This document shows, one piece after another, positions 1 through 64,000 of a DNA stretch of 64,000 bases. This DNA comes from Candidatus Latescibacterota bacterium (GTDB lineage Bacteria > Latescibacterota > UBA2968 > UBA8231): contig OY730476.1 in NCBI GenBank assembly GCA_963422735.1, positions 1,664,001 to 1,728,000 on the forward strand, read 5' to 3'. Both the position numbers and the translations under genes were made by a program. The number at the start of each line of letters is the position of its first letter. Position 1 is the stretch's first letter. The notes below the pieces were generated by a model. It had not been told where the DNA came from, did not search any database, and saw only the letters and a program-made list of their open reading frames with translations.

Positions 1-479
1 TCCTCGTACGAGAGCCCGTTCAGATCGCGGAGGAGTACGGCAGCGCGAAATTCTGTGGGCAGGTCCTCGATAGCATGGACGACGAGGGACTTGACGCGAT
101 TGCCGTCGGTCTGTTCGCCGGGGAGTGGGTCCTTGGCCATCGGTTCGTAAAAGGCGGCAGGCTGTTCGTCTTCACTCGGGCTGATCGGGATACAATGCCA
201 GCGCTTGCGGCGGCGCAATTCGGTCTTGGCTAGGTTGCCGGCAATGGTGTAGAGCCAAGTGGAAACCTGTTCGATGGCTGGGTACTGGTGACTGTGGCGC
301 AGGCAGCGGAGAAAAGTCTCTTGGACGATGTCCTCGGCCGTTTCCCTGTCGCCGACAAAGCGATAGACGAAGTTGTACAGTAGGGTGCGGTAGCGTTTGA
401 CCAGCACGCCGAGGTGCCCTTGGTCCTCGGCGGCCCGCAGCAAGATTTCTCTATCCGTGAGTGCATTCATCGCTTCCAT
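1..479 (-). CDS. ECF (sigma-70 group 4) RNA polymerase sigma factor; 3' end runs off the window
   Basis: Not in the ORF track. Translated by hand from ATG 479: MEAMNALTDREILL...LYNFVYRFVGDRETAEDIVQETFLR...STWLYTIAGNLAKTELRRRKR...LPTEFRAAVLLRDLNGLSYEE (regions 2 and 4). AAGGAG RBS upstream. Confidence 0.92.
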   Translation of the reverse strand, partial: MEAMNALTDREILLRAAEDQGHLGVLVKRYRTLLYNFVYRFVGDRETAEDIVQETFLRCLRHSHQYPAIEQVSTWLYTIAGNLAKTELRRRKRWHCIPISPSEDEQPAAFYEPMAKDPLPGEQTDGNRVKSLVVHAIEDLPTEFRAAVLLRDLNGLSYE

Positions 480-556
480 GGTTGTGCTCCTTTCAGGTGA
501 AGTGCGTCGCTCGCTGAAGGCAAGATGACGCAACTCAAGTACTATGCGTAATAAAA

Positions 557-572
557 AGCAATAATCGTGCCA
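557..572 (-). promoter_or_regulatory. sigma54 (-24/-12) promoter upstream of the ECF sigma gene
   Basis: Minus strand reads TGGCACGATTATTGCT, matching TGGCAC-N5-TTGCW, about 80 nt upstream of the start codon. Confidence 0.85.
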
Positions 573-766
573 TTCCTCACGAAGGTAAAAATGCGCCCCT
601 TGTCGCCCGTTTTTAGGGGTTATTGGTAACAAAAAGCCGAATGTAGCACTCAGATATTTGAGTATCCTCAGATTTCTGAGGCGCGTCTTTTGACAGGTAC
701 AGGGGCAAGCGGTAGATTTCGCACCGGTAAATTCGCGTAGTCTCTGAATGAAGATGGAGTGTACTC

Positions 767-1384
767 GTGCAAGAGTTGGCCACGCGCTTGGAGGCATTGT
801 GCCAAGCCAAGGAAGCAGAGAAATTCTCGGCTGAAGAAATAGTCGAGCTGTTGGCAGATGGCGAAGAGGTAGATTGGATCGTCGATCAAGTGCTGCCGGC
901 AGCGGCTGAGGCCGATCGCATCGAAATGGGCCAAGTACTGGCCGAAATCGCCGATGCGGTGGCACCTGCTCCCGCCGCGGAGACAGGCGGCGAAGACCCT
1001 GTCGCGGTGGAGGAGTTGGACTTGGCCCAACTCCAGCAGGCCCTGCCACCTAGGGTTGGCGTGCAGCAGATCGAGGAAATGCTGCGCTCACCACAGGGGG
1101 CCATGCTGGCCGATTTTAGCGCCTTTTGCCAAGAGCGTGGGTTCGAGGGCGAACTGGGTGAAGCGGAGATGAGCGAGGCCATGAGGGAATTGCACGAGGA
1201 GTGGTTGCAGACGCCGCGGCCCGCGCTAGAAGGCAAAAAACCGGCCGCCGTGCTGGAGGGTGGTCGGCTCTTTCCCGGCAAGGTAGAGACCTTCCGCCGC
1301 GAAGCCCCCAAGATCGGCCGCAATGACCCGTGCCCCTGTGGCAGCGGCAAGAAGTTCAAAAGATGCTGCGGCAAGGCGGCTTGA
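767..1384 (+). CDS. SEC-C metal-binding domain protein
   Basis: C-terminal [21 protein letters not shown] motif; acidic N-terminal region. Confidence 0.85.
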
Positions 1385-1385
1385 G

Positions 1386-1928
1386 ATGGCCGAGATTTGC
1401 CCCTCTACGGCCATTGAAGGTGTCTATATCGCCGAGCTACAGTCGCACGGTGACGAGCGAGGCCGCTTTACCGAAATCTATCGCAAGGAGTGGTTCCCTC
1501 AACGCGGCTGGGACGCCTTGCAGTGGAGCCGCTCGGAATCGCAACAGGGGGTGCTGCGCGGCCTGCACTATCACCACCGCCAAGTTGACTACTGGCACTG
1601 CGGCATGGGCACGCTGCGCGTCGGGCTGCTCGATTTGCGCCGCAGTTCGTCTACTCGCGGGCAGGGGCAGGTCATCGAATTAGATCAAGAGGTATTGCAG
1701 GGCGTCTTTATTCCGGTGGGGGTCGCGCATGGCTTTTACGCAGTCACCGACGCGATGCTTTTCTACTTGGTCGATTCCTACTACGACGGCACGGACGAGT
1801 GGGGCGTGGCTTGGGACGATCCCGATGGGGGGTTGGACTGGGGCATTGAGGGGGTGCCGATTCTCTCGCCGCGAGACCAAAATAACCCGCGGTTACGAGA
1901 CATTCCCACCGAGGAGCTACCGGGCTAG
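1386..1928 (+). CDS. rfbC: dTDP-4-dehydrorhamnose 3,5-epimerase family protein
   Basis: DERGRFTE, GVLRGLHYH, FIPVGVAHGF and WDDP motifs; ATG 1386 directly follows the previous stop. Confidence 0.9.
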   Translation: MAEICPSTAIEGVYIAELQSHGDERGRFTEIYRKEWFPQRGWDALQWSRSESQQGVLRGLHYHHRQVDYWHCGMGTLRVGLLDLRRSSSTRGQGQVIELDQEVLQGVFIPVGVAHGFYAVTDAMLFYLVDSYYDGTDEWGVAWDDPDGGLDWGIEGVPILSPRDQNNPRLRDIPTEELPG

Positions 1929-1996
1929 GATACGTTGTTCGGCAGCCGAGGTACTGGAACCCTTGTTGTAAGTTGCGTAGAAATTCATCCTGCTCA

Positions 1997-2284
1997 ATTG
2001 GTTTCGATGCTCCCCGTACCCGATGCGTCATAATCGCTCGTCCTACTACTTCGCTCGTGCTCTACTCGCAAATGGCGGGACGGGCGATGCGCGGTCCTAG
2101 GGCCGGTGGAAATTCAAAAGCTGAGATACTCACCGTTGCCAACACAAACCTTCCGGGGTTTGGGTCTGTGACTGATGCCTTCACAAATTGGGAGGACCTA
2201 TGGACGACCGACTCGCCGAACTATGAAGATGCTAACCGCAGCTTATTTCCGAGTAATTTCACCATTAGAGGAGTTGCCAGCTAA
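1997..2284 (+). pseudogene. C-terminal remnant of a superfamily II (DEAD/DEAH-like) helicase
   Basis: GFDAP (motif V) and LYSQMAGRAMRG (motif VI) with no Walker A/B; lower GC than neighbours. Confidence 0.75.
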
Positions 2285-3147
2285 TGGAATTTGATTTGCT
2301 AAAAGCTCTCTTAGACACGCAAGCACTACGCCTTGCCCCACCGGGCGAGGTGTTTTGGTACACGTCGGGCACGGTAGGCCCCTATTACATCAATACCGAA
2401 TATCTCTATGGCGGGCTGGAGCAGGCACAGCAACTCCTCGCCTTCATCGACGGGCACAAAGAGGACGCGGACTTCGCGCAGCGTTTGCAGGAGCGCGTGC
2501 AGAAGCAATGCGCGGAAGATGCCGTGTATCGCCAGGTCGTCGATGGATTGGTCGCGCTGGCGCGAGAAAGCGGCGCACAGTTTAACGGCGTATCCGGCGG
2601 CGAGCGACGAGACTGGTTCTTTTCTCTCGCAGTAGCCGAGCGGTTGGGGAAGCCATCGCTGTTGATTTACAAGGATGGCCGCACTGTGGTGTTGGATGGC
2701 CAAAAGCTGCGAACAGTACGGGCAAACGACATGGACGTACTGCACGTGGCCGACTTGGTGACCGAGGCGTCGAGTTACGTGCGCGATTGGATCCCGGCCG
2801 TGGCCGCAGGCGGGGGGCAGATAGCGTATGCGGCCAACGTCATCGACCGGGGCCAAGGCGGCCTTGAGACGCTCAACGAGCAGAGCATTGCGGCCGGGGC
2901 GCTCATGCGGATCGACGACGCCTTGTTTGGCCGCCTGCACGCGATGGGGCAGATCGACGAGGAGCGCTATGCCTTGCTCACCCGTTATCACCGCGATCCG
3001 CACGCGGCCATGCGAGCCTTTCTGCAGGAGCATCCCCAAATTGTACGAGCGGCCTTCAACGGGGGCGACGCAAGAGCCGCGGCGCGTGCGCGCCTATTGG
3101 TTGCAGAAAATCCCTACGCGCTCAACGAGGCGCTCTGGCGGGATTGA
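2284..3147 (+). CDS. orotate phosphoribosyltransferase-like protein (type I PRTase)
   Basis: FWYTSGTVGPYYIN, the PRPP-loop-like LHVADLVTEASS, and VIDRGQGG. Confidence 0.7.
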   Translation: MEFDLLKALLDTQALRLAPPGEVFWYTSGTVGPYYINTEYLYGGLEQAQQLLAFIDGHKEDADFAQRLQERVQKQCAEDAVYRQVVDGLVALARESGAQFNGVSGGERRDWFFSLAVAERLGKPSLLIYKDGRTVVLDGQKLRTVRANDMDVLHVADLVTEASSYVRDWIPAVAAGGGQIAYAANVIDRGQGGLETLNEQSIAAGALMRIDDALFGRLHAMGQIDEERYALLTRYHRDPHAAMRAFLQEHPQIVRAAFNGGDARAAARARLLVAENPYALNEALWRD

Positions 3148-3148
3148 T

Positions 3149-6100
3149 CTAGCCAGCCGCGGCTTCCAATTCCTCTCCCTCAACCCGCACCGAAACGAGC
3201 TGAGAAACCCCTTCCTCGGGCATGGTGACGCCGTGTAGAGCGTCGGCCTCCGCCATGGTGATCTTATTGTGCGTCACGACGACGAATTGCGTCTCTCTGG
3301 CAAATTCCTTGAGTACGCGCACAAAGCGGTTGATGTTGGCGTCGTCAAGCGGGGCATCAACCTCGTCGAGGATGCAGAACGGGCTGGGCTTGACCTGGTA
3401 GATGGCAAAAAGGAGCGCGATGGCCGTCAGCGCCCGCTCGCCGCCCGATAGCAAGGCGATATTTTGCAGGCGCTTGCCGCGAGGGCGGGCGATGATGTCG
3501 ATATGGGCCTCTAGGGCGTCGACGTTTTCCTCGAGGCGGAGGTCGGCTTCGCCTCCGGGGAAGAAGTGGACAAAGGTCTCTTTGAATTTCTCGCGGATTT
3601 GCTCGAAAGATTTGAGGAACATCCGCCGGGCCGTGCGGTCGATAAGGCCGAGGGTCTTCTGTAGATCCGCGGCGGCTATCACTAGATCGTCGCGCTGTTG
3701 GCGGAGAAAGTCGTAGCGCTCTTTTTGTTCCTGATGTTCTTCCAATACGCCTAGGTGTACCGAGCCCAAGCGGTGTAGGGACTGACGCAGTTGGTCAATG
3801 CGCTGTTGCGTGGCTTCCTCGTCGATGGCTTCGTTGAGGGGGCCCATGGCCGCAACATCGCAGTGATACTCCTCCTGCAAGCGCGTGCGAATCTGCTGGG
3901 TCTGTAGCTGCAGCTCGGAGATGCGCACTTCGAGAGTCGTGCGGCGCTCGCGCTGGTCGTTGAGCTGCCGCTGCAAGTGGCTAATGTTTTCCTGCAACTC
4001 GCGGTTTTGGGTATTGGCTGCGGCCCAATGCTGGCGGCGCTGGTTTTGCTCCGCGGCCAAGGTCTCGCGGCCTTGGTGCAGCCCCTTGAGCTCGTCTGCC
4101 AAGGCGGTGCTGCGCGCACTGCACTCGGCCTGTTGGCACTCAGCCTCGGCCCCTTCAGCCGCTAGGCGCTCGATGTTATTGTTTAGGTTTGCGTCAATGT
4201 TTTTTAAACGATTGGCGTCTCGCTCTAGTCCTTGGACTATTTCGGCGGTGCGGGCGTGATCCACCTGGAGGGTGCCCAGTGCCTCGCGCTGCTCGCGCCG
4301 ATGGGTTTCGCTCTTTTTGAGGTTCTTTTCCAAGGCACTGCTTTCCTCGCTGAGGCGGGTGCTCTCGGCCTCGTTGTGGCGCAGGTACTCGGCTTGTTCG
4401 GCGATGCTTTGGTCGAGGGCCTGGCGGCGCTTGGCCAAGCTGGTGCTTTCGCTGTGGAGTTGCTTTAGGCGTGCTGCGAGCCGTTCGGCGTCAGCGCGTG
4501 CGCGTTGGTGCTGGTGGACCTGCTCGCGCTCCTTGGCGCGCCAAGTTTCGCTCTCGGCGGCTAGGCCCTCTAGGCGTTGTGTGAGCGCGGCGAGTTGCGC
4601 GGCGAGTGCGTCGAGCCGGGGGACGAGGGCTGTGCAGCGAGCGTTTTGGTGGGCGACGAGCGAGCGCAGGGTGCGGATTTCCCGCCTGCGGCCGAGGACT
4701 CCCGAGTCCTCGAATTGGCTCTGGCCGCCCGACGCGAGGCCAAAGAGATCGACAGCGTCGCCGTCGGGCGTGACACAGCGCACGTAGGCGCTCGGATAGC
4801 GGCGCGTCAGGGCCAACGCGGTTTGCAGGTCGTCCACTAGAAAGGTATTGTGCAAAAGGCCGGCAATCAGAGGGGCGATGGAGGCTTCGGGCCGCACGTA
4901 GTCCAGCAGCCGGCCGCGCAGCCTAGGCATGGGATCTGGGTCTAAGACCGGGCCGAGGGGGCGAGGAGGTGCCTCTAGCGAGAGAATGCCGACGCGCCCG
5001 GAACGCGCCCGGAGATGGGCAATGCCTTTGAGCAGGCCGCTGTCCGAGTGAGCGATCAATGCTTGGAGCGACTCGCCGAGGGCGACCTCGACCGCACGGG
5101 CGTGTTCTGCTCCGACTTCGACTAGGTCGCCAAGTACGCCGCGGAAGAGGGCGGCGTGGGGCGAGTCGAGCATCAAGGTGCGGACCCCGCTCTGATAGCC
5201 TTCGTAGCCGGCGCGGACTTTTTCGAGAACTTGGAGCCGTGCTTGGTTGGCCTCTGCGAGGCGTCGGGCCGCATCGCGTTGTTCGCCGAGGTCGCGGAAG
5301 GTCTTCTCGGTTTGGTCGCGGGCGGTGAGGGCGGCGGTGCGCTGTTGCTGGCAAGTGGATAGCTGCTGCCGAGTTTCGGCGAAGGCGGCTTCGGCCGCTG
5401 CGGCCGCTTGCAGGACTTGGTCGCGCTCGGCTGAGGTCGTGTCCTCTTCGCCGCGCATGGCAACCGCGCGTTCATCGAGCGCGTCGCGCTCGGCCTGTTG
5501 GCGCTCGAGCGCACGGCTTATTTCGCCCCCTTGGCGCAGGTGCTCCATGCGCCCGCGCTGGCGTTGGTCCAGCTCGGCTTGGTAGCTGGCATATTCCTCT
5601 TCGGCTTGGGTGGTGCGCTGCCGGTGAGCCTGCAATTCTCGCTCTATTTGCACAAAGGCCGCGCTCGCTTCGTCGCGGTGCGCGGCATTGTCGCGGTGCT
5701 GCTGCTGCACAGCTTCGAGCTGGCTACTGTAATCGGCGCGTTCGCGGGCCGTGCGTTCGCGGATTTGTTCGGCCGCCTCGCGCCGCTCGCGCACGGCCAC
5801 GAAGAGCTGTTCGCGCTCGTGGATGGCCTCGATGCGGCGATTGAGTTCAAGGCCCGCTTCCTGCATAGCCTTCTCGGCCTCGGTCAGCGCGAGGCGCACC
5901 TTTTCGAGCTCGGCCTCGCGGCTGGTGAAGCGGGTATAGCCTTCTTCGGCCGCCTTGCTGAGTGCTGCGAATTCGTCTTGCAGCGGGGATATTTGGGCAC
6001 TGAGAGCGAAGAAGCGCTGGCCCCCCAAGCGCACGTCGAGTTGGTCCAACTCCTCTTTGAGTTCGCGGTATCGGCGCGCCCGGCCAACTTGGCGGCCGAG

Positions 6101-6712
6101 ATAGTCAACTTGGCGTTTGACCTCGGCGATGATGTCTTCAATCCGCTGTAGATCGGCTTGGGTGGCCTCTAGGCGGTTTTTCGTGGAGCGCCGCCGAACT
6201 TTGTACTTGGTGATACCGGCGGCCTCTTCGAGGATGCGGCGGCGGTTTTCGGTCTTATCGCTGATGATTTCATCGACCATGCCCTGCTCCATTACCGCAT
6301 AAGCACCTTGGCCGAGGCCAGTATCCATGAGCAGGTTGGTGATGTCCAAGAGGCGGCAGGGGATCTTGTTGAGGAGATAGTCGCTTTCGCCGGAGCGGAA
6401 GAGGCGCCGGGTCAGCACGACCTCGGCGAATTCGACGGGTAGGGCATTATCGCGGTTTTCAATCGATAGCGCGACTTCGGCCATCCCGAGGGCCTTGCGT
6501 TGGCGGGTGCCAGCAAAGATCACGTCCTCCATGCGCTGGCTGCGGAAGGTGCCGGCGCGCTGTTCGCCCAAAACCCAGCGAATGGCCTCCACTACGTTGG
6601 ACTTGCCGCAGCCGTTGGGGCCGACGATGGCCGTAATGCCCGGCTCGAAGGGAATGACGATCTTTTGGGCGAAGGACTTAAAACCGAAAATCTCGAGTTG
6701 ATTGAGGCGCAC
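3149..6712 (-). CDS. smc: chromosome segregation protein SMC
   Basis: GFKSF, GPNGCGKSN Walker A, coiled coils and hinge, LSGGE, LDEVDAPLD. Confidence 0.98.
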   Translation of the reverse strand: MRLNQLEIFGFKSFAQKIVIPFEPGITAIVGPNGCGKSNVVEAIRWVLGEQRAGTFRSQRMEDVIFAGTRQRKALGMAEVALSIENRDNALPVEFAEVVLTRRLFRSGESDYLLNKIPCRLLDITNLLMDTGLGQGAYAVMEQGMVDEIISDKTENRRRILEEAAGITKYKVRRRSTKNRLEATQADLQRIEDIIAEVKRQVDYLGRQVGRARRYRELKEELDQLDVRLGGQRFFALSAQISPLQDEFAALSKAAEEGYTRFTSREAELEKVRLALTEAEKAMQEAGLELNRRIEAIHEREQLFVAVRERREAAEQIRERTARERADYSSQLEAVQQQHRDNAAHRDEASAAFVQIERELQAHRQRTTQAEEEYASYQAELDQRQRGRMEHLRQGGEISRALERQQAERDALDERAVAMRGEEDTTSAERDQVLQAAAAAEAAFAETRQQLSTCQQQRTAALTARDQTEKTFRDLGEQRDAARRLAEANQARLQVLEKVRAGYEGYQSGVRTLMLDSPHAALFRGVLGDLVEVGAEHARAVEVALGESLQALIAHSDSGLLKGIAHLRARSGRVGILSLEAPPRPLGPVLDPDPMPRLRGRLLDYVRPEASIAPLIAGLLHNTFLVDDLQTALALTRRYPSAYVRCVTPDGDAVDLFGLASGGQSQFEDSGVLGRRREIRTLRSLVAHQNARCTALVPRLDALAAQLAALTQRLEGLAAESETWRAKEREQVHQHQRARADAERLAARLKQLHSESTSLAKRRQALDQSIAEQAEYLRHNEAESTRLSEESSALEKNLKKSETHRREQREALGTLQVDHARTAEIVQGLERDANRLKNIDANLNNNIERLAAEGAEAECQQAECSARSTALADELKGLHQGRETLAAEQNQRRQHWAAANTQNRELQENISHLQRQLNDQRERRTTLEVRISELQLQTQQIRTRLQEEYHCDVAAMGPLNEAIDEEATQQRIDQLRQSLHRLGSVHLGVLEEHQEQKERYDFLRQQRDDLVIAAADLQKTLGLIDRTARRMFLKSFEQIREKFKETFVHFFPGGEADLRLEENVDALEAHIDIIARPRGKRLQNIALLSGGERALTAIALLFAIYQVKPSPFCILDEVDAPLDDANINRFVRVLKEFARETQFVVVTHNKITMAEADALHGVTMPEEGVSQLVSVRVEGEELEAAAG

Positions 6713-6862
6713 GATATAGCTCCTGCCGGGCGCTGAGGAGGGGGCGCTCCGCTGGGGGAGAGGGAGAGGGGCGGCGATGCTAGGGGAGCGGAAGACGGCC
6801 TAGGGGAAAGCCATCTTTTAAGTACTCAAAAACGAGAAACGCTGTCAAGGTACGCGCCGCTA

Positions 6863-7357
6863 TTAGAAGTCCAGTGCCGAGCCATCGACCGTAGCTGGAT
6901 CGTCTTCCTTGCCCATGGCGATGATGTGCTCGGCGGCGATCTCTTGGCGGCCCGCGTACCCGGCGTCTAGTTCGTGCCAATAGGCGACTCGGGGTTCGCC
7001 GCGCTGCCAGCACAACAGCACCCAGCGACCTTGGTACGTCGTGGGGAAGTCGAGGAGGCCGCGTTCGAGGCCGCCAACCGGGAAGCGGATGCCCTCGGCG
7101 ATAATTTCCTCGGCGACGATGTGTTTGATATCGATGATTAGATCGTTGATGCGCTGGCGGTGCTGGTCGAAGGCATCGTGGTCGGGGTTGGTGCTGCCGG
7201 CGATCGCTTGGCCCCAGAGCGCGTCGAGAATTTGCAACTGTTGGTCGTGGTAGCGGACGGCTCCCTTTTTGACCTCTATGCGCTGGAGAACGTCCTCTAA
7301 CTGAGGCAGCTTGGCGTTGGCCTCTTCAATGGTAAATGCCTTGCGCGTCATGGGCAA
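6863..7357 (-). CDS. DUF2203 domain protein
   Basis: FTIEEANAKLP at the N-terminus; GLLDFP...LCWQRGE...WHELDAGYAGR. Confidence 0.85.
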   Translation of the reverse strand: MPMTRKAFTIEEANAKLPQLEDVLQRIEVKKGAVRYHDQQLQILDALWGQAIAGSTNPDHDAFDQHRQRINDLIIDIKHIVAEEIIAEGIRFPVGGLERGLLDFPTTYQGRWVLLCWQRGEPRVAYWHELDAGYAGRQEIAAEHIIAMGKEDDPATVDGSALDF

Positions 7358-7439
7358 AGTATAGGCATTGAGGCGCCGCGCTACAAGCCCTTGCGCTACC
7401 TTTGGCCATGCGTGATATTTAACCCTGTTTTGCGAAATA

Positions 7440-7472
7440 GAAGGGGTCGGCGCAGCCAGCCCCGTCTTTTTT
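7440..7472 (+). terminator. intrinsic-terminator-like hairpin in the gatC-pyrG leader
   Basis: GGGGTCGGC-GCA-GCCAGCCCC followed by GTCTTTTTT. Confidence 0.5.
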
Positions 7473-7575
7473 ATTTAACTGATATTACGCAGTGCTTGGT
7501 CGCGGACGCTGCGGCAAAATCACACATTTTGCGGCAAACTGCGTAACATCATTTAGTTAAGTTCAAAGTTTACCT

Positions 7576-7863
7576 ATGGCAGTTACTACAGAAGAGGTCC
7601 ACGGGGTCGCCGAGTTGGCTCGGTTGCGCTTTTCACCAGCAGAGGAGGAAAGGCTGGCCGGGGAACTCAACCACATCTTGCGGTACATGGACAAGCTCAA
7701 CGAGCTAGACACCACTGGCGTAGAGCCAACGTCCCACGTGCTGCCTCTCGCCAACGCGTTTCGCCGCGACGAGGCAACGCCCTTTCCCGCGACGGCCGAG
7801 ATCGCAGCGGTGGCTCCACAGTGCCAAGAGGATTACTTCAAGGTTCCGAGGATCATCGATTGA
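7576..7863 (+). CDS. gatC: Asp/Glu-tRNA amidotransferase subunit C
   Basis: VAELARL, LNELDTTGVEPTSH, YFKVPRII; 95 aa. Confidence 0.95.
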   Translation: MAVTTEEVHGVAELARLRFSPAEEERLAGELNHILRYMDKLNELDTTGVEPTSHVLPLANAFRRDEATPFPATAEIAAVAPQCQEDYFKVPRIID

Positions 7864-7929
7864 ATAGAGAAGCGGAGGCAGGGCACTGTCGCCGCTTCTT
7901 TGTTTGGGCAGCACGGAGGAGCGCGCAAC

Positions 7930-9717
7930 GTGGTCAGAGACTACAAAGGCCCCAAATATGTCGTCGTGACCGGCGGCGTGATAAGCGGCGTGGGCAAGGG
8001 CTTGACCACAGCTTCCATCGGCAAGATCCTGCAGCAATACGGCTACAGTACCACAGCCATCAAGATTGACCCGTATATCAACTACGACGCCGGCACCATG
8101 CGGCCCACCGAGCACGGCGAGGTGTGGGTGACGGACGACGGCGGCGAAATAGATCAGGATTTGGGCAACTACGAGCGCTTCTTGGGGTTGGATCTGCCGC
8201 GTTCCAACAACCTGACCACCGGGCAGATTTACCTCACGGTCATCGAGCGCGAGCGCCGCGGCGAGTACCTCGGAGAGACCGTGCAGCCGATCCCCCATAT
8301 TACGGATGAGATCACCCGCCGCTTGCAGGAAGCGGGCGCGGGCTACGACATCGTGTTGGTCGAGATTGGCGGCATTGTCGGCGACTACGAAAACGAGCCA
8401 TTCCTCTTCGCCGTGAAGACCTTGGAGCGCGACTTGGGCAAGGAGCACTTTGCCCACGCGCTGATCACCTATCTTCCAATACCGCCGCACGTGGGCGAGA
8501 TGAAGACCAAGCCCACGCAGCAGGCTATTCGCATGCTCAGCGAGCACGGCATTTTCCCCGACTTCATCGTCTGTCGCGCCGAGACCGCCACCGACGAGGT
8601 GCGCAAGAAAAAGATCCAAATCGGCGCCAACGTGCCCAACGACCACATCATTTCGGCCCCGGACTCGGAGACGATCTACAACATCCCGCTAGTTTTGGAA
8701 GAAGAGGGGTTCGGCGCGAAGATCCTCAGTAGGATCGGCTGCGCACCCAAGAAAACCCCGGACTGGCGGCCTTGGCGGGAATTAGTCAAGCGCAGCCGGC
8801 ATCCGAGCCGGTGCGTCCGCGTGGCCATGGTCGGCAAATACGTGGTCACGGGCGATTTTCAGCTCACGGACTCATACATCTCAGTCAACCAATCGCTGAT
8901 GCACGCCGGCGTAGCGTCGGATGCGCGGGTCGAGATCACTTGGATTGACGGCCACCAGTTCGAGCGCGGCGAAATGAAACTGGCCGCGCTCGACGCATTC
9001 GACGGCATTATCGTCCCCGGGGCCTTTGGCGCGGGAGGGGCCGAAGGCGTGATTATGGCCATTCGCTACGCCCGCGAGCACAACATCCCCTATTTGGGCC
9101 TGTGCTACGGCTTGCAACTCGCCGTAATCGAATACGCCCGCAATGTCGCCGGGATCGCCGAGGCCACCTCTGAGGAGTTCGACGCGAATTCCGAGTGGAA
9201 GATCGTCAGTGTCCAAGACACTCAGAAGAGTGCGCTAGAGCAAAGGTGCTACGGCAGCAGCATGCGATTGGGTGCGTACGCCGCGGTATTCAAAAACGAC
9301 AGCCGCGTCCTCCAGATCTACGAGGCGTCGGGCCGTCTTGACGAAGATGCCCGTCGCATCGAGCAACTGCTGGCCAATCCCGACCAAGCCTTCCGCGTTG
9401 GTTTGGTCATGCTGGAGCGCGACAAGGTCGCCCTAGAACGCCACCGCCATCGCTATGAGGTCTCGCCCCGCTTCGTCGAGCTACTCGAGGAGGAGGGGCT
9501 GGTCTTTTCGGGTTATCACCGCCGCGTTGACGGTGCCCGCTTGATGGAGTTTATCGAGTTGCCGGATCACCGCTTCTTCATCGCCACCCAAGCCCATCCC
9601 GAGTTCAAGTCGCGGATGGACAATCCCTCACCCTTGTTTGCCGGGTTTGTCGAGGCCGCGCTAGCCTACCAGCAGGAGGTTGCAAGCCATGAGGAGAGGC
9701 AGGCGGCGGCCTCCTAG
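7930..9717 (+). CDS. pyrG: CTP synthase
   Basis: VTGGVISGVGKG, KIDPYINYDAGTM, KTKPTQ, GLCYG, ERHRHRYE, HPEFKS; GGAGG RBS before GTG 7930. Confidence 0.97.
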   Translation: MVRDYKGPKYVVVTGGVISGVGKGLTTASIGKILQQYGYSTTAIKIDPYINYDAGTMRPTEHGEVWVTDDGGEIDQDLGNYERFLGLDLPRSNNLTTGQIYLTVIERERRGEYLGETVQPIPHITDEITRRLQEAGAGYDIVLVEIGGIVGDYENEPFLFAVKTLERDLGKEHFAHALITYLPIPPHVGEMKTKPTQQAIRMLSEHGIFPDFIVCRAETATDEVRKKKIQIGANVPNDHIISAPDSETIYNIPLVLEEEGFGAKILSRIGCAPKKTPDWRPWRELVKRSRHPSRCVRVAMVGKYVVTGDFQLTDSYISVNQSLMHAGVASDARVEITWIDGHQFERGEMKLAALDAFDGIIVPGAFGAGGAEGVIMAIRYAREHNIPYLGLCYGLQLAVIEYARNVAGIAEATSEEFDANSEWKIVSVQDTQKSALEQRCYGSSMRLGAYAAVFKNDSRVLQIYEASGRLDEDARRIEQLLANPDQAFRVGLVMLERDKVALERHRHRYEVSPRFVELLEEEGLVFSGYHRRVDGARLMEFIELPDHRFFIATQAHPEFKSRMDNPSPLFAGFVEAALAYQQEVASHEERQAAAS

Positions 9718-11551
9718 TTCAGTGGACGGTAAAATCGTCTCAGAGGGCCGCGCTTTCCGAGGGAGAGCGCGGCTTTTTCGCGTCGGTTGCTGCGGGGTCA
9801 TGCTCTGGGCCTGCGGCGCAGGAGAAGTGCCCGAAGAGCCGGTGCATATCCCCGAGGTCGATGGGGAAGCATGGGACGCGCACATTGAGATGGGACGCCC
9901 TGGTCACCGCATCCAGATCCGCGCCGCTTATTTGCGCGAATTTTCCAAGTCAGAACAGGTCGTCGCCACCGGCGGTGTAGAGGTCGCGTTCCACGGTGGC
10001 GAGGCCGCTTCGACGCTACGGGCCGAGCGCTTGGTCCTAGAGCACAAGCGGGACCGCTTTGGCTTAGCTGGCGGCGTGGTTTTGCGCGCTGGGGACAGTA
10101 TAGAGGTACAGGCCGACACCTTGCTGTGGGAAAGCGCGCACGAGCAACTGCGCATTCCGGGCACACTGCGGGTGGAGGTCAGCGAGGGACGGGAATGGGG
10201 TCGCAATCTCACGAGCAATTTAGCCGTGGATGCGTGGTCCTTAGAATCCGTCGAGGGTCTCTGGCGCGGTCGGGACGGAGCGGTCGTGAAAGTGCGCGCC
10301 CAGCGCGAGGAAAGCCGTCGCGTCGAGGGCGCGCAAGAGATCGCCTACGACAGCGTCGAGGTGCGCTACGACGGAGTGCAGTTGACCGGGCCGCGGGCCA
10401 CGTTTCTACCACAGGCGGGCCGCTTCGACATTAGCGGAGGAGTCAAAGGGGCCGACTCGCTGGCGCAATTTGTGGCCGACGTGGTCGCGGTGGATGCGGA
10501 AAAGCAGCGGCTAGTGGCTCGGGGCGCGGTTCGCTACCGAGAGAAGGAGGCCGAGCTGCGGGCCGCAGAGGTAGAAGACGACCGCAGCGCAGCGCGGTTA
10601 CAGGCCCGAGGGGAACCGGCGACTTTTGTGCAGGGCGCACGGCAGATCAAGGCGCGCCAGTTGGCGTATTCGCGCCCCGAGCGCGAACTGACGGCGCAGG
10701 GTGGGGTGGTCTTGCGAGCCGGGAATCGCGAGTTGACGGCCCAAACCCTCCGCTATAAGCGCGATGGCCAAGTCTATGCCGAGGGCGCGATTGCCTTAAA
10801 GGTACCCGAGTTGGATGGCTCGCTCGCCGGCGATTCGCTCTTTCTCGACTTGGAGCAGGAGGTCGGGTGGATGCGAGGTGCGCCCTCGCTGCGCCAGCGC
10901 GAACTCGTGCTCGCCGCCCCTGTGCTGCGCTTCGATCTCGTACGGGGCCTGTTGGCCGGGACCGGCGGTTTTGCGCTGCACACCGAAGGGCTGAAGGTTG
11001 CGGCCCAGCGCGGTGCATACGAAGCGGATTCCATGCGGGTGCTAGTGGCCGAGGGCGTGGTGTTAGAAGAGCAAGACGACGAGCGCGGCTACCGCAGCCG
11101 ACTGATGGCCGATTCCATGGTCGTCGCATTGGCGGACAGCCGAGTCGAGTGGATCGCCATACCCGGCCAGGTGAGCGGCCAAATTGAGGTAGGCGACCGC
11201 CATAGCTGGATTGAGGGCCTAGGTGGACAAGTCGTTATGGCCGACGGGGACTTGGAGCGGGTCGAAGTGAGTGCCGAAGCCGACGTGACGCACCGCCGGG
11301 CCGAGAACGAAGAGATCAATCGCTTTCGCGGACAGCAGATGACCCTGTACTTTGATGCGGCGGGATTGCGCCGTGCATTAGTCAAAGGCGCGGCCGAGTT
11401 GGTCTCGCGGATCCAAAAGGACGAAGAGGTCGCCGTCAACGAGGTCAGCGGCGAAGAGTTGGATATCCGCTTTGCCGAAGGGTCGCTGGCCGAGGTGCGG
11501 GTTGGGCCGGATATCGAAGGCCGGTACTATCCGCCCGCAGAGGAGCCGTAA
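9680..11551 (+). CDS. LptC/LptA(OstA)-like multi-beta-jellyroll protein, possible lipoprotein; start codon uncertain
   Basis: Lipobox-like MLWAC; repeated 'L.A..L.Y......A.G.V' OstA-type strands; directly upstream of lptB. Confidence 0.75.
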   Translation: MQAMRRGRRRPPSSVDGKIVSEGRAFRGRARLFRVGCCGVMLWACGAGEVPEEPVHIPEVDGEAWDAHIEMGRPGHRIQIRAAYLREFSKSEQVVATGGVEVAFHGGEAASTLRAERLVLEHKRDRFGLAGGVVLRAGDSIEVQADTLLWESAHEQLRIPGTLRVEVSEGREWGRNLTSNLAVDAWSLESVEGLWRGRDGAVVKVRAQREESRRVEGAQEIAYDSVEVRYDGVQLTGPRATFLPQAGRFDISGGVKGADSLAQFVADVVAVDAEKQRLVARGAVRYREKEAELRAAEVEDDRSAARLQARGEPATFVQGARQIKARQLAYSRPERELTAQGGVVLRAGNRELTAQTLRYKRDGQVYAEGAIALKVPELDGSLAGDSLFLDLEQEVGWMRGAPSLRQRELVLAAPVLRFDLVRGLLAGTGGFALHTEGLKVAAQRGAYEADSMRVLVAEGVVLEEQDDERGYRSRLMADSMVVALADSRVEWIAIPGQVSGQIEVGDRHSWIEGLGGQVVMADGDLERVEVSAEADVTHRRAENEEINRFRGQQMTLYFDAAGLRRALVKGAAELVSRIQKDEEVAVNEVSGEELDIRFAEGSLAEVRVGPDIEGRYYPPAEEP

Positions 11552-12283
11552 GTGGCATTGGAAATGCACGCATTGAGCAAGCGCTACGGGGGCCGGGCGG
11601 TCGTTGACGAGGTCAGTATCCGCGTCGAGCCAGGGGAGGTCGTCGGCCTGTTGGGGCCCAATGGCGCGGGCAAGACCACGACCTTTCACAGCATCGTCGG
11701 CTTTGCCGCGCCGGACGGGGGCCGCATCTTGCTCGACGGTGCGGACATCACCGGGCTACCGATGTATCGCCGCGCACAGATGGGCATTGGCTACCTGCCG
11801 CAGGAGACATCCATTTTTCGCAAGCTGAGCGTGGCCGACAACATCCGCGCGGTGCTAGAGGCGCAAGGGGTCAACAAGGCACGCATCACCGAGCGTCAAC
11901 GGCAGCTATTGACTGAGCTGGACTTGCTCGCGCGGGCCGACCAGCGCGCCGACACGCTTTCGGGCGGCGAGACGCGCCGGGTCGAGATTGCGCGGGCCTT
12001 GGCCTGCGAGCCTCACTACATGCTCCTCGACGAGCCTTTTGCCGGCATTGATCCGCGCACGGTCGAAGACATCCAGAACATCATCGCCGAGCTAAGAGGT
12101 CGGGGCTTGGGCGTACTAATTACCGATCACAACGTGCGCGAAATCTTGGAAATCGCCGAGCGTGCCTATATTCTAGTGGATGGTAAAATTTTAACCGCGG
12201 GCACGGCAGAGGAGCTAATTGCCAACGAGCAAGTGAGGCGGATATATCTCGGCGAGCGCTTTAGTTGGCAGGTCGATAGATAA
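11552..12283 (+). CDS. lptB: LPS export ABC transporter ATP-binding protein
   Basis: GPNGAGKTT, LPMYRRA..GIGYLPQE, LDEPFAGIDP, ITDHNVRE. Confidence 0.96.
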   Translation: MALEMHALSKRYGGRAVVDEVSIRVEPGEVVGLLGPNGAGKTTTFHSIVGFAAPDGGRILLDGADITGLPMYRRAQMGIGYLPQETSIFRKLSVADNIRAVLEAQGVNKARITERQRQLLTELDLLARADQRADTLSGGETRRVEIARALACEPHYMLLDEPFAGIDPRTVEDIQNIIAELRGRGLGVLITDHNVREILEIAERAYILVDGKILTAGTAEELIANEQVRRIYLGERFSWQVDR

Positions 12284-12387
12284 GACGCGCTTGCACCTTG
12301 ACTTCTCTCGCTTCACAGGCTTGTTTGTACAGCTACTGTCAGGCCGGATAATTTTTACTAAATAATTAATTTACAATAATTTATTCA

Positions 12388-13857
12388 ATGTTTCGTCCCG
12401 AGCAAAATACCAGCTTGCGCCTCCAGCAAAAGATGGCACCGCAGCTCATTCAATCGCTGCGGCTGTTGCAGATGTCCACCTTAGATCTGGCGCTGGAGAT
12501 CAAGCAGCAGCTCGAACTCAACCCCTTGCTCGAAGAGGCCTTTGAACTAGGCGAAGAAGGGGAAGAGGAGCTGCGCGATCGGGAGGAGGGGATCAAGGAA
12601 GAGGAGGAACTGCCCGAAGACATGGAGGCGGTTGATCGGGACGCGCTGTTGGGCGACCAGTTCGACGCGGGCGCGTACAATAGCGAGCGCACGGAATACG
12701 ATTCCAATTGGGAGACTGATCGCGAGCCACAGGAAAACCGCATCACCGCCATGCCGCCCCTCTTAGAGCACCTGTACCATCAGCTAGGCGAGATTGGCGA
12801 TTTGGGACCGGAAGAGCGAGCCATCGCCGAGTACATCATCGGCAATATCGACGAGCGTGGTTACGTCGGCTGCCCGCTCGCCGAGATTGCCGACGATCTA
12901 GCGGTCGAAGTCTTAGCCGTGGAAAAGGTGTTGCGCGTCATTCAGGCCTTTGACCCGCCTGGGGTCGGCGCACGCGATCTGCGCGAGTGCCTGATGATCC
13001 AGTTGAGTCAGCGCGACGATCCACTCAGCAAGCTGGCCTTGCAGGTGGTGCGCGATCACATGGAGTATCTGACGCGGCGGCGTCTGCGGCACATCACCTG
13101 CGCCTTAGACATCTCCAGCGAGAAGCTCAAAGAGATTCTGCAGGTTATCGAGCGATTACAGCTGCATCCGAGCCTGTCGGCGAGCAGCGATTACAACAAG
13201 CTCTTGACCCTCGATACCGAGGTCGCATACATCACGCCGGATTTGGTCGTCGAAAAGATTGGCGAGGAGTGGGCCGCGTCGCTGGCCGACGGATCCATGC
13301 CGTCCTTAAAGATCAATTCTGAGTACCAGCAGCTTCTTAGCAACGCCCATGGCAACAGCGAGGATGCTATCAAGGACTACGTATCCAAGAATCTCAACGA
13401 CGCCCGCTGGCTCATCAATGCCATCCACCAGCGCCGCACGACCATGCTCAAGGTGGCCAATTACCTGTTGCAGGCGCAGTTGCCCTTTTTCGAGGAGGGG
13501 CCGGCGCGGCTGCGGCCCATGGTCTTGCAGGACGTGGCCGACGCGGTGGGAATGCACATATCGACGATTAGCCGCGTCAGCAACGGCAAGTACATACAGA
13601 CGCCGCACGGGGTCTTTGAGCTGAAGTACTTCTTCGACAACAAGCTCAGTACGGACAAGGGCGAAGAAGTGTCCGTGCGCTCGGTAAAAGAGAAAATTTC
13701 GCAGCTCGTCGCCGACGAGGACAAGAGCCGGCCGCTTTCGGACCAACAGATTGTCGAGGAACTGAACAAGGACGGCTTAAAAATTGCGCGGCGTACGGTG
13801 GCCAAATATCGCTATCAGCTAAAAATTCCTGCACAGCGCTATCGCAAGGGGCTATGA
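12388..13857 (+). CDS. rpoN: RNA polymerase sigma-54 factor
   Basis: Q/L-rich region I, DPPGVGARDLRECL, HISTISR and the RpoN box ARRTVAKYR. Confidence 0.98.
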   Translation: MFRPEQNTSLRLQQKMAPQLIQSLRLLQMSTLDLALEIKQQLELNPLLEEAFELGEEGEEELRDREEGIKEEEELPEDMEAVDRDALLGDQFDAGAYNSERTEYDSNWETDREPQENRITAMPPLLEHLYHQLGEIGDLGPEERAIAEYIIGNIDERGYVGCPLAEIADDLAVEVLAVEKVLRVIQAFDPPGVGARDLRECLMIQLSQRDDPLSKLALQVVRDHMEYLTRRRLRHITCALDISSEKLKEILQVIERLQLHPSLSASSDYNKLLTLDTEVAYITPDLVVEKIGEEWAASLADGSMPSLKINSEYQQLLSNAHGNSEDAIKDYVSKNLNDARWLINAIHQRRTTMLKVANYLLQAQLPFFEEGPARLRPMVLQDVADAVGMHISTISRVSNGKYIQTPHGVFELKYFFDNKLSTDKGEEVSVRSVKEKISQLVADEDKSRPLSDQQIVEELNKDGLKIARRTVAKYRYQLKIPAQRYRKGL

Positions 13858-13889
13858 GGCGCCCCCTTCCTTCCGCATAATCGACAGTG

Positions 13890-14321
13890 CTACTCTGGCG
13901 ACTTCCATCGAATATACCATCCATCTTCGTCGCGATGGACGCACTCGGGCCGGTCGCCTTTCTGGATGAATTTATTGTATAAATTGGAAATATCCATCTT
14001 CTTCCTTTTTCTCCCTTCCTCCCACAATGCGCCTTCCGACAATGCGTCAAGGATGGACGACCGCAAACTGTCGTCTATCCCCCACAGCGCATCCATCACT
14101 CGGTCATATTGGGCTACATAAGGTCTTGAATCTGGGCAGCCCATGCTGTCGGCTGTTTCTTGTTGGGTTTTCCCACCTCGGAGTCCCAGTTTATGGAACA
14201 GGGCGATGCGCTGGCTTATAGTTATGTGCTTCTGCTTTTTAAAAATGTTGGCGATTGCGGATCTGGGCAGTTCAATGCTCTCATTCTTGTCGAGGGCACT
14301 CAATAGGTCGCTTAGATACAT
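13890..14321 (-). CDS. hypothetical protein with a sigma-region-4-like HTH
   Basis: AT-rich ORF with a GGAGG RBS; QRIALFHKLGLRGGKTQQETADSMG resembles the region 4 HTH. Confidence 0.55.
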   Translation of the reverse strand: MYLSDLLSALDKNESIELPRSAIANIFKKQKHITISQRIALFHKLGLRGGKTQQETADSMGCPDSRPYVAQYDRVMDALWGIDDSLRSSILDALSEGALWEEGRKRKKMDISNLYNKFIQKGDRPECVHRDEDGWYIRWKSPE

Positions 14322-14348
14322 TGGGAACCTCCGTGTTGAGAAGCGTCA

Positions 14349-14579
14349 TTAGAAGTGTGCAATTAACGACCTAAGCGCTTTGTTCACAGATTCGGAATCG
14401 GGAAAATGTTGTCTTACATCTGGGTCGAGCATAACGGAACCCTCTTCGAGTGCAAAGTAGTGAACTTAGGTTGAGCCATCTCGTTTTTCTACTTTTGCTA
14501 AATGTCTCTGACGATACGCTTTATAGTGCTTCCCACGCACACTAGCAGAAAAATCGTACTCTGCCCTCATTTCGTCCAT
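14349..14579 (-). pseudogene. BrnA-like antitoxin-type small protein with an internal TAA
   Basis: Hand translation: MDEMRAEYDFSASVRGKHYKAYRQ...DGST*VHYFALEEGSVMLDPDVRQHFPDSESVNKALRSLIAHF; stop at 14466-14468. Confidence 0.65.
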
Positions 14580-14643
14580 TCCTTATCTCGTATCTGTCTT
14601 CAGTGAACGCGGTACCGACGAGAACTGTGGGGATGGCCGCGAC

Positions 14644-15897
14644 TTAGCGCAATTGTCCCGCGCCGTCAAAAGCCATCTCGGCTAGTGCGCCGATTTGCTC
14701 TAAATCGGGATGGTCGCCGAACTCTCGCAGTAGGCTTGCGGATAGCTCGATGTGGCCGATGTCGAGGGTGTTTTTGATGCGGACGACGCGCGCCTGTTCG
14801 GAATTGGCGAGATTTTGCACCGACAGCGCGGCCTCAATGGCTGCGCGGTCGGTTTCCATGACGACAGGGATGTACGCGCGGTTGAGGAAGGTGGTGGTGA
14901 AGACGTTGGCGTACGTAGCCTTGAAGTCGATGCGCTCGTACAAACGGCGGGTGATGATGTCGGCGAGGCCGACGCCGTTGGCATTGCCGTGGGTTTCGTC
15001 GGTCAGGTCGAGAACCACGATGCGGGCCGAGCCCGGGGACTCCGGCTCTTTGACGCCGGGCAGGAGCATGCGGCCGACGACGTTGGTGTCCATACCTGTG
15101 CCCGAGATATTCTTGCCGATTTGTTCGATGATTAGCAGGTCGATACCTTGGACTAAGATGCGGGGCATGGTGCGCCGCGCTTTTTCCAAAAGCTGCGGCT
15201 CGCGGCTTGGGAACTGCCCGGGTTGAAGGGCTTCGACGCGGAGGGTCTCTTCATAGGCGTTTTCGACGATGGCCAACCCCATGAGAATCGGTGCTTTGTC
15301 GAGGATGCAGCGGCCCCAAGCCGGGATCAAGCGGGCGAGGCTCTCAGCACCCCCGGCATGGGCGATGGTCGCGCCTTTGTGGCTACCTAGGCCAATGGTC
15401 ATCATCTTCATCAGGCCGCTTTCAAAGGTGCCGCGAAAGGAGGTGTGCGGCTTGATGCGGTTGATGAGCACTACGCCATCGGCTTCGGTGGCGAGCCGGT
15501 TGAGCAGCACTGGGGTGCCGTCGTCGAGCTGGGCGACTTCGACGACGGCCATGGTCGCCTCAACCGGGCAACCCATGCTCTGGGCGTCGAGACCGTATCC
15601 GGCCAGTACCTGCTTTTGGCCTTCAGCTGTGGCTCCGCCGTGGCTGCCCATAGCCGGCAGCAGGAAGGGCGTGCCGCCGGCCTCTTTGACGCAGTCGATG
15701 ACGGTGCGGGTGATGAGCGGGATATTGGCGATGCCACGGCTGCCGCCCGCAACGGCAATCCGCGCACCGGGGGCGATGGCGTCGGCTAGGCCAGCGCGCG
15801 CTAGCTGGCGGCGGACCTCGCCGGCCACGTCGGCGAGCGAGTCGCTGGCAAAGTGCTGCTTGACGAGGGCCATTTGCGGTAGTTGCACGGCGGGCAC
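14644..15897 (-). CDS. lactate racemase (LarA/DUF2088)-domain protein
   Basis: GSRGIANI, PAMGSHGGATAEGQ, NRIKPHT, GKNISGTGMDTNV, HGNANGVGLAD. Confidence 0.85.
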   Translation of the reverse strand: MPAVQLPQMALVKQHFASDSLADVAGEVRRQLARAGLADAIAPGARIAVAGGSRGIANIPLITRTVIDCVKEAGGTPFLLPAMGSHGGATAEGQKQVLAGYGLDAQSMGCPVEATMAVVEVAQLDDGTPVLLNRLATEADGVVLINRIKPHTSFRGTFESGLMKMMTIGLGSHKGATIAHAGGAESLARLIPAWGRCILDKAPILMGLAIVENAYEETLRVEALQPGQFPSREPQLLEKARRTMPRILVQGIDLLIIEQIGKNISGTGMDTNVVGRMLLPGVKEPESPGSARIVVLDLTDETHGNANGVGLADIITRRLYERIDFKATYANVFTTTFLNRAYIPVVMETDRAAIEAALSVQNLANSEQARVVRIKNTLDIGHIELSASLLREFGDHPDLEQIGALAEMAFDGAGQLR

Positions 15898-15899
15898 CT

Positions 15900-16469
15900 C
15901 TATCCCTCGCCGACTAGGGCGGTGCGCAGGCGTTGGGCGCGCTCGCGGATCGGCCGGGCCGGTTTGGGCACCGGCTCAGCGGCCGGGGCAATTTTCCAGA
16001 TAAAGACGACCGGGCCTTGTTCCTCAAAGTGCTGGTCGAGCTTGGCGTCGAAGTCCTCGTCGGAGTCGATCGTATAAACGCGCTGAAGGCCGGCCCCACG
16101 ACAGATTTGCTCGTAGTCGATAAAAGCGGCACCGGGCACGGGCTGACTGCCGGTTACTTCATACGTGCCGTTTTCAGTGATGACGAGGGTTAGATTCGGG
16201 GTCGGGCGCTGAGCTAAGGTGACGAGGACGCCCAGCGACATGAGGGTGCTGCCGTCGCCGTTGAGGCACAAGATCCGCCGCTCGGGCCGGGCGATGGCCA
16301 AACCCAGCGCAAAGTCGGCGGCGTGGCCCATGGCGCTTTCGACGTGGGCAAAGTCTAGCGGGCCATCGGAGTGCGCGGCCCAAGGCATGGCCACGCTCAT
16401 GGTGGTGACTACAACTTCGTCCGTGCGTTTGGCGGCCAGTTTTTTGAGGCAGGTGTATTTGTCGAGCAT
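15900..16469 (-). CDS. TPP-dependent decarboxylase beta subunit (ComE/phosphonopyruvate decarboxylase-like)
   Basis: SAMGHA; TPP motif GDGSTLMSLG...ENGTYEVTGSQP; ATG at 16469. Confidence 0.85.
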   Translation of the reverse strand: MLDKYTCLKKLAAKRTDEVVVTTMSVAMPWAAHSDGPLDFAHVESAMGHAADFALGLAIARPERRILCLNGDGSTLMSLGVLVTLAQRPTPNLTLVITENGTYEVTGSQPVPGAAFIDYEQICRGAGLQRVYTIDSDEDFDAKLDQHFEEQGPVVFIWKIAPAAEPVPKPARPIRERAQRLRTALVGEG

Positions 16470-16470
16470 C

Positions 16471-16965
16471 TCACGCAGTCTCCGCGACGAGCAACACCGC
16501 AGTCGGCAGCGAGGTCTCTTGGGCCTTCGCGAAAGCGTCGTCGATCTGGCCGCTGTCGTCGTCTGTGTGCATGGCGGTGTAGGGAATGTTCCAAGCCTTG
16601 AGGGTCGGCTCAAAGAAGGTAGCGGCCGTATCGATCCGGGGGACACCTCCGGCCATGGTCGCGTAGCCGCGATAGCCGACGAGCATTACGAGGGGAATGC
16701 CCATGTTGTAGGCCGTGCCGCGGAAGGCGTCGCCAGCTTCTAAAAAGCCCGTGTTCTGGATCAGCACCAGCGGATGGGCACCGCCCAAGTACAGCCCGGA
16801 GGCCAGGCCATACGCCTCGCCCTCGCGGCTGGTGAGGATCACTTCGATGGTGTCGTGGTCCCACAGGCACTCGTACAGGGCGCACGAGCCGTTGTCTGGT
16901 ACTCCTAGCACATGCGTGACGCCGTGCCGTTCGAGGGCGGCGATGATCTGGGCGGCGCTGATCAC
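16471..16965 (-). CDS. TPP-dependent decarboxylase alpha subunit (ComD-like)
   Basis: GVPD, SREGEAYGLASGLYLGG, LIQNTG, IPLVMLVGYRG. Confidence 0.85.
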   Translation of the reverse strand: MISAAQIIAALERHGVTHVLGVPDNGSCALYECLWDHDTIEVILTSREGEAYGLASGLYLGGAHPLVLIQNTGFLEAGDAFRGTAYNMGIPLVMLVGYRGYATMAGGVPRIDTAATFFEPTLKAWNIPYTAMHTDDDSGQIDDAFAKAQETSLPTAVLLVAETA

Positions 16966-16969
16966 GGGC

Positions 16970-18166
16970 TTACTCGGCGAAGATCGCACGGGTGGAGGTA
17001 CCGCTCTGATGACCTTGCTGCTGGATGCCGCCGATAAACTGGGCGGTGCGGCCAGCCGGTGCGGTGCCTGCGTAGTACGCGCTGAAGGACTCGTTGAAGG
17101 TGGCTATCGCGGCGCGATTCTGCGCAGAGTTGGGACCGGCGACGATGTAGGCGTTGTTGAAGACGCCGTCCTCTTTGAGACCCACGCCTCCGGCTTCCTT
17201 GATCCGGGCGTCAAGCGTATCGAGCTGCTGGCCGGCGTCGCTGCCCCCAACGGCCGAAACGTGGACTTCGCGCACACCGTGATGGCACAAGCCCGCCCAA
17301 GTTGAGAAGCCGTCCTCGATTTGCCCCGAGCGCACGATTTCGACTTCGCCGGAGACCACGCGCGGCTGTGGCTCGATGATGCCGTCGAGATTGGGTATCC
17401 GCGACACCGGGTAAATCAGGCCGGCGGGGCGGTCGTCGCCGTAGTAATCTGCAAAGACTTGGCGGGTGGTCTCGATGCGTTCCCAGGCTTTGTCCGGAGC
17501 GTCGTCCACGGCCACGAGAATCTCCATGAATACGGTCTGCTTTTTGAAGTCAACGCCTTGTTCGGCAAAAGGCTTGGCGTATTGCTCTTCGAGGATGAAG
17601 CGCATTTCTTCGGCCAAGTCGTCGCCGAGCGTGGTGATCATTTCGCCGTCCCGCTCGTGCATGACCGAAGCACCCGAGGGTTGGTGATCCACCCAAGTGC
17701 CGTAGTCGATCTGGCCGCTGCTGATGGAGACGGTCTCGCCTGCACAGGCCTTGATCTGGACCTCGAAGAGAGCCGCTGGGTCTGGGAAACCCTCCGGGTG
17801 GGTGAAGCGAGCCATGCGGTTGGAGCGCAAGGAGCCGCCGGTGACGGCTGCGATCATGGCCCCGTAGCAGGCGTTGAAGTCGTTTTTGCGCTGGTCGCAC
17901 TCGTCGCGGTCGGCAGAAGGAGTGGTCCACAAGACATCGGTTTTGTACACGTCCGACCAATGGACGCCGCAAATTTCGAGGCCCTTGTTGAGGTTTTCGA
18001 TGGTGCCGAACCACTCCGAGCCGACGTCGTTGGCGTATTGAGTGCCGACGTTGCCCGAAGGCTCGACTAGGCGCACGACGTGGCCGTTGTCGTCGGTGAT
18101 GAGCACTTCAGTGGGGTTGGAAAAGATGGCGATGGGGTTGTGGCGGACGATATTGACTTGGGCCAT
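16970..18166 (-). CDS. protein with three tandem RidA/YjgF-like domains
   Basis: Three units of about 130 aa, each with an SG(N/Q)(V/I) motif and a Rid-like 'FN..Y..yF...P.R' segment. Confidence 0.6.
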   Translation of the reverse strand: MAQVNIVRHNPIAIFSNPTEVLITDDNGHVVRLVEPSGNVGTQYANDVGSEWFGTIENLNKGLEICGVHWSDVYKTDVLWTTPSADRDECDQRKNDFNACYGAMIAAVTGGSLRSNRMARFTHPEGFPDPAALFEVQIKACAGETVSISSGQIDYGTWVDHQPSGASVMHERDGEMITTLGDDLAEEMRFILEEQYAKPFAEQGVDFKKQTVFMEILVAVDDAPDKAWERIETTRQVFADYYGDDRPAGLIYPVSRIPNLDGIIEPQPRVVSGEVEIVRSGQIEDGFSTWAGLCHHGVREVHVSAVGGSDAGQQLDTLDARIKEAGGVGLKEDGVFNNAYIVAGPNSAQNRAAIATFNESFSAYYAGTAPAGRTAQFIGGIQQQGHQSGTSTRAIFAE

Positions 18167-18256
18167 GAGCTCCTCGGTTGATTTTGTGAAGGGTTGCCGC
18201 GAATTATACTACAAAAAGTACGCGGTCTGCCGACGATAGACAATAGGGAGGGGCAG

Positions 18257-18937
18257 ATGTCCACCTGCGTTGTACTCTTTGCCAAAGAACCAGCCCCCGG
18301 AGCGGTCAAAACCCGGCTTCAGAGCCATTTGAGTGCCCCCGAGGCTGCACGCCTGTACGAGGCCCTGCTGCTCGATTGCGCCACGGCACTACACGAGACA
18401 AAGGCCGCTGCCAAGGTCGTGGCCTTTGCCCCGGCCAATGCCAAAGACGCCCTGCGCACCCTGCTAGCCCCGATAGGCGTCTTCGAGTACGTGCCGCAGA
18501 TAGAAGCCGATCTAGGGCAGAGAATGGAAGCCCTGATGCAGTGGGCCTTTGCGCGGGGGGCCGAGCGGGTGGTCCTCGTCGGCTCGGACAGTCCTTCTCT
18601 ACCGGCCGCGCATATTGACGAAGGGCTGGCGCTCTTGCGCGAAAAGGAAGTGGTCTTAGGCCCGAGCACGGACGGGGGCTACTACTTGGTGGGCAGAAGA
18701 GAAGGGAAAAGCCGGATATTCCAAGACGTGGCTTGGAGCACCGGAATGGTGCTTGAGCAGACCCTAGCGCACTTGGGAAAGCAAACCCTCGGCCTGCTGC
18801 CGCCTTGGTACGATGTGGATACGCCGGCCGAAGCCGGATTCCTAAAGGTACATCTCGAAGCCTTGGCGCGGGCGGGTAGTACCCAAGGGCGGCACAGCTT
18901 GGCCGTGCTGCGCGACCTCGCACTGCCGCTGCCCTAG
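18257..18937 (+). CDS. TIGR04282/DUF2064 family glycosyltransferase-like protein
   Basis: FAKEPAPGAVKTRL, DLGQRM, VGSDSP, LGPSTDGGYYLVG, WYDVDT. Confidence 0.9.
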   Translation: MSTCVVLFAKEPAPGAVKTRLQSHLSAPEAARLYEALLLDCATALHETKAAAKVVAFAPANAKDALRTLLAPIGVFEYVPQIEADLGQRMEALMQWAFARGAERVVLVGSDSPSLPAAHIDEGLALLREKEVVLGPSTDGGYYLVGRREGKSRIFQDVAWSTGMVLEQTLAHLGKQTLGLLPPWYDVDTPAEAGFLKVHLEALARAGSTQGRHSLAVLRDLALPLP

Positions 18938-19470
18938 CGGTCGGCTTCCCTGCGGAACAAGGCTTCCCAGTGATCTAGGTCGTCCGGGCCGAGGGACGGG
19001 TGGGGTTCCGTGCCGTCGCGGGCGGGTGCCGTCGCGGACGCGCTCGGGGCCTGGACGGGTTCGGTGAGTTCGTCGAGAAAATCCTCGGAACGGGTCGAGC
19101 GGATCTTGTGGCGCACGGCGCAGCGCTGGATTGCGCGGTCGGAGCTGATGACCCGCAGCCACTTGGCACCGTGCTTTTTCGCGAGGGCCCGTGCGATCAG
19201 GTCATCGGCCTGCTGAGGGTAGCGCGAGAATTCTATGGTGACGTATGGGCCGCTCGCGTTCGCCGCGCTCGGTGCTGCGCCGGTGCCGTCGTAGTACAGG
19301 GTAATGTGCTTGTCGGCGCGGCGGCCGTAGGCAGCGAGTGCCTGCTGCAAGCGGTGGCGTGCTCGTTGCAGCGTGTCGCCTCGGCCTTGGAAGAGCTGGC
19401 TCGATTTGATGAGGTTGTAGCCGTCTATGAGTAAGTGCTCTCTCTTGGTGTCCACCGCTGCCGTCCTCAC
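18934..19470 (-). CDS. YacP-like NYN domain ribonuclease
   Basis: LLIDGYNLI, YYDG, ADDLI, VISSDRAIQ. Confidence 0.85.
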   Translation of the reverse strand: MRTAAVDTKREHLLIDGYNLIKSSQLFQGRGDTLQRARHRLQQALAAYGRRADKHITLYYDGTGAAPSAANASGPYVTIEFSRYPQQADDLIARALAKKHGAKWLRVISSDRAIQRCAVRHKIRSTRSEDFLDELTEPVQAPSASATAPARDGTEPHPSLGPDDLDHWEALFRREADR

Positions 19471-21326
19471 ACGAGCTGGATGCCTTGGGCGTTGAGCTGA
19501 TAGGAGACTACGCTGCTTTTGGCAAAGGCCGCGTGTTGGCGTAGCTTGTCGAGCCTTGCGCGCAACGCGGTCGCTTTCCCTTCCGCAGCGATGAGGAGGG
19601 CGAAGCCGCCGCCGCCGGCCCCGGTGATAAGCCCGCCCTCGGTCAGGTCGGTGATCTGCGGATTCTCGAAAAGGTGTTGCAAGGCGTCGTTGGTGGCCTG
19701 GGGGTCGAGGATGCAGCGCAACTGCCAGTAGCGGTCGGCCAGCCGCCCAAGATCGGCGTACGCGCTCGCGCGCAGCGCAGCCACCATTTCGTCGTGAATG
19801 GCCAGCGACTCGCGGATGGCCGCGTAGCGCTGGCCATCCCGCGACAGATAGGCGTCAAGAACGACGTTGAGGCCGCGAGTCGCCGAGCGCGAGATCCCCG
19901 TGTCGAAGAGCACGACTCGCTCGGTGAACAAGCTCGCGTCCACCTCGGTGAGGAATGTGCATTCGGGCGCGGGTAGGCCGTTGGTCGGCGGCGCGTAGAA
20001 GTTCTTGATGGCCGAGGGGCCGCCACTGGCGCCGCGCGCATCCTGCCAACCGCTGTTGAGGCCGAGGCTTTGCTCGAGCATGAGGCTGTGGTCGTAGAGG
20101 CTAGGGTACTCACATGCGGGCGCGGCGTAGGGGTGCCCGGAGAGGTGGTAGAGCATTTTGAGGATGGCGGCGGACAAGATGCCGCTGGTCCCCAAGCCGG
20201 ACCCTTGTAGCACCTTACTACGGGTGGTGATTTCCAAGCCGCCGCCGTCGGTAAAGGCAGCGATGTCTTCGATGACATCTGTGGAGTTCGGCCGGACGAT
20301 GCCCGCGTGTACCAGCCCTTGTTTGACCAACCGCAGGGCTTCGTCGCCGCTGCGGCGGTAGGCAAAGAACAGCTCGCTGGCGGTCGCGGCCGAGCTGTGT
20401 TTGCTGGCCTCAAAGTCGGCCTTGAAGCCCATAGAGCGAGAGCGGAGGACGAGCTGGGGTTCGGCGAGCCTCCGTGCGGAGACTTCCAACGGTGGTTGGG
20501 CGCACTCTTCCCGGCCCTGTTGCAGATTGATAGCGATGTTGAGCGTCTTGCCGCCCTGTTCCTTGCTGCGCAGGTGATTGTCCGAGGCATTGGCACTGGA
20601 GATGCCCAAGCGCAGGGGCGATTGGATGCAAAAGGCTTGCTCGTAAGCTGATTCGATCATCCTCGGCTCGGCCGTGTAGCCCTTGTCGAGGGCGGCCAAG
20701 CTGCGCCGCAGGTCCATGCTCTGTAGCTGATTGATCCGCGCCTCGTAGGCCGCGGCCAGTTTGTCGATGTGCTTGGCTTCTTTGAGCTCGACGATGTCTT
20801 GGTCGTCAATGCAACAGGGTGGCAGCGAGCGCCGTCGCCAAGCTCGCGGCTCGGCGGCGAGCGTTCGGTAGATGTCGGCCATGATGCGGGCGACGCGCAT
20901 GCCGCGCAGGCAGCGGACCGAGAGATCGCATTCTTCTAGATAGGTATTGAGGCGTTTGAGCACTTGCAAGAGCGTCTTGGAGGATTGGGGGGGCAAAAAC
21001 TGCAGCAGTTGGCGGTGGTCGAGATCGACCAAGCCATCGACCAAATCGACGATTAATTGCGGTAGCTGTTTGGCGACTGCATCGCCGAAGAGCGCGTTCC
21101 ACTCGCGGGGCGTGGTTGAAGCGAGGAGCACGTCAATGGCCGCGGGGGTATCTAGGCGGGACAAAAGCGCCCGATTGAAGAGCAGGTAGCGGAGGAAGCG
21201 GTGCTTTTCTTCGGGCTTGCCGCCGGACCGCGCCGCGTCGAGGATGTGATCGACGAGCGATTGGACTTCGCGCAAATCAGCGGCTTGTTCGAGGCGTGCA
21301 AGGAATGCTTCCATGTGCGTCCTCAA
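19467..21326 (-). CDS. GHMP-family sugar kinase (fucokinase-like C-terminus) with an unassigned N-terminal helical region
   Basis: GSGLGTSGIL, EQSLGLNSGWQD, TGAGGGGF. Confidence 0.8.
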   Translation of the reverse strand: MRTHMEAFLARLEQAADLREVQSLVDHILDAARSGGKPEEKHRFLRYLLFNRALLSRLDTPAAIDVLLASTTPREWNALFGDAVAKQLPQLIVDLVDGLVDLDHRQLLQFLPPQSSKTLLQVLKRLNTYLEECDLSVRCLRGMRVARIMADIYRTLAAEPRAWRRRSLPPCCIDDQDIVELKEAKHIDKLAAAYEARINQLQSMDLRRSLAALDKGYTAEPRMIESAYEQAFCIQSPLRLGISSANASDNHLRSKEQGGKTLNIAINLQQGREECAQPPLEVSARRLAEPQLVLRSRSMGFKADFEASKHSSAATASELFFAYRRSGDEALRLVKQGLVHAGIVRPNSTDVIEDIAAFTDGGGLEITTRSKVLQGSGLGTSGILSAAILKMLYHLSGHPYAAPACEYPSLYDHSLMLEQSLGLNSGWQDARGASGGPSAIKNFYAPPTNGLPAPECTFLTEVDASLFTERVVLFDTGISRSATRGLNVVLDAYLSRDGQRYAAIRESLAIHDEMVAALRASAYADLGRLADRYWQLRCILDPQATNDALQHLFENPQITDLTEGGLITGAGGGGFALLIAAEGKATALRARLDKLRQHAAFAKSSVVSYQLNAQGIQLV

Positions 21327-21383
21327 CGGGCGAGGGTGCGCTGCAATTGGCGAAAATTATACGCAAAAAACGCGCACCGCGCA

Positions 21384-22004
21384 TCAGCGGAGGTCGGCAT
21401 CGCGCATTAGCTCGCCGGCTTCCACGGCAAAATCGAGGTAGTTTTGTCGCGGGGGCAGCGGGCAAATATAGGTGGGATTGTACGCGCAGTATGGATTGTA
21501 AGCATTATTGAAATCAATGACATACATGCCATCGTCCTCCCGCGTCAGACGCGCGTAGCGCCCGCCCCCATACGTGGTGTGGCCATTGGTCAGATCCTTG
21601 AAGAAAACTTCTGCTTCGCCGGTTTGCGGGCTGCGGTACACCTCTAGCCAAAAATTCTTTTCGCCAAAGGCCGAAACAAAGCGCCCAAATCGTTCGAGCT
21701 CGGTGGTGGTGCCATCGGTATTGGGGATTTCGACGATGCGCTGGCGGCCATAGATGTGCAGTTCGCCCCTCAGGCGATAGCCGAGGTCGATGGGATAGTA
21801 CGCAAGCCGCTCAAAGTGGGCGCGCTGCGCTGGCAGCAGCGGCGAATCCTCGCTTTTGAGCAGGCTATCTTTGGCGGCGCGGAGCACTTCGATCTGGGCG
21901 CGGATGGAGTCGTCGGCTGAGGCGGACCCAAAGGACAGGCCTAGATAGCAGGCGATGGCGTAGAGCAGGCTTTTGCGCTTTGCAATGAATAGGCTTGCAA
22001 GCAT
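21384..22004 (-). CDS. DUF1684 domain protein with a signal peptide
   Basis: [36 protein letters not shown]. Confidence 0.92.
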
Positions 22005-22136
22005 GACAAATTCTCCTATCGGTCTATTTTAGAATCAATTTGCTGCCACATCAAATGGCCTGCTCGACGGGCCGTTCCTCCTTGTCCCCCTCCTCCGGCC
22101 GCCATACATTTCTGCGACAAACAGGAGGAAAAATCC

Positions 22137-22892
22137 ATGCGTTTGCAAGCTCGCATTGCCGTTGTTACCGGAGGGAGCTCGGGCATTGGGCGGGGTATTG
22201 GTCTTGAACTGGCCCGCGAAGGGGCCAAGGTAGTAGTGGCCGATATGCAGGAAGCACCCAAGATCGGCAAGTTTCACGAGACCGAGCCGCGGCTACCCAC
22301 GGCAGAGGTTATTGCCGGGGAGGGCGGCGAGGCACTCTTCGTCGAGACCGATGTGACTGACGAAAAGGCGGTGGAAAACCTAATCGCCCGCAGTGCCGAG
22401 CGCTTTGGCGGGGTAGATATTCTAGTCAACAACGCCGGGATCACGATACAGGGAGACAGCCAGGAGCTATCCGTCGAGGCGTGGGACCGGGTCGTGGGCG
22501 CCAATCTGCGCTCGATTTTCCTCACGACCAAATTTGCAGCACCCTATCTGAGAAAATCTGCGGCCGGACGCATCGTCAACATTGCCTCGGTCCACGCTTT
22601 CGGCGGCGGTCCGGCCTATGCGCCGACGAACGCGCGATTCGGCGTTGGAACTAGCCGGGGACAACGTCGCAGTCAACGCGGTGTGCCCAGGCTATATCGA
22701 GACGCCGATCCAAGACTGTTTGACCCCGGAGCTCATCGAGCAATGCCGGCGGGATACGCCCTTGCCGCGATTGGGATCGATCTGGCCGAGATGGTGGGGG
22801 CGGCTCTGGGGGTGATGGATCGCGATGCCAAGAAGATGCGCGGCGAGGGGCCGACGGTTTTCGCTTGTATCAAGGATAAAGTGGGGCTATAG
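22137..22892 (+). pseudogene. SDR oxidoreductase, frameshifted and probably chimeric at the 3' end
   Basis: TGGSSGIG and NNAG present; YxxxK is disrupted near 22620; [11 protein letters not shown] lies in another frame (22582..22815); the tail is unrelated. Confidence 0.85.
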
Positions 22893-22992
22893 GCGATTGT
22901 CGAGCACATTCTCAAGGCGAGGGAGAGGGCACTGCTGACAGAAGCTGCTAAAGAAAGATGAGCATGATGAAGGGACAATGATCACGGGTTGT

Positions 22993-23133
22993 CTAAGAAG
23001 CTGTCTTAAACCCCCATCGGGTCGCCTCCGCAGGGGCAAGCAGCAGCCTTTACATGGAGCGTTTTTCATCTGGCGAGACGCTTTTTTTCTTCGCGCAAAG
23101 GGCGGCACAAGGCATTTTAAAACAGCTCTTCAG
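22993..23133. mobile_element. putative MITE / IS-end remnant (about 140 bp)
   Basis: Imperfect terminal inverted repeats CTAAGAAGCTGTCTTAAA and TTTTAAAACAGCTCTTCAG; a similar end lies at 57034. Confidence 0.4.
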
Positions 23134-23189
23134 TGACTTTCATATCCGTTCCACCTACCTAGTTTCCTAAAAATCAGCTCGCTTCTGTT

Positions 23190-24299
23190 TCAATTGCGCT
23201 CGGCAACGCCTCCCTTGCGCCCCCGCAACGTCCCACTCCCCACCATCGCGATCTCCAGCGCTCTCAGCCCATCGCGGTGATCAACGGCAAATGCCGCTCC
23301 AGCGCGACACTGATCGATATAGTGGGCCACCTCGGCCTTGTACGCCGGCCCGAAGCGCTCTATAAAAAACGGCACTTCTACTCCGTAATCGCGCAGGGCG
23401 AATTCCCGCCGCTCGATTAAGCCCCGCCGCCCAAAGGCCTCCGCTTCCACCAAGAGCGGGTCGGCACCAAAGGCCCCCACATGCACCAGCCCCTCCGTCC
23501 CATAGACCCAAGTCTCGTTGCGATACCCGGCCACGTGGTTGCGGCTTACCGTCACTTGGCCGATCAGATTCTTGGGAAAGTACATCTGCAAGAGGGCATC
23601 GTCGAAATCCTCTTTGACGTCCGTGTGCTGCTGGTTGTAAAGCAGGCTGCCAAAGCCAGCCAGCCGCTCGGGCTGCTGCCCGCCGAGCCAGAGAATCTCG
23701 TCGATGTTGTGGACCGCCATATCCGAGAGTAGGCCGGAGCTATTGTACCCGTCGGGCGGTGACACCGGATCTTCGAGGATCGAGACGATCTTGAACGGCG
23801 CGCCGATAGCCCCTCGATCCAACAGGGCTTTGGCCCACAACAGCGGAGCGGCGAAGCGGCGCATAAAAGCCTGCATCAGCGCCGTGCGGCGAAAGGCGTC
23901 GGCGTCTAGATAGGCGGCGAACTCCCGCGCTGTGGCTAAAGAGTGCGTCAGCGGCTTTTCCATCAGGACGCGCCAGCCCGCGTCGATCAAGGTCTGGGCA
24001 TCGCGGTAGTGGTTTTCAGTGCGCGAGGCAATGAATGCACCGTCGGCGGCACTAGCGGCGACTAATTCTTCTACGTCTTGGAAAACACTAATAGCCGTTT
24101 CTTGGCCGACCTGTAGCTGAGCCGCAACCTCGGAGGCCAAGTTGCCGTAGCCTTCTACTACGGCTGTCAACGCGCAATCGCTCCGCTCGCTGGCCAGCTC
24201 TTGGACGTGGCGGGCGTGAAATGCGCCAATCCGGCCGACGCCTACGACCGCTATTCTAAAACGTTCCGCCATCTGCAAATCTCCGTGGTCAATCCTCAA
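23190..24299 (-). CDS. Gfo/Idh/MocA oxidoreductase (inositol dehydrogenase-like)
   Basis: GVGRIG, MEKPL, FMRRF, DMAVHNID. Confidence 0.9.
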   Translation of the reverse strand: MRIDHGDLQMAERFRIAVVGVGRIGAFHARHVQELASERSDCALTAVVEGYGNLASEVAAQLQVGQETAISVFQDVEELVAASAADGAFIASRTENHYRDAQTLIDAGWRVLMEKPLTHSLATAREFAAYLDADAFRRTALMQAFMRRFAAPLLWAKALLDRGAIGAPFKIVSILEDPVSPPDGYNSSGLLSDMAVHNIDEILWLGGQQPERLAGFGSLLYNQQHTDVKEDFDDALLQMYFPKNLIGQVTVSRNHVAGYRNETWVYGTEGLVHVGAFGADPLLVEAEAFGRRGLIERREFALRDYGVEVPFFIERFGPAYKAEVAHYIDQCRAGAAFAVDHRDGLRALEIAMVGSGTLRGRKGGVAERN

Positions 24300-25264
24300 T
24301 GAGTACTGAAGACAGATAGACGCAAGAATCCCCGTCGGGCGATTCGTAAGTCGAATAGTACGCGATGAGGGCGTGGTCCCGTATCGCCGCCGCTGGGCAG
24401 CATGGCCTTTAGCCGAATGTCGCCGTCTTCGTATAGGAAAACTCCGGTGCGCAATTGGGTCTGGTCGTGCGGGCTGAAGGGTTTGTTGAATTGGTCGGCC
24501 GTGGCGCGAATCCCTTCGTTGCTAAAGCTGCGGCCGGTGACGAGTATGTGGCGGCCCACTTGGCCGTAGCAGCGCGACTCGCGCGACAAGGTGCGCTCCC
24601 ACTGGTCGTAGGGCGGCTGCGCGGTGGGAAGCAGGGCGCAATAGCCTCGAGCGCGAGTGACGGCCAACAAGTGCTGGCCTTCCCCAAAGCAAAGGGACGT
24701 TTCGCTCGGTGCTTGTACGCCAAATTCGATGCCGGTCGCGTCGCGGTATTCAGGATGCGTGGTGCCGTGGATGATTTCGCTGACCCACTGCCCGTCGGAA
24801 ACAAGCAAATCGACCGAATTGTGGCTGGCGTGGGGGGTGTGCAGGCGACCCAATAGCGGCCCTCGTGCTCCACCGGATGCCAGAAGTCGTGGTTAGCGCC
24901 GGGGCGGGATCCACGCCTTCCCGTCTGTCGTTGCGGCGACTATTTGCTGCGAGGTGAAGCCGAACTCAGGCTCGGCTTGCCCTTCGGCTTCCTCGCGGCT
25001 GAGACGCACTCCGTACGCCAAGAGCCGGTCGCCTACTGGCAGCAGGTTCGGGTCGATGGTCTTCGCGCCGAGGACGATTTGGCTGGTCCAAGTCTTTAGA
25101 TCTGCGGACGAGCAGACGCGGATTTGGGCGTCGCCGCTGCCGTGGCCGCTGCCATCGACAAAGCATACTTGGTACTCGCCCTTCCAGCGCACCAAGCTGC
25201 CGACGTGCCAGCCGCGACCACCGCCAAAGACTTTTCTCGTCCAATTCACTTTCACCGTGGCCAT
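24296..25264 (-). pseudogene. degraded sialidase/BNR-like beta-propeller protein
   Basis: Pieces in several frames: CFVDGSGHGS...SSADLKTW (Asp-box-like), then LPSGGDTG. Confidence 0.6.
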
Positions 25265-25293
25265 GCCATCCGTCCTTTCGCCGCTTTAGGGAC

Positions 25294-26166
25294 TCAGTTC
25301 CAATACTTCCCGTAGAGCACTTGGAGCCGCTCTTTTGCCTCTGGGGAAATCACCGCTGGGTCCGTGAGGATGGCGCGTTCGGCGGCGCGCAAACAAGGGC
25401 AAGCAGACTCGGTCGGCAGGCGCATGGCAACCTCGGAGATGATCCGCTGGGCCAAGGCGCTATTGGCCTGTAGCACCGCTAGCACTTGATCGACCGTTAC
25501 GTCTTCCTCCTCCTCGTGCCAGCAATCGTAGTCCGTGCCCGCCGCCAGCAGCGCGTAACACATTTCCGCCTCGCGCGCCAGCTTGGCCTCGGGCAGAGCA
25601 GTCATGCCGATCACGGCCACATCCACGGCGTTGCGGTAGAAATGCGACTCGGCGCGGGTGGAAAAGGCCGGCCCTTCCATGCAGAGATAGATGCCGCCCT
25701 CGTGGACATTGGCATCCGCCGCTTGAGCCGCAGCGATGACCACGCCCCGCAACGTCTCGCAGAACGGGTCGGCAAACATCAGATGTCCGGCGATACCGTC
25801 ACCGAAGAACGTCGATGGACGTTGTCCGCGCGTGCGGTCGAAAATCTGGTCGGGCACAATCATGTCCCCAGGCCGAATCGCTTCCTGCATGATGCCGCAG
25901 GCACTTATGGCCAAAACGTAGTTCACACCGAGTTGCTTGAGCGCGTGGATATTGGCGCGAGAGGGCACTTCGCTCGGCAGCAGCCGATGCCCCTTTCCAT
26001 GTCGCGGCAAGAAATGCACCGTGCGGTCGCCGATCCGCGCCTCGACAATGGCGTCCGAGGGCGTGCCAAAGGGCGTATCTAGCCGGTGCTCGGCGACCGT
26101 TTCAACCCCTTCTATATGGTACAACCCCGACCCGCCGATGACGCCCAAGACTACGGATTGACTCAT
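25294..26166 (-). CDS. mtnP: S-methyl-5'-thioadenosine phosphorylase
   Basis: IGGSGLY, TPFG, LPRHG, EGPAFSTRAES, PEAKLAREAE, TDYDCW; GGAGG RBS. Confidence 0.95.
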   Translation of the reverse strand: MSQSVVLGVIGGSGLYHIEGVETVAEHRLDTPFGTPSDAIVEARIGDRTVHFLPRHGKGHRLLPSEVPSRANIHALKQLGVNYVLAISACGIMQEAIRPGDMIVPDQIFDRTRGQRPSTFFGDGIAGHLMFADPFCETLRGVVIAAAQAADANVHEGGIYLCMEGPAFSTRAESHFYRNAVDVAVIGMTALPEAKLAREAEMCYALLAAGTDYDCWHEEEEDVTVDQVLAVLQANSALAQRIISEVAMRLPTESACPCLRAAERAILTDPAVISPEAKERLQVLYGKYWN

Positions 26167-26220
26167 TGCCACCTCCTGTAGAGAATGCAAGGGCCTGATA
26201 GCACCCTATATTATACTACC

Positions 26221-28596
26221 ATGTCCCCGCGCTTGCTTAAAACCTCGGTCCGCGAACTCGTCGGCTTCGTGCTGCGCTCCGGCGATCTGATTTCCGGCGG
26301 CTTTTCTCGCCCCGACCGCCTAGTGGAAGGCACTCGCGGCCACCAGCAAGTTCAGCGCGCACGCCCCGCCGACTATCAGGCGGAAGTGCCCATCTCCTAC
26401 CTAGTCGAAACCGACGAGATCGCCCTCGAAATAAGCGGTCGTATCGACGGTCTGCTCGTCGAAGACGAAACGGTGCTCGTCGAGGAGATCAAGACCACCG
26501 AGGCCGACCTCGACGAGATCGCTGAAAACCCAGCGCATTGGGCACAGGCCAAGCTCTACGCTTTTATGGTCGCCGAGCAAGAAGGCCTCGACGCCATCAA
26601 CGTCCAGCTAACGTACCTTCAGTTAGATACCTATAAGCGCCGCGAGGACCGCCGCACCTTTGCACAGGACGAGCTGGCGGCGTTTTGCTCCGATCTCATC
26701 GAGCGCTACCTGCATTGGGCGCGGCTCTACCACCAGTGGTGCGCCGAGCGCGATCTTTCACTCGAAGTGCTCAAATTTCCCTTTGCCGAATACCGGCCCG
26801 GCCAGCGCGATCTGGCCGCGGCTACCTATCGCACCATCGACGGCCGCGGTCGGGCTTTTGCCCAAGCACCCACCGGCATCGGCAAGACTATCTCAACCCT
26901 GTTCCCGGCTGCCAAGGCCCTCGGCTTGGGTCATGCTGAAAAAATCTTCTACCTGACGGCCAAGACCAGCGGACGAAGGATCGTCGAAAAGGCCCTTGAC
27001 GATCTGCGTGGGGCAGGGGCGCGCATCAAGAGCCTGACGCTAACAGCCCGCGACAAAATCTGCTTCAAACCTAACGGCGGCAGCACCTGCGATTCCGAGC
27101 AATGCGAGTTCGCCCGCGGCTACTACGACCGCATCAACGACGCGCTTGAAGACATCTTCACCCACGACGCCTTCACTCGATCCCTCATCGAGGAATGTGC
27201 CCAGAGGCACCGCGTCTGCCCCTTTGAGTTTTCGCTCGATCTCGCGCCGTGGTCCGACGTCGTCATCTGCGATTACAACTACGTCTTCGATCCGCGAGCC
27301 TTCCTCAAACGCTTCTTCCAGGACGCCGGCGGGCAATACGCCTTCCTCATTGACGAGGCGCACAATCTCGTCGATCGGGCGCGCGAAATGTTCTCGGCCG
27401 ACCTCTGCAAGGCTGAGATTGCGGGGCTCAAGCGCTTAGTCGGCAAGACGCATCCCGATCTGAGCAAACAGCTCGACGCCCTCAACCGCTACTTCGTCAA
27501 GCTCGGCAAGAAGGTCGAACAGGAAGGCAACGGCGAGTGCTGGATTAGCCCGCAGTTGCCGACGGATCTGATGGCACTGGTACACAATGTCCTCCGCGCC
27601 GCCGAGAAGGTACTAGAGCAGAACACTGCTTTGCCCTTTTGGGACGAATTGATCGAGTGTTACTTCCGGGCACTGGGTTTTGAGCGCATCGGTGAGCTTT
27701 TCGACGAGCACTATACCACATACACTGAAAAACAGGGCCGGGATATTCGCTTCCGGCTCTTCTGTCTCGACCCAGCACCAAATATCCGCCAGGCCCTAGA
27801 GCGCGGCTGCGCGGCCGTATTCTTTTCGGCCACGCTCTCGCCGCTGGCGTACTTCCGCGATCTGCTCGGCGGCGCGGAGGGGGATACCCTGTTGAGCCTT
27901 GGTTCGCCTTTCCCGCCCGAGCACCTGCGTCTGCTGCTGGCCGACCACATTGAGACGACGTACAAAAAGCGCGGAGAGAGCTACGACGACATCGCCGAGT
28001 CCATCGCCGCCCTCGCCAGCCAGCGCGCGGGCAATTATCTCGCCTTTTTCCCTTCGTACAAATACATGGAAGAGGTGGCGACGCGCTTTGCCGAGGCGTA
28101 TCCGAGCATTGACCTCCTCGTCCAAGAAAGCGGCATGTCCGACCGCCAGCGCGAGGCGTTTCTCTCCGCATTCGACGTCGAGCCATCGCAGGACGCGCAA
28201 CACACGGTGGGTTTCGCGGTGATGGGCGGCGTCTTCGGCGAAGGGATCGATTTAGCCGGCGAGCGGCTAGTCGGTGCGGTGGTCGTGGGCGTTGGCCTGC
28301 CGCAACTGTGCTTGGAGCGCGACCTGATCCGCCACTATTTCGACGAGCGTGAGATTCCCGGCTTTGCGTACGCGTACGTCTATCCGGGCATGAATCGCGT
28401 GTTGCAGGCCGCAGGTCGCGTAATCCGCACGGCGAGCGACCGCGGCGCAATCCTCCTCGTCGATCGCCGCTTTGGCCAAAGCCGCTACCGCCAGCTTTTC
28501 CCCTCCTCTTGGCACCCGGTGCATCCCGTTCGCAACCCAGCCCATATCGCCCAGTCGCTGGCCGAGTTTTGGCACCATGACCCTACGTATGCTTAG
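26221..28596 (+). CDS. DinG/Rad3-family Fe-S helicase with an N-terminal PD-(D/E)xK nuclease domain
   Basis: GRIDG..EEIKT; APTGIGKT; Fe-S cysteines; DEAHNL; QAAGRVIR. Confidence 0.92.
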   Translation: MSPRLLKTSVRELVGFVLRSGDLISGGFSRPDRLVEGTRGHQQVQRARPADYQAEVPISYLVETDEIALEISGRIDGLLVEDETVLVEEIKTTEADLDEIAENPAHWAQAKLYAFMVAEQEGLDAINVQLTYLQLDTYKRREDRRTFAQDELAAFCSDLIERYLHWARLYHQWCAERDLSLEVLKFPFAEYRPGQRDLAAATYRTIDGRGRAFAQAPTGIGKTISTLFPAAKALGLGHAEKIFYLTAKTSGRRIVEKALDDLRGAGARIKSLTLTARDKICFKPNGGSTCDSEQCEFARGYYDRINDALEDIFTHDAFTRSLIEECAQRHRVCPFEFSLDLAPWSDVVICDYNYVFDPRAFLKRFFQDAGGQYAFLIDEAHNLVDRAREMFSADLCKAEIAGLKRLVGKTHPDLSKQLDALNRYFVKLGKKVEQEGNGECWISPQLPTDLMALVHNVLRAAEKVLEQNTALPFWDELIECYFRALGFERIGELFDEHYTTYTEKQGRDIRFRLFCLDPAPNIRQALERGCAAVFFSATLSPLAYFRDLLGGAEGDTLLSLGSPFPPEHLRLLLADHIETTYKKRGESYDDIAESIAALASQRAGNYLAFFPSYKYMEEVATRFAEAYPSIDLLVQESGMSDRQREAFLSAFDVEPSQDAQHTVGFAVMGGVFGEGIDLAGERLVGAVVVGVGLPQLCLERDLIRHYFDEREIPGFAYAYVYPGMNRVLQAAGRVIRTASDRGAILLVDRRFGQSRYRQLFPSSWHPVHPVRNPAHIAQSLAEFWHHDPTYA

Positions 28597-29326
28597 CATC
28601 TCACTGCTCTTGCTCTACCCCGCGCTGGCAGCGGCCCAAAGCGTGTTCGCCGCCGCTAGCCTGAACTCCGCACTCGCAGAGCTGGCCACCCACTACGAAG
28701 GGATGCGCCTGTCCGTTGCCAGCTCTTCGACCCTAGCCAAACAGATTGCAGCAGGTGCGCCAGCCGACATTTATTTTTCCGCCAATGCCGAGTGGATGGA
28801 CTACCTCCAAGCGCGTCAGCACATTGAGCAAGACACCCGCGTCGATCTCCTCGGCAATGCCCTCGTGGTCATTGCACCCAAGGGAGGGGCTTTCGCCGTC
28901 CGCTTTGCAGGGGACTTCGACTTTGCCGGTGCTTTCGCTGGCCGCTTGGCTCTCGGCGACCCGGATCACGTACCGGCCGGCCAGTACGCCCGTCAAGCCC
29001 TAGAGCAATTGGGCTGGTGGCCGGCACTCAAAAGCCGCATCGCACCCGCGCCCGACGTCCGCGCCGCCCTAGTATACGTCGGGCGCGGAGAGTGCGCCGC
29101 GGGATTGGTGTACGCCACCGATGCGGCCCAAAGCGACCGCGTAATAACCCTAGCGACGGTGCCGGACTCGCTGCACTGCCCCATCGTCTATCCGGCGGCC
29201 ATCGTCAAGGGCCGCGCCAGCGCACAGGCACGCAGCCTGTTAGCGTTTTTTCGCTCGAAAACAGCCGCCGGCATCTTCCGCAAACACGGCTTTACCTTTT
29301 GGGGCGACCAAGGTGTTCAGCACTGA
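28589..29326 (+). CDS. modA: molybdate ABC transporter substrate-binding protein
   Basis: VFAAASL, ASSSTLAKQI, VPAGQYA, GLVYATDA. Confidence 0.95.
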   Translation: MLSISLLLLYPALAAAQSVFAAASLNSALAELATHYEGMRLSVASSSTLAKQIAAGAPADIYFSANAEWMDYLQARQHIEQDTRVDLLGNALVVIAPKGGAFAVRFAGDFDFAGAFAGRLALGDPDHVPAGQYARQALEQLGWWPALKSRIAPAPDVRAALVYVGRGECAAGLVYATDAAQSDRVITLATVPDSLHCPIVYPAAIVKGRASAQARSLLAFFRSKTAAGIFRKHGFTFWGDQGVQH

Positions 29327-29987
29327 GGAAGTACAAGTCCTCTTGCTCTCGCTGCGCGTGGCTTTTTGCTGCGTACTGTTGATCCTGTTGCCGGCCGTGT
29401 TGCTGGGCTGGCTGCTGGCCCGGCGGGAGTTTCCGCTCAAGATCGCGCTCGACGGCCTCTGTCACCTGCCGCTGGTCCTGCCACCGGTGGTCACCGGCTA
29501 TCTGCTCCTGTTGCTTTTTGGCCGCCGCGGTCTCTTCGGCCCGGTGCTTGCAGCCTTCGACCTCGAGTTGGCCTTCGACTGGAAGGGGGCAGTGTTAGCC
29601 TCGGCCGTAGTCGGCTTTCCCCTGATGCTGCGCTCGGTGCGCCTCGGGATTGAGAGCGTGGATCCGCGCTTAGAGCGCGTCGCCCGCACCCTCGGAGCTG
29701 GACCTGTGCGCGCCTTTCTAACCGTGACCTTGCGCCTCGCCGCCCCCGGCCTTCTGGTCGGCTCGCTGTTGGCCTTTGCCCGTTCGTTGGGCGAGTTCGG
29801 CGCGACCATCACTTTTGCGGCCAATATCGCCGGGCAGACCCGCACCATCCCTTCGGCCATTTACACGTACCTCAACCAACCGGATGGGGAAGGCCGCGCG
29901 GCCGGACTGGTCCTACTCTCAGTCGCGCTTTCGCTGCTGGCCCTCGTGGCCAGCGAGTGGTCAGCCCGTCGCCTGCGCTCTAGTTAG
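29313..29987 (+). CDS. modB: molybdate ABC transporter permease
   Basis: LPLVLPPVVTG, FARSLGEFGAT. Confidence 0.95.
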   Translation: MFSTEEVQVLLLSLRVAFCCVLLILLPAVLLGWLLARREFPLKIALDGLCHLPLVLPPVVTGYLLLLLFGRRGLFGPVLAAFDLELAFDWKGAVLASAVVGFPLMLRSVRLGIESVDPRLERVARTLGAGPVRAFLTVTLRLAAPGLLVGSLLAFARSLGEFGATITFAANIAGQTRTIPSAIYTYLNQPDGEGRAAGLVLLSVALSLLALVASEWSARRLRSS

Positions 29988-29989
29988 CA

Positions 29990-31084
29990 ATGCTTTGCCT
30001 CCGCTCTCAACGCCAGCTAGGCTCCTTCGCGCTCGATGTCGATATCGAGTGCCACCATGCCGTCACCGCCATCTACGGGCCGTCGGGCGCGGGTAAGACC
30101 TCGCTGCTCAACATGGTCGCCGGGTTGGTGCGGCCGGACGCCGGCGAAATGTCCTTGGACGGCCAAACCCTCTTCTCCTCGGCTCAGCACATCGATCTGC
30201 CGCCCGAGCACCGCCGCATTGGCTACGTGTTTCAAGACGATTTGCTCTTCCCGCACCTGAGCACCGAGGGAAACCTATGCTATGGCCGCAACCTGCTGCC
30301 GGCGGCGGCGCGCCGCTTTGCCTTGGACCAAATCGTCGATTTGCTCGAAATCGGTCCCCTGCTCAAACGCCGGCCGGAGCACCTGTCTGGCGGTGAGCGC
30401 CAGCGCGTCGCCTTGGGCCGTGCCCTGCTCGCTTCCCCGCGCCTCCTGCTAATGGACGAACCGCTAGCCTCGCTCGATCAGGGTCTCAAAAACCGCATCA
30501 TTCCCTACTTGTGCCACGTCCGAGACGCCCTCCATATCCCCATTCTCTACGTCAGCCACTCGGTCGCCGAAATCCTCGAACTCACCAGCCAAGTAGTAAT
30601 CCTCAACCGCGGCCAAGTAGTAGCGCACGGCGATTTTTTTAACATCGCCGCCCACCCCCAAGTCCTACCGTTGGTCGAAGAGCACGGCTTTGAAAACGTC
30701 CTCGATGTGGAAATTGCGGCGACCAACGCGGGGCGGGGCGTCTGCGAGGTGATGTGCCACGGTCAGCAGCTCAAAATTCCCTACTGCGAGCAACCCGCCG
30801 GCAGCCGCCTCTTCATCGGCATCCGCGCCGACGACATCGTCCTTGCCCGCCAGCGACCCGAAGGGCTGAGCGTGCGCAATGCGTTGCAGGGAACTATCAG
30901 CGCAATCGCCGATGTGGGGGGGAAACAGCTCATCTACGTGGATGTCGGGCGTCGGCTGGCCGCCAAGACGACCCCAGAAGCCATCGAGGAAATGCAGCTC
31001 GGCATCGGCGATTCGATCTACTGCCTCGTCAAAACCCACTCCATCCGCTTGGGACCGCAGTTGGGCCGGCCGGATAAGCGTTGA
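29990..31084 (+). CDS. modC: molybdate ABC transporter ATP-binding protein
   Basis: GPSGAGKT, LSGGE, MDEPLASLD; TOBE domain with LSVRN. Confidence 0.95.
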   Translation: MLCLRSQRQLGSFALDVDIECHHAVTAIYGPSGAGKTSLLNMVAGLVRPDAGEMSLDGQTLFSSAQHIDLPPEHRRIGYVFQDDLLFPHLSTEGNLCYGRNLLPAAARRFALDQIVDLLEIGPLLKRRPEHLSGGERQRVALGRALLASPRLLLMDEPLASLDQGLKNRIIPYLCHVRDALHIPILYVSHSVAEILELTSQVVILNRGQVVAHGDFFNIAAHPQVLPLVEEHGFENVLDVEIAATNAGRGVCEVMCHGQQLKIPYCEQPAGSRLFIGIRADDIVLARQRPEGLSVRNALQGTISAIADVGGKQLIYVDVGRRLAAKTTPEAIEEMQLGIGDSIYCLVKTHSIRLGPQLGRPDKR

Positions 31085-31110
31085 CACGACAAACACCCGC
31101 CTTTTATACT
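31081..31110 (+). promoter_or_regulatory. sigma70-type promoter
   Basis: TTGACA-N18-TATACT, ending about 55 nt before ATG 31165. Confidence 0.55.
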
Positions 31111-31164
31111 TTTTACAGATGAGTACAGGCTATCCCCTGAGCACTCCAACCTAAGAGGCTCGCC

Positions 31165-31848
31165 ATGACTGTCATCACGGTTGCCCGCCAGCTCGGCAGC
31201 TTTGGCGACTGGATCGCCGAGCAGTTGGCCGCCAAGCTGAGCTACGAATTCATTGATCGCCGCCTCGTCGAAGAGATCGCCAGCATCACCGACACCTCGG
31301 TCGAAGAGGTTGAGCGCTACGACGAAAAGGGAGAGGGCCGGCTCAAGTTCTTCCTCAAGAAATTGCTCGTGCCCGAAGTCGCTCCGGGGACTTTTCCCCT
31401 ATCAGCCGCCGCATACGCGCCCGAGTTTGGGCTCGAATTTCCCCACATGCGCGATCACGAGGTCGGCGAAGCGACGTACCTCGACCGCGGCACGTACCAG
31501 CTACTCATCACGACCCTCGTGCAGGAGTTTGGCCAAGACGGCAAGGCCGTCATCGTCGGCCGGGCTAGCCAAGTCATTCTCGCCAATCTCCCCAATGCCT
31601 GCCACGTCAAGATCATCGCCCCGCTCGAAACGCGGATTGGACGATTGATGCAGACCCGCGACGTGGATCGCGAGCAAGCGCAGAAACTCATCGAGCAACA
31701 CGACCAATGGCGTCAGAGTTACCTGCGCAACTTCCACCAAGCCGATTGGAACGACCCCCTGCTCTACGATCTGACGATCAATACCGGCAAAATAGACCGA
31801 GCCGCCGCCGTCGATCTCCTCGCCAGCTTCTTAGCCAGCCGGGAGTGA
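31165..31848 (+). CDS. cytidylate kinase-like family protein
   Basis: ITVARQLGSFG, VIVGR, YDLTINT. Confidence 0.88.
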   Translation: MTVITVARQLGSFGDWIAEQLAAKLSYEFIDRRLVEEIASITDTSVEEVERYDEKGEGRLKFFLKKLLVPEVAPGTFPLSAAAYAPEFGLEFPHMRDHEVGEATYLDRGTYQLLITTLVQEFGQDGKAVIVGRASQVILANLPNACHVKIIAPLETRIGRLMQTRDVDREQAQKLIEQHDQWRQSYLRNFHQADWNDPLLYDLTINTGKIDRAAAVDLLASFLASRE

Positions 31849-32282
31849 ACCTGCCGGCAAACAGAATCCAGTAAGCGGCGCGACGTTGGATAGTCTTGCG
31901 GAGAGCAGGGAAAATATAAGTACTTAATCGCCGGAACTCTCGGGGGGTGATGGGGTCTGTGATAGGCGACTCATACGGCGGGGAAGGTGTATTCGGCTAT
32001 TCGGCTGGAGCTGCGATTGACGTCAAAACATCTGATCCACTCGACCGCTCCATCCAGTCTCTAGGCGGCAGTGTAGTGGGACTTCTCCGGGGCTTGGGGC
32101 AACCTAGTCGGAATGGCGGCGAGACTTACCATCGTATTAAGGCACGGGATCGTAGAAGCGTCTTTAGATCTTGCCCTGACGTCCCGCCTGCTCGTTTGCC
32201 GAATGTAGCCAAAATTCATATCCTATTATATTTTATGTCCGCATGTTCGCCATTATTCACCTTTCATCCTAGGGGAGCTACA

Positions 32283-32528
32283 ATGGCCAAGTCGATGTTT
32301 TCTCGGGAAGTCGCCATCAAGCTCGAAGGCGAAATCGATGCCTTTCAAGCCTGTCGCATTCTATCGCAACGCGCACGAGACATCAACATAGAGCGCAAAG
32401 GGAGAGAAACCAAAAGCGCGATTCCCGCAGAAGAGTTGCCCAATTCGTCGGCTAGTGCCATGCTGGATTTTGCCGAGGGGCGCATCGCCCTCGTTCCAGA
32501 AGAGAGTGCGGACTCAGACGAGGCCTGA
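32283..32528 (+). CDS. divergent RNA polymerase omega-subunit-like protein
   Basis: 81 aa from ATG 32283 with GGAG RBS; F...ILSQRARDIN and AMLDFAEGRI resemble RpoZ conserved regions. Confidence 0.6.
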   Translation: MAKSMFSREVAIKLEGEIDAFQACRILSQRARDINIERKGRETKSAIPAEELPNSSASAMLDFAEGRIALVPEESADSDEA

Positions 32529-32752
32529 ATCGCCCGCCGCTAGCTACAGCCCACCTACGCTCCTTGTGGGCCTGCCTTCGCTGCCGTCTCCAACGAAAAG
32601 CCAACATCTAGCCATCGCGCTGTCGGTCGCGTAGCTGTGCTTGCTGACTGAAAGGAGGCTGGGGACGGGGTCGTCTGCTCGGCGGGTTTTACGTCACCCT
32701 TTGCCACAGCGCGAAAAAGGCGCTTCCACTAAACGCCTGTAAAGGAGGCGTC

Positions 32753-33691
32753 ATGGGCCTAGAAAAAAACTGCTGTCCCCGCCGCCGCTGGGGCAAGACC
32801 CAGCTTTCCATACCAGTAATCCCATTCGGGACGCAAGGATTCGGCGGTCACTTCGGGCCGGTCAACGACGAAGAGGCCATGGCCCTGATGCGCCGGGCCG
32901 TCGATTTGGGTGTCAATCACTTCGACTGCGCCCGCTGCTACGGCGACTCGCTGCACAAGCTGGGCCGCGCGATCAAGGAAGGCGTCATCACCCGCAACGA
33001 GATCATCATCAGCGGGCGCGTATGCTGCCACAGTGCCGCCGCGTGGGGTGGCTACGGCGAGGGACGGCCCGACTACTCGGCTGCGCGGGTTTGGGCCGAT
33101 GTTGAAGACCAGTTAAAAATCCTGGGGATCGAGAAATTCGACGCGATCTTCCTCCACGACCCGCACGAGATGGAGCCAACCCTTGAGGCGAGCGGCGCGC
33201 TCGAAGGGCTAGAACGGGCGCGCCAGCAGAGTGCGGTGGACTTCATCGGCTATGGCATGAGGCCCCACGACTTTCACCTAGAGCATATTGCTTCGGGCCG
33301 CGCCGACGTGATGTTGTGCTTCAACGACTACAACTTGCTCCAGCAAAGCGCAGCCGACGCTATCCTACCAGCGGCCGCGGCCGCTGATCTCGGAGTACTC
33401 AACGGTTGGTCGATCATGCGCGGCTGGCTGACGGGCGTACCCGTGGAGCACTTTATACCACGCAACAAGTGGGGCGAAGACCAGCAACGGGCCGAGGCCA
33501 TGCGCTTGTGGTGCGGCGAGCAGAGCATCGACATGCTGGAGCTGACGTTGCAATTTTGCTTGCGCGAGGAACGAATCCACGGCAACCCAATCGGCTCGCT
33601 GAACATCGAGCAGCTAGAGCGGAACGTCGCGGCCGCCATGGCCACCGTAGCGGACGAAACCATCGCCGCATTTAGGGCCGCAGCCCTTTGA
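32753..33691 (+). CDS. aldo/keto reductase
   Basis: GVNHFDCARCYG, FLHDP, GALEGL; AGGAGG RBS. Confidence 0.9.
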   Translation: MGLEKNCCPRRRWGKTQLSIPVIPFGTQGFGGHFGPVNDEEAMALMRRAVDLGVNHFDCARCYGDSLHKLGRAIKEGVITRNEIIISGRVCCHSAAAWGGYGEGRPDYSAARVWADVEDQLKILGIEKFDAIFLHDPHEMEPTLEASGALEGLERARQQSAVDFIGYGMRPHDFHLEHIASGRADVMLCFNDYNLLQQSAADAILPAAAAADLGVLNGWSIMRGWLTGVPVEHFIPRNKWGEDQQRAEAMRLWCGEQSIDMLELTLQFCLREERIHGNPIGSLNIEQLERNVAAAMATVADETIAAFRAAAL

Positions 33692-33703
33692 ACAGGAGCA
33701 ACC

Positions 33704-34480
33704 ATGCGCATGAGTGCTGCTGAAGAGTACTACGCGCAAACGATGGAACTGTTGCAACGTCTGCGCGACACCCAGATGGAACCGCTAGGACGAGCCGCCG
33801 CGATCTGCACCGAGAGCATTGCCAACGGCGGGTTGGTCTTTCTCTTTGGCGCCGGGCACTCGCGGATGATGTGCGAGGAAATGACGCCGCGCCAAGGATG
33901 TTTCGTGGGGTTTTTTGCGTTGGTCGAGCTCGCAGTATCAACCCATGCATCGATCGTCGGCACCAACGGGTTGCGCGGGCCGCTCTTTTTGGAGAAGTGC
34001 GAAGGCTACGCCGAGGAGATTCTCCAAGGGTTCGAGTTTGGGCCGCACGATGCCTTTATCTTGATTTCGACGAGTGGTATTCGGCCCCTGATTGTCGAGA
34101 TGGCCATGGGCGCTAAGGCGCGGGGTTTGCCCGTGATCGCCATGTTGTCGAAGCCGCACGGCGACCAGTCGCCGCCAGCGCACTCGTCGGGCCAGAAGCT
34201 GATGGATCTAGCCGACGTCGTCCTCGACAACCAATGTCCGCCGGGGGACTGCGTGCTCGAACTAGAGGGATTGGAGTGGCGGACCGGGCCGGTATCGACG
34301 GTGACCGGCGCGATGATGATGAATATGCTGCGCTGCGAGGTGGCCGAGCGGTTGTTGGCGCGGGGGATAAAACCGGAGCTATTGCCGAGCCATCAGTTTG
34401 TGGGCAATGCAAGTGCGGAAGAGCAGCTAGAGCGGTTTTACGGAGGCTACCGCAAGAGCCTCAAGCATTTGTACGAGTAG
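33704..34480 (+). CDS. SIS domain sugar isomerase-like protein
   Basis: FGAGHS, ISTSG, DVVLDN...GD, GPVST. Confidence 0.88.
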   Translation: MRMSAAEEYYAQTMELLQRLRDTQMEPLGRAAAICTESIANGGLVFLFGAGHSRMMCEEMTPRQGCFVGFFALVELAVSTHASIVGTNGLRGPLFLEKCEGYAEEILQGFEFGPHDAFILISTSGIRPLIVEMAMGAKARGLPVIAMLSKPHGDQSPPAHSSGQKLMDLADVVLDNQCPPGDCVLELEGLEWRTGPVSTVTGAMMMNMLRCEVAERLLARGIKPELLPSHQFVGNASAEEQLERFYGGYRKSLKHLYE

Positions 34481-34516
34481 CGTTTCAACGCCTCTACAAA
34501 CCCCTTCCACTGAACC

Positions 34517-35296
34517 GTGAGTACTCTCAAAAACAAAGTTTGTCTGATTACCGGCTCTACCGGCATCGCCGAGGCCACGGCTCTGCACGCAGCCGAGGAA
34601 GGGGCCAAGGTATTCGTCGCCTCGCGCACGGAAGACCATTGTAGGGTACTCGCCGAGAAGTTGGGTGCCCAAGGGGCGCATCGGGCAGCCGATCTGACGC
34701 AGCAGGAACAGGTCGCCGAAGCCGTGGGGGCCTGCGTGGAGCAGTGGGGGCGAATCGACGGGCTGTTCAATGTGGCGGGGATCAGCGGGCGGCGCTTTGG
34801 CGACGGGCCGCTGCACGAGTGTACAGAGAAAGGGTGGGACGCAACGCTGGACGCCAACGCCAAGAGCGCGTTTTTGGTGTGCCGCACCGTGCTGCAACAA
34901 ATGTTGACCCAAGAACTTTGCGAGGATGGAGTACGGGGAGCGATTCTCAACATGGCCAGTGTGTTGGCCTTTTCGCCGGAGCGGAAGTTTTTTGCCTCGC
35001 ACGCCTATGCGGCCAGCAAGGGGGCGATTGTGGCACTGAGCAAGGCCATGGCCAGCTACTACGCGCCGCACGGAATCCGGGTCAATGCCATTGCGCCGGC
35101 GCTGGTGGAGACGCCCATGAGCCAGCGGGCCGGAGAAAGCGCGGAGATCATGGCGTTTATGCGCGACAAGCAGCCGCTCGGGGCGATGATGAGTGCGGCG
35201 GATGTGGCTGGGATGGCGGTCTTTTTGCTGGGGGACCGAGCGCGGGCGATTACCGGAACTGTGGTGACCGTAGATGCAGGCTGGTGCGTGAGCTAA
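34517..35296 (+). CDS. SDR family oxidoreductase
   Basis: TGSTGI, NVAG, YAASKG, VNAIAP, VDAG. Confidence 0.92.
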   Translation: MSTLKNKVCLITGSTGIAEATALHAAEEGAKVFVASRTEDHCRVLAEKLGAQGAHRAADLTQQEQVAEAVGACVEQWGRIDGLFNVAGISGRRFGDGPLHECTEKGWDATLDANAKSAFLVCRTVLQQMLTQELCEDGVRGAILNMASVLAFSPERKFFASHAYAASKGAIVALSKAMASYYAPHGIRVNAIAPALVETPMSQRAGESAEIMAFMRDKQPLGAMMSAADVAGMAVFLLGDRARAITGTVVTVDAGWCVS

Positions 35297-35310
35297 CGCA
35301 AGGAGGGCGC

Positions 35311-36288
35311 ATGAAAGAATACGTCATTGGCTTTGACGTGGGCGGCACTCGGGTCAAAAGCGGCGCGGTAACTCGGCGGGGGCGGATGCTGGCACCCGGC
35401 ATCAATCCGTCGGGTTTTGCGCTGGGCATGAGTAATTTGCTCAAGACGCTGCAAGAAGAATGCGCACGGATTGCCAAGCGGCTAGGCGGCAAGCCGCAGG
35501 CGATTGGCTTGGGCTTTCCCGGGGCGGTCGATCCCGAGGTCGGCGTGGTGTACATGCCGGGAAAGATCAAGGGGCTGGAAGGCTATCCCATTGTCAAACG
35601 GCTGGCCAAGGCCACGGGTGTCCCGGTCGTCGCCGACAACGACGGCCGCATCTCTATCTACGCCGAGCGGCACTACGGCCTAGCGCGGGATTTGGACTGG
35701 GCAGTGACGATCACCATCGGCACGGGGGTCGGCTCTGGAGTTTTGCTCGACGGCAACATCCTGCGCGACCCGCATCTCCAATTTGGGACGCAGATGAGCC
35801 ATATCGTCATGCAGGCCCTCGGCGGGCGGCTGTGCCTGACCAACGCACGGGGCACCGCCGAGATGATGTGCTCGGCCACGGCCCTGACTCAGCAGGTGCG
35901 GGATGGGCTGGCGCGCGGCATTCCCTCGGTTTTGAGCGACCAGTATTTCAAGGACCCCAGCTCGATTGACTTCAAGGCCGCGATCCGCGGCGTGGTGCGC
36001 CAAGACCGGCTCTGCATGGACGAACTGGAGCACTGGACCCGCAACCTAGGCTGGCTACTGGTGAGCGCGGTACACGTGTACGCTCCCCAGCAGATCATCC
36101 TCAGCGGCGGGGCGACCAATGCGGCCGAGCACTTTCTCAAGCCGCTGCAAGAGCAAGTGAACGAACACCTCTTCCGCCATCCAGCGGGCGCCGGCGTACC
36201 GATTGTGCTATCCAAGCTGCGCGATCACGCCGGCGTTTTGGGGACGGCGGCTCTAGCTTGGGAAAAGGTGGATGGAGGCCAATCGTGA
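35311..36288 (+). CDS. ROK family sugar kinase
   Basis: ATG 35311 after AGGAGG; FDVGGT, FPG.VD, DND, IGTGVGSG. Confidence 0.9.
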   Translation: MKEYVIGFDVGGTRVKSGAVTRRGRMLAPGINPSGFALGMSNLLKTLQEECARIAKRLGGKPQAIGLGFPGAVDPEVGVVYMPGKIKGLEGYPIVKRLAKATGVPVVADNDGRISIYAERHYGLARDLDWAVTITIGTGVGSGVLLDGNILRDPHLQFGTQMSHIVMQALGGRLCLTNARGTAEMMCSATALTQQVRDGLARGIPSVLSDQYFKDPSSIDFKAAIRGVVRQDRLCMDELEHWTRNLGWLLVSAVHVYAPQQIILSGGATNAAEHFLKPLQEQVNEHLFRHPAGAGVPIVLSKLRDHAGVLGTAALAWEKVDGGQS

Positions 36289-37313
36289 AAGAGCAACCCC
36301 TGCGCACCACCGTTATCGGCTCCTATCCCTTCCCGAGCTGGCTCGAATACGCATCTGAGCATCTCAATGCCTTCGGCCCGGACGATATCGCCGAAATGCA
36401 GGACGACGCGGTCGTTGCCGCGCTCGGCGACCAAGTGCGCGCTGGGTTGGACGTAGTCACCGACGGAGAGCAGACCCGCTTTGATTTTAACCTCTCCTTT
36501 TACGGCTATCTCGAAGGCATTGACCTTGAGTCCGCACCGCCGAGGCACTTCGGCCCCCCCGCCCACGACCAGCGGGGACATCGCGCAATCACTGGCCCCC
36601 TGCAAGCACCGCACGGCTTGGGCGCGGTGGGGGAATTTGCGCGGCTCAAGCGATTGGCACCAGCAGGACCGACGCTCAAGGCCAGCGTACCGGGGCCTTA
36701 TACGTTGAGCGGCCGATTGGTGCCCAACGACCAGTACCCGGATCGCTGGGCCGTGACCGAGGCCCTGTTGCCGATTGTGCGGCGCGAGTTGGAGGCACTC
36801 TGTGCGGCGGGTTGCACGGAGCTGACTGTCGATGAGCCGTCGATGAGTTGCTATGCCCACCGCGAGGATCCAGCGCGCTTCGTCGATATCTTCAACCGCA
36901 CGATCGAATCTGTCGTGGGAAAGTGTCGGCTCTCGACCCATCTGTGCTTTGGCAACTACAAGGGCCGCGCCGTGGGGCTGCGCCGCTACTCGCCCATGTT
37001 CCCGGCCTTCTTGGACATGCAGGTCGATGAGATGCACGTCGAGATGGCCAGCCGCGAGTTCGCCGAGCTGGAGATCATCGGCCCGATCGCCGCGAAGATG
37101 GACGCGGCCGTGGGGATCATCGACGTGAAGAGCTACTACATTGAAACCGTAGAGGATATCGCGGCGCGGGTGGAGGCTTGTTTGGAGTATGCCTCGGCCG
37201 ACAGGCTCTCCTTCGCGCCCGATTGCGGGCTGAGCCAAACGGCGCGCTGGGCAGCAAAGCAGAAGCTGGCGAACATGGTGGCTGGGGTACGCGCCGTGCG
37301 GGAGAAGCTATGA
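36285..37313 (+). CDS. cobalamin-independent methionine synthase II family (catalytic-domain-only, Zn-binding) protein
   Basis: TTVIGSYP, TDGEQTR, HLCFGN, PDCGL. Confidence 0.88.
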   Translation: MKEQPLRTTVIGSYPFPSWLEYASEHLNAFGPDDIAEMQDDAVVAALGDQVRAGLDVVTDGEQTRFDFNLSFYGYLEGIDLESAPPRHFGPPAHDQRGHRAITGPLQAPHGLGAVGEFARLKRLAPAGPTLKASVPGPYTLSGRLVPNDQYPDRWAVTEALLPIVRRELEALCAAGCTELTVDEPSMSCYAHREDPARFVDIFNRTIESVVGKCRLSTHLCFGNYKGRAVGLRRYSPMFPAFLDMQVDEMHVEMASREFAELEIIGPIAAKMDAAVGIIDVKSYYIETVEDIAARVEACLEYASADRLSFAPDCGLSQTARWAAKQKLANMVAGVRAVREKL

Positions 37314-38260
37314 GCTATAAACCACTCGCCGTCCAGCGACCCGATCGCTACAAAGTCTCCACGGCGGAATACGCCCAGTACCAGAGGCAGGGTTTTCTAG
37401 TCGTCGAACGCTTGGTCGATATGGAGGCTCAAAGCGCATGTCATGGCCATGCTCAACGGCCAAATCGACGTTCCCGGCCAAGAGCCTCCGGCCCCGGGAG
37501 CGACGGAGGCGGAGCTGGTGCAGCGTTTCACGCGGGTGCATCAGCTACACCGCTGGGACGCCACCTGCGAGTGCTTTTTGCTACACCCGCGCATCTTGGA
37601 CGTTTTGGAGGTGCTCATCGGGCCGGATGTGCTGGCCTTGCAGACCATGCAGTTTTTCAATGCGCCGGGCATGGGCGGACAGGGTTGGCACCAAGATTCC
37701 TATTATATCACAACCTACCCAGATACCCTCATCGGCACTTGGTTGGCCTTGGAGCGGGCCGACGAAGAGAACGGCTGTCTGTGGGGCGCGCCCGGGTCGA
37801 ATCACGAGCCTATTTATCCATATGAAAGTCGGGGACACCTAGTCCACGCCGAGAGAGCCTTTGACGAAATTGAGGCCGTGGAGGGGATTAGCGGTCAATA
37901 CGCTGTCGGGAGTGGCGCGGCGCTACGGTGCTGCGGTGCCGGTAGTGGTAGAGGCCGGAGATGTAGTGCTCTTCCATCCGCATCTCCTGCACCGCTCCCA
38001 TTCCAATCGGTCGCCCGACCGCTGGCGTCGGGCTTTTGTCAGCCATTACTGCAATACCCGCTCTTGGGTGCTGTAGAACCACGGGATGCCATATAAGGTA
38101 CCGGCGGCCCATTACAAACACATTCTGGCGCGCGGGCGGACCATCTGCCCTTTGCCCGCCCCGCATTCGGTGCGCCGTGCGCGGCGTTGGCAACCGATGC
38201 AAATGGCGCTCCCGAGCGCATGGTGGCCAGTGGCGGCGATATGGAGAACGGGAGGCCTAG
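37310..38260 (+). pseudogene. phytanoyl-CoA dioxygenase (PhyH) family, frameshifted
   Basis: GWHQDSYY and GDVVLFHPHLLHRS occur in different frames; in-frame TAG near 38074. Confidence 0.85.
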
Positions 38261-39063
38261 GGTTTATGATCCGTGTCAATGGGCACTTCGTCATTGTCTA
38301 GGAAGCGCTCGGTAGTGTTGTGGGTCGCCGGGCTGGTGCGGAAATCGGCGATCCAAGGCTGGCGGAAATAAGCCTGTTTTTCGCGCGGCAGACTGTGCAG
38401 CACCACTGGGGGGATCTTCAGCCGGTGCCAGTGGGTGGCCAAATGCGAATAGGCATGGAGGACGGTGACGCGCGGGGTATCGCGATTCCACACCGGTCCG
38501 GCGTGACACAAGTTTTCGGTAAAAAAAACCGCGCTGCCGGCCGGGCAGGCGTACGTGGTGAGGAAGGGACTGCGCTTGCCCTCTTCCAGCGACAGGTGGT
38601 CTTCGTGAATGGGGAATTCCGACTTGTGGCTGCCGAGTAAGAAATGGGTGCTCTGATCTTCTAGGGCAATATCGGTCAATTCAAAAATAACCCGCACCAT
38701 ACCGGCGTGGATGCGCCCGTTTTTCACCCGGTAGCCAAAAATGGGATCGGCTTGCCCGGGGCCACCCCCGTGCAGCGGGCCGTGCTTCTCGCCCTTTTTG
38801 CGCCAGACGCAGCTACAGCCTTCCAGCCGGATATCGGGCCCGATTACCTCCCGAATTACATCGACCACTTGGGGATGGTCGATCAGTACGCTGGCCGGAC
38901 CGCCGGGCACGTCGCGGTGTTCGGACGGCAGCGATTGGGGATCGTGTTTGATGCGGTTGATCTGATCGACCATGGCGGCGACTTGGTCGGGAGTGAGTAT
39001 GGCGGGACGTACCAAAAAGCCGGTGAGGTCAAAGCGAAATCGTTCTTCTTCGGTCATGGCCAT
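38257..39063 (-). CDS. PhyH-family Fe(II)/2OG dioxygenase-like protein
   Basis: RFDLTGFLV, LHGG (non-canonical HxD), GSHKS, FTENLCHAG. Confidence 0.8.
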   Translation of the reverse strand: MAMTEEERFRFDLTGFLVRPAILTPDQVAAMVDQINRIKHDPQSLPSEHRDVPGGPASVLIDHPQVVDVIREVIGPDIRLEGCSCVWRKKGEKHGPLHGGGPGQADPIFGYRVKNGRIHAGMVRVIFELTDIALEDQSTHFLLGSHKSEFPIHEDHLSLEEGKRSPFLTTYACPAGSAVFFTENLCHAGPVWNRDTPRVTVLHAYSHLATHWHRLKIPPVVLHSLPREKQAYFRQPWIADFRTSPATHNTTERFLDNDEVPIDTDHKP

Positions 39064-39140
39064 GGGATATCTCTCGGGAAAGCGTTTTTCTGGTGGGTTT
39101 AGGAAACGACTCGGTCAACTGAAGCCGAGGGTAGCCGTCT

Positions 39141-40274
39141 TCAGTTGACCCCCTGCATGAGGCGTTGGGTGATGGAGCCTTCCTGGGTCAGGGCATAGAC
39201 GATCACGTTGACCGCCATCTGATTGTAGCGCGGGTTGCTGCCCCAGCCTACGTTGTCGATGCCGACCATCCGGCCGCGAATGAAGTACCCGTTGACGATG
39301 TCCCTCCAGTCAACTTGGCCTCCAGTACCGCCTTTCAGCGCGAAAAAAGCATTGAAAATGGGATGGTCCAAGGGTAAGCGTTCTTTCCAGAAATCGTACC
39401 CGTCCACTAAGCCGCCGTACTTTACCAAGGCTTCGCGGTGGTAGCCTCCCAAAACGAAGCCCCCAGACAGCATATAGCGAGCGTAGTTTTCCATCTCGAT
39501 CTCGTTGAGGGAGCCTTGAGGGATGAGAATCGGCAGTTCGAGTAGGCGTCTGTCGTCGTAGGTGATCGTGCCGATAAACTTAGCTTCGAGTCCGGTGTAC
39601 TCATTGATGACGTCGCACAAGGCGTCGATTGAGCGCAGATTCAAATTGCCGTAGCCCTGTATTTGACCGGTAACAGCGCGGGCCGAAATCACATGGGCTA
39701 TTTTGATGAAGCCCTTGACCGCTTGGGGATCGCTGACGTTCTGGATGACCATGGCCCGGTAGCGGCCGGTATCCATGCTATTGACATCGAGCATCTCCAA
39801 GGCCATGTCGATTTTGTGCTCCGGCATCCGCGTGCTGGTCACCGAGGTGGAGACGAGCTTGGGCTCGAGTACAAAGCTGTTTGCGGTACTAGCGGTAATC
39901 GGCTTGAACAAGCCAATACCCGAGTTGCCGACGTGGCTGGAAATCAACGAGCGAACATTGAAGTGGGTCGTGGCCTGCACTTGATCTAGGCGGGCGGCGG
40001 CCAAGTGGACTTGGTGGCGGGCTAGTTGGCGCTTGAGCTTGGGGATTTTGCGCAGTTCTAAGGGCTTGGTCAAGCGGGGCTCGCGCTTGATGAATTTGGT
40101 ACTGAGAGGCCGGGAGGCTTTGGTTTCGACTTGTTGGAAGGGGTTGAGAGCGACGAAGACCGACGTGAGGGCGATGGCTAGCACCAAGGACAGGAAAAGG
40201 CCTCGGTACTGGCGACGGACCAATTCGGCGAGGTCAAAACCGGAAGCAGGGGAAACGAAACGGGAAGAACTCAT
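39141..40274 (-). CDS. DUF4159-domain membrane-anchored protein
   Basis: N-terminal TM; DTGRYRAMV; YMLSGGF; HPIFNAFF; NVIVYALT. Confidence 0.75.
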   Translation of the reverse strand: MSSSRFVSPASGFDLAELVRRQYRGLFLSLVLAIALTSVFVALNPFQQVETKASRPLSTKFIKREPRLTKPLELRKIPKLKRQLARHQVHLAAARLDQVQATTHFNVRSLISSHVGNSGIGLFKPITASTANSFVLEPKLVSTSVTSTRMPEHKIDMALEMLDVNSMDTGRYRAMVIQNVSDPQAVKGFIKIAHVISARAVTGQIQGYGNLNLRSIDALCDVINEYTGLEAKFIGTITYDDRRLLELPILIPQGSLNEIEMENYARYMLSGGFVLGGYHREALVKYGGLVDGYDFWKERLPLDHPIFNAFFALKGGTGGQVDWRDIVNGYFIRGRMVGIDNVGWGSNPRYNQMAVNVIVYALTQEGSITQRLMQGVN

Positions 40275-40370
40275 CGCGCCCTCCTGAGAGGAGGTTGAAG
40301 AGAGCAGCCGCCAAATCGGTGCTCAAGATATCCCAATCCACCGCTGCAATCAAGCACAGCTCACACCCGA

Positions 40371-40949
40371 TTACAGAAATCCAGCAGGAACTGGGTTGCC
40401 GGCAGCCGCGAGGCCCGCGACGGAGATGTACAATTGGCCTAGCAAGGGGTCTTGGGGCAGGGTCCGGCGCTGCTTGGCAAAGAGCTTCATGGCAAAACGG
40501 ACGCAGGCTTCGGTGGCCTGACTGCCCACGCTCAAGTAGATGGCCCGATCTGCCAGTTGGGCGACCCAGTGATCGATGAGCAGGGGCCACGTATGGGTGT
40601 GAGGGCAAGTCTGGGTGAACTCTTCGGGGATGCCCGGGAAGAGAGCGGCTACGGCACCCACTCGAGGATCGGCTGCAGCCAAGCGCAGCACGCGAAACTC
40701 CATAGCCTGCAGTTTTTTACCCTTGACCCCAATCTGCTCTAGGCAGAAGTCGAGGGCGACGAATTGTGCAAAGGGATCGTCGCCGGCCATGATGGCCCGG
40801 CCCATGCCCAACTGGCACTCGCCGTGGTTGGGCAGATCAAAGCTGAGGACATAGTGCCCGGCCTGCAAAAAGGGATGGGTCGGATGGTTCTGGGTCTCGT
40901 CGTACAGGGCGAGCTGCGCCGTGGTGCTGACATTGAGCAATAAACCCAA
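40371..40949 (-). pseudogene. degraded alpha/beta hydrolase
   Basis: SFDLPNHG and AAADPRV are kept, but the nucleophile elbow appears deleted. Confidence 0.5.
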
Positions 40950-41399
40950 CCGATTGCCCCCAAGGAAGTTTCAGGCATGGCTAGGGTGCAGCGGAGTTGT
41001 TGGTTGCCGCCGGGCTGGCCCTGCTCGGCTTGGTTTTTTGGGCGTCTTCTACCTGATGGCGCGGTAGTTCAAGTTGCAGCTAACGGCTTGGCTTTTCCAG
41101 GGCTTTTTCGCGGTGCTAGTGGTGGTTTTCCAGGATGATTTGCGCCGGCTCTTTGAGCAGAGTGCCGCGCTCGGTCTGCGCCGCAAGGCTCCGCGGCCGG
41201 ACCGCTTCAGCTTGGGGCGCTGATCAGGGGGTTGCATCCGTTGGCCGCGAAAAAACGCGGGGCCTTGGTGGTTCTGCCGGGGCGCGAGCCGATAGAGCGG
41301 CATTTGCAGGGGGGCGTCTTTTTGGATGCTGAGATCAGCGAAGAACTCCTCGACAGCCTTTTCGACCCCGGGCTTCACCGCGCCTTTATGCCCTAGAAG

Positions 41400-41810
41400 T
41401 GGCCGACCTCGTGCAGAGCCGGGCGCGGCCTAATCTGGGACGTAATCGAAAATCTTTTCCCGGAAATCTACTACAAGATCATGCTAGGGGTGGAGGGACG
41501 CGAGGAGCAGATGGAGCGGGTCTGTGAGTCTATCCGCACGGTAGGCGAGACCGCATCGGCGTCCTCCAGCTCTTAGGGGGCCTGCGGACCGAGTATAGCC
41601 CCACTGGCCGAGGCGGGCGCTTTGACATGCAGGTCGCCGAGCAGATGCCAGCAGCGGCCATAGATTGGCTCGGCGGCGTCTATCCGACCTTGCCCGACCG
41701 CCCCTTAAGTGCCAAGCAGGTCTGGGACAATCTCTGCTACTTTTTCCAACGCGCCGTACCTACCTACATGGGTCCGTAAGGTATTGGGTGCGTTCTGGAG
41801 CTATTACGAC
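41400..41810 (+). pseudogene. mannonate dehydratase (UxuA)-like remnant
   Basis: Hand translation gives WDVIENLFPEIYYKIMLGVEGREEQMERVCESIRTVG and VWDNLCYFFQRAVP fragments. Confidence 0.65.
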
Positions 41811-41914
41811 AAGCCGGTGTAGAGCCGAAGGTAGAAATTGAGGATGCTTTGATCGGTACGACCCTAAGCAACATAGAGCAACTCAGGTGCTTTTTCTATG
41901 CCTACTTGTCGCTT

Positions 41915-44536
41915 TCAAGTATTGAGTCGAAGGTCTTCTTCTCTCTCCTTTTTGCGGAATGGAATGCCGAGTTTCCGCAGCCGGCTGCGCAGCGTGTTGG
42001 GATGGATGCCGAGCAAGTGGGCCGCTCCTCGTGGGCCGTAAATGACCCCGTTGGTGTGGGCCAACACGCAGGTCAGGTATTCGCGCAAGTGGTCCTCAAG
42101 CGGCACAATGGCGAAGGCGCCTTCGATCGGATGGCATCTGGCCGCGCCTATACCTTGAGCAAAGTGATCCGGCTCGATAGGGCCTCGATGGGCCACTAGG
42201 ACGGCGCGCTGAACAACGTGTTCCAACTGGCGCACATTGCCCGGCCAGTCGTAGGCTTGCAGTGCTTCTATCCCGGCGGAACTGATGGGCGCGGAAGGCT
42301 GGTTCGGTTGGACCGCAAACTGCGTGGCAAAATACTCAGCAAGCAGCGGGATATCTTCCGGGCGTTCTTTCAGGGGGGGAATACGGATAGAATAGCCTTC
42401 GAGCCGGTAGAACAGGTCGGCGCGGAAGGTCCCGCTGACGACGGCCTGCTCGAGGTCGTCGTGGGTCGCAGCGATGACGCGAACATCAACGGGGATGGCT
42501 TGGTTGCCGCCGACTCTGTAGATCTGTTGTTCCTGTAGTACTTCCAGCAAGTTCGCCTGCACATCGAGGGTGAGATCGCCGATTTCATCGAGGAACAGGG
42601 TACCTTGGTCGGCCCGTTCAAATTTGCCTATGTGGCGGTCATGCGCCCCGGTAAAGGCTCCTTTTTCGTGGCCGAATAACTCGTTGTTGACCAGCTCGCG
42701 CTGAAGTGTGCCGCAGTTGACGGAGACAAACGGCGCAGCTCGGCGCGCGCTCAACTCGTGGATCGCTTGGGCGGCGAGGCTCTTGCCGGTGCCGGTTTCG
42801 CCGAGTAAGAGCACCGTCAAATCCGTCTCGGCCGCCTTGAGGAGATGGGCATCCACTTGGCGTATAACTTGGCTCTGGCCTACGAACCAGCGTTTCAGTA
42901 CGTCCATGCGGGTGTCTTCGGTGATCTCAAACTGAACCCTAGCTTGGTCGGAATAGGTGAGGTCCCGATCTATGGCTTGGAGGCAAAACGTATAAGTCCC
43001 CGGCTGAAGTGGCGGGTATTCCACTTGAGTCTCGGCCGTCTGCCGCCACTCCGACTCTAGGCCGTCAAGGCGGTAGCGGTAGCTCAGATGAGATGGGTGA
43101 TCAAGTGGGCTGGTGCCCTCAAAGTGGATGCGGACGCGATCCGCCGTACCGGGCAAGCGAATCGCTTGGTCGGCGACGACCTCATAGACTGCATCGGCCT
43201 CTAGGCTCACGATGGTCGCTTGTGGGGGTATGCGTTGGGGTGTGTACCGCACTAAGGCACCTTTGGTCACCAGATAGAGCGCACCGTCGCGGTCTTCAGC
43301 GAGAGCACGGACGGTGTTGCACAAGGAGAGTTCAGGCACCTCGACATTTTGGAAGACTTGGTCGTCGTAGCCGCACAGCCCGCGGCCTTCGGTGCCCATC
43401 CACAGCCGCCCGTCGCGGGCTTGGATGACGCTGGTGACGGTATCGCACGGCAGCCCGTCGCCCCGGGTGAAATGACGGATTCGACCCTCTTTTAAACACA
43501 ACAATCCTTGGTTGGTCCCTATCCACAGCCGCCCGTCGCCCCCCTCGTACAGGGCAAATACCAAACAGGCGGGCACGGCATCTACTTTTGCACACGTGGT
43601 GCCGTCGAAGCGGTACAGCCCGTGCTCTTCATCCGCAGAGTTCGACCCCAACCATAGATGCCCTTGACGACTCCAAGCGAGGACATCAATCTGAAGGGGA
43701 GTCGCTCGCCCGAACCAGCGAACCTGCCCGTCCTCGACATAGCCGAACCCGCCTCCGTGCTGATAGGCAAACCAGACCCGGCCGTATTCATCTATAGTAA
43801 TAGCCGAAATGGCGTCCGGCGACGCGGGTTGGTGCATTAATTTTATCTGCCGGGCGTCGTAGTCGTAACAATATAGGCCCGTGCCGGTTTCCCCAAACCA
43901 TACGCAGCCGTCCCGATCTAGGCATAGTGCCGTGATCTCTTGGCATCCGGGGATGGCTACGTTCTCGGCACGGCTCCAATGGGTGTCAAAACGGACGAGT
44001 CCGCCTTCGGTGCTGGTCCACAAAGGGTCGGCATTGCTCTGGGCGATGCAGGTAAGACCTGTCGCTGGCAGCCCGTGGTCGGGGCCGAAGACTTGCAGGC
44101 GTTGGCTGTCGTAGCAGTATAGGCCCCTATCGCGAGTTCCCACCCAGAGCCGCCCGAGGCGATCCACGCACAAACCCCGCGAGAAAGAGAGGTCGCCCCG
44201 GTGCGCGAAGTCCATTCGCTCGGCATCGCAACAGGCCAATGCGCCCTCGTAGGCGGTCAGATAGATAGTCTCTGAACGAGGATCCGCCTCAATGGCAAGG
44301 AAGTGAAGCTGGCGACTAGGCTCCAGCAGGCGGAAATCCTGGCCATCGAATACAAAGACGCCGACACTGGTGGCCAGCCAAAGGGTGCCGTCTGATCGGG
44401 CCAACAAGCCCGTCACCTCTGCATTGGGAGCCACCTCGTTAAATCGCGCATGTCTATGGGGTATGTCACTCATGCGGTTGTAGGAGTACAGGCTGCGACC
44501 ACCGCACCAGATAGTCCCCTGAGTGTCGATAGCCAA
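41915..44536 (-). CDS. sigma54-dependent activator with Reg_prop beta-propeller and Y_Y_Y sensor domains, possibly 5'-truncated
   Basis: Repeated 'D..G.LW.GT...GL' blades; YRYRLDG...LQPGTYTF; [27 protein letters not shown]; Fis-type HTH. Confidence 0.9.
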
Positions 44537-44578
44537 GGCACAGATGCTTTCGCCGTGGAAGTAGGCGCGATCGGTTAG

Positions 44579-45004
44579 GGCGATGAGTCTGAGGTGCTAT
44601 GGGTCGTCTCTTGGGGGATGCTTTTCCTCTACAATATCATCCAGCGCCTAGCCCCTCGATCCTTCGTACAGGCGATGCCTATTCGGGCGTTGCGCGAAGG
44701 CATGGTGCCGCGTCTAGCGATCTACGCGGAGGATAAAGCGGGGGAATATCGTTGTGGCGCAGCGGTCGGGCAAAGGCAGGACGTGCTGTGTTATGCCGGC
44801 CGGCCGTTGACGAAGGGGCAAGTGCGGACGTTGCACGAAAAATCAGCGGGCGGTTCTTTCGCGCCATTTGGCCATGAGTTGGAAGTTGAACTAGCCGTAC
44901 CGTTCGCGCCCATAATCGCAGCCGCTGGGGTGCTGACCGTGGTCTTGGGCGGCAGTCTGATCAAACCCCTGATACAGCTATTCTCTCCTTGGCTGCCGTC
45001 TTAG
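44579..45004 (+). pseudogene. C-terminal part of an A24 (FlaK/prepilin-peptidase-like) membrane protein
   Basis: LREGMV...PLTKGQVRTL...VPFAPIIAAAGVLT pattern; no catalytic N-terminal half and no RBS. Confidence 0.5.
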
Positions 45005-45014
45005 TGGGGGACCT

Positions 45015-45638
45015 ATGAATCGGGATAGAAAAGACCCTGTAACGATGGCCTTTGGCGTCTTGTTGGTTGTGTTGCTGCCGACCTTTTTCCTGTTGGCGAG
45101 CCACTATCAGTCGCTAGACGAGCGCGTACGGCAGTTGCAGCCAAAGCCCTTGGTGCCCGCGCCTTCACCCGAGGCCCTGTTGGCGCAAGTGAGCCACGTC
45201 GCATCCGACCGTACGCTCCAACTCCAACAGGTATGGGCCGCCGAGCCGGAACCGGCTTCTGGCCTAGTGGCCGACTACACCGTCATGCGCGGCGACGAGG
45301 CGGTCTATCGGCTGGTGCTGTTCCGCTACGATATCGCTTGTAGTGTGTGCCGGGACGTGCTGGCCGCCGCGCTGTACGATGCCGAAGGCGACGCGCTGGT
45401 GCAGATATTCCTGCTCGACGATTGGGAGGTGCGCGGCGAGCGGGTTGATACCGCGCAATTTTTGCGCCAATTCGCCGGTCGCCCGGTGGCGGAGGAACTG
45501 GCTCTTGAGTCCAATGTCGATGGGATCAGCGGGGCCACGTTTTCAACCGGGGGTCTTGTCGAACAGCTCAACACCGCGGCGGCGTGGGTGCGAGAGCATC
45601 CGCTGGGGACGCCCGCAAGCGAGGAGGAACGACTGTGA
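45015..45638 (+). CDS. membrane-anchored FMN-binding domain protein with a CxxC motif
   Basis: N-terminal TM; CSVC; FLRQFAG; flavinylation-type motif VDGISGATFS. Confidence 0.85.
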   Translation: MNRDRKDPVTMAFGVLLVVLLPTFFLLASHYQSLDERVRQLQPKPLVPAPSPEALLAQVSHVASDRTLQLQQVWAAEPEPASGLVADYTVMRGDEAVYRLVLFRYDIACSVCRDVLAAALYDAEGDALVQIFLLDDWEVRGERVDTAQFLRQFAGRPVAEELALESNVDGISGATFSTGGLVEQLNTAAAWVREHPLGTPASEEERL

Positions 45639-46174
45639 ACGATCTCAAACCCAATCGCTGGGCTACGACCTTGATCGTGGCCACGGGTCTCCTGTTGGGA
45701 GCCTGTACCTTCTTGGCGGCCAAGATCGTCAACCCGCCTCCTATTGATCCGCTGGATGTGGAGTTTTGGGATTTGCTGGGTACGCAAGCGGCCGTACTGG
45801 AACTAGAGAGTCTGGCGGGTACGGGCAAGGTTTCCAACGCGCAATTTGCGGACGCGCCCTATCTGCTCATCTTCGCCGACCCGACTTGCAGTGCCTGCGA
45901 GACGATCTATCCGCACCTGCTGCGCGCCTCGCAGGTGCAGAGGGTGAAGGTCCTGTTCATTGCCTCGGGTGACCGGCAGGCGATGCAAGACAAAATGGAG
46001 GAACACAGTTTTTCGTTTCCCGTCGCCTTTGATTCCCTGTTGACGGCTAATAAGCCCTTTGCGGTAACTGCTTTTCCCACCTCCGTATGGGTCGATGCCG
46101 AAGGCAACATTGCCAAAGCCGCCACCGGCGTCCAAGGTGCCGCCGTCGTAATACACTTGGCTGGAGGGGCCTGA
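45635..46174 (+). CDS. TlpA/redoxin-family thioredoxin-fold protein
   Basis: N-terminal TM; CSAC; FSFPVAFD; AFPT..VD.EG; GTG start overlaps the previous stop. Confidence 0.85.
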   Translation: MNDLKPNRWATTLIVATGLLLGACTFLAAKIVNPPPIDPLDVEFWDLLGTQAAVLELESLAGTGKVSNAQFADAPYLLIFADPTCSACETIYPHLLRASQVQRVKVLFIASGDRQAMQDKMEEHSFSFPVAFDSLLTANKPFAVTAFPTSVWVDAEGNIAKAATGVQGAAVVIHLAGGA

Positions 46175-46182
46175 AAGGATGA

Positions 46183-46740
46183 ATGCGCCATGCAGTTTGT
46201 AACGCTCTTGGGTCGTCCGGTAGTCTGGACGATGGTAGCCTGTGCCGCGGTCGTGCTCTTTTTGATGTTGTGCCCTTCTTCGTCGGCCCTCTCTCCGGTG
46301 GTCTGGACCGCGCCCTCGGCCAATCCGCTATCCGAGGTGCTGCGCCCGATTTCGCTTTGCCGACCGTGCAGGGCGGCACGATGGCACTCAGCACGTTGCG
46401 GGGAAAGTCCGCCCTGCTCGCCTTTGTTACGGCGGAATGTCCGTATTGTCAAAAGTTAAAAAAGAAACTCGAAGCCTTTGCACTGGATGCAGACCACCAA
46501 CTCGTCTTCATCTGCACCGGGGAAGAGGGGGCTCGGAAGATCCGCGAGACTTATTCCTTTACGTACCCGGTGTTGATCGACTCGGCTGGTGCCGTCTCAC
46601 AGGCGTACAAAACCCCCGGGGTGCTTGCGGTGTATCAGATCGATACCGCGGGGAAGGTGGTGGACTTGGTGGTGGGGTGGCCGCCGGCTTGGGAGTTTGT
46701 CCGGGGTTTTGGCCGATCCCAGCCTAGCGAAGGCTCTTGA
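46183..46740 (+). CDS. second TlpA/redoxin-family protein; the N-terminal anchor appears out of frame
   Basis: APDFALP, CPYC, YPVLID. The hydrophobic anchor is encoded in the 46190 frame. Confidence 0.75.
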   Translation: MRHAVCNALGSSGSLDDGSLCRGRALFDVVPFFVGPLSGGLDRALGQSAIRGAAPDFALPTVQGGTMALSTLRGKSALLAFVTAECPYCQKLKKKLEAFALDADHQLVFICTGEEGARKIRETYSFTYPVLIDSAGAVSQAYKTPGVLAVYQIDTAGKVVDLVVGWPPAWEFVRGFGRSQPSEGS

Positions 46741-46788
46741 GGCGATTTGTTCAATCACCCCTACGGCCCAGAAAGGAGGTGCTATTAC

Positions 46789-46872
46789 ATGCTCGTAGGT
46801 TTGATTCCCAGTCAGCAACCACAACGGTTTGCTGATCCTTTTTCTACCCTTTTGAGGAGGATTTCGTTATGA
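46789..46872 (+). CDS. 27-aa small ORF coupled to the peptide gene
   Basis: AAAGGAGGT lies 8 nt before ATG; MLVGLIPSQQPQRFADPFSTLLRRISL*; ATGA overlap with 46869. Confidence 0.45.
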   Translation: MLVGLIPSQQPQRFADPFSTLLRRISL

Positions 46873-47216
46873 AGTCTTTGCCTTTGTTCTTGCAGTCGGC
46901 GCTGCTGCTGCCGCTGCTGGCCCCGCTGGTCGAGTTCGTTACCTCGCCCAGCGGCCACGTCGAGCCGCGCCAAGGGTTGGCGATGGGGTGGTTGGGTAGC
47001 GTGGTGGCGGGTCTGGCCGTGGTATTCGGCACGGCTGACCAAGGGCAGGCCGATTCCTGCCACGGAATAGCCAAAGGTTCGACCGGACAGATCTGCAGAA
47101 CTGACATCCCATGCGCTTGGGATCACGATGGAACGCCCAGAGGGTGGGCGCAGGTCACATACTATCACGACAGTGCGTTAGGCTGTCTATGGAAGAATGC
47201 GTCCTGCACCTGCTGA
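46869..47216 (+). CDS. secreted six-cysteine peptide precursor
   Basis: GAGGAGG RBS; hydrophobic leader ending GQA; 54-aa core with 6 Cys ending CTC. Confidence 0.8.
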   Translation: MKSLPLFLQSALLLPLLAPLVEFVTSPSGHVEPRQGLAMGWLGSVVAGLAVVFGTADQGQADSCHGIAKGSTGQICRTDIPCAWDHDGTPRGWAQVTYYHDSALGCLWKNASCTC

Positions 47217-47223
47217 GACGTAT

Positions 47224-47262
47224 AGCCAATATGGCACTTTAGGGCCGGGTGCCATATTGGCT
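47224..47262 (+). terminator. perfect 14-bp hairpin after the peptide gene
   Basis: AGCCAATATGGCAC-N11-GTGCCATATTGGCT followed by T-rich sequence. Confidence 0.7.
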
Positions 47263-47352
47263 GGTTGTCTTCTGTTCTACTGATCCTGTTGGGCAAATAG
47301 AGTAGGGTATTAGACCCGCTACGTATCCACCCACTACCTCTGGAGATGAACG

Positions 47353-49497
47353 ATGCGCTGCTTGCTCATAGCAATTTTGTTGTTGGCGGTTCCGTTGGGA
47401 GCCTGCGCCTTAACGTGGGATTTTACCGAAGGCACCACTTGGGGCTGGACCGCCCAAGAGAGTTTTTTGTCTAGGGATGGTACTATCACCACGGTGTCCA
47501 GCGAAGTCGAAGACGGCGTTTGGCGCATTGCTCCGGTGCCTAACGCGCAACGACCGGCCATTCAATTGCGCTCGCCGCCGATTGGGGAAGACTCCGCCCT
47601 ATTCGACTGGGTCACCCTACGGCTGCGCATCGCACATGATCGCCCCACTAGGGGAAACCTTCTGATGCAGTGGTTCAATCCCGAATACAGACGCCGCAAG
47701 GAGAAATTGGGCCAATTCGGACTACTAGGTGCCCTGACGAGCGTTAGTACGGGACGTTCTCAAATCTATCCCACGGAATGGGAAAACATCACGATAGATA
47801 TACGCGCTTTGGAAGCCGCTGCGGAAGCGAACCCAGCAGAGGAGATCGTTTGGCATGACACCCTCTTCTACTTCTATATAGAACTGAATTTAAACATCGA
47901 TGCGTCGGGCCCGGCCGATCATCCGGCCTTTGTCGAAGTGGACTGGATTCAACTGACGGGAGCTGAAGAGTTGCTGCTGGGAGAATTGCAGCCCCGGGAG
48001 ATCCCAGTAGAGGCCGGATTGCCCGGCGAGTTATTTGCCGCGCCCGATTTTTTTTCCCTCGGCGAGGGTATTGAGATAGTATCCTCTCCGCTATTATCGT
48101 CAAGTGCTTTGGGGGATGTGGATGGCGATGGGGATGTGGACCTCGTGGTGACTTGGGAGCGTAAAGCGGACGGTAGAGTAAGCTCAGGTTGGCAGGTAGC
48201 GTCCAACGACGGTTTGGGTGGCTTTGTGACCACCCAAGAGGTTCGCCGTCCAACAAGCCAAGACGAGTGGCTCGCTCTAGGCATAGCGGGGGGTGATTTC
48301 GGCGGAGATGGGCTGCTCGATCTGGCCTTTCGTGAAGGTCAGACCATTGAATTGTGGCTCAACCGGGGCGAGGATGGCTTTGAAACGATCCTACAGCTAT
48401 CCGACGTCCGTTTCCTTGGCTTGGCCGATGGCGACGGCGATGGCGATGTGGACCTGTTGGGTGTGGAGGAAGGCGACACTGAGTACAACGTAATTATATG
48501 GTTCAACGACGGGGCCTCTGGGTTTGTCCGCAGTGATCGGTTTACCCTCGACGGCGAGGAGGAGCTCTTTCCTTTTCTGTTGGCTGGTCAACCGTTGGGC
48601 GAGGCCGTGCGCCTGTTGTGGAACCGAGTGTGCTACGAGCCTTGGGGGCCTTGGCACCTGACCCGGCCGTGGTCGGCTAGCGAGCCGCCGCTGTTTTTTG
48701 AGGCAGAAGTAAACCCCTGTGACCTGCACCTGTTCACCGACCTTGATGGCGATAGAGCGGTTGAGTTCGTCGGGACTCCCAAGCGGGATCTACAATTCGA
48801 TCCTTTTTACGCTGGCATTACCTATCACGGTTTGGCGCTGTGGCGGGTGGACGCCTTGGGCAGGGTGGAACGCCACACTCTGCTCGGTCCGCAGGTGCGC
48901 GTACCGCATCGGGCCATTGCCAGCGACCTCAACGGCGATGGCCTGCTGGACTTGGCCATCGTCGATGGCAACTTGGTGACCGGGCCGGCACTGGTGGTGC
49001 TGGTCGGTCAGCGCGATGGGGTGCCCATCGTCGAAGGGCGCTACCGGCTGCCGGGCACGGGCGGCGAGGTACTGGCCGGCGATGTAAACGGCGATGGGGC
49101 GACCGATTTGGTGGTGCTGGGAAGGAGTGTGGAAGGCGGTCCGGGCGGGGCCTTCGTCTTCATCAACCAAGGCGTCCCGGCCACAGCCATCGCGGTCGAG
49201 ACGGCGGCCACGCCCTCAACCGTTGCCCTCGGTGCCAACTATCCTAATCCATTCAACCCGGCTACGACCATCCCCTTGGCCGTGCCCGCCCAAGCCGGGG
49301 GCGTGGATTTAACGATCTACAACACATTGGGTCAGCCAGTGCGCCACGTATGGAACGGTCCGTTGGCGGCGGGCGAGCACCGGCTAACTTGGGATGGCCG
49401 GGACGCACAGGGCCAGCCCGTCGCTGCTGGGGTCTATTTGTATCGGTTGCAGGTGGACGACCAGACGCGCATCCGCAAGATGGTCAAACTCGAATAG
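47353..49497 (+). CDS. secreted FG-GAP repeat protein with a C-terminal FlgD-Ig (secretion-tail-like) domain
   Basis: Signal peptide; multiple GDxDGDGxxDL repeats; NYPNPFNP.T.I...WDGRD..G..VAAGVY. Confidence 0.92.
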   Translation: MRCLLIAILLLAVPLGACALTWDFTEGTTWGWTAQESFLSRDGTITTVSSEVEDGVWRIAPVPNAQRPAIQLRSPPIGEDSALFDWVTLRLRIAHDRPTRGNLLMQWFNPEYRRRKEKLGQFGLLGALTSVSTGRSQIYPTEWENITIDIRALEAAAEANPAEEIVWHDTLFYFYIELNLNIDASGPADHPAFVEVDWIQLTGAEELLLGELQPREIPVEAGLPGELFAAPDFFSLGEGIEIVSSPLLSSSALGDVDGDGDVDLVVTWERKADGRVSSGWQVASNDGLGGFVTTQEVRRPTSQDEWLALGIAGGDFGGDGLLDLAFREGQTIELWLNRGEDGFETILQLSDVRFLGLADGDGDGDVDLLGVEEGDTEYNVIIWFNDGASGFVRSDRFTLDGEEELFPFLLAGQPLGEAVRLLWNRVCYEPWGPWHLTRPWSASEPPLFFEAEVNPCDLHLFTDLDGDRAVEFVGTPKRDLQFDPFYAGITYHGLALWRVDALGRVERHTLLGPQVRVPHRAIASDLNGDGLLDLAIVDGNLVTGPALVVLVGQRDGVPIVEGRYRLPGTGGEVLAGDVNGDGATDLVVLGRSVEGGPGGAFVFINQGVPATAIAVETAATPSTVALGANYPNPFNPATTIPLAVPAQAGGVDLTIYNTLGQPVRHVWNGPLAAGEHRLTWDGRDAQGQPVAAGVYLYRLQVDDQTRIRKMVKLE

Positions 49498-49518
49498 ACG
49501 CACGGACTTGGAGCGGAC

Positions 49519-50019
49519 ATGCTGGAGAAATTGCGCCAACACATAGCGGGTGGTTTGCAGCATTTGAGCGTCCGTCTGCAACGGGCCGGCACGGTCGAGG
49601 GCCTGCCGCGCCACGAGTGCCCCGTCCTGATCTTTTTCCACGGTTACAGCTTGGCTCACACCATCCGGCCTCTGGTCGTGGGACGAGCGCTGCGAGCGCG
49701 CGGCTACCCCGTAGAATTCGCAGGCGTAGGGCCTCATACCGCCCGGATCGCCGCCGAAGGATTTCAAGTGTACGCGGTAGAAACCATGCCGCAAAGCCGC
49801 ATGGACGAGTACGTAGCCCGCAGCGACTATGGCTATTACAATGCAGAGTGGATAGAGTGCTGTGTACAAGCCGAATGTGCGCTCATCCGGCGGCTCCGTC
49901 CCGCCCTCGCGCTGGCAGACCTGCGGCCCACCTTGCGGCTCACTGCTTCTCTTGAGGGAGTGGATATAGCGGGGATACCGATATGGTTGCGGGAAGGACC
50001 GTCACCTCTATGGCGATAG
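49519..50019 (+). pseudogene. N-terminal fragment of a GT1/GT28-like glycosyltransferase
   Basis: LAHTIRPLVVGRALRARGYPVEFAG; truncated. Confidence 0.7.
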
Positions 50020-50387
50020 GCTCTGTGCTCACCGGGCTGGACCTTTTAATCAACCCCGGAGACGGCGTCTTGGACAAGGTTGCGTGGTATGAAAGGGTGT
50101 ACGTGCAACAGGATGTGGTATTTTCCGACCTCAATGAAGATGGTCTGTTGGCCGCCGTGTTTGTCGATCGCAATTTTCGCCAGCCGGCACTCGTCGTCAG
50201 TGTGGGCAGAAAGAATGGTGTGCCACTCCGGGAGGGCCACTATCCACTGCAAGGGTTGGGCGGGACGGTCATAAGCGGCGATGTGGATGGAGACGGTGAT
50301 ATAGACTTGGCCGTGCTGGAGCATGCCGTGCGCGGTGGGGGCAGTGGTATATACATCCTGTCCAACCAGACAAAAACGGACGATTAA
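49983..50387 (+). pseudogene. FG-GAP repeat protein fragment (paralog of 47353..49497)
   Basis: SDLNEDGLL, PALVVSVG..GVPL.EG.Y.L.G.GG, GDVDGDGDIDL. Confidence 0.8.
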
Positions 50388-50573
50388 ATGGGCAACCAGA
50401 CGCGCATCCGCAAGAGGGTCAAAATCGAATAGACGAGCCGAGTCTGGAGCGGACATGCTGGAGACATGGCGCCAACACATAGCGGCTCACTGGCAGCGTT
50501 TCATGGAACGATTGAATGGGGATGGGGTGGGGACATGGGTTAGGCCCGGCCGAAAAGAGAGAGGCATAAGCCG

Positions 50574-51897
50574 ATGAGACGGCCATGGAAAGTACCGTTC
50601 CGAAAAAATAGAAAACTGCAAAGCTGCTTGGCGTTGTCGCTGGCCTTGCATCTGCTGGTGATGTTCGGCATCACGCACCGCGAGCGGGTTACTCAATTTC
50701 CCGTCCTCCCGCCGATCATGGTGGAGTTTACCAAACGGCCGCCGCCGCAACGCACGCTCACCCGCCGGCAACGGCCTCGCCAACGGCCCTTGGTGCGCCG
50801 TCCAGCACTCCAAGCCGCCCCGGTCGCCGCGGTGCGCCCGGCTCCCTCGGCGGCGCACCCGCCGCCGGTGTTCAAGTCATCGGCTCCTCGGCTGCCGACG
50901 GCGTCGCTGCCGGAGCAGCTAATGTTGCCCATCCCGGATTTCCCCGCTCGGCACATTGGTCCGCACCTGCACGTTGGGGCGTTGGAAGGGACGCGGCAGG
51001 GGCGGATGAGATTGACTTGTCCTTGGAGTTGATGGATGTGCAGGCGATGGACACCGGGCGGCACCGGGCGATGGTCGTAGTCGATCCAAACGATCGGCGC
51101 AAGCTCAAGGGCTTTCTCTATTTGTCCAATGTTTACAGCCCTTCTATTGAACGGGCTGAACAGGAAACATCACGCCGACTTTGGCAGACGCGCCAGCACT
51201 TTGGCAGACGCGCCAAATGCAAGAAAAACGGATGCTGCAAGGGTTGGCCGATAAGATGGTCGCCAGTACGCAGGTTCACGTCGAAGTACGCGACGCGGTC
51301 GCACTCGACGACCCGCAGCTTTTGCAGGTGCCCTTCGTGCTGCTGACGGCGAGTGCTCCCTTTGAGTTTACCGAGGCTGAGGCGGCCAATTTAGGGGCGT
51401 ATTTGACTTCGGGCGGCTTCCTGTTTGCGGAGATCGTGCGCGATTTGCGGCCCGATTACAGCTATGCCGAATTGGACATTCCCGCGGTGCGTTCCCTGAT
51501 TCGGCATAGCTTGCAGGTGGTGGGCTATCAAGAATGGAAGGACTGGCAGTTTACCCGTCTAGAGATAACCCATCCGATCTATCATTGCTTCTACGATATG
51601 TGCAGCCTCCCACGGGGGATGCGCGATATGCACTATGTAGGATCTCCGCCGCTAACTCCTGACTATTTGGAGGGCATAGTAGTAGGGGAACAGTTGGTGG
51701 GGGTGTATTCGATGCGCGGCTACGCCGACTTCTGGTCGGGAATCGGCCAGCAGGAGTGGGAGGCATTTGATGTGGTCAATAGTCCGTTTCTGTCCAGTGC
51801 CGAGGAGCCGTTGGTGTATAATTTGGGGGTGAATATCGTGGTGTACGCGTTGACGCGGGAAGGGTCATTGGCGCGGCAATTAGTCGATGCGGACTGA
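50574..51897 (+). pseudogene. DUF4159-domain protein split over three frames (paralog of 39141..40274)
   Basis: TM SLALHLL; LELMDVQAMDTGRHRAMV; YLTSGGF, HPIYHCFY, NIVVYALTREGS. Confidence 0.8.
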
Positions 51898-52084
51898 GGG
51901 ATGTTGTGTCGTGATACTACGTGATACTATAAACTGAGGAGGGCACTGCGAGGTATGGAAATCATTCTGTTAATTGATGAACGCAACGTTGCGATCCAGA
52001 GTGCGCGGGTCACACAAAATCGCGATGTACGCACCCAAGCGAAGGCTTGTCTCCTTTTGGGCCGTTCTACATGTGGCCCCAGTA

Positions 52085-52392
52085 CGGCCACCGCTATCGC
52101 GGCCGAGACGGCGACCACCCCCTCCAGGTGCCAACTATCCTAATCCGTTCAACCCGGCCACGACCATCCCCTTGGCCGTGCCCGCCCAAGCCGGGGATGT
52201 GGACTTAACGATCTACAACGTCTTGGGGCAGCCGGTGCGCCACGTGTGGGCAGGTTCGCTGGCGGCGGGCGGGCACCGACTGGCGTGGGATGGCCGAGAC
52301 GCGCAGGGTCAACCCGTCGCCGCTGGAGTCTATTTGTATCAGTTGCAGGTGGGCAACCAGACGCGCATCCGCAAGAGGGTCAAACTTGAATA
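52085..52392 (+). pseudogene. orphan FlgD-Ig tail fragment
   Basis: GANYPNPFNPATTIPL...RKRVKLE, nearly identical to the end of 47353..49497. Confidence 0.85.
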
Positions 52393-52453
52393 TGACGGCC
52401 GCCAATGCCGACCGGGATGATGAGCGAACCGTCGCGCAATTGTTCAATGGCAT

Positions 52454-53081
52454 CTACTTGGGCTTCCCTAGTTTGGTCGAGGCAGCCCCACTCCCGCCAA
52501 GACTGGCCGTTGTCGCGTCGCGCAAGACGGTATTAACCGCCCGAATGACTCGGCCGCCGTCGCGGGTGAGCATGACCGTGTGCCCGTCGCTCATTTGGGC
52601 GTGGGTAGCACCGCCGTCGGTGACGATGAGGGTAGCCTGGGGTTCGGCGTACCAGTTGCGGTCGTTGGTCCAAGGCAGGACGCGGTGCTCGGCCGGAATT
52701 TCGCGTACGGCGCTGTGCTTTGAGTAGATGACGCCTTGATCGTCGGCTTCAAAGACTGGGTAGTTGACGAAGATATAGTCTTCAGGGGCGATGGGCTGAC
52801 CATTGCCATCGAGGAGGCGGGCGCGGAATTCGCCGATAAAGGGGAAGTCGAAGCTTAGTTTGCGCTCGGTGCGGCCCGGCGAGGGGTGGGCGAAGATCAC
52901 CCGGCCGCCGACTAGTTCGCTGATTTCCAAAGTGAAGGGCGCGTTGCGCGGCTCGCGGCTGTGGTTGTAGGCCGTCCAATGGCGCGTCGGCGAGACGGAT
53001 GAGGGCTTGCCACTGCGGCTTCAACGGCGCATCGGGTCTCGAAGGGAGCCGCCTGCGGCCTGCGTTCCATTCGCGCCGCAT
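52454..53081 (-). pseudogene. fragmented hypothetical protein
   Basis: Protein-like ORF 52454..52930 stays open upstream to about 53020 without a good start; a possible N-terminal piece lies in another frame. Confidence 0.4.
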
Positions 53082-53116
53082 CGAACTAGATCACCACTCC
53101 GGCTTGCGAGGAAACC

Positions 53117-54706
53117 ATGGCAGAGCAAACGGCCGCGCCCAACTACGGCATCATGTACAACTGGGATGGTGCGCCCCACGGCTACAGCGAGTACCCCCAA
53201 TCGCTGGCCCAGTTCCTCGACAAAGTGTACGCGCCGCTGGCGGATACTCAGGTGGGAGCCTTGTGCTGGTGCGTGGGCGTCCACGAAGTGCCTTGGCCGT
53301 CGCAGCAATTGGATGTGGTAGGGGCCTCAACCGGGCGACGCTACGATTCGGTGCAGACGATGCGCCACACCGAAAACATCCGCGCCTTTTTTGAGCGAGG
53401 GGACGATCTGTACGGGGCGCTGATGCAGCGCGGGCGCGAACTGGGCATGGCGGTGCTGCCGTCGCTGCGCATGAACGACAACCATTTCTGGGATTTGCGT
53501 CCGGGGGATCTGGGCGGCTTGCAACGGGCCGAGCTGACGCCGCTGCGGCAGCAGCACCCCGAGTGGCTTTTGGGCGAGGAGCAGGCGCCGGGCTGGGCCT
53601 CGACTTCGTGGAATATGGCCATCCCCCAAGTGCGGGCGTACGTCTTACAGCGCGTCGTCGAAGCCTGCCGCTTGGCCGATTGGGACGGCGTGGAATTGGA
53701 TTGGCAGCGGCACGCCTTTCACTTGCCAGCCGACGATGCGCACCGACTGCGCTACGTTTTGACCGATCTCATGCGGGCCGTGCGGACGCAGACCGACCAG
53801 ATCGCCGAGGAACGGGGGCGGCCCTTTCACGTGGCCGTGCGGGTGGCCACTACTTTTGAAGCCTGCCGCCGCATTGGCTACGATGTCGAAACTTGGGTGC
53901 GGGATGGATTGTGCGATGTGGTTATCAGCGGCGGCAATTCGGGGACCGATATAGGGGCCGAGGTTGAGCGTTTTGTCGAATTGTGCCGTCCCCACAGCGT
54001 GCGCTTCTACGCTGGTTTTGACTCGGACGGGCGACAACAAGCGCGGCGCTTGCGACCCCACGAGGTATGGCGCATCGATTGGTTCCGCGGCTTGGCGCAA
54101 GACCAGCTATCGCGCGGGGCGGACGGGGTGTACGTGTTCAACTGGCACGGCCACGCCCAGACGCATCGACCGTTGCTCACGACCATAGGGTCAGCAGAAA
54201 CACTGGCCGGCTTGGACAAAGTGTACACCACCCTGCACCGCAGCATTGGCCCCAAGACCGGGAACCGGGTGGATGCCGAGCGCGACGACCGCTTGTACGG
54301 CGAGGTGCCGGTGGTGCTGTATCCCACGCTAACGGACAGTGGGCCAATCTTCCACATCCGAGTTAGCGACGAGGTCGAGACCGAGGGCCAATTAGCCGCT
54401 GCCGAGTTGCAAATCGAAATGGCTCACTGGTCGCCCGCCGATCGGATCGAGGTGGTGTTGGACGGAGTCGTGTTGGGGACGCCTGTGGTGCGCGATGCCG
54501 CGGCCGAAGATCCGAGCGCTCCGAGCGATGTGTCGGAGAACGCTTGGCTTTGCTGGCGCTTGACCGCGGCACAGGTGAAACGCGGCGTCCACCAAGTCCG
54601 GCTGCGTCTGCTGGAGCGGGATGGGCGGCTGCGGGTGCCCCTGCAGGTTGAGCAGGTGGAAATCTATTTGCAGTACCCCAAAACTATAGAAGCCTTTGAC
54701 GGCTGA
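53117..54706 (+). CDS. GHL10-like (family 10 glycoside-hydrolase-like) TIM-barrel protein
   Basis: YNWDG, SLRMNDNH, QHPEWL, DGVELDW.R, GADGVYVFN. Confidence 0.85.
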   Translation: MAEQTAAPNYGIMYNWDGAPHGYSEYPQSLAQFLDKVYAPLADTQVGALCWCVGVHEVPWPSQQLDVVGASTGRRYDSVQTMRHTENIRAFFERGDDLYGALMQRGRELGMAVLPSLRMNDNHFWDLRPGDLGGLQRAELTPLRQQHPEWLLGEEQAPGWASTSWNMAIPQVRAYVLQRVVEACRLADWDGVELDWQRHAFHLPADDAHRLRYVLTDLMRAVRTQTDQIAEERGRPFHVAVRVATTFEACRRIGYDVETWVRDGLCDVVISGGNSGTDIGAEVERFVELCRPHSVRFYAGFDSDGRQQARRLRPHEVWRIDWFRGLAQDQLSRGADGVYVFNWHGHAQTHRPLLTTIGSAETLAGLDKVYTTLHRSIGPKTGNRVDAERDDRLYGEVPVVLYPTLTDSGPIFHIRVSDEVETEGQLAAAELQIEMAHWSPADRIEVVLDGVVLGTPVVRDAAAEDPSAPSDVSENAWLCWRLTAAQVKRGVHQVRLRLLERDGRLRVPLQVEQVEIYLQYPKTIEAFDG

Positions 54707-55699
54707 AACGACCGCGCCCCAACGAACTGTTTGGCCTTGCCGAGCGCATCAAGCAAAAACTCAACGAAATGTCCAGTACGCAGAATATCGGCGACGATTG
54801 GGTCCCAAAAATCAAAAAATCGCCGTTGAAATCGGCCCGCCCAAGACCCACAACGCCGGCCTGACTAACCAAGATATCGCCCTTTCGCTACAGACCGCGC
54901 TCACCGGGTTCAACACGGGTGCTTTCCGCGAAAGCGACCAAAGCCTGCACAACGAAAGCAGTCAAGATGTCGATGTGCGCCAGTTAGAGAGCATCAACAT
55001 CTACGCCCAAGGGTCGGGCAAAAACGTGCCCTTGGGACAAGTGGCGCAGATTGTGCCCCAGTGGCAATTGGCCAAGATCAAACGGCGCGATTTGTACCGC
55101 GCCTTGACCGTGACCTGCGATGCCAAAAGCGGCTTTACGGCGCAGGATATCACCGATGTGCTCATCCCTTGGCTCGAAGAAGACAGCAAATCTTGGAAGC
55201 AGGGCTATCGCCACGAGCGGGGCGGCGAGTCCGAGCAGATGCGGTCGTCGCCAAGCTGCCTCTGTCCGGCTTTATCATTCTGGTGCTGTTGATTGTTCAG
55301 TTCAACCCCTTCCGCAAAACCTTCACCATTCCTCTCGGCTTGATTGGGGTCATCGCCGGATTGCTCGTCTTCCGCTCGTTCTTTGGTTTTTTCGCCTTTC
55401 TCGGATTGATTTCGCTGGCCGGTATCGTCATCAACAACGCGATCGTGCTCCTAGACTGCATAGACCGATCCGGGCAGACGCCTATTGAGGCGATTGTCGC
55501 CGCGGCTCAGCAGCGTTTTCGCCCCATCCTGCTGACCACCTGTACGACGACGCTGAGGCTTATTCCTCTCTATTTTGGCGGTGGGTTGATGCGGGAGCCG
55601 ATGGCGGTGGCCATCATGGTGGGCTTGCTTTTTACCACCGCGATTACCTTGCTGTTTGTGCCGGTGCTCTACAAAATTCTCTTTGCGGTCAAAAATTGA
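54696..55699 (+). pseudogene. C-terminal remnant of an AcrB/RND efflux permease, frameshifted
   Basis: VPLGQVA, GGE.E, LAGIVINNAIVL, RFRPILLTT, LLFVPVLY. Confidence 0.9.
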
Positions 55700-55787
55700 T
55701 CTACGATTTTTAACGCGCATCCTCTGAGGTGCCCGTGCATCGCAGACTATCTGACGGGCCGCAGACGACCAAACAATAGGAGGCGTC

Positions 55788-56270
55788 GTGAAAGTCACGG
55801 AGATAGAAGTACACGAAATCAGCCTAGAGTACCAAGACTGGATCGCCTATCCGGTCAGCCACTACCAAGGCGTACCCCGGCGCACGGTGTACGTGGCCCA
55901 CACCGATACTGGTCTGATCGGCCTAGGCGAGGGCGGCCGCACCGAGCCGCAGGAAGTAATAGACCAATACCTAGGCAGCAATCCCTTTGAATGGATGGGC
56001 GATGAAGTCTCCCTTGGGCTGGGCACGGCCATGTACGATTTGATGGGCCAGGCCGCCGGGGTACCGGTGTACAAGCTCTTCGGCCAGAAGTACCGCTCGT
56101 GGGTGCCGGTGGGCAGTTGGACCGTGTCGAGTGCTCCTAGCCACATGGCCGAGGCCGTGGAGCACTACGCCGCCCCCATTGAGACTGAGTACTGGGATGA
56201 CGACGGCACACCCGAATTCGCCCAGATGATGGCGCGGTTGGTGGAGGAGGGGACGGTATTGGAGCGATGA
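55788..56270 (+). pseudogene. mandelate racemase/enolase-family gene with a large internal deletion
   Basis: TDTGLIGLGE and AMYDLMGQAAGVPVYKLFG present; the barrel domain is missing (160 aa). Confidence 0.8.
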
Positions 56271-56298
56271 AGGTCAAGTTTTTCGAGGAGGGAGTTTG

Positions 56299-56991
56299 AT
56301 GAGTATTCCGGTTGATGATACGTCCCTGATTGCCCGAGGGGATGGTTTGTGGTCGATTTGTGAGCCATTCTCGTTGTTCGGAGCCCGTTTTGGGCGGCGC
56401 ATGATGCTATTGTCTCGAAATGGCGTGACGGGCGCACTGTCACCGAACCAAGGCCTGCGCGAGACGATCCACGCGTCGTTGGGTCGGGATTGGGATGTGG
56501 ATTACTTGATCGCGCCGACGGGGTTCCACGATACGTACTTTTGTGAAGTTTCCCAAGAGTACCCCGCTGCTCGACGCTTGGTTTCCGCAGCGTTTCCGCA
56601 GCACCTTGTAGAGGCCGAGACGCTGGAGAATGCGTGGCCGGAGGCGTGGAAGGATGATCTGGTTTGCTACCCAATTGACGGCATGCCTAGGGTGCAGGAG
56701 ATAGTCATCTACGATCGCGCCAATCAAGCACTCTTGGTCAGTGATCTTGTCTTTTTCTTCGATGCGTCATGGGACCTTTGGTCGAGAATGTTTACCCAAC
56801 TTGCTGGAGTTTACGGCAAGCCCCGGCTGAGCCGCTTGTTCCGCATGATGATCAAGGATAAGCGAGCTTTTCTAAAGTCCCTAGAACCGCTCTTGGACTT
56901 GCCGCTGAGGAACATCTTGCCTACCCACGGAAAAGCAATCCTCGGTGATGGCCAGGCCGTCATGGCAGATCTCTATGCTCAGATCGCTTGA
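56299..56991 (+). CDS. DUF4336 domain protein
   Basis: GRRM, IAPTGFH, EIV.YD....LLVSDL, ILPTHG. Confidence 0.8.
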   Translation: MSIPVDDTSLIARGDGLWSICEPFSLFGARFGRRMMLLSRNGVTGALSPNQGLRETIHASLGRDWDVDYLIAPTGFHDTYFCEVSQEYPAARRLVSAAFPQHLVEAETLENAWPEAWKDDLVCYPIDGMPRVQEIVIYDRANQALLVSDLVFFFDASWDLWSRMFTQLAGVYGKPRLSRLFRMMIKDKRAFLKSLEPLLDLPLRNILPTHGKAILGDGQAVMADLYAQIA

Positions 56992-57141
56992 GTGTGTCGG
57001 TCTGATAATGCTTGAGATGATGGCGCGGGATTGCTAAGAAGCGTTCTTAAAATTCCCGTGCTGGCTTCGTGGTTCGTGGTTCGTTCCCCCGGCCCATAGG
57101 GGCGTAGTGTGGAGACCACTAATCGCTGCCCGATGAGTACG

Positions 57142-57435
57142 CTATCGATGAGAGATTGGGCGTTTTGCCAAGCGCGGCGAAAAATGTAGTGCTCCCAAAT
57201 CTCGATCGTGCCCCATCAACTCGCCGGCCCGGGTGTCGTGCAGCATGGTGCGGCCCTCGCCTAGGCAAAAGGCAATGGCTTCGACCGTGGTGCCGGCTAG
57301 TTCGTCGCTCAAGGCGATGTACTCCTCTTCGTGCATGGGCGGCTCGTAGCAGTAGATGTGGGGGTGCCGGCCGTCGCGGTAGTAGATGATTTGGGGTTGG
57401 TTCACGGCGCGATCCTTTTCCTCTGAGAATTCCAA
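57142..57435 (-). pseudogene. N-terminal fragment of a GHL10-like protein
   Basis: IYYRDGRHPHIY.YEPPM...LAGT.VEA...GEGRT; truncated. Confidence 0.6.
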
Positions 57436-57439
57436 ACCC

Positions 57440-58702
57440 CTACGGCTTGTCGATCAGGACGATCCGGTTGGTGTTGGTGCCTTTTTTGCGGTTATCCACG
57501 CCCCAGCAGTTTGCAGTTTTGGTGAACATCTGATCGTTGACCAACACCATCAGCGGCTCGAGTCCGGCCTCTATTGCCGCGGGCGCGACTAGAGTTTCCA
57601 GTAGTACTTCTCCGTTGCGAACCTCGCCCACCTCAAAGGCGACAAAGCCCCCTTTTGCGAGGATTCGGTGTAGCTCCCGGAAGGTGCGGGTTATGGCAGC
57701 TTGCCAGTCGGCTGGTTTTTTTAATTGCCACATAGCCACCTCTTTGGCATCGATGTCGTTAAACCAGCAGCGCAACCAGTTGTCCGCTTGGTAGTTGACG
57801 ATGTCCAAAAAGGGAGGCGAGGTAACGATGAGTTGGACGGATTCACTGGCGATGGCAGGGGTGTTGTCGGACGAGCCGATTACGAGCAGCGGAGTACTAG
57901 CCGCCAGTGTATCCAAGTCGTGCGTTTGCAGCTTGCCTAGTAGGGACCGCGTTTTGCGAAGGATGATGGCCTTTAGGTCGCGCTCCGGGGGTGTCTGCTG
58001 GCGTCTGGTGTTGATTTTTTTTTGCGATTCGATGGACACCGCCTGATTGGGCGGCAGCGTATATACAGAGAAAAACCCCGGTGAGTGCCCGGTCAGGCGG
58101 TTGGTCGCCACCATCTGAATCCACGCATCAGCGCGATCTAATGTCCCCTCTTGGCGGCGCGTGAGAAGGTAGGAGCGTAGGTTGGCGATTTGGCGGAGCG
58201 TGTTGGGGTGATAAAAAACGAGAAGATCGTCCCAGACCTCGATCGCTTTGTCGAGATCGAGCGAGGTCAAGCGCTTTTCTACCTCTGTCGATTCGGGTGG
58301 GTCCAAGCGAGGGCCGACCAGCCGCTCACTCAGGGGATTTATGTCGCAGCCGATGGGGCGGCGGCCCAACAGCGCCGCTTCGAGCACGGTAGTGCCGCGC
58401 CCCATGAACGGGTCGTACACCGCGTCTTTGGGCTGGGTCAGTCGGCTGATGAAAAAGCGCGGCAACTGTGGCTTGAAACAGGCGCGATAGGAGACCTCGT
58501 GGAGCGAATGAGCAGCGCGCTGCTTGGAGGTCCAGAACTCGTTGACGTATACCGGAATGGAAATGGTTGGATCGGGAAAATCGAGGATGTGCGTCTCTTT
58601 GCCAAAATCTGCAAAGGCCCTGATCTCGGCGGCGAATTCCTTGGCGTTTAGGGGCCGCTGTCGAGAGGTCTGGTGGGCGAATAATTCGAGTTGTGTAGTC
58701 AC
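57440..58702 (-). CDS. DNA amino-methyltransferase (probably N4-cytosine; motif I precedes motif IV)
   Basis: YRACFKPQL, DPFMGRGTT, VTSPPF. Confidence 0.9.
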   Translation of the reverse strand: MTTQLELFAHQTSRQRPLNAKEFAAEIRAFADFGKETHILDFPDPTISIPVYVNEFWTSKQRAAHSLHEVSYRACFKPQLPRFFISRLTQPKDAVYDPFMGRGTTVLEAALLGRRPIGCDINPLSERLVGPRLDPPESTEVEKRLTSLDLDKAIEVWDDLLVFYHPNTLRQIANLRSYLLTRRQEGTLDRADAWIQMVATNRLTGHSPGFFSVYTLPPNQAVSIESQKKINTRRQQTPPERDLKAIILRKTRSLLGKLQTHDLDTLAASTPLLVIGSSDNTPAIASESVQLIVTSPPFLDIVNYQADNWLRCWFNDIDAKEVAMWQLKKPADWQAAITRTFRELHRILAKGGFVAFEVGEVRNGEVLLETLVAPAAIEAGLEPLMVLVNDQMFTKTANCWGVDNRKKGTNTNRIVLIDKP

Positions 58703-59001
58703 TAGATACTCATAAGCAAAGTGAGTGCCTTAGCGCGGCTTATCTTCGATGCTGAACTAAGTTCGCCCTGATGCCACCACGCCCGTACGATGTCCACGGG
58801 AATTTTCCAGTATGGTATGGAGGGAAAGCACTGGATGTCAGATACAATATAACCAGCTATATGGTCTAGTTTTTGCAAGAAGCCATCCTCGTCAAAGTGC
58901 CTACCTGATCCAACCATATAGCTGGGACAGAAATAGATGCCACCTTTAGACACGCTGCGAACATTCCACTTTAAGAAACCATTAGCAGTATCCACGTTCA
59001 T
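58702..59001 (-). pseudogene. probable C-terminal remnant of the cognate restriction endonuclease
   Basis: AT-rich 99-aa ORF whose stop overlaps the MTase start; KW.VRS resembles a nuclease strand; too short for a full REase. Confidence 0.45.
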
Positions 59002-59097
59002 GTTTTCTTTCTGTACTCGAAAGCCTTTACGTTCCTAAGCAGTCGGCTGGGGCCGATCAGGACTTCCATGGACCTCTGTATCGGACGAGCCGACACC

Positions 59098-59745
59098 TCA
59101 GTGGACCTCCACGCCCACCTTTTGCGCCAACTCGTGAATGTACTGGCGCGCCCGAGTATTTTCCCAGTCCGTGTCGGGGGAATTGACGTACACCGGTGAG
59201 GCGACTGTCCCCGAAACTCCGACGTCTCGGTAGTGTTCTATGGTGAGCAGCACATCCTCATCCAATTCGCCTAAGCGTCTCAATTAGGTCTCGTAGAAGC
59301 CATGTCGTCGAGCAGGCGGCACAGTTGTGCGGGCGCATCGAGCGGTCCGCGATTGCCGGGATGGACGCCCAAGTTTTCGGCATTGACCGCCGCTTGGGCC
59401 ATGCCCTGCACCAGCCGATGCCAACCTCTCGACCACAGGTCGCCTTCCTCGGGCCGCTAGCCATGACGCTGACGCCGACGCAGTGAGCCTTGAGGGTACG
59501 GGACGGCGCGAAAATTTTGGGCCAAGAATTCGCTGGTTTCTCGGCGGCTAGGCTAGCAGAACAAGGTGACCTCGCCGATAAAGCAGCCCTGTGCTTCAAC
59601 CGCGGCTCGGCACCATAGGCGATATGGCCGATCCCTTTGACGCCCATCTGAGCCAGGCGCTGCAACATGCTGTCGATGTTGTCGGGGTTGACGCCGCTCT
59701 AGAATCCCACAGTTGTACCTCTATTAGCGGATCAGTGATCAGTCC
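59098..59745 (-). pseudogene. degraded sugar phosphate isomerase/epimerase (xylose-isomerase-like TIM barrel)
   Basis: Fragments across frames: GWHRLVQGMAQAAVNAENLGVHP...LCRLLDD and LTIEH. Confidence 0.55.
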
Positions 59746-59774
59746 CCCAGCCCCGCCCGGGAGCAGTGCGGGGG

Positions 59775-59802
59775 CTGGCCACTGGCCACTGGCCACTGGC
59801 CA
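59775..59802 (+). repeat. heptamer tandem repeat (CTGGCCA)4 next to a GC hairpin
   Basis: Seen directly; preceded by CCAGCCCCGC...GCGGGGGCTGG. Confidence 0.85.
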
Positions 59803-60006
59803 CTTCAATTATCGGGGACAAGCCGGGTGGAGTGGGCGACCTACTTGCTTCCGGTGCGGCTGCGGATAGGAGGATCGTGGCGTTTGACTTTCTGCTTGAA
59901 AATATCTTGAATCCCTTAACGTACGAGCGTACTCTGCGGACAAATTGCGCGTTTTCGCCGGGTAGCCCGCGTGGTAAAAAGTTAGCTACAAGGAGGATTG
60001 AGTTCC

Positions 60007-60843
60007 ATGAGCGAGTCGAAGAGCGATGCGAGATACACGATGGGACGCACCCAAGGGGAGGAGGAGCGTCTGATTCAGCAGTCGCAGTTGTACGATGCTG
60101 TGACGCGGCGTTTCCTCAAAGAGGCGGGCCTCAGCAGCGGGATGAAGGTACTCGATATTGGCAGCGGTGCCGGGGATGTGGCTCTGACAGCCGCCGAGTT
60201 GGTCGGTCCAGAAGGGATTGTCGTGGGCGTGGATGTAAATGCGGCGATTCTCGAAACGGCGCAGGCACGGGCGCAGGAAGCCGGGTTTGCCAACGTCGAA
60301 TTCATCGCGGGGGATGCCCGGACTCTGGACCTCGGAAACGATTTCGACGCCCTGATCGGTCGGCTGGTCCTCATGTATATGGCCGATCCCACCGACGCCC
60401 TAAAACAGCTAGCGACCCGCTTGCGCCCGGGGGGGATCGCGGCCTTTCAGGAGGCTGATTTCACGCCCTATCGGTGGCTTACTCATCCAGACACGCCCTT
60501 GGCGAACCAGCTAATCGAGTGGGCTCTCGGAGTATTCGAGCGCTCCGGGGCGCATATTGGCATGGGCCTCGACCTGTACCGCGCTTTTGTCGAGGCTGGT
60601 TTGCCCGAGCCTGCCATGCACTTCGAGTCTCCGGTCGGCGGTCCAAAGATGTGGGCGGGGTACCAATTCGTTGTCAACAGCTTTCGCAGTATGCTCCCGC
60701 TCATAGAAGAGTACGGGATTGCGACGGCAGAAGAGGTCGATGTGGAAACCCTCGCCGAGCGGGTTCGGCGAGAAGTGGTCGCGGCGAAACGCCCGTTTGC
60801 CCTGCCGCCCCATGTAACCGCTTGGGCACAGCTTGCGAGCTAA
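60007..60843 (+). CDS. class I SAM-dependent methyltransferase
   Basis: EEERL..QS, VLDIGSGAGDV, GRLVLMY, LRPGG; AGGAGG RBS. Confidence 0.92.
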   Translation: MSESKSDARYTMGRTQGEEERLIQQSQLYDAVTRRFLKEAGLSSGMKVLDIGSGAGDVALTAAELVGPEGIVVGVDVNAAILETAQARAQEAGFANVEFIAGDARTLDLGNDFDALIGRLVLMYMADPTDALKQLATRLRPGGIAAFQEADFTPYRWLTHPDTPLANQLIEWALGVFERSGAHIGMGLDLYRAFVEAGLPEPAMHFESPVGGPKMWAGYQFVVNSFRSMLPLIEEYGIATAEEVDVETLAERVRREVVAAKRPFALPPHVTAWAQLAS

Positions 60844-60847
60844 AGCA

Positions 60848-61924
60848 ATGAGCAAGTGGAAAATCGCCGGAATCAACTTCGACCATCTGCACATGGGCGA
60901 CAATCTGCGCATGGCCTTTGAGCACGCAGACGTCGAGATCGTCGGCATTTGCGACGAGCAGCCCGAGCGCATGAGGCAGGCGTGTGAGGATTTCGCCATT
61001 CCAGCCGACCGGGTTTTCAGCGACTACCGGGCGTGTTTGGAAAAGACCCGGCCGGACATCGTCCTTTTGTGCCCGGCCACGGCCGAACACGGGGAGTGGA
61101 CCGAAAAGGTCGCGCCTTTTGGCGTGCATATTATCATGGAAAAACCCTTTGCCGCCACCCTCGCCGAGGCGGACCGGATGCAGCGGGCCATGGAAGGGAC
61201 GGGCAAACTGTTGGCGATCAACTGGCCGCTGGCTTGGTATCCGCCGCACCGCACCGCACGGCGGCTCATCACTGCCGGCGAGATCGGCGAGGTGATCGAA
61301 GTCCACTACTACGACGGCAACCGAGGACCGCTGTGGCACCTCGCCGACAAAGTGGAGCGCACGGCCGATGGTGTCGAGCGCGAAAAGCCCACGAGTTGGT
61401 TTTACAAAAAGGCAACGGGCGGCGGCTCCCTGTTAGATTACCTAGGCTACGGCACCACATTGGGTGCCTGGTACATGGACGGCCGGGCACCGATTGAGGT
61501 GACAGCGACCGTAGATCAGCCCCAAGGGCTCGAAGTAGATGAGCACTGCATTGCGGTGGCGCGCTACGAGCGAGGCCTGTCGAAATTCGAGACGCGCTGG
61601 GGCACCTTTACCGACCCTTGGACCCTGCAACCCCAGCCCAAGTGCGGCTTCGTCATCGTCGGCAGCAAGGGCACGATCAGCTCCTACGACTACGAGGAGG
61701 TAATCCGCGTACAGACGCGGGCGCAACCAGCAGTCGAGCAACGGCCCGTAGATGTGCTCGAACCGCCTTTCCAGAATCCCATCCAGTACGTGATTCACTG
61801 TATCGAAGAGGGCCAACCCATTGAGGGACCGCTCTCGCCGGCCCTGTGCCGCATCGGGCAACAGATCGTCGATACCGCTTATCAGAGCGCCGCGCAGAAG
61901 CGCACGTTGCCCCTGGTTCAATAG
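60848..61924 (+). CDS. Gfo/Idh/MocA oxidoreductase
   Basis: MEKPFA, GGGSLLDYLGYG. Confidence 0.9.
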   Translation: MSKWKIAGINFDHLHMGDNLRMAFEHADVEIVGICDEQPERMRQACEDFAIPADRVFSDYRACLEKTRPDIVLLCPATAEHGEWTEKVAPFGVHIIMEKPFAATLAEADRMQRAMEGTGKLLAINWPLAWYPPHRTARRLITAGEIGEVIEVHYYDGNRGPLWHLADKVERTADGVEREKPTSWFYKKATGGGSLLDYLGYGTTLGAWYMDGRAPIEVTATVDQPQGLEVDEHCIAVARYERGLSKFETRWGTFTDPWTLQPQPKCGFVIVGSKGTISSYDYEEVIRVQTRAQPAVEQRPVDVLEPPFQNPIQYVIHCIEEGQPIEGPLSPALCRIGQQIVDTAYQSAAQKRTLPLVQ

Positions 61925-61927
61925 CTT

Positions 61928-63043
61928 ATGGCAGAAAGCCAAGATAGCGGCTACGGCCGAGGCAAAACCGGGTCGGAAGCTGAAGTAGCAGCTCCAGATT
62001 TGCCCTACCAGCCGCGCGATCCGGTGACCTATCGTCCGCAGATCGGCTTGATTGGCTGCGGAGGCATATCCGAGATGCACTTGCGGGCCTATAAAAACGC
62101 CGGCTATGAGGTCGCGGCCCTGTGCAGCCGAGATCGGGGGCGCGTCGAGCAGCGGCGGGAATTCTACCCGGCGGCCGACACATACCTCGACTATCGGGAG
62201 CTGCTCGCCCGCGACGATGTCGAGGTGGTGGACATTACGCCCCATCCGCAGGAGCGGCTGCCGATTCTCGAAGCGGCCATTGACGCTGGCAAACACGTCC
62301 TGAGCCAGAAGCCTTTTGTGCTCGACTTGGATGTGGGCGAACAACTCATTGCGCAGGCCGAGCGACGCGGCTTGCAACTAGCCGTCAACCAGAATGGCCG
62401 TTGGGCACCGCATTTTAGCTACATGCGCCACGCTGTGGCCGCTGGCTTAGTCGGCCAAGTGCAGAGCGTTGAGTTCGCCGTGCATTGGGACCACAACTGG
62501 ATTGCTGGCTCCGCTTTTGACGCGGTGGACGATCTGGTGCTCTATGACTTTGGGATGCACTGGTTCGATATGGCGGTGGTGCTCTTAGGCAGCGAAAAGC
62601 CGCAAAGGGTCCACGCTTCCGCTCGGCACGCAGCCGGCCAAGAGGCCAAACCGCCGCTTTTGGCCCAAGCGGCGATTGAGTGCGCGGGGGCGCAGGCGAC
62701 AATCTTCTTTAACGGCAACACTCGCCAGGGACAACAAGACCACACTTATCTCGTCGGCACGGAGGGCGCAATAGGGGCCAGTGGTGTAGATCTGACCGCG
62801 CAGGAAGTCATCTTATACACCGCAGCGGGTGTGGCCCGGCCGCAGCTTACAGGGACGTGGTTTGAGCAAGGTTTTCACGGGACCATGGCCGAACTGCTCT
62901 GCGCCGTCGAGGAAGGCCGCGAACCTTCTAACAGCGCCCGCGCCAATCTCGCAAGCTTGGCGCTGTGCTTTGCGGTCGTGGCGAGCGCCCGCAGTGGAAA
63001 GCCAGTAGTGCCGGGGACGGTGCGACGATTGCCCGGCCGTTAA
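61928..63043 (+). CDS. Gfo/Idh/MocA oxidoreductase
   Basis: IGCGGI, SQKPF, NQNGRWAP, DFGMHWFD. Confidence 0.9.
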   Translation: MAESQDSGYGRGKTGSEAEVAAPDLPYQPRDPVTYRPQIGLIGCGGISEMHLRAYKNAGYEVAALCSRDRGRVEQRREFYPAADTYLDYRELLARDDVEVVDITPHPQERLPILEAAIDAGKHVLSQKPFVLDLDVGEQLIAQAERRGLQLAVNQNGRWAPHFSYMRHAVAAGLVGQVQSVEFAVHWDHNWIAGSAFDAVDDLVLYDFGMHWFDMAVVLLGSEKPQRVHASARHAAGQEAKPPLLAQAAIECAGAQATIFFNGNTRQGQQDHTYLVGTEGAIGASGVDLTAQEVILYTAAGVARPQLTGTWFEQGFHGTMAELLCAVEEGREPSNSARANLASLALCFAVVASARSGKPVVPGTVRRLPGR

Positions 63044-63091
63044 GCCGCCTACAATTTTGCCGCCAGACGGCAATCCTCTTGGAGGTTTTCT

Positions 63092-63940
63092 ATGGATTCG
63101 ACCTGCCTGCAACACCCCTTGACCAAGGAGGAACGCCGCCAATTTGAAAAAGATGGCTTCTTCATCGTCCGCGATGTGCTGCCCTTGGATTTGGTAGATA
63201 AGCTCATTCCCATCGTCGATCGCCTCGATGCCGAGTACCGGCTGCAAAAAGGGCTGGAAAAGCACCAGATGCACAACTTGTTCGACTTTATCGGCAAAGA
63301 TGAACTCTTTCTGGCGTTGCTCGACTGGCCAAAGACATTCGCCAAGGTCTTTGGGATTTTGGGCTGGCACATTCAGCTCTACCACTCGCACTTGATCGTT
63401 ACTCCGCCTTTAGACGGCGTCGTGCCCAAACGCAAGCGGCTAGGCTGGCATCAAGACAGCGGGCGGCTCAACATCGACTTGGAGACTCAGCCCCGGCCGA
63501 GGGTCTCGCTCAAGGTGGCGTACTTTCTCACGGACTGCACCGAGACCAATCGCGGCAATTTCCACGCCGTACCCGGCTCGCATCTGAAAAGCGAGGTCGA
63601 GATGCCAGCGGACGAGGACTTAGATCCAGCGGGCGCAGTGCCGATCCAAGTGGCGGCGGGAGACGCGGTATTTTTTGACCGACGGATCTGGCATGCGGCC
63701 GGCCACAACTTTTCGCCCGAGGCGCGCAAGGCACTGTTTTACGGCTATAGCTACCGCTGGTTGCGGCCGCGCGACGACATGACGGTGGAGCACCTGATGG
63801 ACCGCTGCGATCCAATCCGACAGCAGCTACTCGGTGCCGGTCCGAGCGGCGGGCACGGCTACACCTCGCCCAAAGAAGAAGACGTGCCGCTGAGAGAGTG
63901 GATTCGCGAGCATCTGGGTGGAGAAGCGGTGGTGCAATAA
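63092..63940 (+). CDS. PhyH/ectoine-hydroxylase-like Fe(II)/2OG dioxygenase
   Basis: GWHQD, VPGSH, GDAVFFDRRIWH, NFS...RK. Confidence 0.9.
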   Translation: MDSTCLQHPLTKEERRQFEKDGFFIVRDVLPLDLVDKLIPIVDRLDAEYRLQKGLEKHQMHNLFDFIGKDELFLALLDWPKTFAKVFGILGWHIQLYHSHLIVTPPLDGVVPKRKRLGWHQDSGRLNIDLETQPRPRVSLKVAYFLTDCTETNRGNFHAVPGSHLKSEVEMPADEDLDPAGAVPIQVAAGDAVFFDRRIWHAAGHNFSPEARKALFYGYSYRWLRPRDDMTVEHLMDRCDPIRQQLLGAGPSGGHGYTSPKEEDVPLREWIREHLGGEAVVQ

Positions 63941-64000
63941 AATTAGGCTGCCGTCAGGCCCACGAAGAGCCGGCTGGACAGGCTGGTCAGCGGCTCGACC

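What the first reader, a model, noticed from the sequence alone, without database searches (positions are those of the whole stretch)
46869..47262. Six-cysteine peptide precursor with a long bipartite leader and a 3' hairpin
Seen: a 61-aa leader with two hydrophobic stretches, PRQG-LAMGWLGSVVAGLAVVFG and an SPase-I-like GQA site. The core is DSCHGIAKGSTGQICRTDIPCAWDHDGTPRGWAQVTYYHDSALGCLWKNASCTC (54 aa, 6 Cys, 3 Trp, terminal CxC). It has a strong RBS, and a perfect 14-bp stem follows the stop. Inference: a three-disulfide defensin/knottin-like effector or metal-binding miniprotein, with the hairpin allowing excess precursor mRNA. It lacks the CxxxC of CS-alpha-beta defensins, so the fold may be new. 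PRQG could be a degenerate Tat motif or a class III (prepilin-type) cleavage site.
Basis: partly seen in the sequence, partly recalled or inferred. Interest (0 to 1): 0.75.

Follow-up and report, generated by a model that had tools for sequence, protein, structure and literature searches.

The report
Hypervariable cysteine-rich peptide with dedicated leader peptidase
This small gene encodes the precursor of a fast-evolving, disulfide-stapled secreted mini-protein of Latescibacterota whose unusually conserved two-part leader seems to be cut by its own pilin-type peptidase, a combination that appears undescribed.

Summary
The 115-aa ORF, its RBS and the 3' hairpin are real and conserved: 174 homologues, nearly all in Candidatus Latescibacterota MAGs.

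The first 61 residues are almost invariant. The last ~54 are hypervariable on a fixed cysteine frame, and cysteines are gained and lost in pairs.

The key new finding is the context. In relatives, including distant genera, the peptide gene sits in a sigma-54-driven module: an A24-family (prepilin-type, GxGD) peptidase, an FMN-binding protein, two TlpA-like thioredoxins and the peptide(s). The leader has a class-III-like site (invariant G36, W at +5) and, 25 residues later, an AxA signal-peptidase-I-like site.

Most genomes carrying the module lack a type IV filament ATPase, so the peptidase probably serves these peptides. Some relatives are fused to a type IX secretion C-terminal domain, which places the Cys domain outside the cytoplasm.

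AlphaFold2 gives a confident three-stranded beta fold with no significant PDB match.

In this window the module is damaged. The peptidase's catalytic half and promoter are deleted, and one thioredoxin is frameshifted. A paralogous intact cluster lies elsewhere in the genome.

The biological role is unknown; I favour a secreted binding or antagonistic effector.

The parts
41915..44536 (-). Sigma-54 enhancer-binding protein with a Reg_prop beta-propeller and Y_Y_Y sensor; no TM segment visible
   Evidence: Pfam Sigma54_activat 5.9e-66, Reg_prop 7.8e-33, Y_Y_Y 1.6e-13. An EBP of this type also heads the type-B cluster and many relatives' loci.
44594..45004 (+). Remnant (C-terminal 136 aa) of the A24-family leader peptidase 'A24x'. 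The catalytic N-terminal ~236 residues and the sigma-54 promoter are missing here.
   Evidence: tblastn of the 381-aa L006 protein matches only its residues 288-422 of the open frame, or q237-373, in the window. The full-length relatives hit Pfam Peptidase_A24 above the cut-off.
45015..45638 (+). Membrane-anchored FMN-binding-domain protein with an SGAT flavinylation-type motif
   Evidence: Pfam FMN_bind at E 0.0022 and 19 bits, below the cut-off of 22. NCBIfam RnfG-like, weak. The motif DGISGATFS is in the translation. The gene is conserved next to Tlp1/Tlp2 in 12 close loci and 5 distant ones.
45584..46174 (+). TlpA/ResA-like thiol-disulfide oxidoreductase Tlp1 (CSAC) with an N-terminal membrane anchor
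   Evidence: Pfam AhpC-TSA 2.5e-07, Redoxin. NCBIfam MauD/ResA-like, below cut-offs.
46190..46740 (+). TlpA-like Tlp2 (CPYC). In this genome a 16-nt deletion puts it out of frame with its signal anchor.
   Evidence: Pfam AhpC-TSA 7.1e-15. The nucleotide alignment with L006 and L021 shows the 16-nt gap, and relatives read through in one frame.
46762..46868 (+). Conserved 5' leader RNA: an invariant AGAAAGGAGG box, a hairpin at 46811-46836, then the RBS at 46854-46860
   Evidence: Alignment of 20 copies. 12 pairs are predicted and 4 show compensatory changes. No Rfam family matches.
46869..46976 (+). Leader part 1, residues 1-36: near-invariant N-region ending in R34-Q-G36. Proposed cytoplasmic piece removed by the A24 peptidase.
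   Evidence: Invariant L20 F23 S26 S28 E32 P33 R34 G36 in 119 sequences. Leader dN/dS 0.16; same-genome paralogues have pS 0.02-0.04.
46977..47051 (+). Leader part 2, residues 37-61: hydrophobic segment (invariant G40 W41 S44 G48 L49) and an AxA-type c-region (G-Q-A61)
   Evidence: CTD-fused relatives require this segment to be cleaved off.
47052..47216 (+). Mature six-Cys domain, residues 62-115, plus the stop codon
   Evidence: AF2 pLDDT 87-96 with three beta strands. Cys pairing statistics. Hypervariable, with pN>=pS in young paralogues.
47223..47263 (+). Conserved 17-bp stem-loop with a U-rich tail between the peptide gene and the FG-GAP gene
47353..49497 (+). Partner protein: signal peptide, CBM-like jelly roll, FG-GAP beta-propeller and T9SS type A C-terminal domain
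   Evidence: Pfam FG-GAP_3 and FlgD_ig. TIGR04183 at 34 bits, above the cut-off of 23. For the N-domain model, Foldseek gives CBM11 at E 3.3e-05. Paired with the peptide gene in tandem arrays.

Best explanation
The ORF encodes the precursor of a lineage-specific secreted mini-protein. I propose the following pathway.

1. In intact loci, a sigma-54 promoter and a propeller-type enhancer-binding protein drive an operon: A24-peptidase, FMN-binding protein, Tlp1, Tlp2, peptide(s). The promoter motif is shown in relatives. It is lost in this window.
2. The precursor inserts in the inner membrane through residues 37-56, N-terminus inside (inferred).
3. The dedicated A24-family GxGD aspartyl peptidase cuts after the invariant G36. 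This removes the conserved 36-residue cytoplasmic piece (inferred from gene linkage and the class-III-like motif).
4. The periplasmic 54-residue domain is oxidised to three disulfides with the help of the two TlpA-like oxidoreductases and the flavoprotein. The pair C76-C115 is inferred from co-variation. The other two disulfides lie among C64, C82, C106 and C113.
5. A signal-peptidase-I-type cut after A-x-A (G-Q-A61 here) frees the domain. This is inferred from the conserved motif and from relatives that carry a T9SS C-terminal domain.
6. The domain acts outside the cytoplasm as a hypervariable binding or antagonistic effector. In this genus it is genetically paired with an FG-GAP/CBM-like T9SS cargo protein.

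In this particular genome the type-A module is damaged. Processing, if it occurs, would depend on the paralogous A24x/Tlp cluster at C1:348 kb.
For: Family and architecture. 174 homologues were found. The leader is near-invariant and the core hypervariable with a fixed Cys frame.

Cysteine pairing. C64, C82, C106 and C113 are present in 117-118 of 119 sequences. C76 and C115 are both present in 79, both absent in 38 and discordant in 2. An extra pair is present together in 20 and absent together in 99, with 0 discordant. Cys counts among the 111 parsed mature parts are 6 in 55, 4 in 30, 8 in 17 and odd or 2 in 9.

A24 peptidase. The relatives' first operon gene hits Pfam Peptidase_A24 at 28.4 and 30.0 bits against a cut-off of 26.5. 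D33 (in D-x5-[IV]PN) and G92-D93-x-K95 are invariant in 7 sequences of 29-40% identity.

Linkage. A full or near-full A24x lies directly upstream of FMNb-Tlp1-Tlp2-pep in 9 of 19 close loci, is cut by the contig end in 2 more, and leaves short pieces in 2. In four distant genomes (5 loci) the module is FMNb-Tlp1-Tlp2-A24x-pep, without the FG-GAP gene.

Phyletic profile over 168 genomes of the phylum: both genes in 25, peptide only in 5, A24x only in 5, neither in 133.

No pilus machinery. The own genome (95% complete, one contig) has 0 hits to T2SSE/PilB, a family found in 13 of 14 control genomes. 20 of the 24 family-f1 genomes with both genes also lack it. The own genome has only one full-length A24 gene, the one in the type-B cluster.

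Class-III-like site. G36 and W41 (+5) are invariant in A2 and A3. In 88 of 95 cluster representatives with the S-G anchor, position -1 is G/A/S in 86, +1 is L in 66 and +5 is W in 61 (the picking rule favours these residues).

Extracytoplasmic fate. Leader, 1-3 Cys domains and a T9SS CTD are fused in several genomes. The own genome has 49 CTD hits plus SprA and PorU above their cut-offs.

Sigma-54. Matches of 11-12 of 12 to TGGCACG-N4-TTGCW lie 56-114 nt upstream of A24x in 8 of the 9 full or near-full loci. They also lie about 145 nt upstream of stand-alone peptide genes.

Selection. Leader dN/dS is 0.16. In young paralogues the core has pN>=pS (0.245/0.245, 0.337/0.205, 0.320/0.244), while the neighbouring FG-GAP genes give 0.3-0.65.

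Fold. AF2 gives pLDDT 87-96 for the core.
Against: There is no biochemical evidence. The peptidase-substrate link rests on neighbourhood and motif only.

Glu at +5, typical of pilins, is replaced by Trp.

AF2 gives the leader pLDDT<50 and no helix.

Two cleavage sites in one leader is unusual. Ordinary Sec/SPase I export alone would suffice for secretion.

In this window the peptidase's catalytic half and the promoter are deleted, and Tlp2 is frameshifted. No sigma-54 promoter was found near the operon. The local copy may therefore be unprocessed or silent.

10 of 168 genomes are discordant in the profile, and related genomes are not independent.

The Pfam A24 scores are only just above the cut-off.

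dS in the core is saturated for most pairs: dS could be estimated for only 175 of 231.

The final function is a guess.
Confidence: 0.55

Rival explanations
1. It is an ordinary Sec-exported, SPase-I-cleaved periplasmic or secreted cysteine-rich peptide. The A24-like membrane protein has another job or another substrate. The leader is conserved only because paralogues are homogenised by gene conversion.
For: The AxA site and a Pro/Gly-containing c-region are conserved throughout. The CTD-fused forms need a cleavable signal. Same-genome paralogues have leader pS 0.02-0.04 against core pS 0.66-0.81, as gene conversion would give. The window's copy is intact although its local A24 domain is gone.
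Against: Gene conversion cannot explain invariance of G36/W41 between type A, type B and distant genera at 30-35% identity. A24x and the peptide co-occur (25/5/5/133) and are adjacent in distant lineages. Most carriers lack any type IV filament ATPase, which leaves no other obvious substrate.
Confidence: 0.15
2. It carries a true class III signal only. After cleavage at G36 the hydrophobic segment is kept, and the product is a pilin-like or membrane-anchored small protein with a disulfide-stapled beta head.
For: G at -1, a basic residue at -3, a hydrophobic stretch, a conserved +5 position and a dedicated A24 peptidase. The small C-terminal beta-sheet with disulfides recalls pilin heads (the comparison is from memory).
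Against: No assembly ATPase in the own genome or in 20 of 24 carriers. No Glu at +5. AF2 predicts no N-terminal helix. The AxA motif is conserved. The T9SS-CTD fusions cannot leave the inner membrane with an uncleaved anchor.
Confidence: 0.12
3. The conserved 36-residue N-piece is itself a product. Released into the cytoplasm by the A24 peptidase, in the manner of a signal-peptide peptidase, it reports export and is sensed by the TM-less propeller domain of the neighbouring sigma-54 activator. This would close a feedback loop.
For: The N-piece is near-invariant and under strong purifying selection. The EBP has Reg_prop/Y_Y_Y sensor domains but no visible TM segment, and it heads both type-A and type-B loci. 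Sigma-54 promoters drive the operons.
Against: The distant modules in L033-L037 showed no EBP within the fetched flanks. Signal-peptide-derived messengers are recalled from other systems, not shown here.
Confidence: 0.08
4. The peptide is a redox or metal-handling component of the FMN/thioredoxin electron-transfer module, for example a CxC thiol relay or metal chaperone, not an effector.
For: A C-terminal CxC is widespread in the superfamily. Small secreted CXC proteins (DUF4266) sit in flavinylation/thioredoxin clusters (PMC8238504, passages read).
Against: 30 of 111 homologues lack the CxC together with its partner Cys. Hypervariability, tandem amplification to as many as 20 matches per genome and pN>=pS do not fit a housekeeping carrier. 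No Pfam hit to DUF4266.
Confidence: 0.07
5. It is a RiPP precursor whose core receives further enzymatic modification, for example thioether or radical-SAM chemistry.
For: Conserved leader and variable core. A six-Cys core recalls SCIFF/ranthipeptides (recalled).
Against: No radical SAM, YcaO, lanthionine or other RiPP enzyme lies in the conserved module, close or distant. The domain is fused in tandem to T9SS CTDs. AF2 folds it confidently as a small protein.
Confidence: 0.03

Closest known systems
Type IV prepilins / class III signal peptides and their A24 (PilD/TadV/FlaK-type) peptidases
   Same: A dedicated GxGD aspartyl peptidase with both catalytic motifs. A leader that ends in a small residue (Gly) after a basic residue and is followed by a hydrophobic stretch with a conserved +5 position.
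   Different: Position +5 is Trp, not Glu. A second, AxA-type site follows the hydrophobic stretch. The leader is long (36 aa) and itself highly conserved. Most carriers have no assembly ATPase. The peptidase has a ~130-aa C-terminal extension. The cargo is a Cys-rich mini-domain that can carry a T9SS CTD.
Cone-snail toxin (conotoxin) precursors and other venom or defence peptide gene families (recalled, not tested)
   Same: A near-invariant N-terminal pre-region, a hypervariable mature peptide on a fixed cysteine framework, tandem gene amplification and dN/dS near or above 1 in the mature part.
   Different: Bacterial. The fold and Cys pattern are unrelated. Processing uses an A24 peptidase and periplasmic thioredoxins. 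No sequence or structural similarity was found.
Disulfide-containing class II bacteriocins with dedicated thiol-disulfide oxidoreductase accessory genes; laterosporulin-type defensin-like bacteriocins
   Same: A ribosomal peptide with a leader, operon-encoded thioredoxin-like helpers and several disulfides. Laterosporulin3 (6lwy) is the top Foldseek row.
   Different: The Foldseek match is not significant (E 1.1, TM 0.25/0.50; VIA Z 2.3). There is no double-glycine leader, no ABC/C39 exporter in the conserved module and no immunity gene. Antimicrobial activity is untested. The bacteriocin accessory genes are recalled from memory.
T9SS type A cargo (TIGR04183 C-terminal domain)
   Same: Relatives of 200-330 aa carry the same leader, 1-3 Cys domains and a CTD. 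The genome has SprA, PorU and 49 CTD hits.
   Different: The window's peptide ends at the CxC and has no CTD. Its route beyond the periplasm is unknown.
DUF4266 / DUF3570 / thioredoxin-like flavinylation clusters (Meheust et al. 2021, PMC8238504)
   Same: [quoted passage not shown]
   Different: No Pfam hit to DUF4266 or DUF3570. An A24 peptidase is present. The peptide is hypervariable and multi-copy.

Membership tests
Class III (prepilin-type) signal peptide substrate | Small residue (Gly) at -1 preceded by a basic residue and followed by a ~20-residue hydrophobic stretch | tested here: met
   R34 and G36 are invariant in 119 sequences. Position -1 is G/A/S in 86 of 88 representatives (with a picking bias).
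Class III (prepilin-type) signal peptide substrate | Glu at +5 of the mature protein (bacterial type IV pilins) | tested here: not met
   Position +5 is Trp: W41 is invariant in A2/A3 and W occurs in 61 of 88 representatives.
Class III (prepilin-type) signal peptide substrate | Cognate A24 peptidase with two catalytic Asp residues | tested here: met
   Met in relatives and in the own genome's type-B cluster. The copy beside this ORF has lost the catalytic half.
Type IV filament subunit (pilin / pseudopilin) | Assembly ATPase of the T2SSE/PilB family in the genome | tested here: not met
   0 hits in the own genome, against 13 of 14 control genomes. Absent from 20 of 24 carriers in family f1.
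Sec signal peptide cleaved by signal peptidase I | Positive n-region, hydrophobic h-region, small residues at -3/-1 (AxA) | tested here: inconclusive
   The motif is present and conserved by inspection (G-Q-A61 here; AQA, AEA, ADA and similar in relatives). No signal-peptide predictor was available.
Tat signal peptide | Twin-arginine S/T-R-R-x-F-L-K motif | tested here: not met
   The sequence is P-R-Q-G-L with a single Arg, which is replaced in part of the wider family (R at that position in 54 of 88).
T9SS type A cargo | C-terminal sorting domain TIGR04183 / PF18962 | tested here: not met
   No Pfam or NCBIfam hit in the 115-aa protein. Fused relatives do have it.
RiPP precursor (ranthipeptide/SCIFF, lanthipeptide and others) | Modifying enzyme (radical SAM, LanM, YcaO and the like) in the conserved neighbourhood | tested here: not met
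   None among the neighbours scanned in the window, the type-B cluster or distant loci.
CS-alpha-beta / defensin-like peptides, knottins | Characteristic fold and Cys spacing (CxxxC ... CxC) | tested here: inconclusive
   The AF2 model is all-beta with no helix. No significant PDB match (Foldseek best E 1.1, VIA best Z 2.8). No CxxxC in the sequence.
DUF4266 small CXC protein | Match to PF14086 | tested here: not met
   0 Pfam families at E<=0.01.

The most novel reading that the evidence does not exclude
This is a previously unrecognised bacterial peptide-maturation system. A prepilin-type (A24, GxGD) intramembrane peptidase has been recruited away from pili to process a two-site leader. The extracytoplasmic half yields a conotoxin-like, diversifying, disulfide-stapled effector with a new fold. 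The near-invariant 36-residue cytoplasmic half is released as a messenger that the TM-less beta-propeller sigma-54 activator senses, which couples secretion to transcription.
Probability: 0.1. Interest if true: 0.9.

Novelty: new variant of a known kind. Interest (0 to 1): 0.72.

Why it matters
If the proposed processing is right, it has three consequences.

- A24 prepilin peptidases have a substrate class outside type IV filaments in bacteria.
- Bacteria have evolved a gene family with the same evolutionary logic as animal venom and defence peptides: a frozen pre-region, a hypervariable disulfide core, tandem amplification and concerted evolution of the leader.
- A dedicated flavin/thioredoxin periplasmic module serves oxidative folding of one client family.

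The family also offers a compact (~50 aa), confidently modelled beta scaffold with no significant PDB match and with natural sequence diversity, which could interest peptide engineering. It gives a handle on how uncultured Latescibacterota interact with their surroundings; some members of the phylum are sponge-associated according to PMC12993501 (title, abstract and passages seen).

Tried and rejected
Complex prediction. Complex prediction of FG-GAP residues 20-625 with the peptide core 62-115 scored 0.00, 0.73 and 0.00, verdict 'no answer'. It says nothing either way.

Expression. No run is on record as RNA. Laying X1, X7, X8 and X3 gave only contigs. One X1 contig spans 47133-47358, across the hairpin, but X1 is only guessed to be RNA. 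Nothing can be concluded on expression or termination.

Other searches with no result.
- ESM Atlas with the core: no usable hit.
- Rfam: only a spurious mir-4861 row on the hairpin, 28 bits against a gathering score of 100.
- Fold searches of the peptide model: Foldseek pdb found no hit at E<=0.001, and VIA wide gave a best Z of 2.8. This shows no known fold was found, not that the fold is new.

Upstream ORF. An ORF after the conserved AGGAGG box (27 aa here, stop overlapping the ATG) is not conserved in frame across 23 copies. I treat the element as RNA.

Sigma-54 promoter in the window. None within 2 mismatches near the operon and none by the GG-N10-GC scan.

Two Aeromicrobium loci (L025, L026) share only the GWLGSVVAGLA hydrophobic word. 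I dropped them as unrelated.

An integron attC-like reading of the 3' hairpin was considered by eye and dropped. It has no GTT/AAC core ends, and no integrase was seen. It was not formally tested.

Pfam and NCBIfam give nothing for the peptide, orf166 or the peptidase remnant.

Literature searches found no description of such a family or module. Only search listings and abstracts were seen, except for passages of PMC8238504 and PMC12993501. Supplements were not opened.
Full report
1. THE OBSERVATION

The window holds an ORF at 46869..47216 (+) of 115 aa with exactly the sequence quoted. GAGGAGG lies 8 nt upstream of the ATG. A perfect 14-bp inverted repeat lies at 47224-47237 / 47249-47262. 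As RNA it extends to 17 pairs, with dG -33.4 kcal/mol and z -3.59; 0 of 200 shuffles fold as well, and a U-rich tail follows. The core has 6 Cys, 3 Trp and a terminal CxC.

2. A REAL, LINEAGE-SPECIFIC FAMILY

A word-indexed search of 5.8 billion proteins found 174 proteins at E<=1, of which the best 120 are listed. Almost all of these are 106-122 aa and cover 83-100% of the query at 52-78% identity. The only names given are 'hypothetical protein'.

The genome-collection scan returned 21 loci.
- 18 are labelled Candidatus Latescibacterota/Latescibacteria MAGs.
- One is labelled Gemmatimonadota.
- Two are weak Aeromicrobium rows that share only a hydrophobic word; I dropped them.

A profile search of 1.84 billion cluster representatives found 95 proteins at E<=1e-3 and 45 at E<=1e-10. 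Within the phylum, 30 of 168 species genomes carry the family. These are concentrated in one family (28 of 75) and one genus (20 of 30), with up to 20 matches per genome. The window's genome has four copies: this one ('type A') and three 'type B' copies at C1:341-361 kb that resemble it only in the leader. Pfam and NCBIfam have no model for it.

3. ANATOMY OF THE PROTEIN

In 119 aligned type-A sequences the first 61 residues are nearly frozen. Invariant positions are M1, L20, F23, S26, S28, E32, P33, R34, G36, G40, W41, S44, G48 and L49, and most other positions are >=90% conserved. The last ~54 residues have few conserved positions other than the Cys.

Cysteine columns:
- C64, C82, C106 and C113 are present in 117-118 of 119.
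- C76 and C115 are both present in 79, both absent in 38 and discordant in 2. The two discordant rows have a Cys shifted by a few columns.
- A further pair, in an inserted loop and at position 99, is present together in 20 and absent together in 99, with 0 discordant.

Of 111 parsed mature parts, 55 have 6 Cys, 30 have 4, 17 have 8 and 9 have another number. Gain and loss in pairs is what disulfide partners do, although the sequences are related and are not independent events.

AlphaFold2 with this alignment gives pLDDT 87-96 for residues ~61-115, with three long beta strands (72-84, 90-101, 105-112). The leader gets pLDDT <50. Foldseek against the PDB found no hit at E<=0.001; the best row is laterosporulin3 (6lwy) at E 1.1. 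An exhaustive VIA-align pass over 48,161 chains gave a best Z of 2.8. No known fold was recognised. That does not prove the fold is new.

4. EVOLUTIONARY MODE

I ran Nei-Gojobori counts on 22 type-A genes (231 pairs; one frameshifted copy, L024_7965, was left out). The median leader dN/dS was 0.16. The median core dN/dS was 0.54, but core dS could be estimated for only 175 of the 231 pairs and is largely saturated.

For young paralogues (L021, L010) the core has pN >= pS: 0.245/0.245, 0.337/0.205 and 0.320/0.244. The adjacent FG-GAP genes of the same pairs give pN/pS of 0.3-0.65.

In one genome (loci L007, L009, L016) leader pS is 0.02-0.04 while core pS is 0.66-0.81. The leader is therefore also homogenised at the DNA level, through gene conversion or cassette exchange. 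Homogenisation cannot explain the invariance of the same motif between type A, type B and distant genera.

5. THE DECISIVE CONTEXT

The small ORF upstream of the FMN-binding gene (44594-45004, 'orf136') is the C-terminal third of a ~381-aa polytopic membrane protein. In relatives this protein is complete.
- It hits Pfam Peptidase_A24 (type IV leader peptidase) at 28.4 bits in L006 and 30.0 bits in the own genome's type-B cluster, against a cut-off of 26.5.
- In seven sequences of 29-40% identity, the Asp of D-x5-[IV]-P-N and the G-D-x-K of the GxGD motif are invariant. Assigning these two motifs to the A24 catalytic residues is from memory.

I call this protein A24x.

Among the 19 close loci, a full or near-full A24x lies directly upstream of FMN-binding protein, Tlp1, Tlp2 and the peptide in 9. 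It is cut by a contig end in 2 more and leaves only short pieces in 2. The remaining 6, with no A24x hit, are downstream arrays of the same genomes or short contigs.

In four genomes of three other genera, one of them in another family, the fetched loci contain FMNb, Tlp1, Tlp2, A24x and 1-3 peptide genes, but no FG-GAP gene. A24x identity there is 29-36%, and the peptides share only the leader motif and the C-terminal CxC. The evolutionarily conserved unit is therefore {A24 peptidase, flavoprotein, two TlpA-like thioredoxins, peptide}.

Across the 168 genomes the two genes are both present in 25. The peptide alone is present in 5 (G120, G134, G137, G141, G165; two of these are 75-83% complete). 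A24x alone is present in 5, and 133 have neither. Related genomes are not independent.

The own genome (one contig, 95% complete) has no T2SSE/PilB-type ATPase, a family found in 13 of 14 control genomes. Of the 24 genomes of the same family that carry both genes, 20 also lack it. The only full-length A24 gene of the own genome is the one in the type-B cluster. A prepilin-type peptidase without a pilus machine, always beside these peptide genes, is most simply their processing enzyme.

6. THE LEADER READ IN THAT LIGHT

Residues 1-36 end in P-R-Q-G36. L37 to G54 are hydrophobic, and W41 is at +5. This is the layout of a class III signal, with Trp where pilins have Glu; the pilin rule is recalled.

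Of 95 cluster representatives, 88 have the S-G anchor at fixed spacing. Among these, position -1 is G/A/S in 86, +1 is Leu in 66, +5 is Trp in 61 and -3 is Arg in 54. My picking rule rewarded G/A/S and W, so these counts lean that way. The unbiased alignments A2 and A3 show G36 and W41 invariant.

Twenty-five residues further on, a Pro/Gly-containing c-region ends in A/V-x-A, followed by Asp and the first Cys. Here this is T-A-D-Q-G-Q-A61 | D62. It is the signal-peptidase-I pattern, and it is kept in type A, type B and the distant peptides.

That this second site is used is indicated by natural fusions. The same leader is followed by one, two or three Cys domains and a T9SS type A C-terminal domain. 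The 10 'longer' relatives, of 219-290 aa, all carry PF13860 and 2 of them also PF18962. T9SS cargo has to be free in the periplasm (established knowledge, recalled). The genome has SprA, PorU and 49 CTD hits.

I therefore read the leader as having two sites: an A24x cut on the cytoplasmic side and an SPase I cut on the periplasmic side. The order of the cuts, and the purpose of the first, are not known.

7. REGULATION AND RNA FEATURES

In 8 of the 9 loci where a full or near-full A24x is present, a match of 11-12 of 12 to the sigma-54 consensus TGGCACG-N4-TTGCW lies 56-114 nt upstream. In L006 it is preceded by three tandem copies of a short palindromic repeat. Stand-alone peptide genes have the same promoter about 145 nt upstream: L009 and L016 match 12/12, and the own genome's type-B copies match 12/12, 11/12 and 10/12. 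A sigma-54 activator with Reg_prop/Y_Y_Y domains and no visible TM segment heads both kinds of locus.

Between promoter and ATG lies a conserved ~100-nt leader RNA, at 46762-46868 in the window. It has an invariant AGAAAGGAGG box and a hairpin; 4 of the 12 predicted pairs covary in 20 copies. An upstream ORF that could start after the box is not conserved in frame.

The 3' hairpin is conserved in 17 copies, with 7 of 16 pairs covarying. It is terminator-like, and it separates the peptide gene from the FG-GAP gene.

8. THE PARTNER IN THIS GENUS

The 714-aa downstream protein has a signal peptide and an N-domain modelled as a CBM-like jelly roll (pTM 0.71; Foldseek CBM11 at E 3.3e-05, TM 0.46/0.59). 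FG-GAP repeats and a T9SS CTD follow. Peptide and FG-GAP genes alternate in tandem arrays in both type A and type B loci, which indicates a functional link. A complex prediction gave no verdict. The distant modules lack the partner, so it is an add-on, not part of the core system.

9. STATE OF THE WINDOW'S OWN COPY

Three lesions affect the local module.
- A24x has lost residues 1-236 here.
- The promoter region is also gone: the activator gene now abuts the remnant, and no sigma-54 site was found.
- Tlp2 has a 16-nt deletion that separates its signal anchor from the thioredoxin domain. The same sequence stands in another run's contig, which may not be independent.

Further downstream lie fragments of FG-GAP genes and a frameshifted remnant of a peptide-CTD fusion.

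The peptide ORF, its RBS, its 5' leader and its hairpin are intact. An intact A24x-Tlp pair exists 1.36 Mb away in the type-B cluster. Whether this copy is expressed and processed is open.

10. WHAT IT DOES

Shown by computation: the family, its architecture, paired Cys behaviour, a confident small beta fold, the conserved module, the absence of pilus ATPases, the T9SS fusions, the sigma-54 promoters, and fast non-synonymous change in the core.

Inferred: cleavage at G36 by A24x, cleavage at A61 by SPase I, disulfide formation by Tlp1/Tlp2 and the flavoprotein, and extracellular action.

The role of the mature domain is the weakest step. Hypervariability, amplification and secretion point to a binding or antagonistic effector, for example bacteriocin-like, inhibitor-like or recognition-related. 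I put about 0.55 on the overall maturation model and much less on any specific activity.

11. COMPARISON AND NOVELTY

The system works like a class III signal/A24 system for the first cut, and like an ordinary Sec signal for the second. It resembles disulfide bacteriocins with dedicated thioredoxin helpers in its folding logic. In its evolution it resembles venom-peptide gene families. The last two comparisons are recalled, not tested.

It fails membership of the following:
- pilins (no Glu5, no ATPase);
- Tat substrates;
- T9SS cargo (no CTD in this copy);
- known RiPP classes (no modifying enzyme);
- DUF4266.

Seven full-text searches found no description of such a module. Subscription literature and supplements were not covered. 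I rate it a new variant of known kinds, with a smaller chance that it is something categorically new (see the novel case).

Noticed in passing
window 46183-46740: The second TlpA-like gene has a 16-nt deletion relative to relatives (about 46340). Its signal-anchor frame starts at 46190 and is out of frame with the thioredoxin domain. The ORF listed from 46183 is open by chance in its first ~50 codons.
   Followed up: yes
window 44537-45004: The A24 peptidase gene is truncated to its last 136 codons, and the sigma-54 promoter/UAS region seen in relatives is gone. The activator gene on the other strand now abuts it.
   Followed up: yes
window 46762-46868 (and 19 further copies): A conserved ~100-nt 5' leader has an invariant AGAAAGGAGG box, usually a GTG/ATG 7-9 nt later, and a covarying hairpin followed by a U-rich run just before the real RBS. 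It could be an attenuator or a translated mini-ORF. No Rfam family matches.
   Followed up: partly
window 51955-52420: A frameshifted remnant of a peptide-CTD fusion: the linker ...STCGPSTATAIAAETATTPS is in one frame and the T9SS C-terminal domain (GANYPNPFNP...KLE) in another. FG-GAP fragments also lie at 49983-50387.
   Followed up: partly
L006 4745-4805: Three tandem copies of a ~21-nt unit containing the palindrome ATACG-N6-CGTAT lie about 130 nt upstream of a perfect sigma-54 promoter (TGGCACGGGATTTGCA, about 4925-4940). They are a likely binding site for the propeller-type activator. L010 has a different repeat at the same place.
   Followed up: no
proteins P0126 and P0166 (metagenomic): These are chimeric ORFs. 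The middle part of A24x is joined directly to the peptide leader (P0126). The N-terminal A24 domain is joined to the end of a leader and a Cys core (P0166). They look like deletion products within the operon, or assembly artefacts.
   Followed up: no
window 51181-51897 and 39141-40274; L031 17244-18581; L032 5591-6931: DUF4159 proteins recur near both the type-A and the type-B loci of this genome. In the type-B cluster they lie together with a TPR protein, a transglutaminase-like protein and a GT2 glycosyltransferase.
   Followed up: no
L035 8154-9137 and 9235-11559: In a genome of another family, three tandem peptide genes are followed by a MacB/FtsX-type ABC permease. This could be an export or immunity component there.
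   Followed up: no
window 49519-50019 (orf166): A 153-166-aa ORF with no Pfam hit closes the array in 13 of the relatives' loci, at 81-90% identity. Its function is unknown.
   Followed up: no
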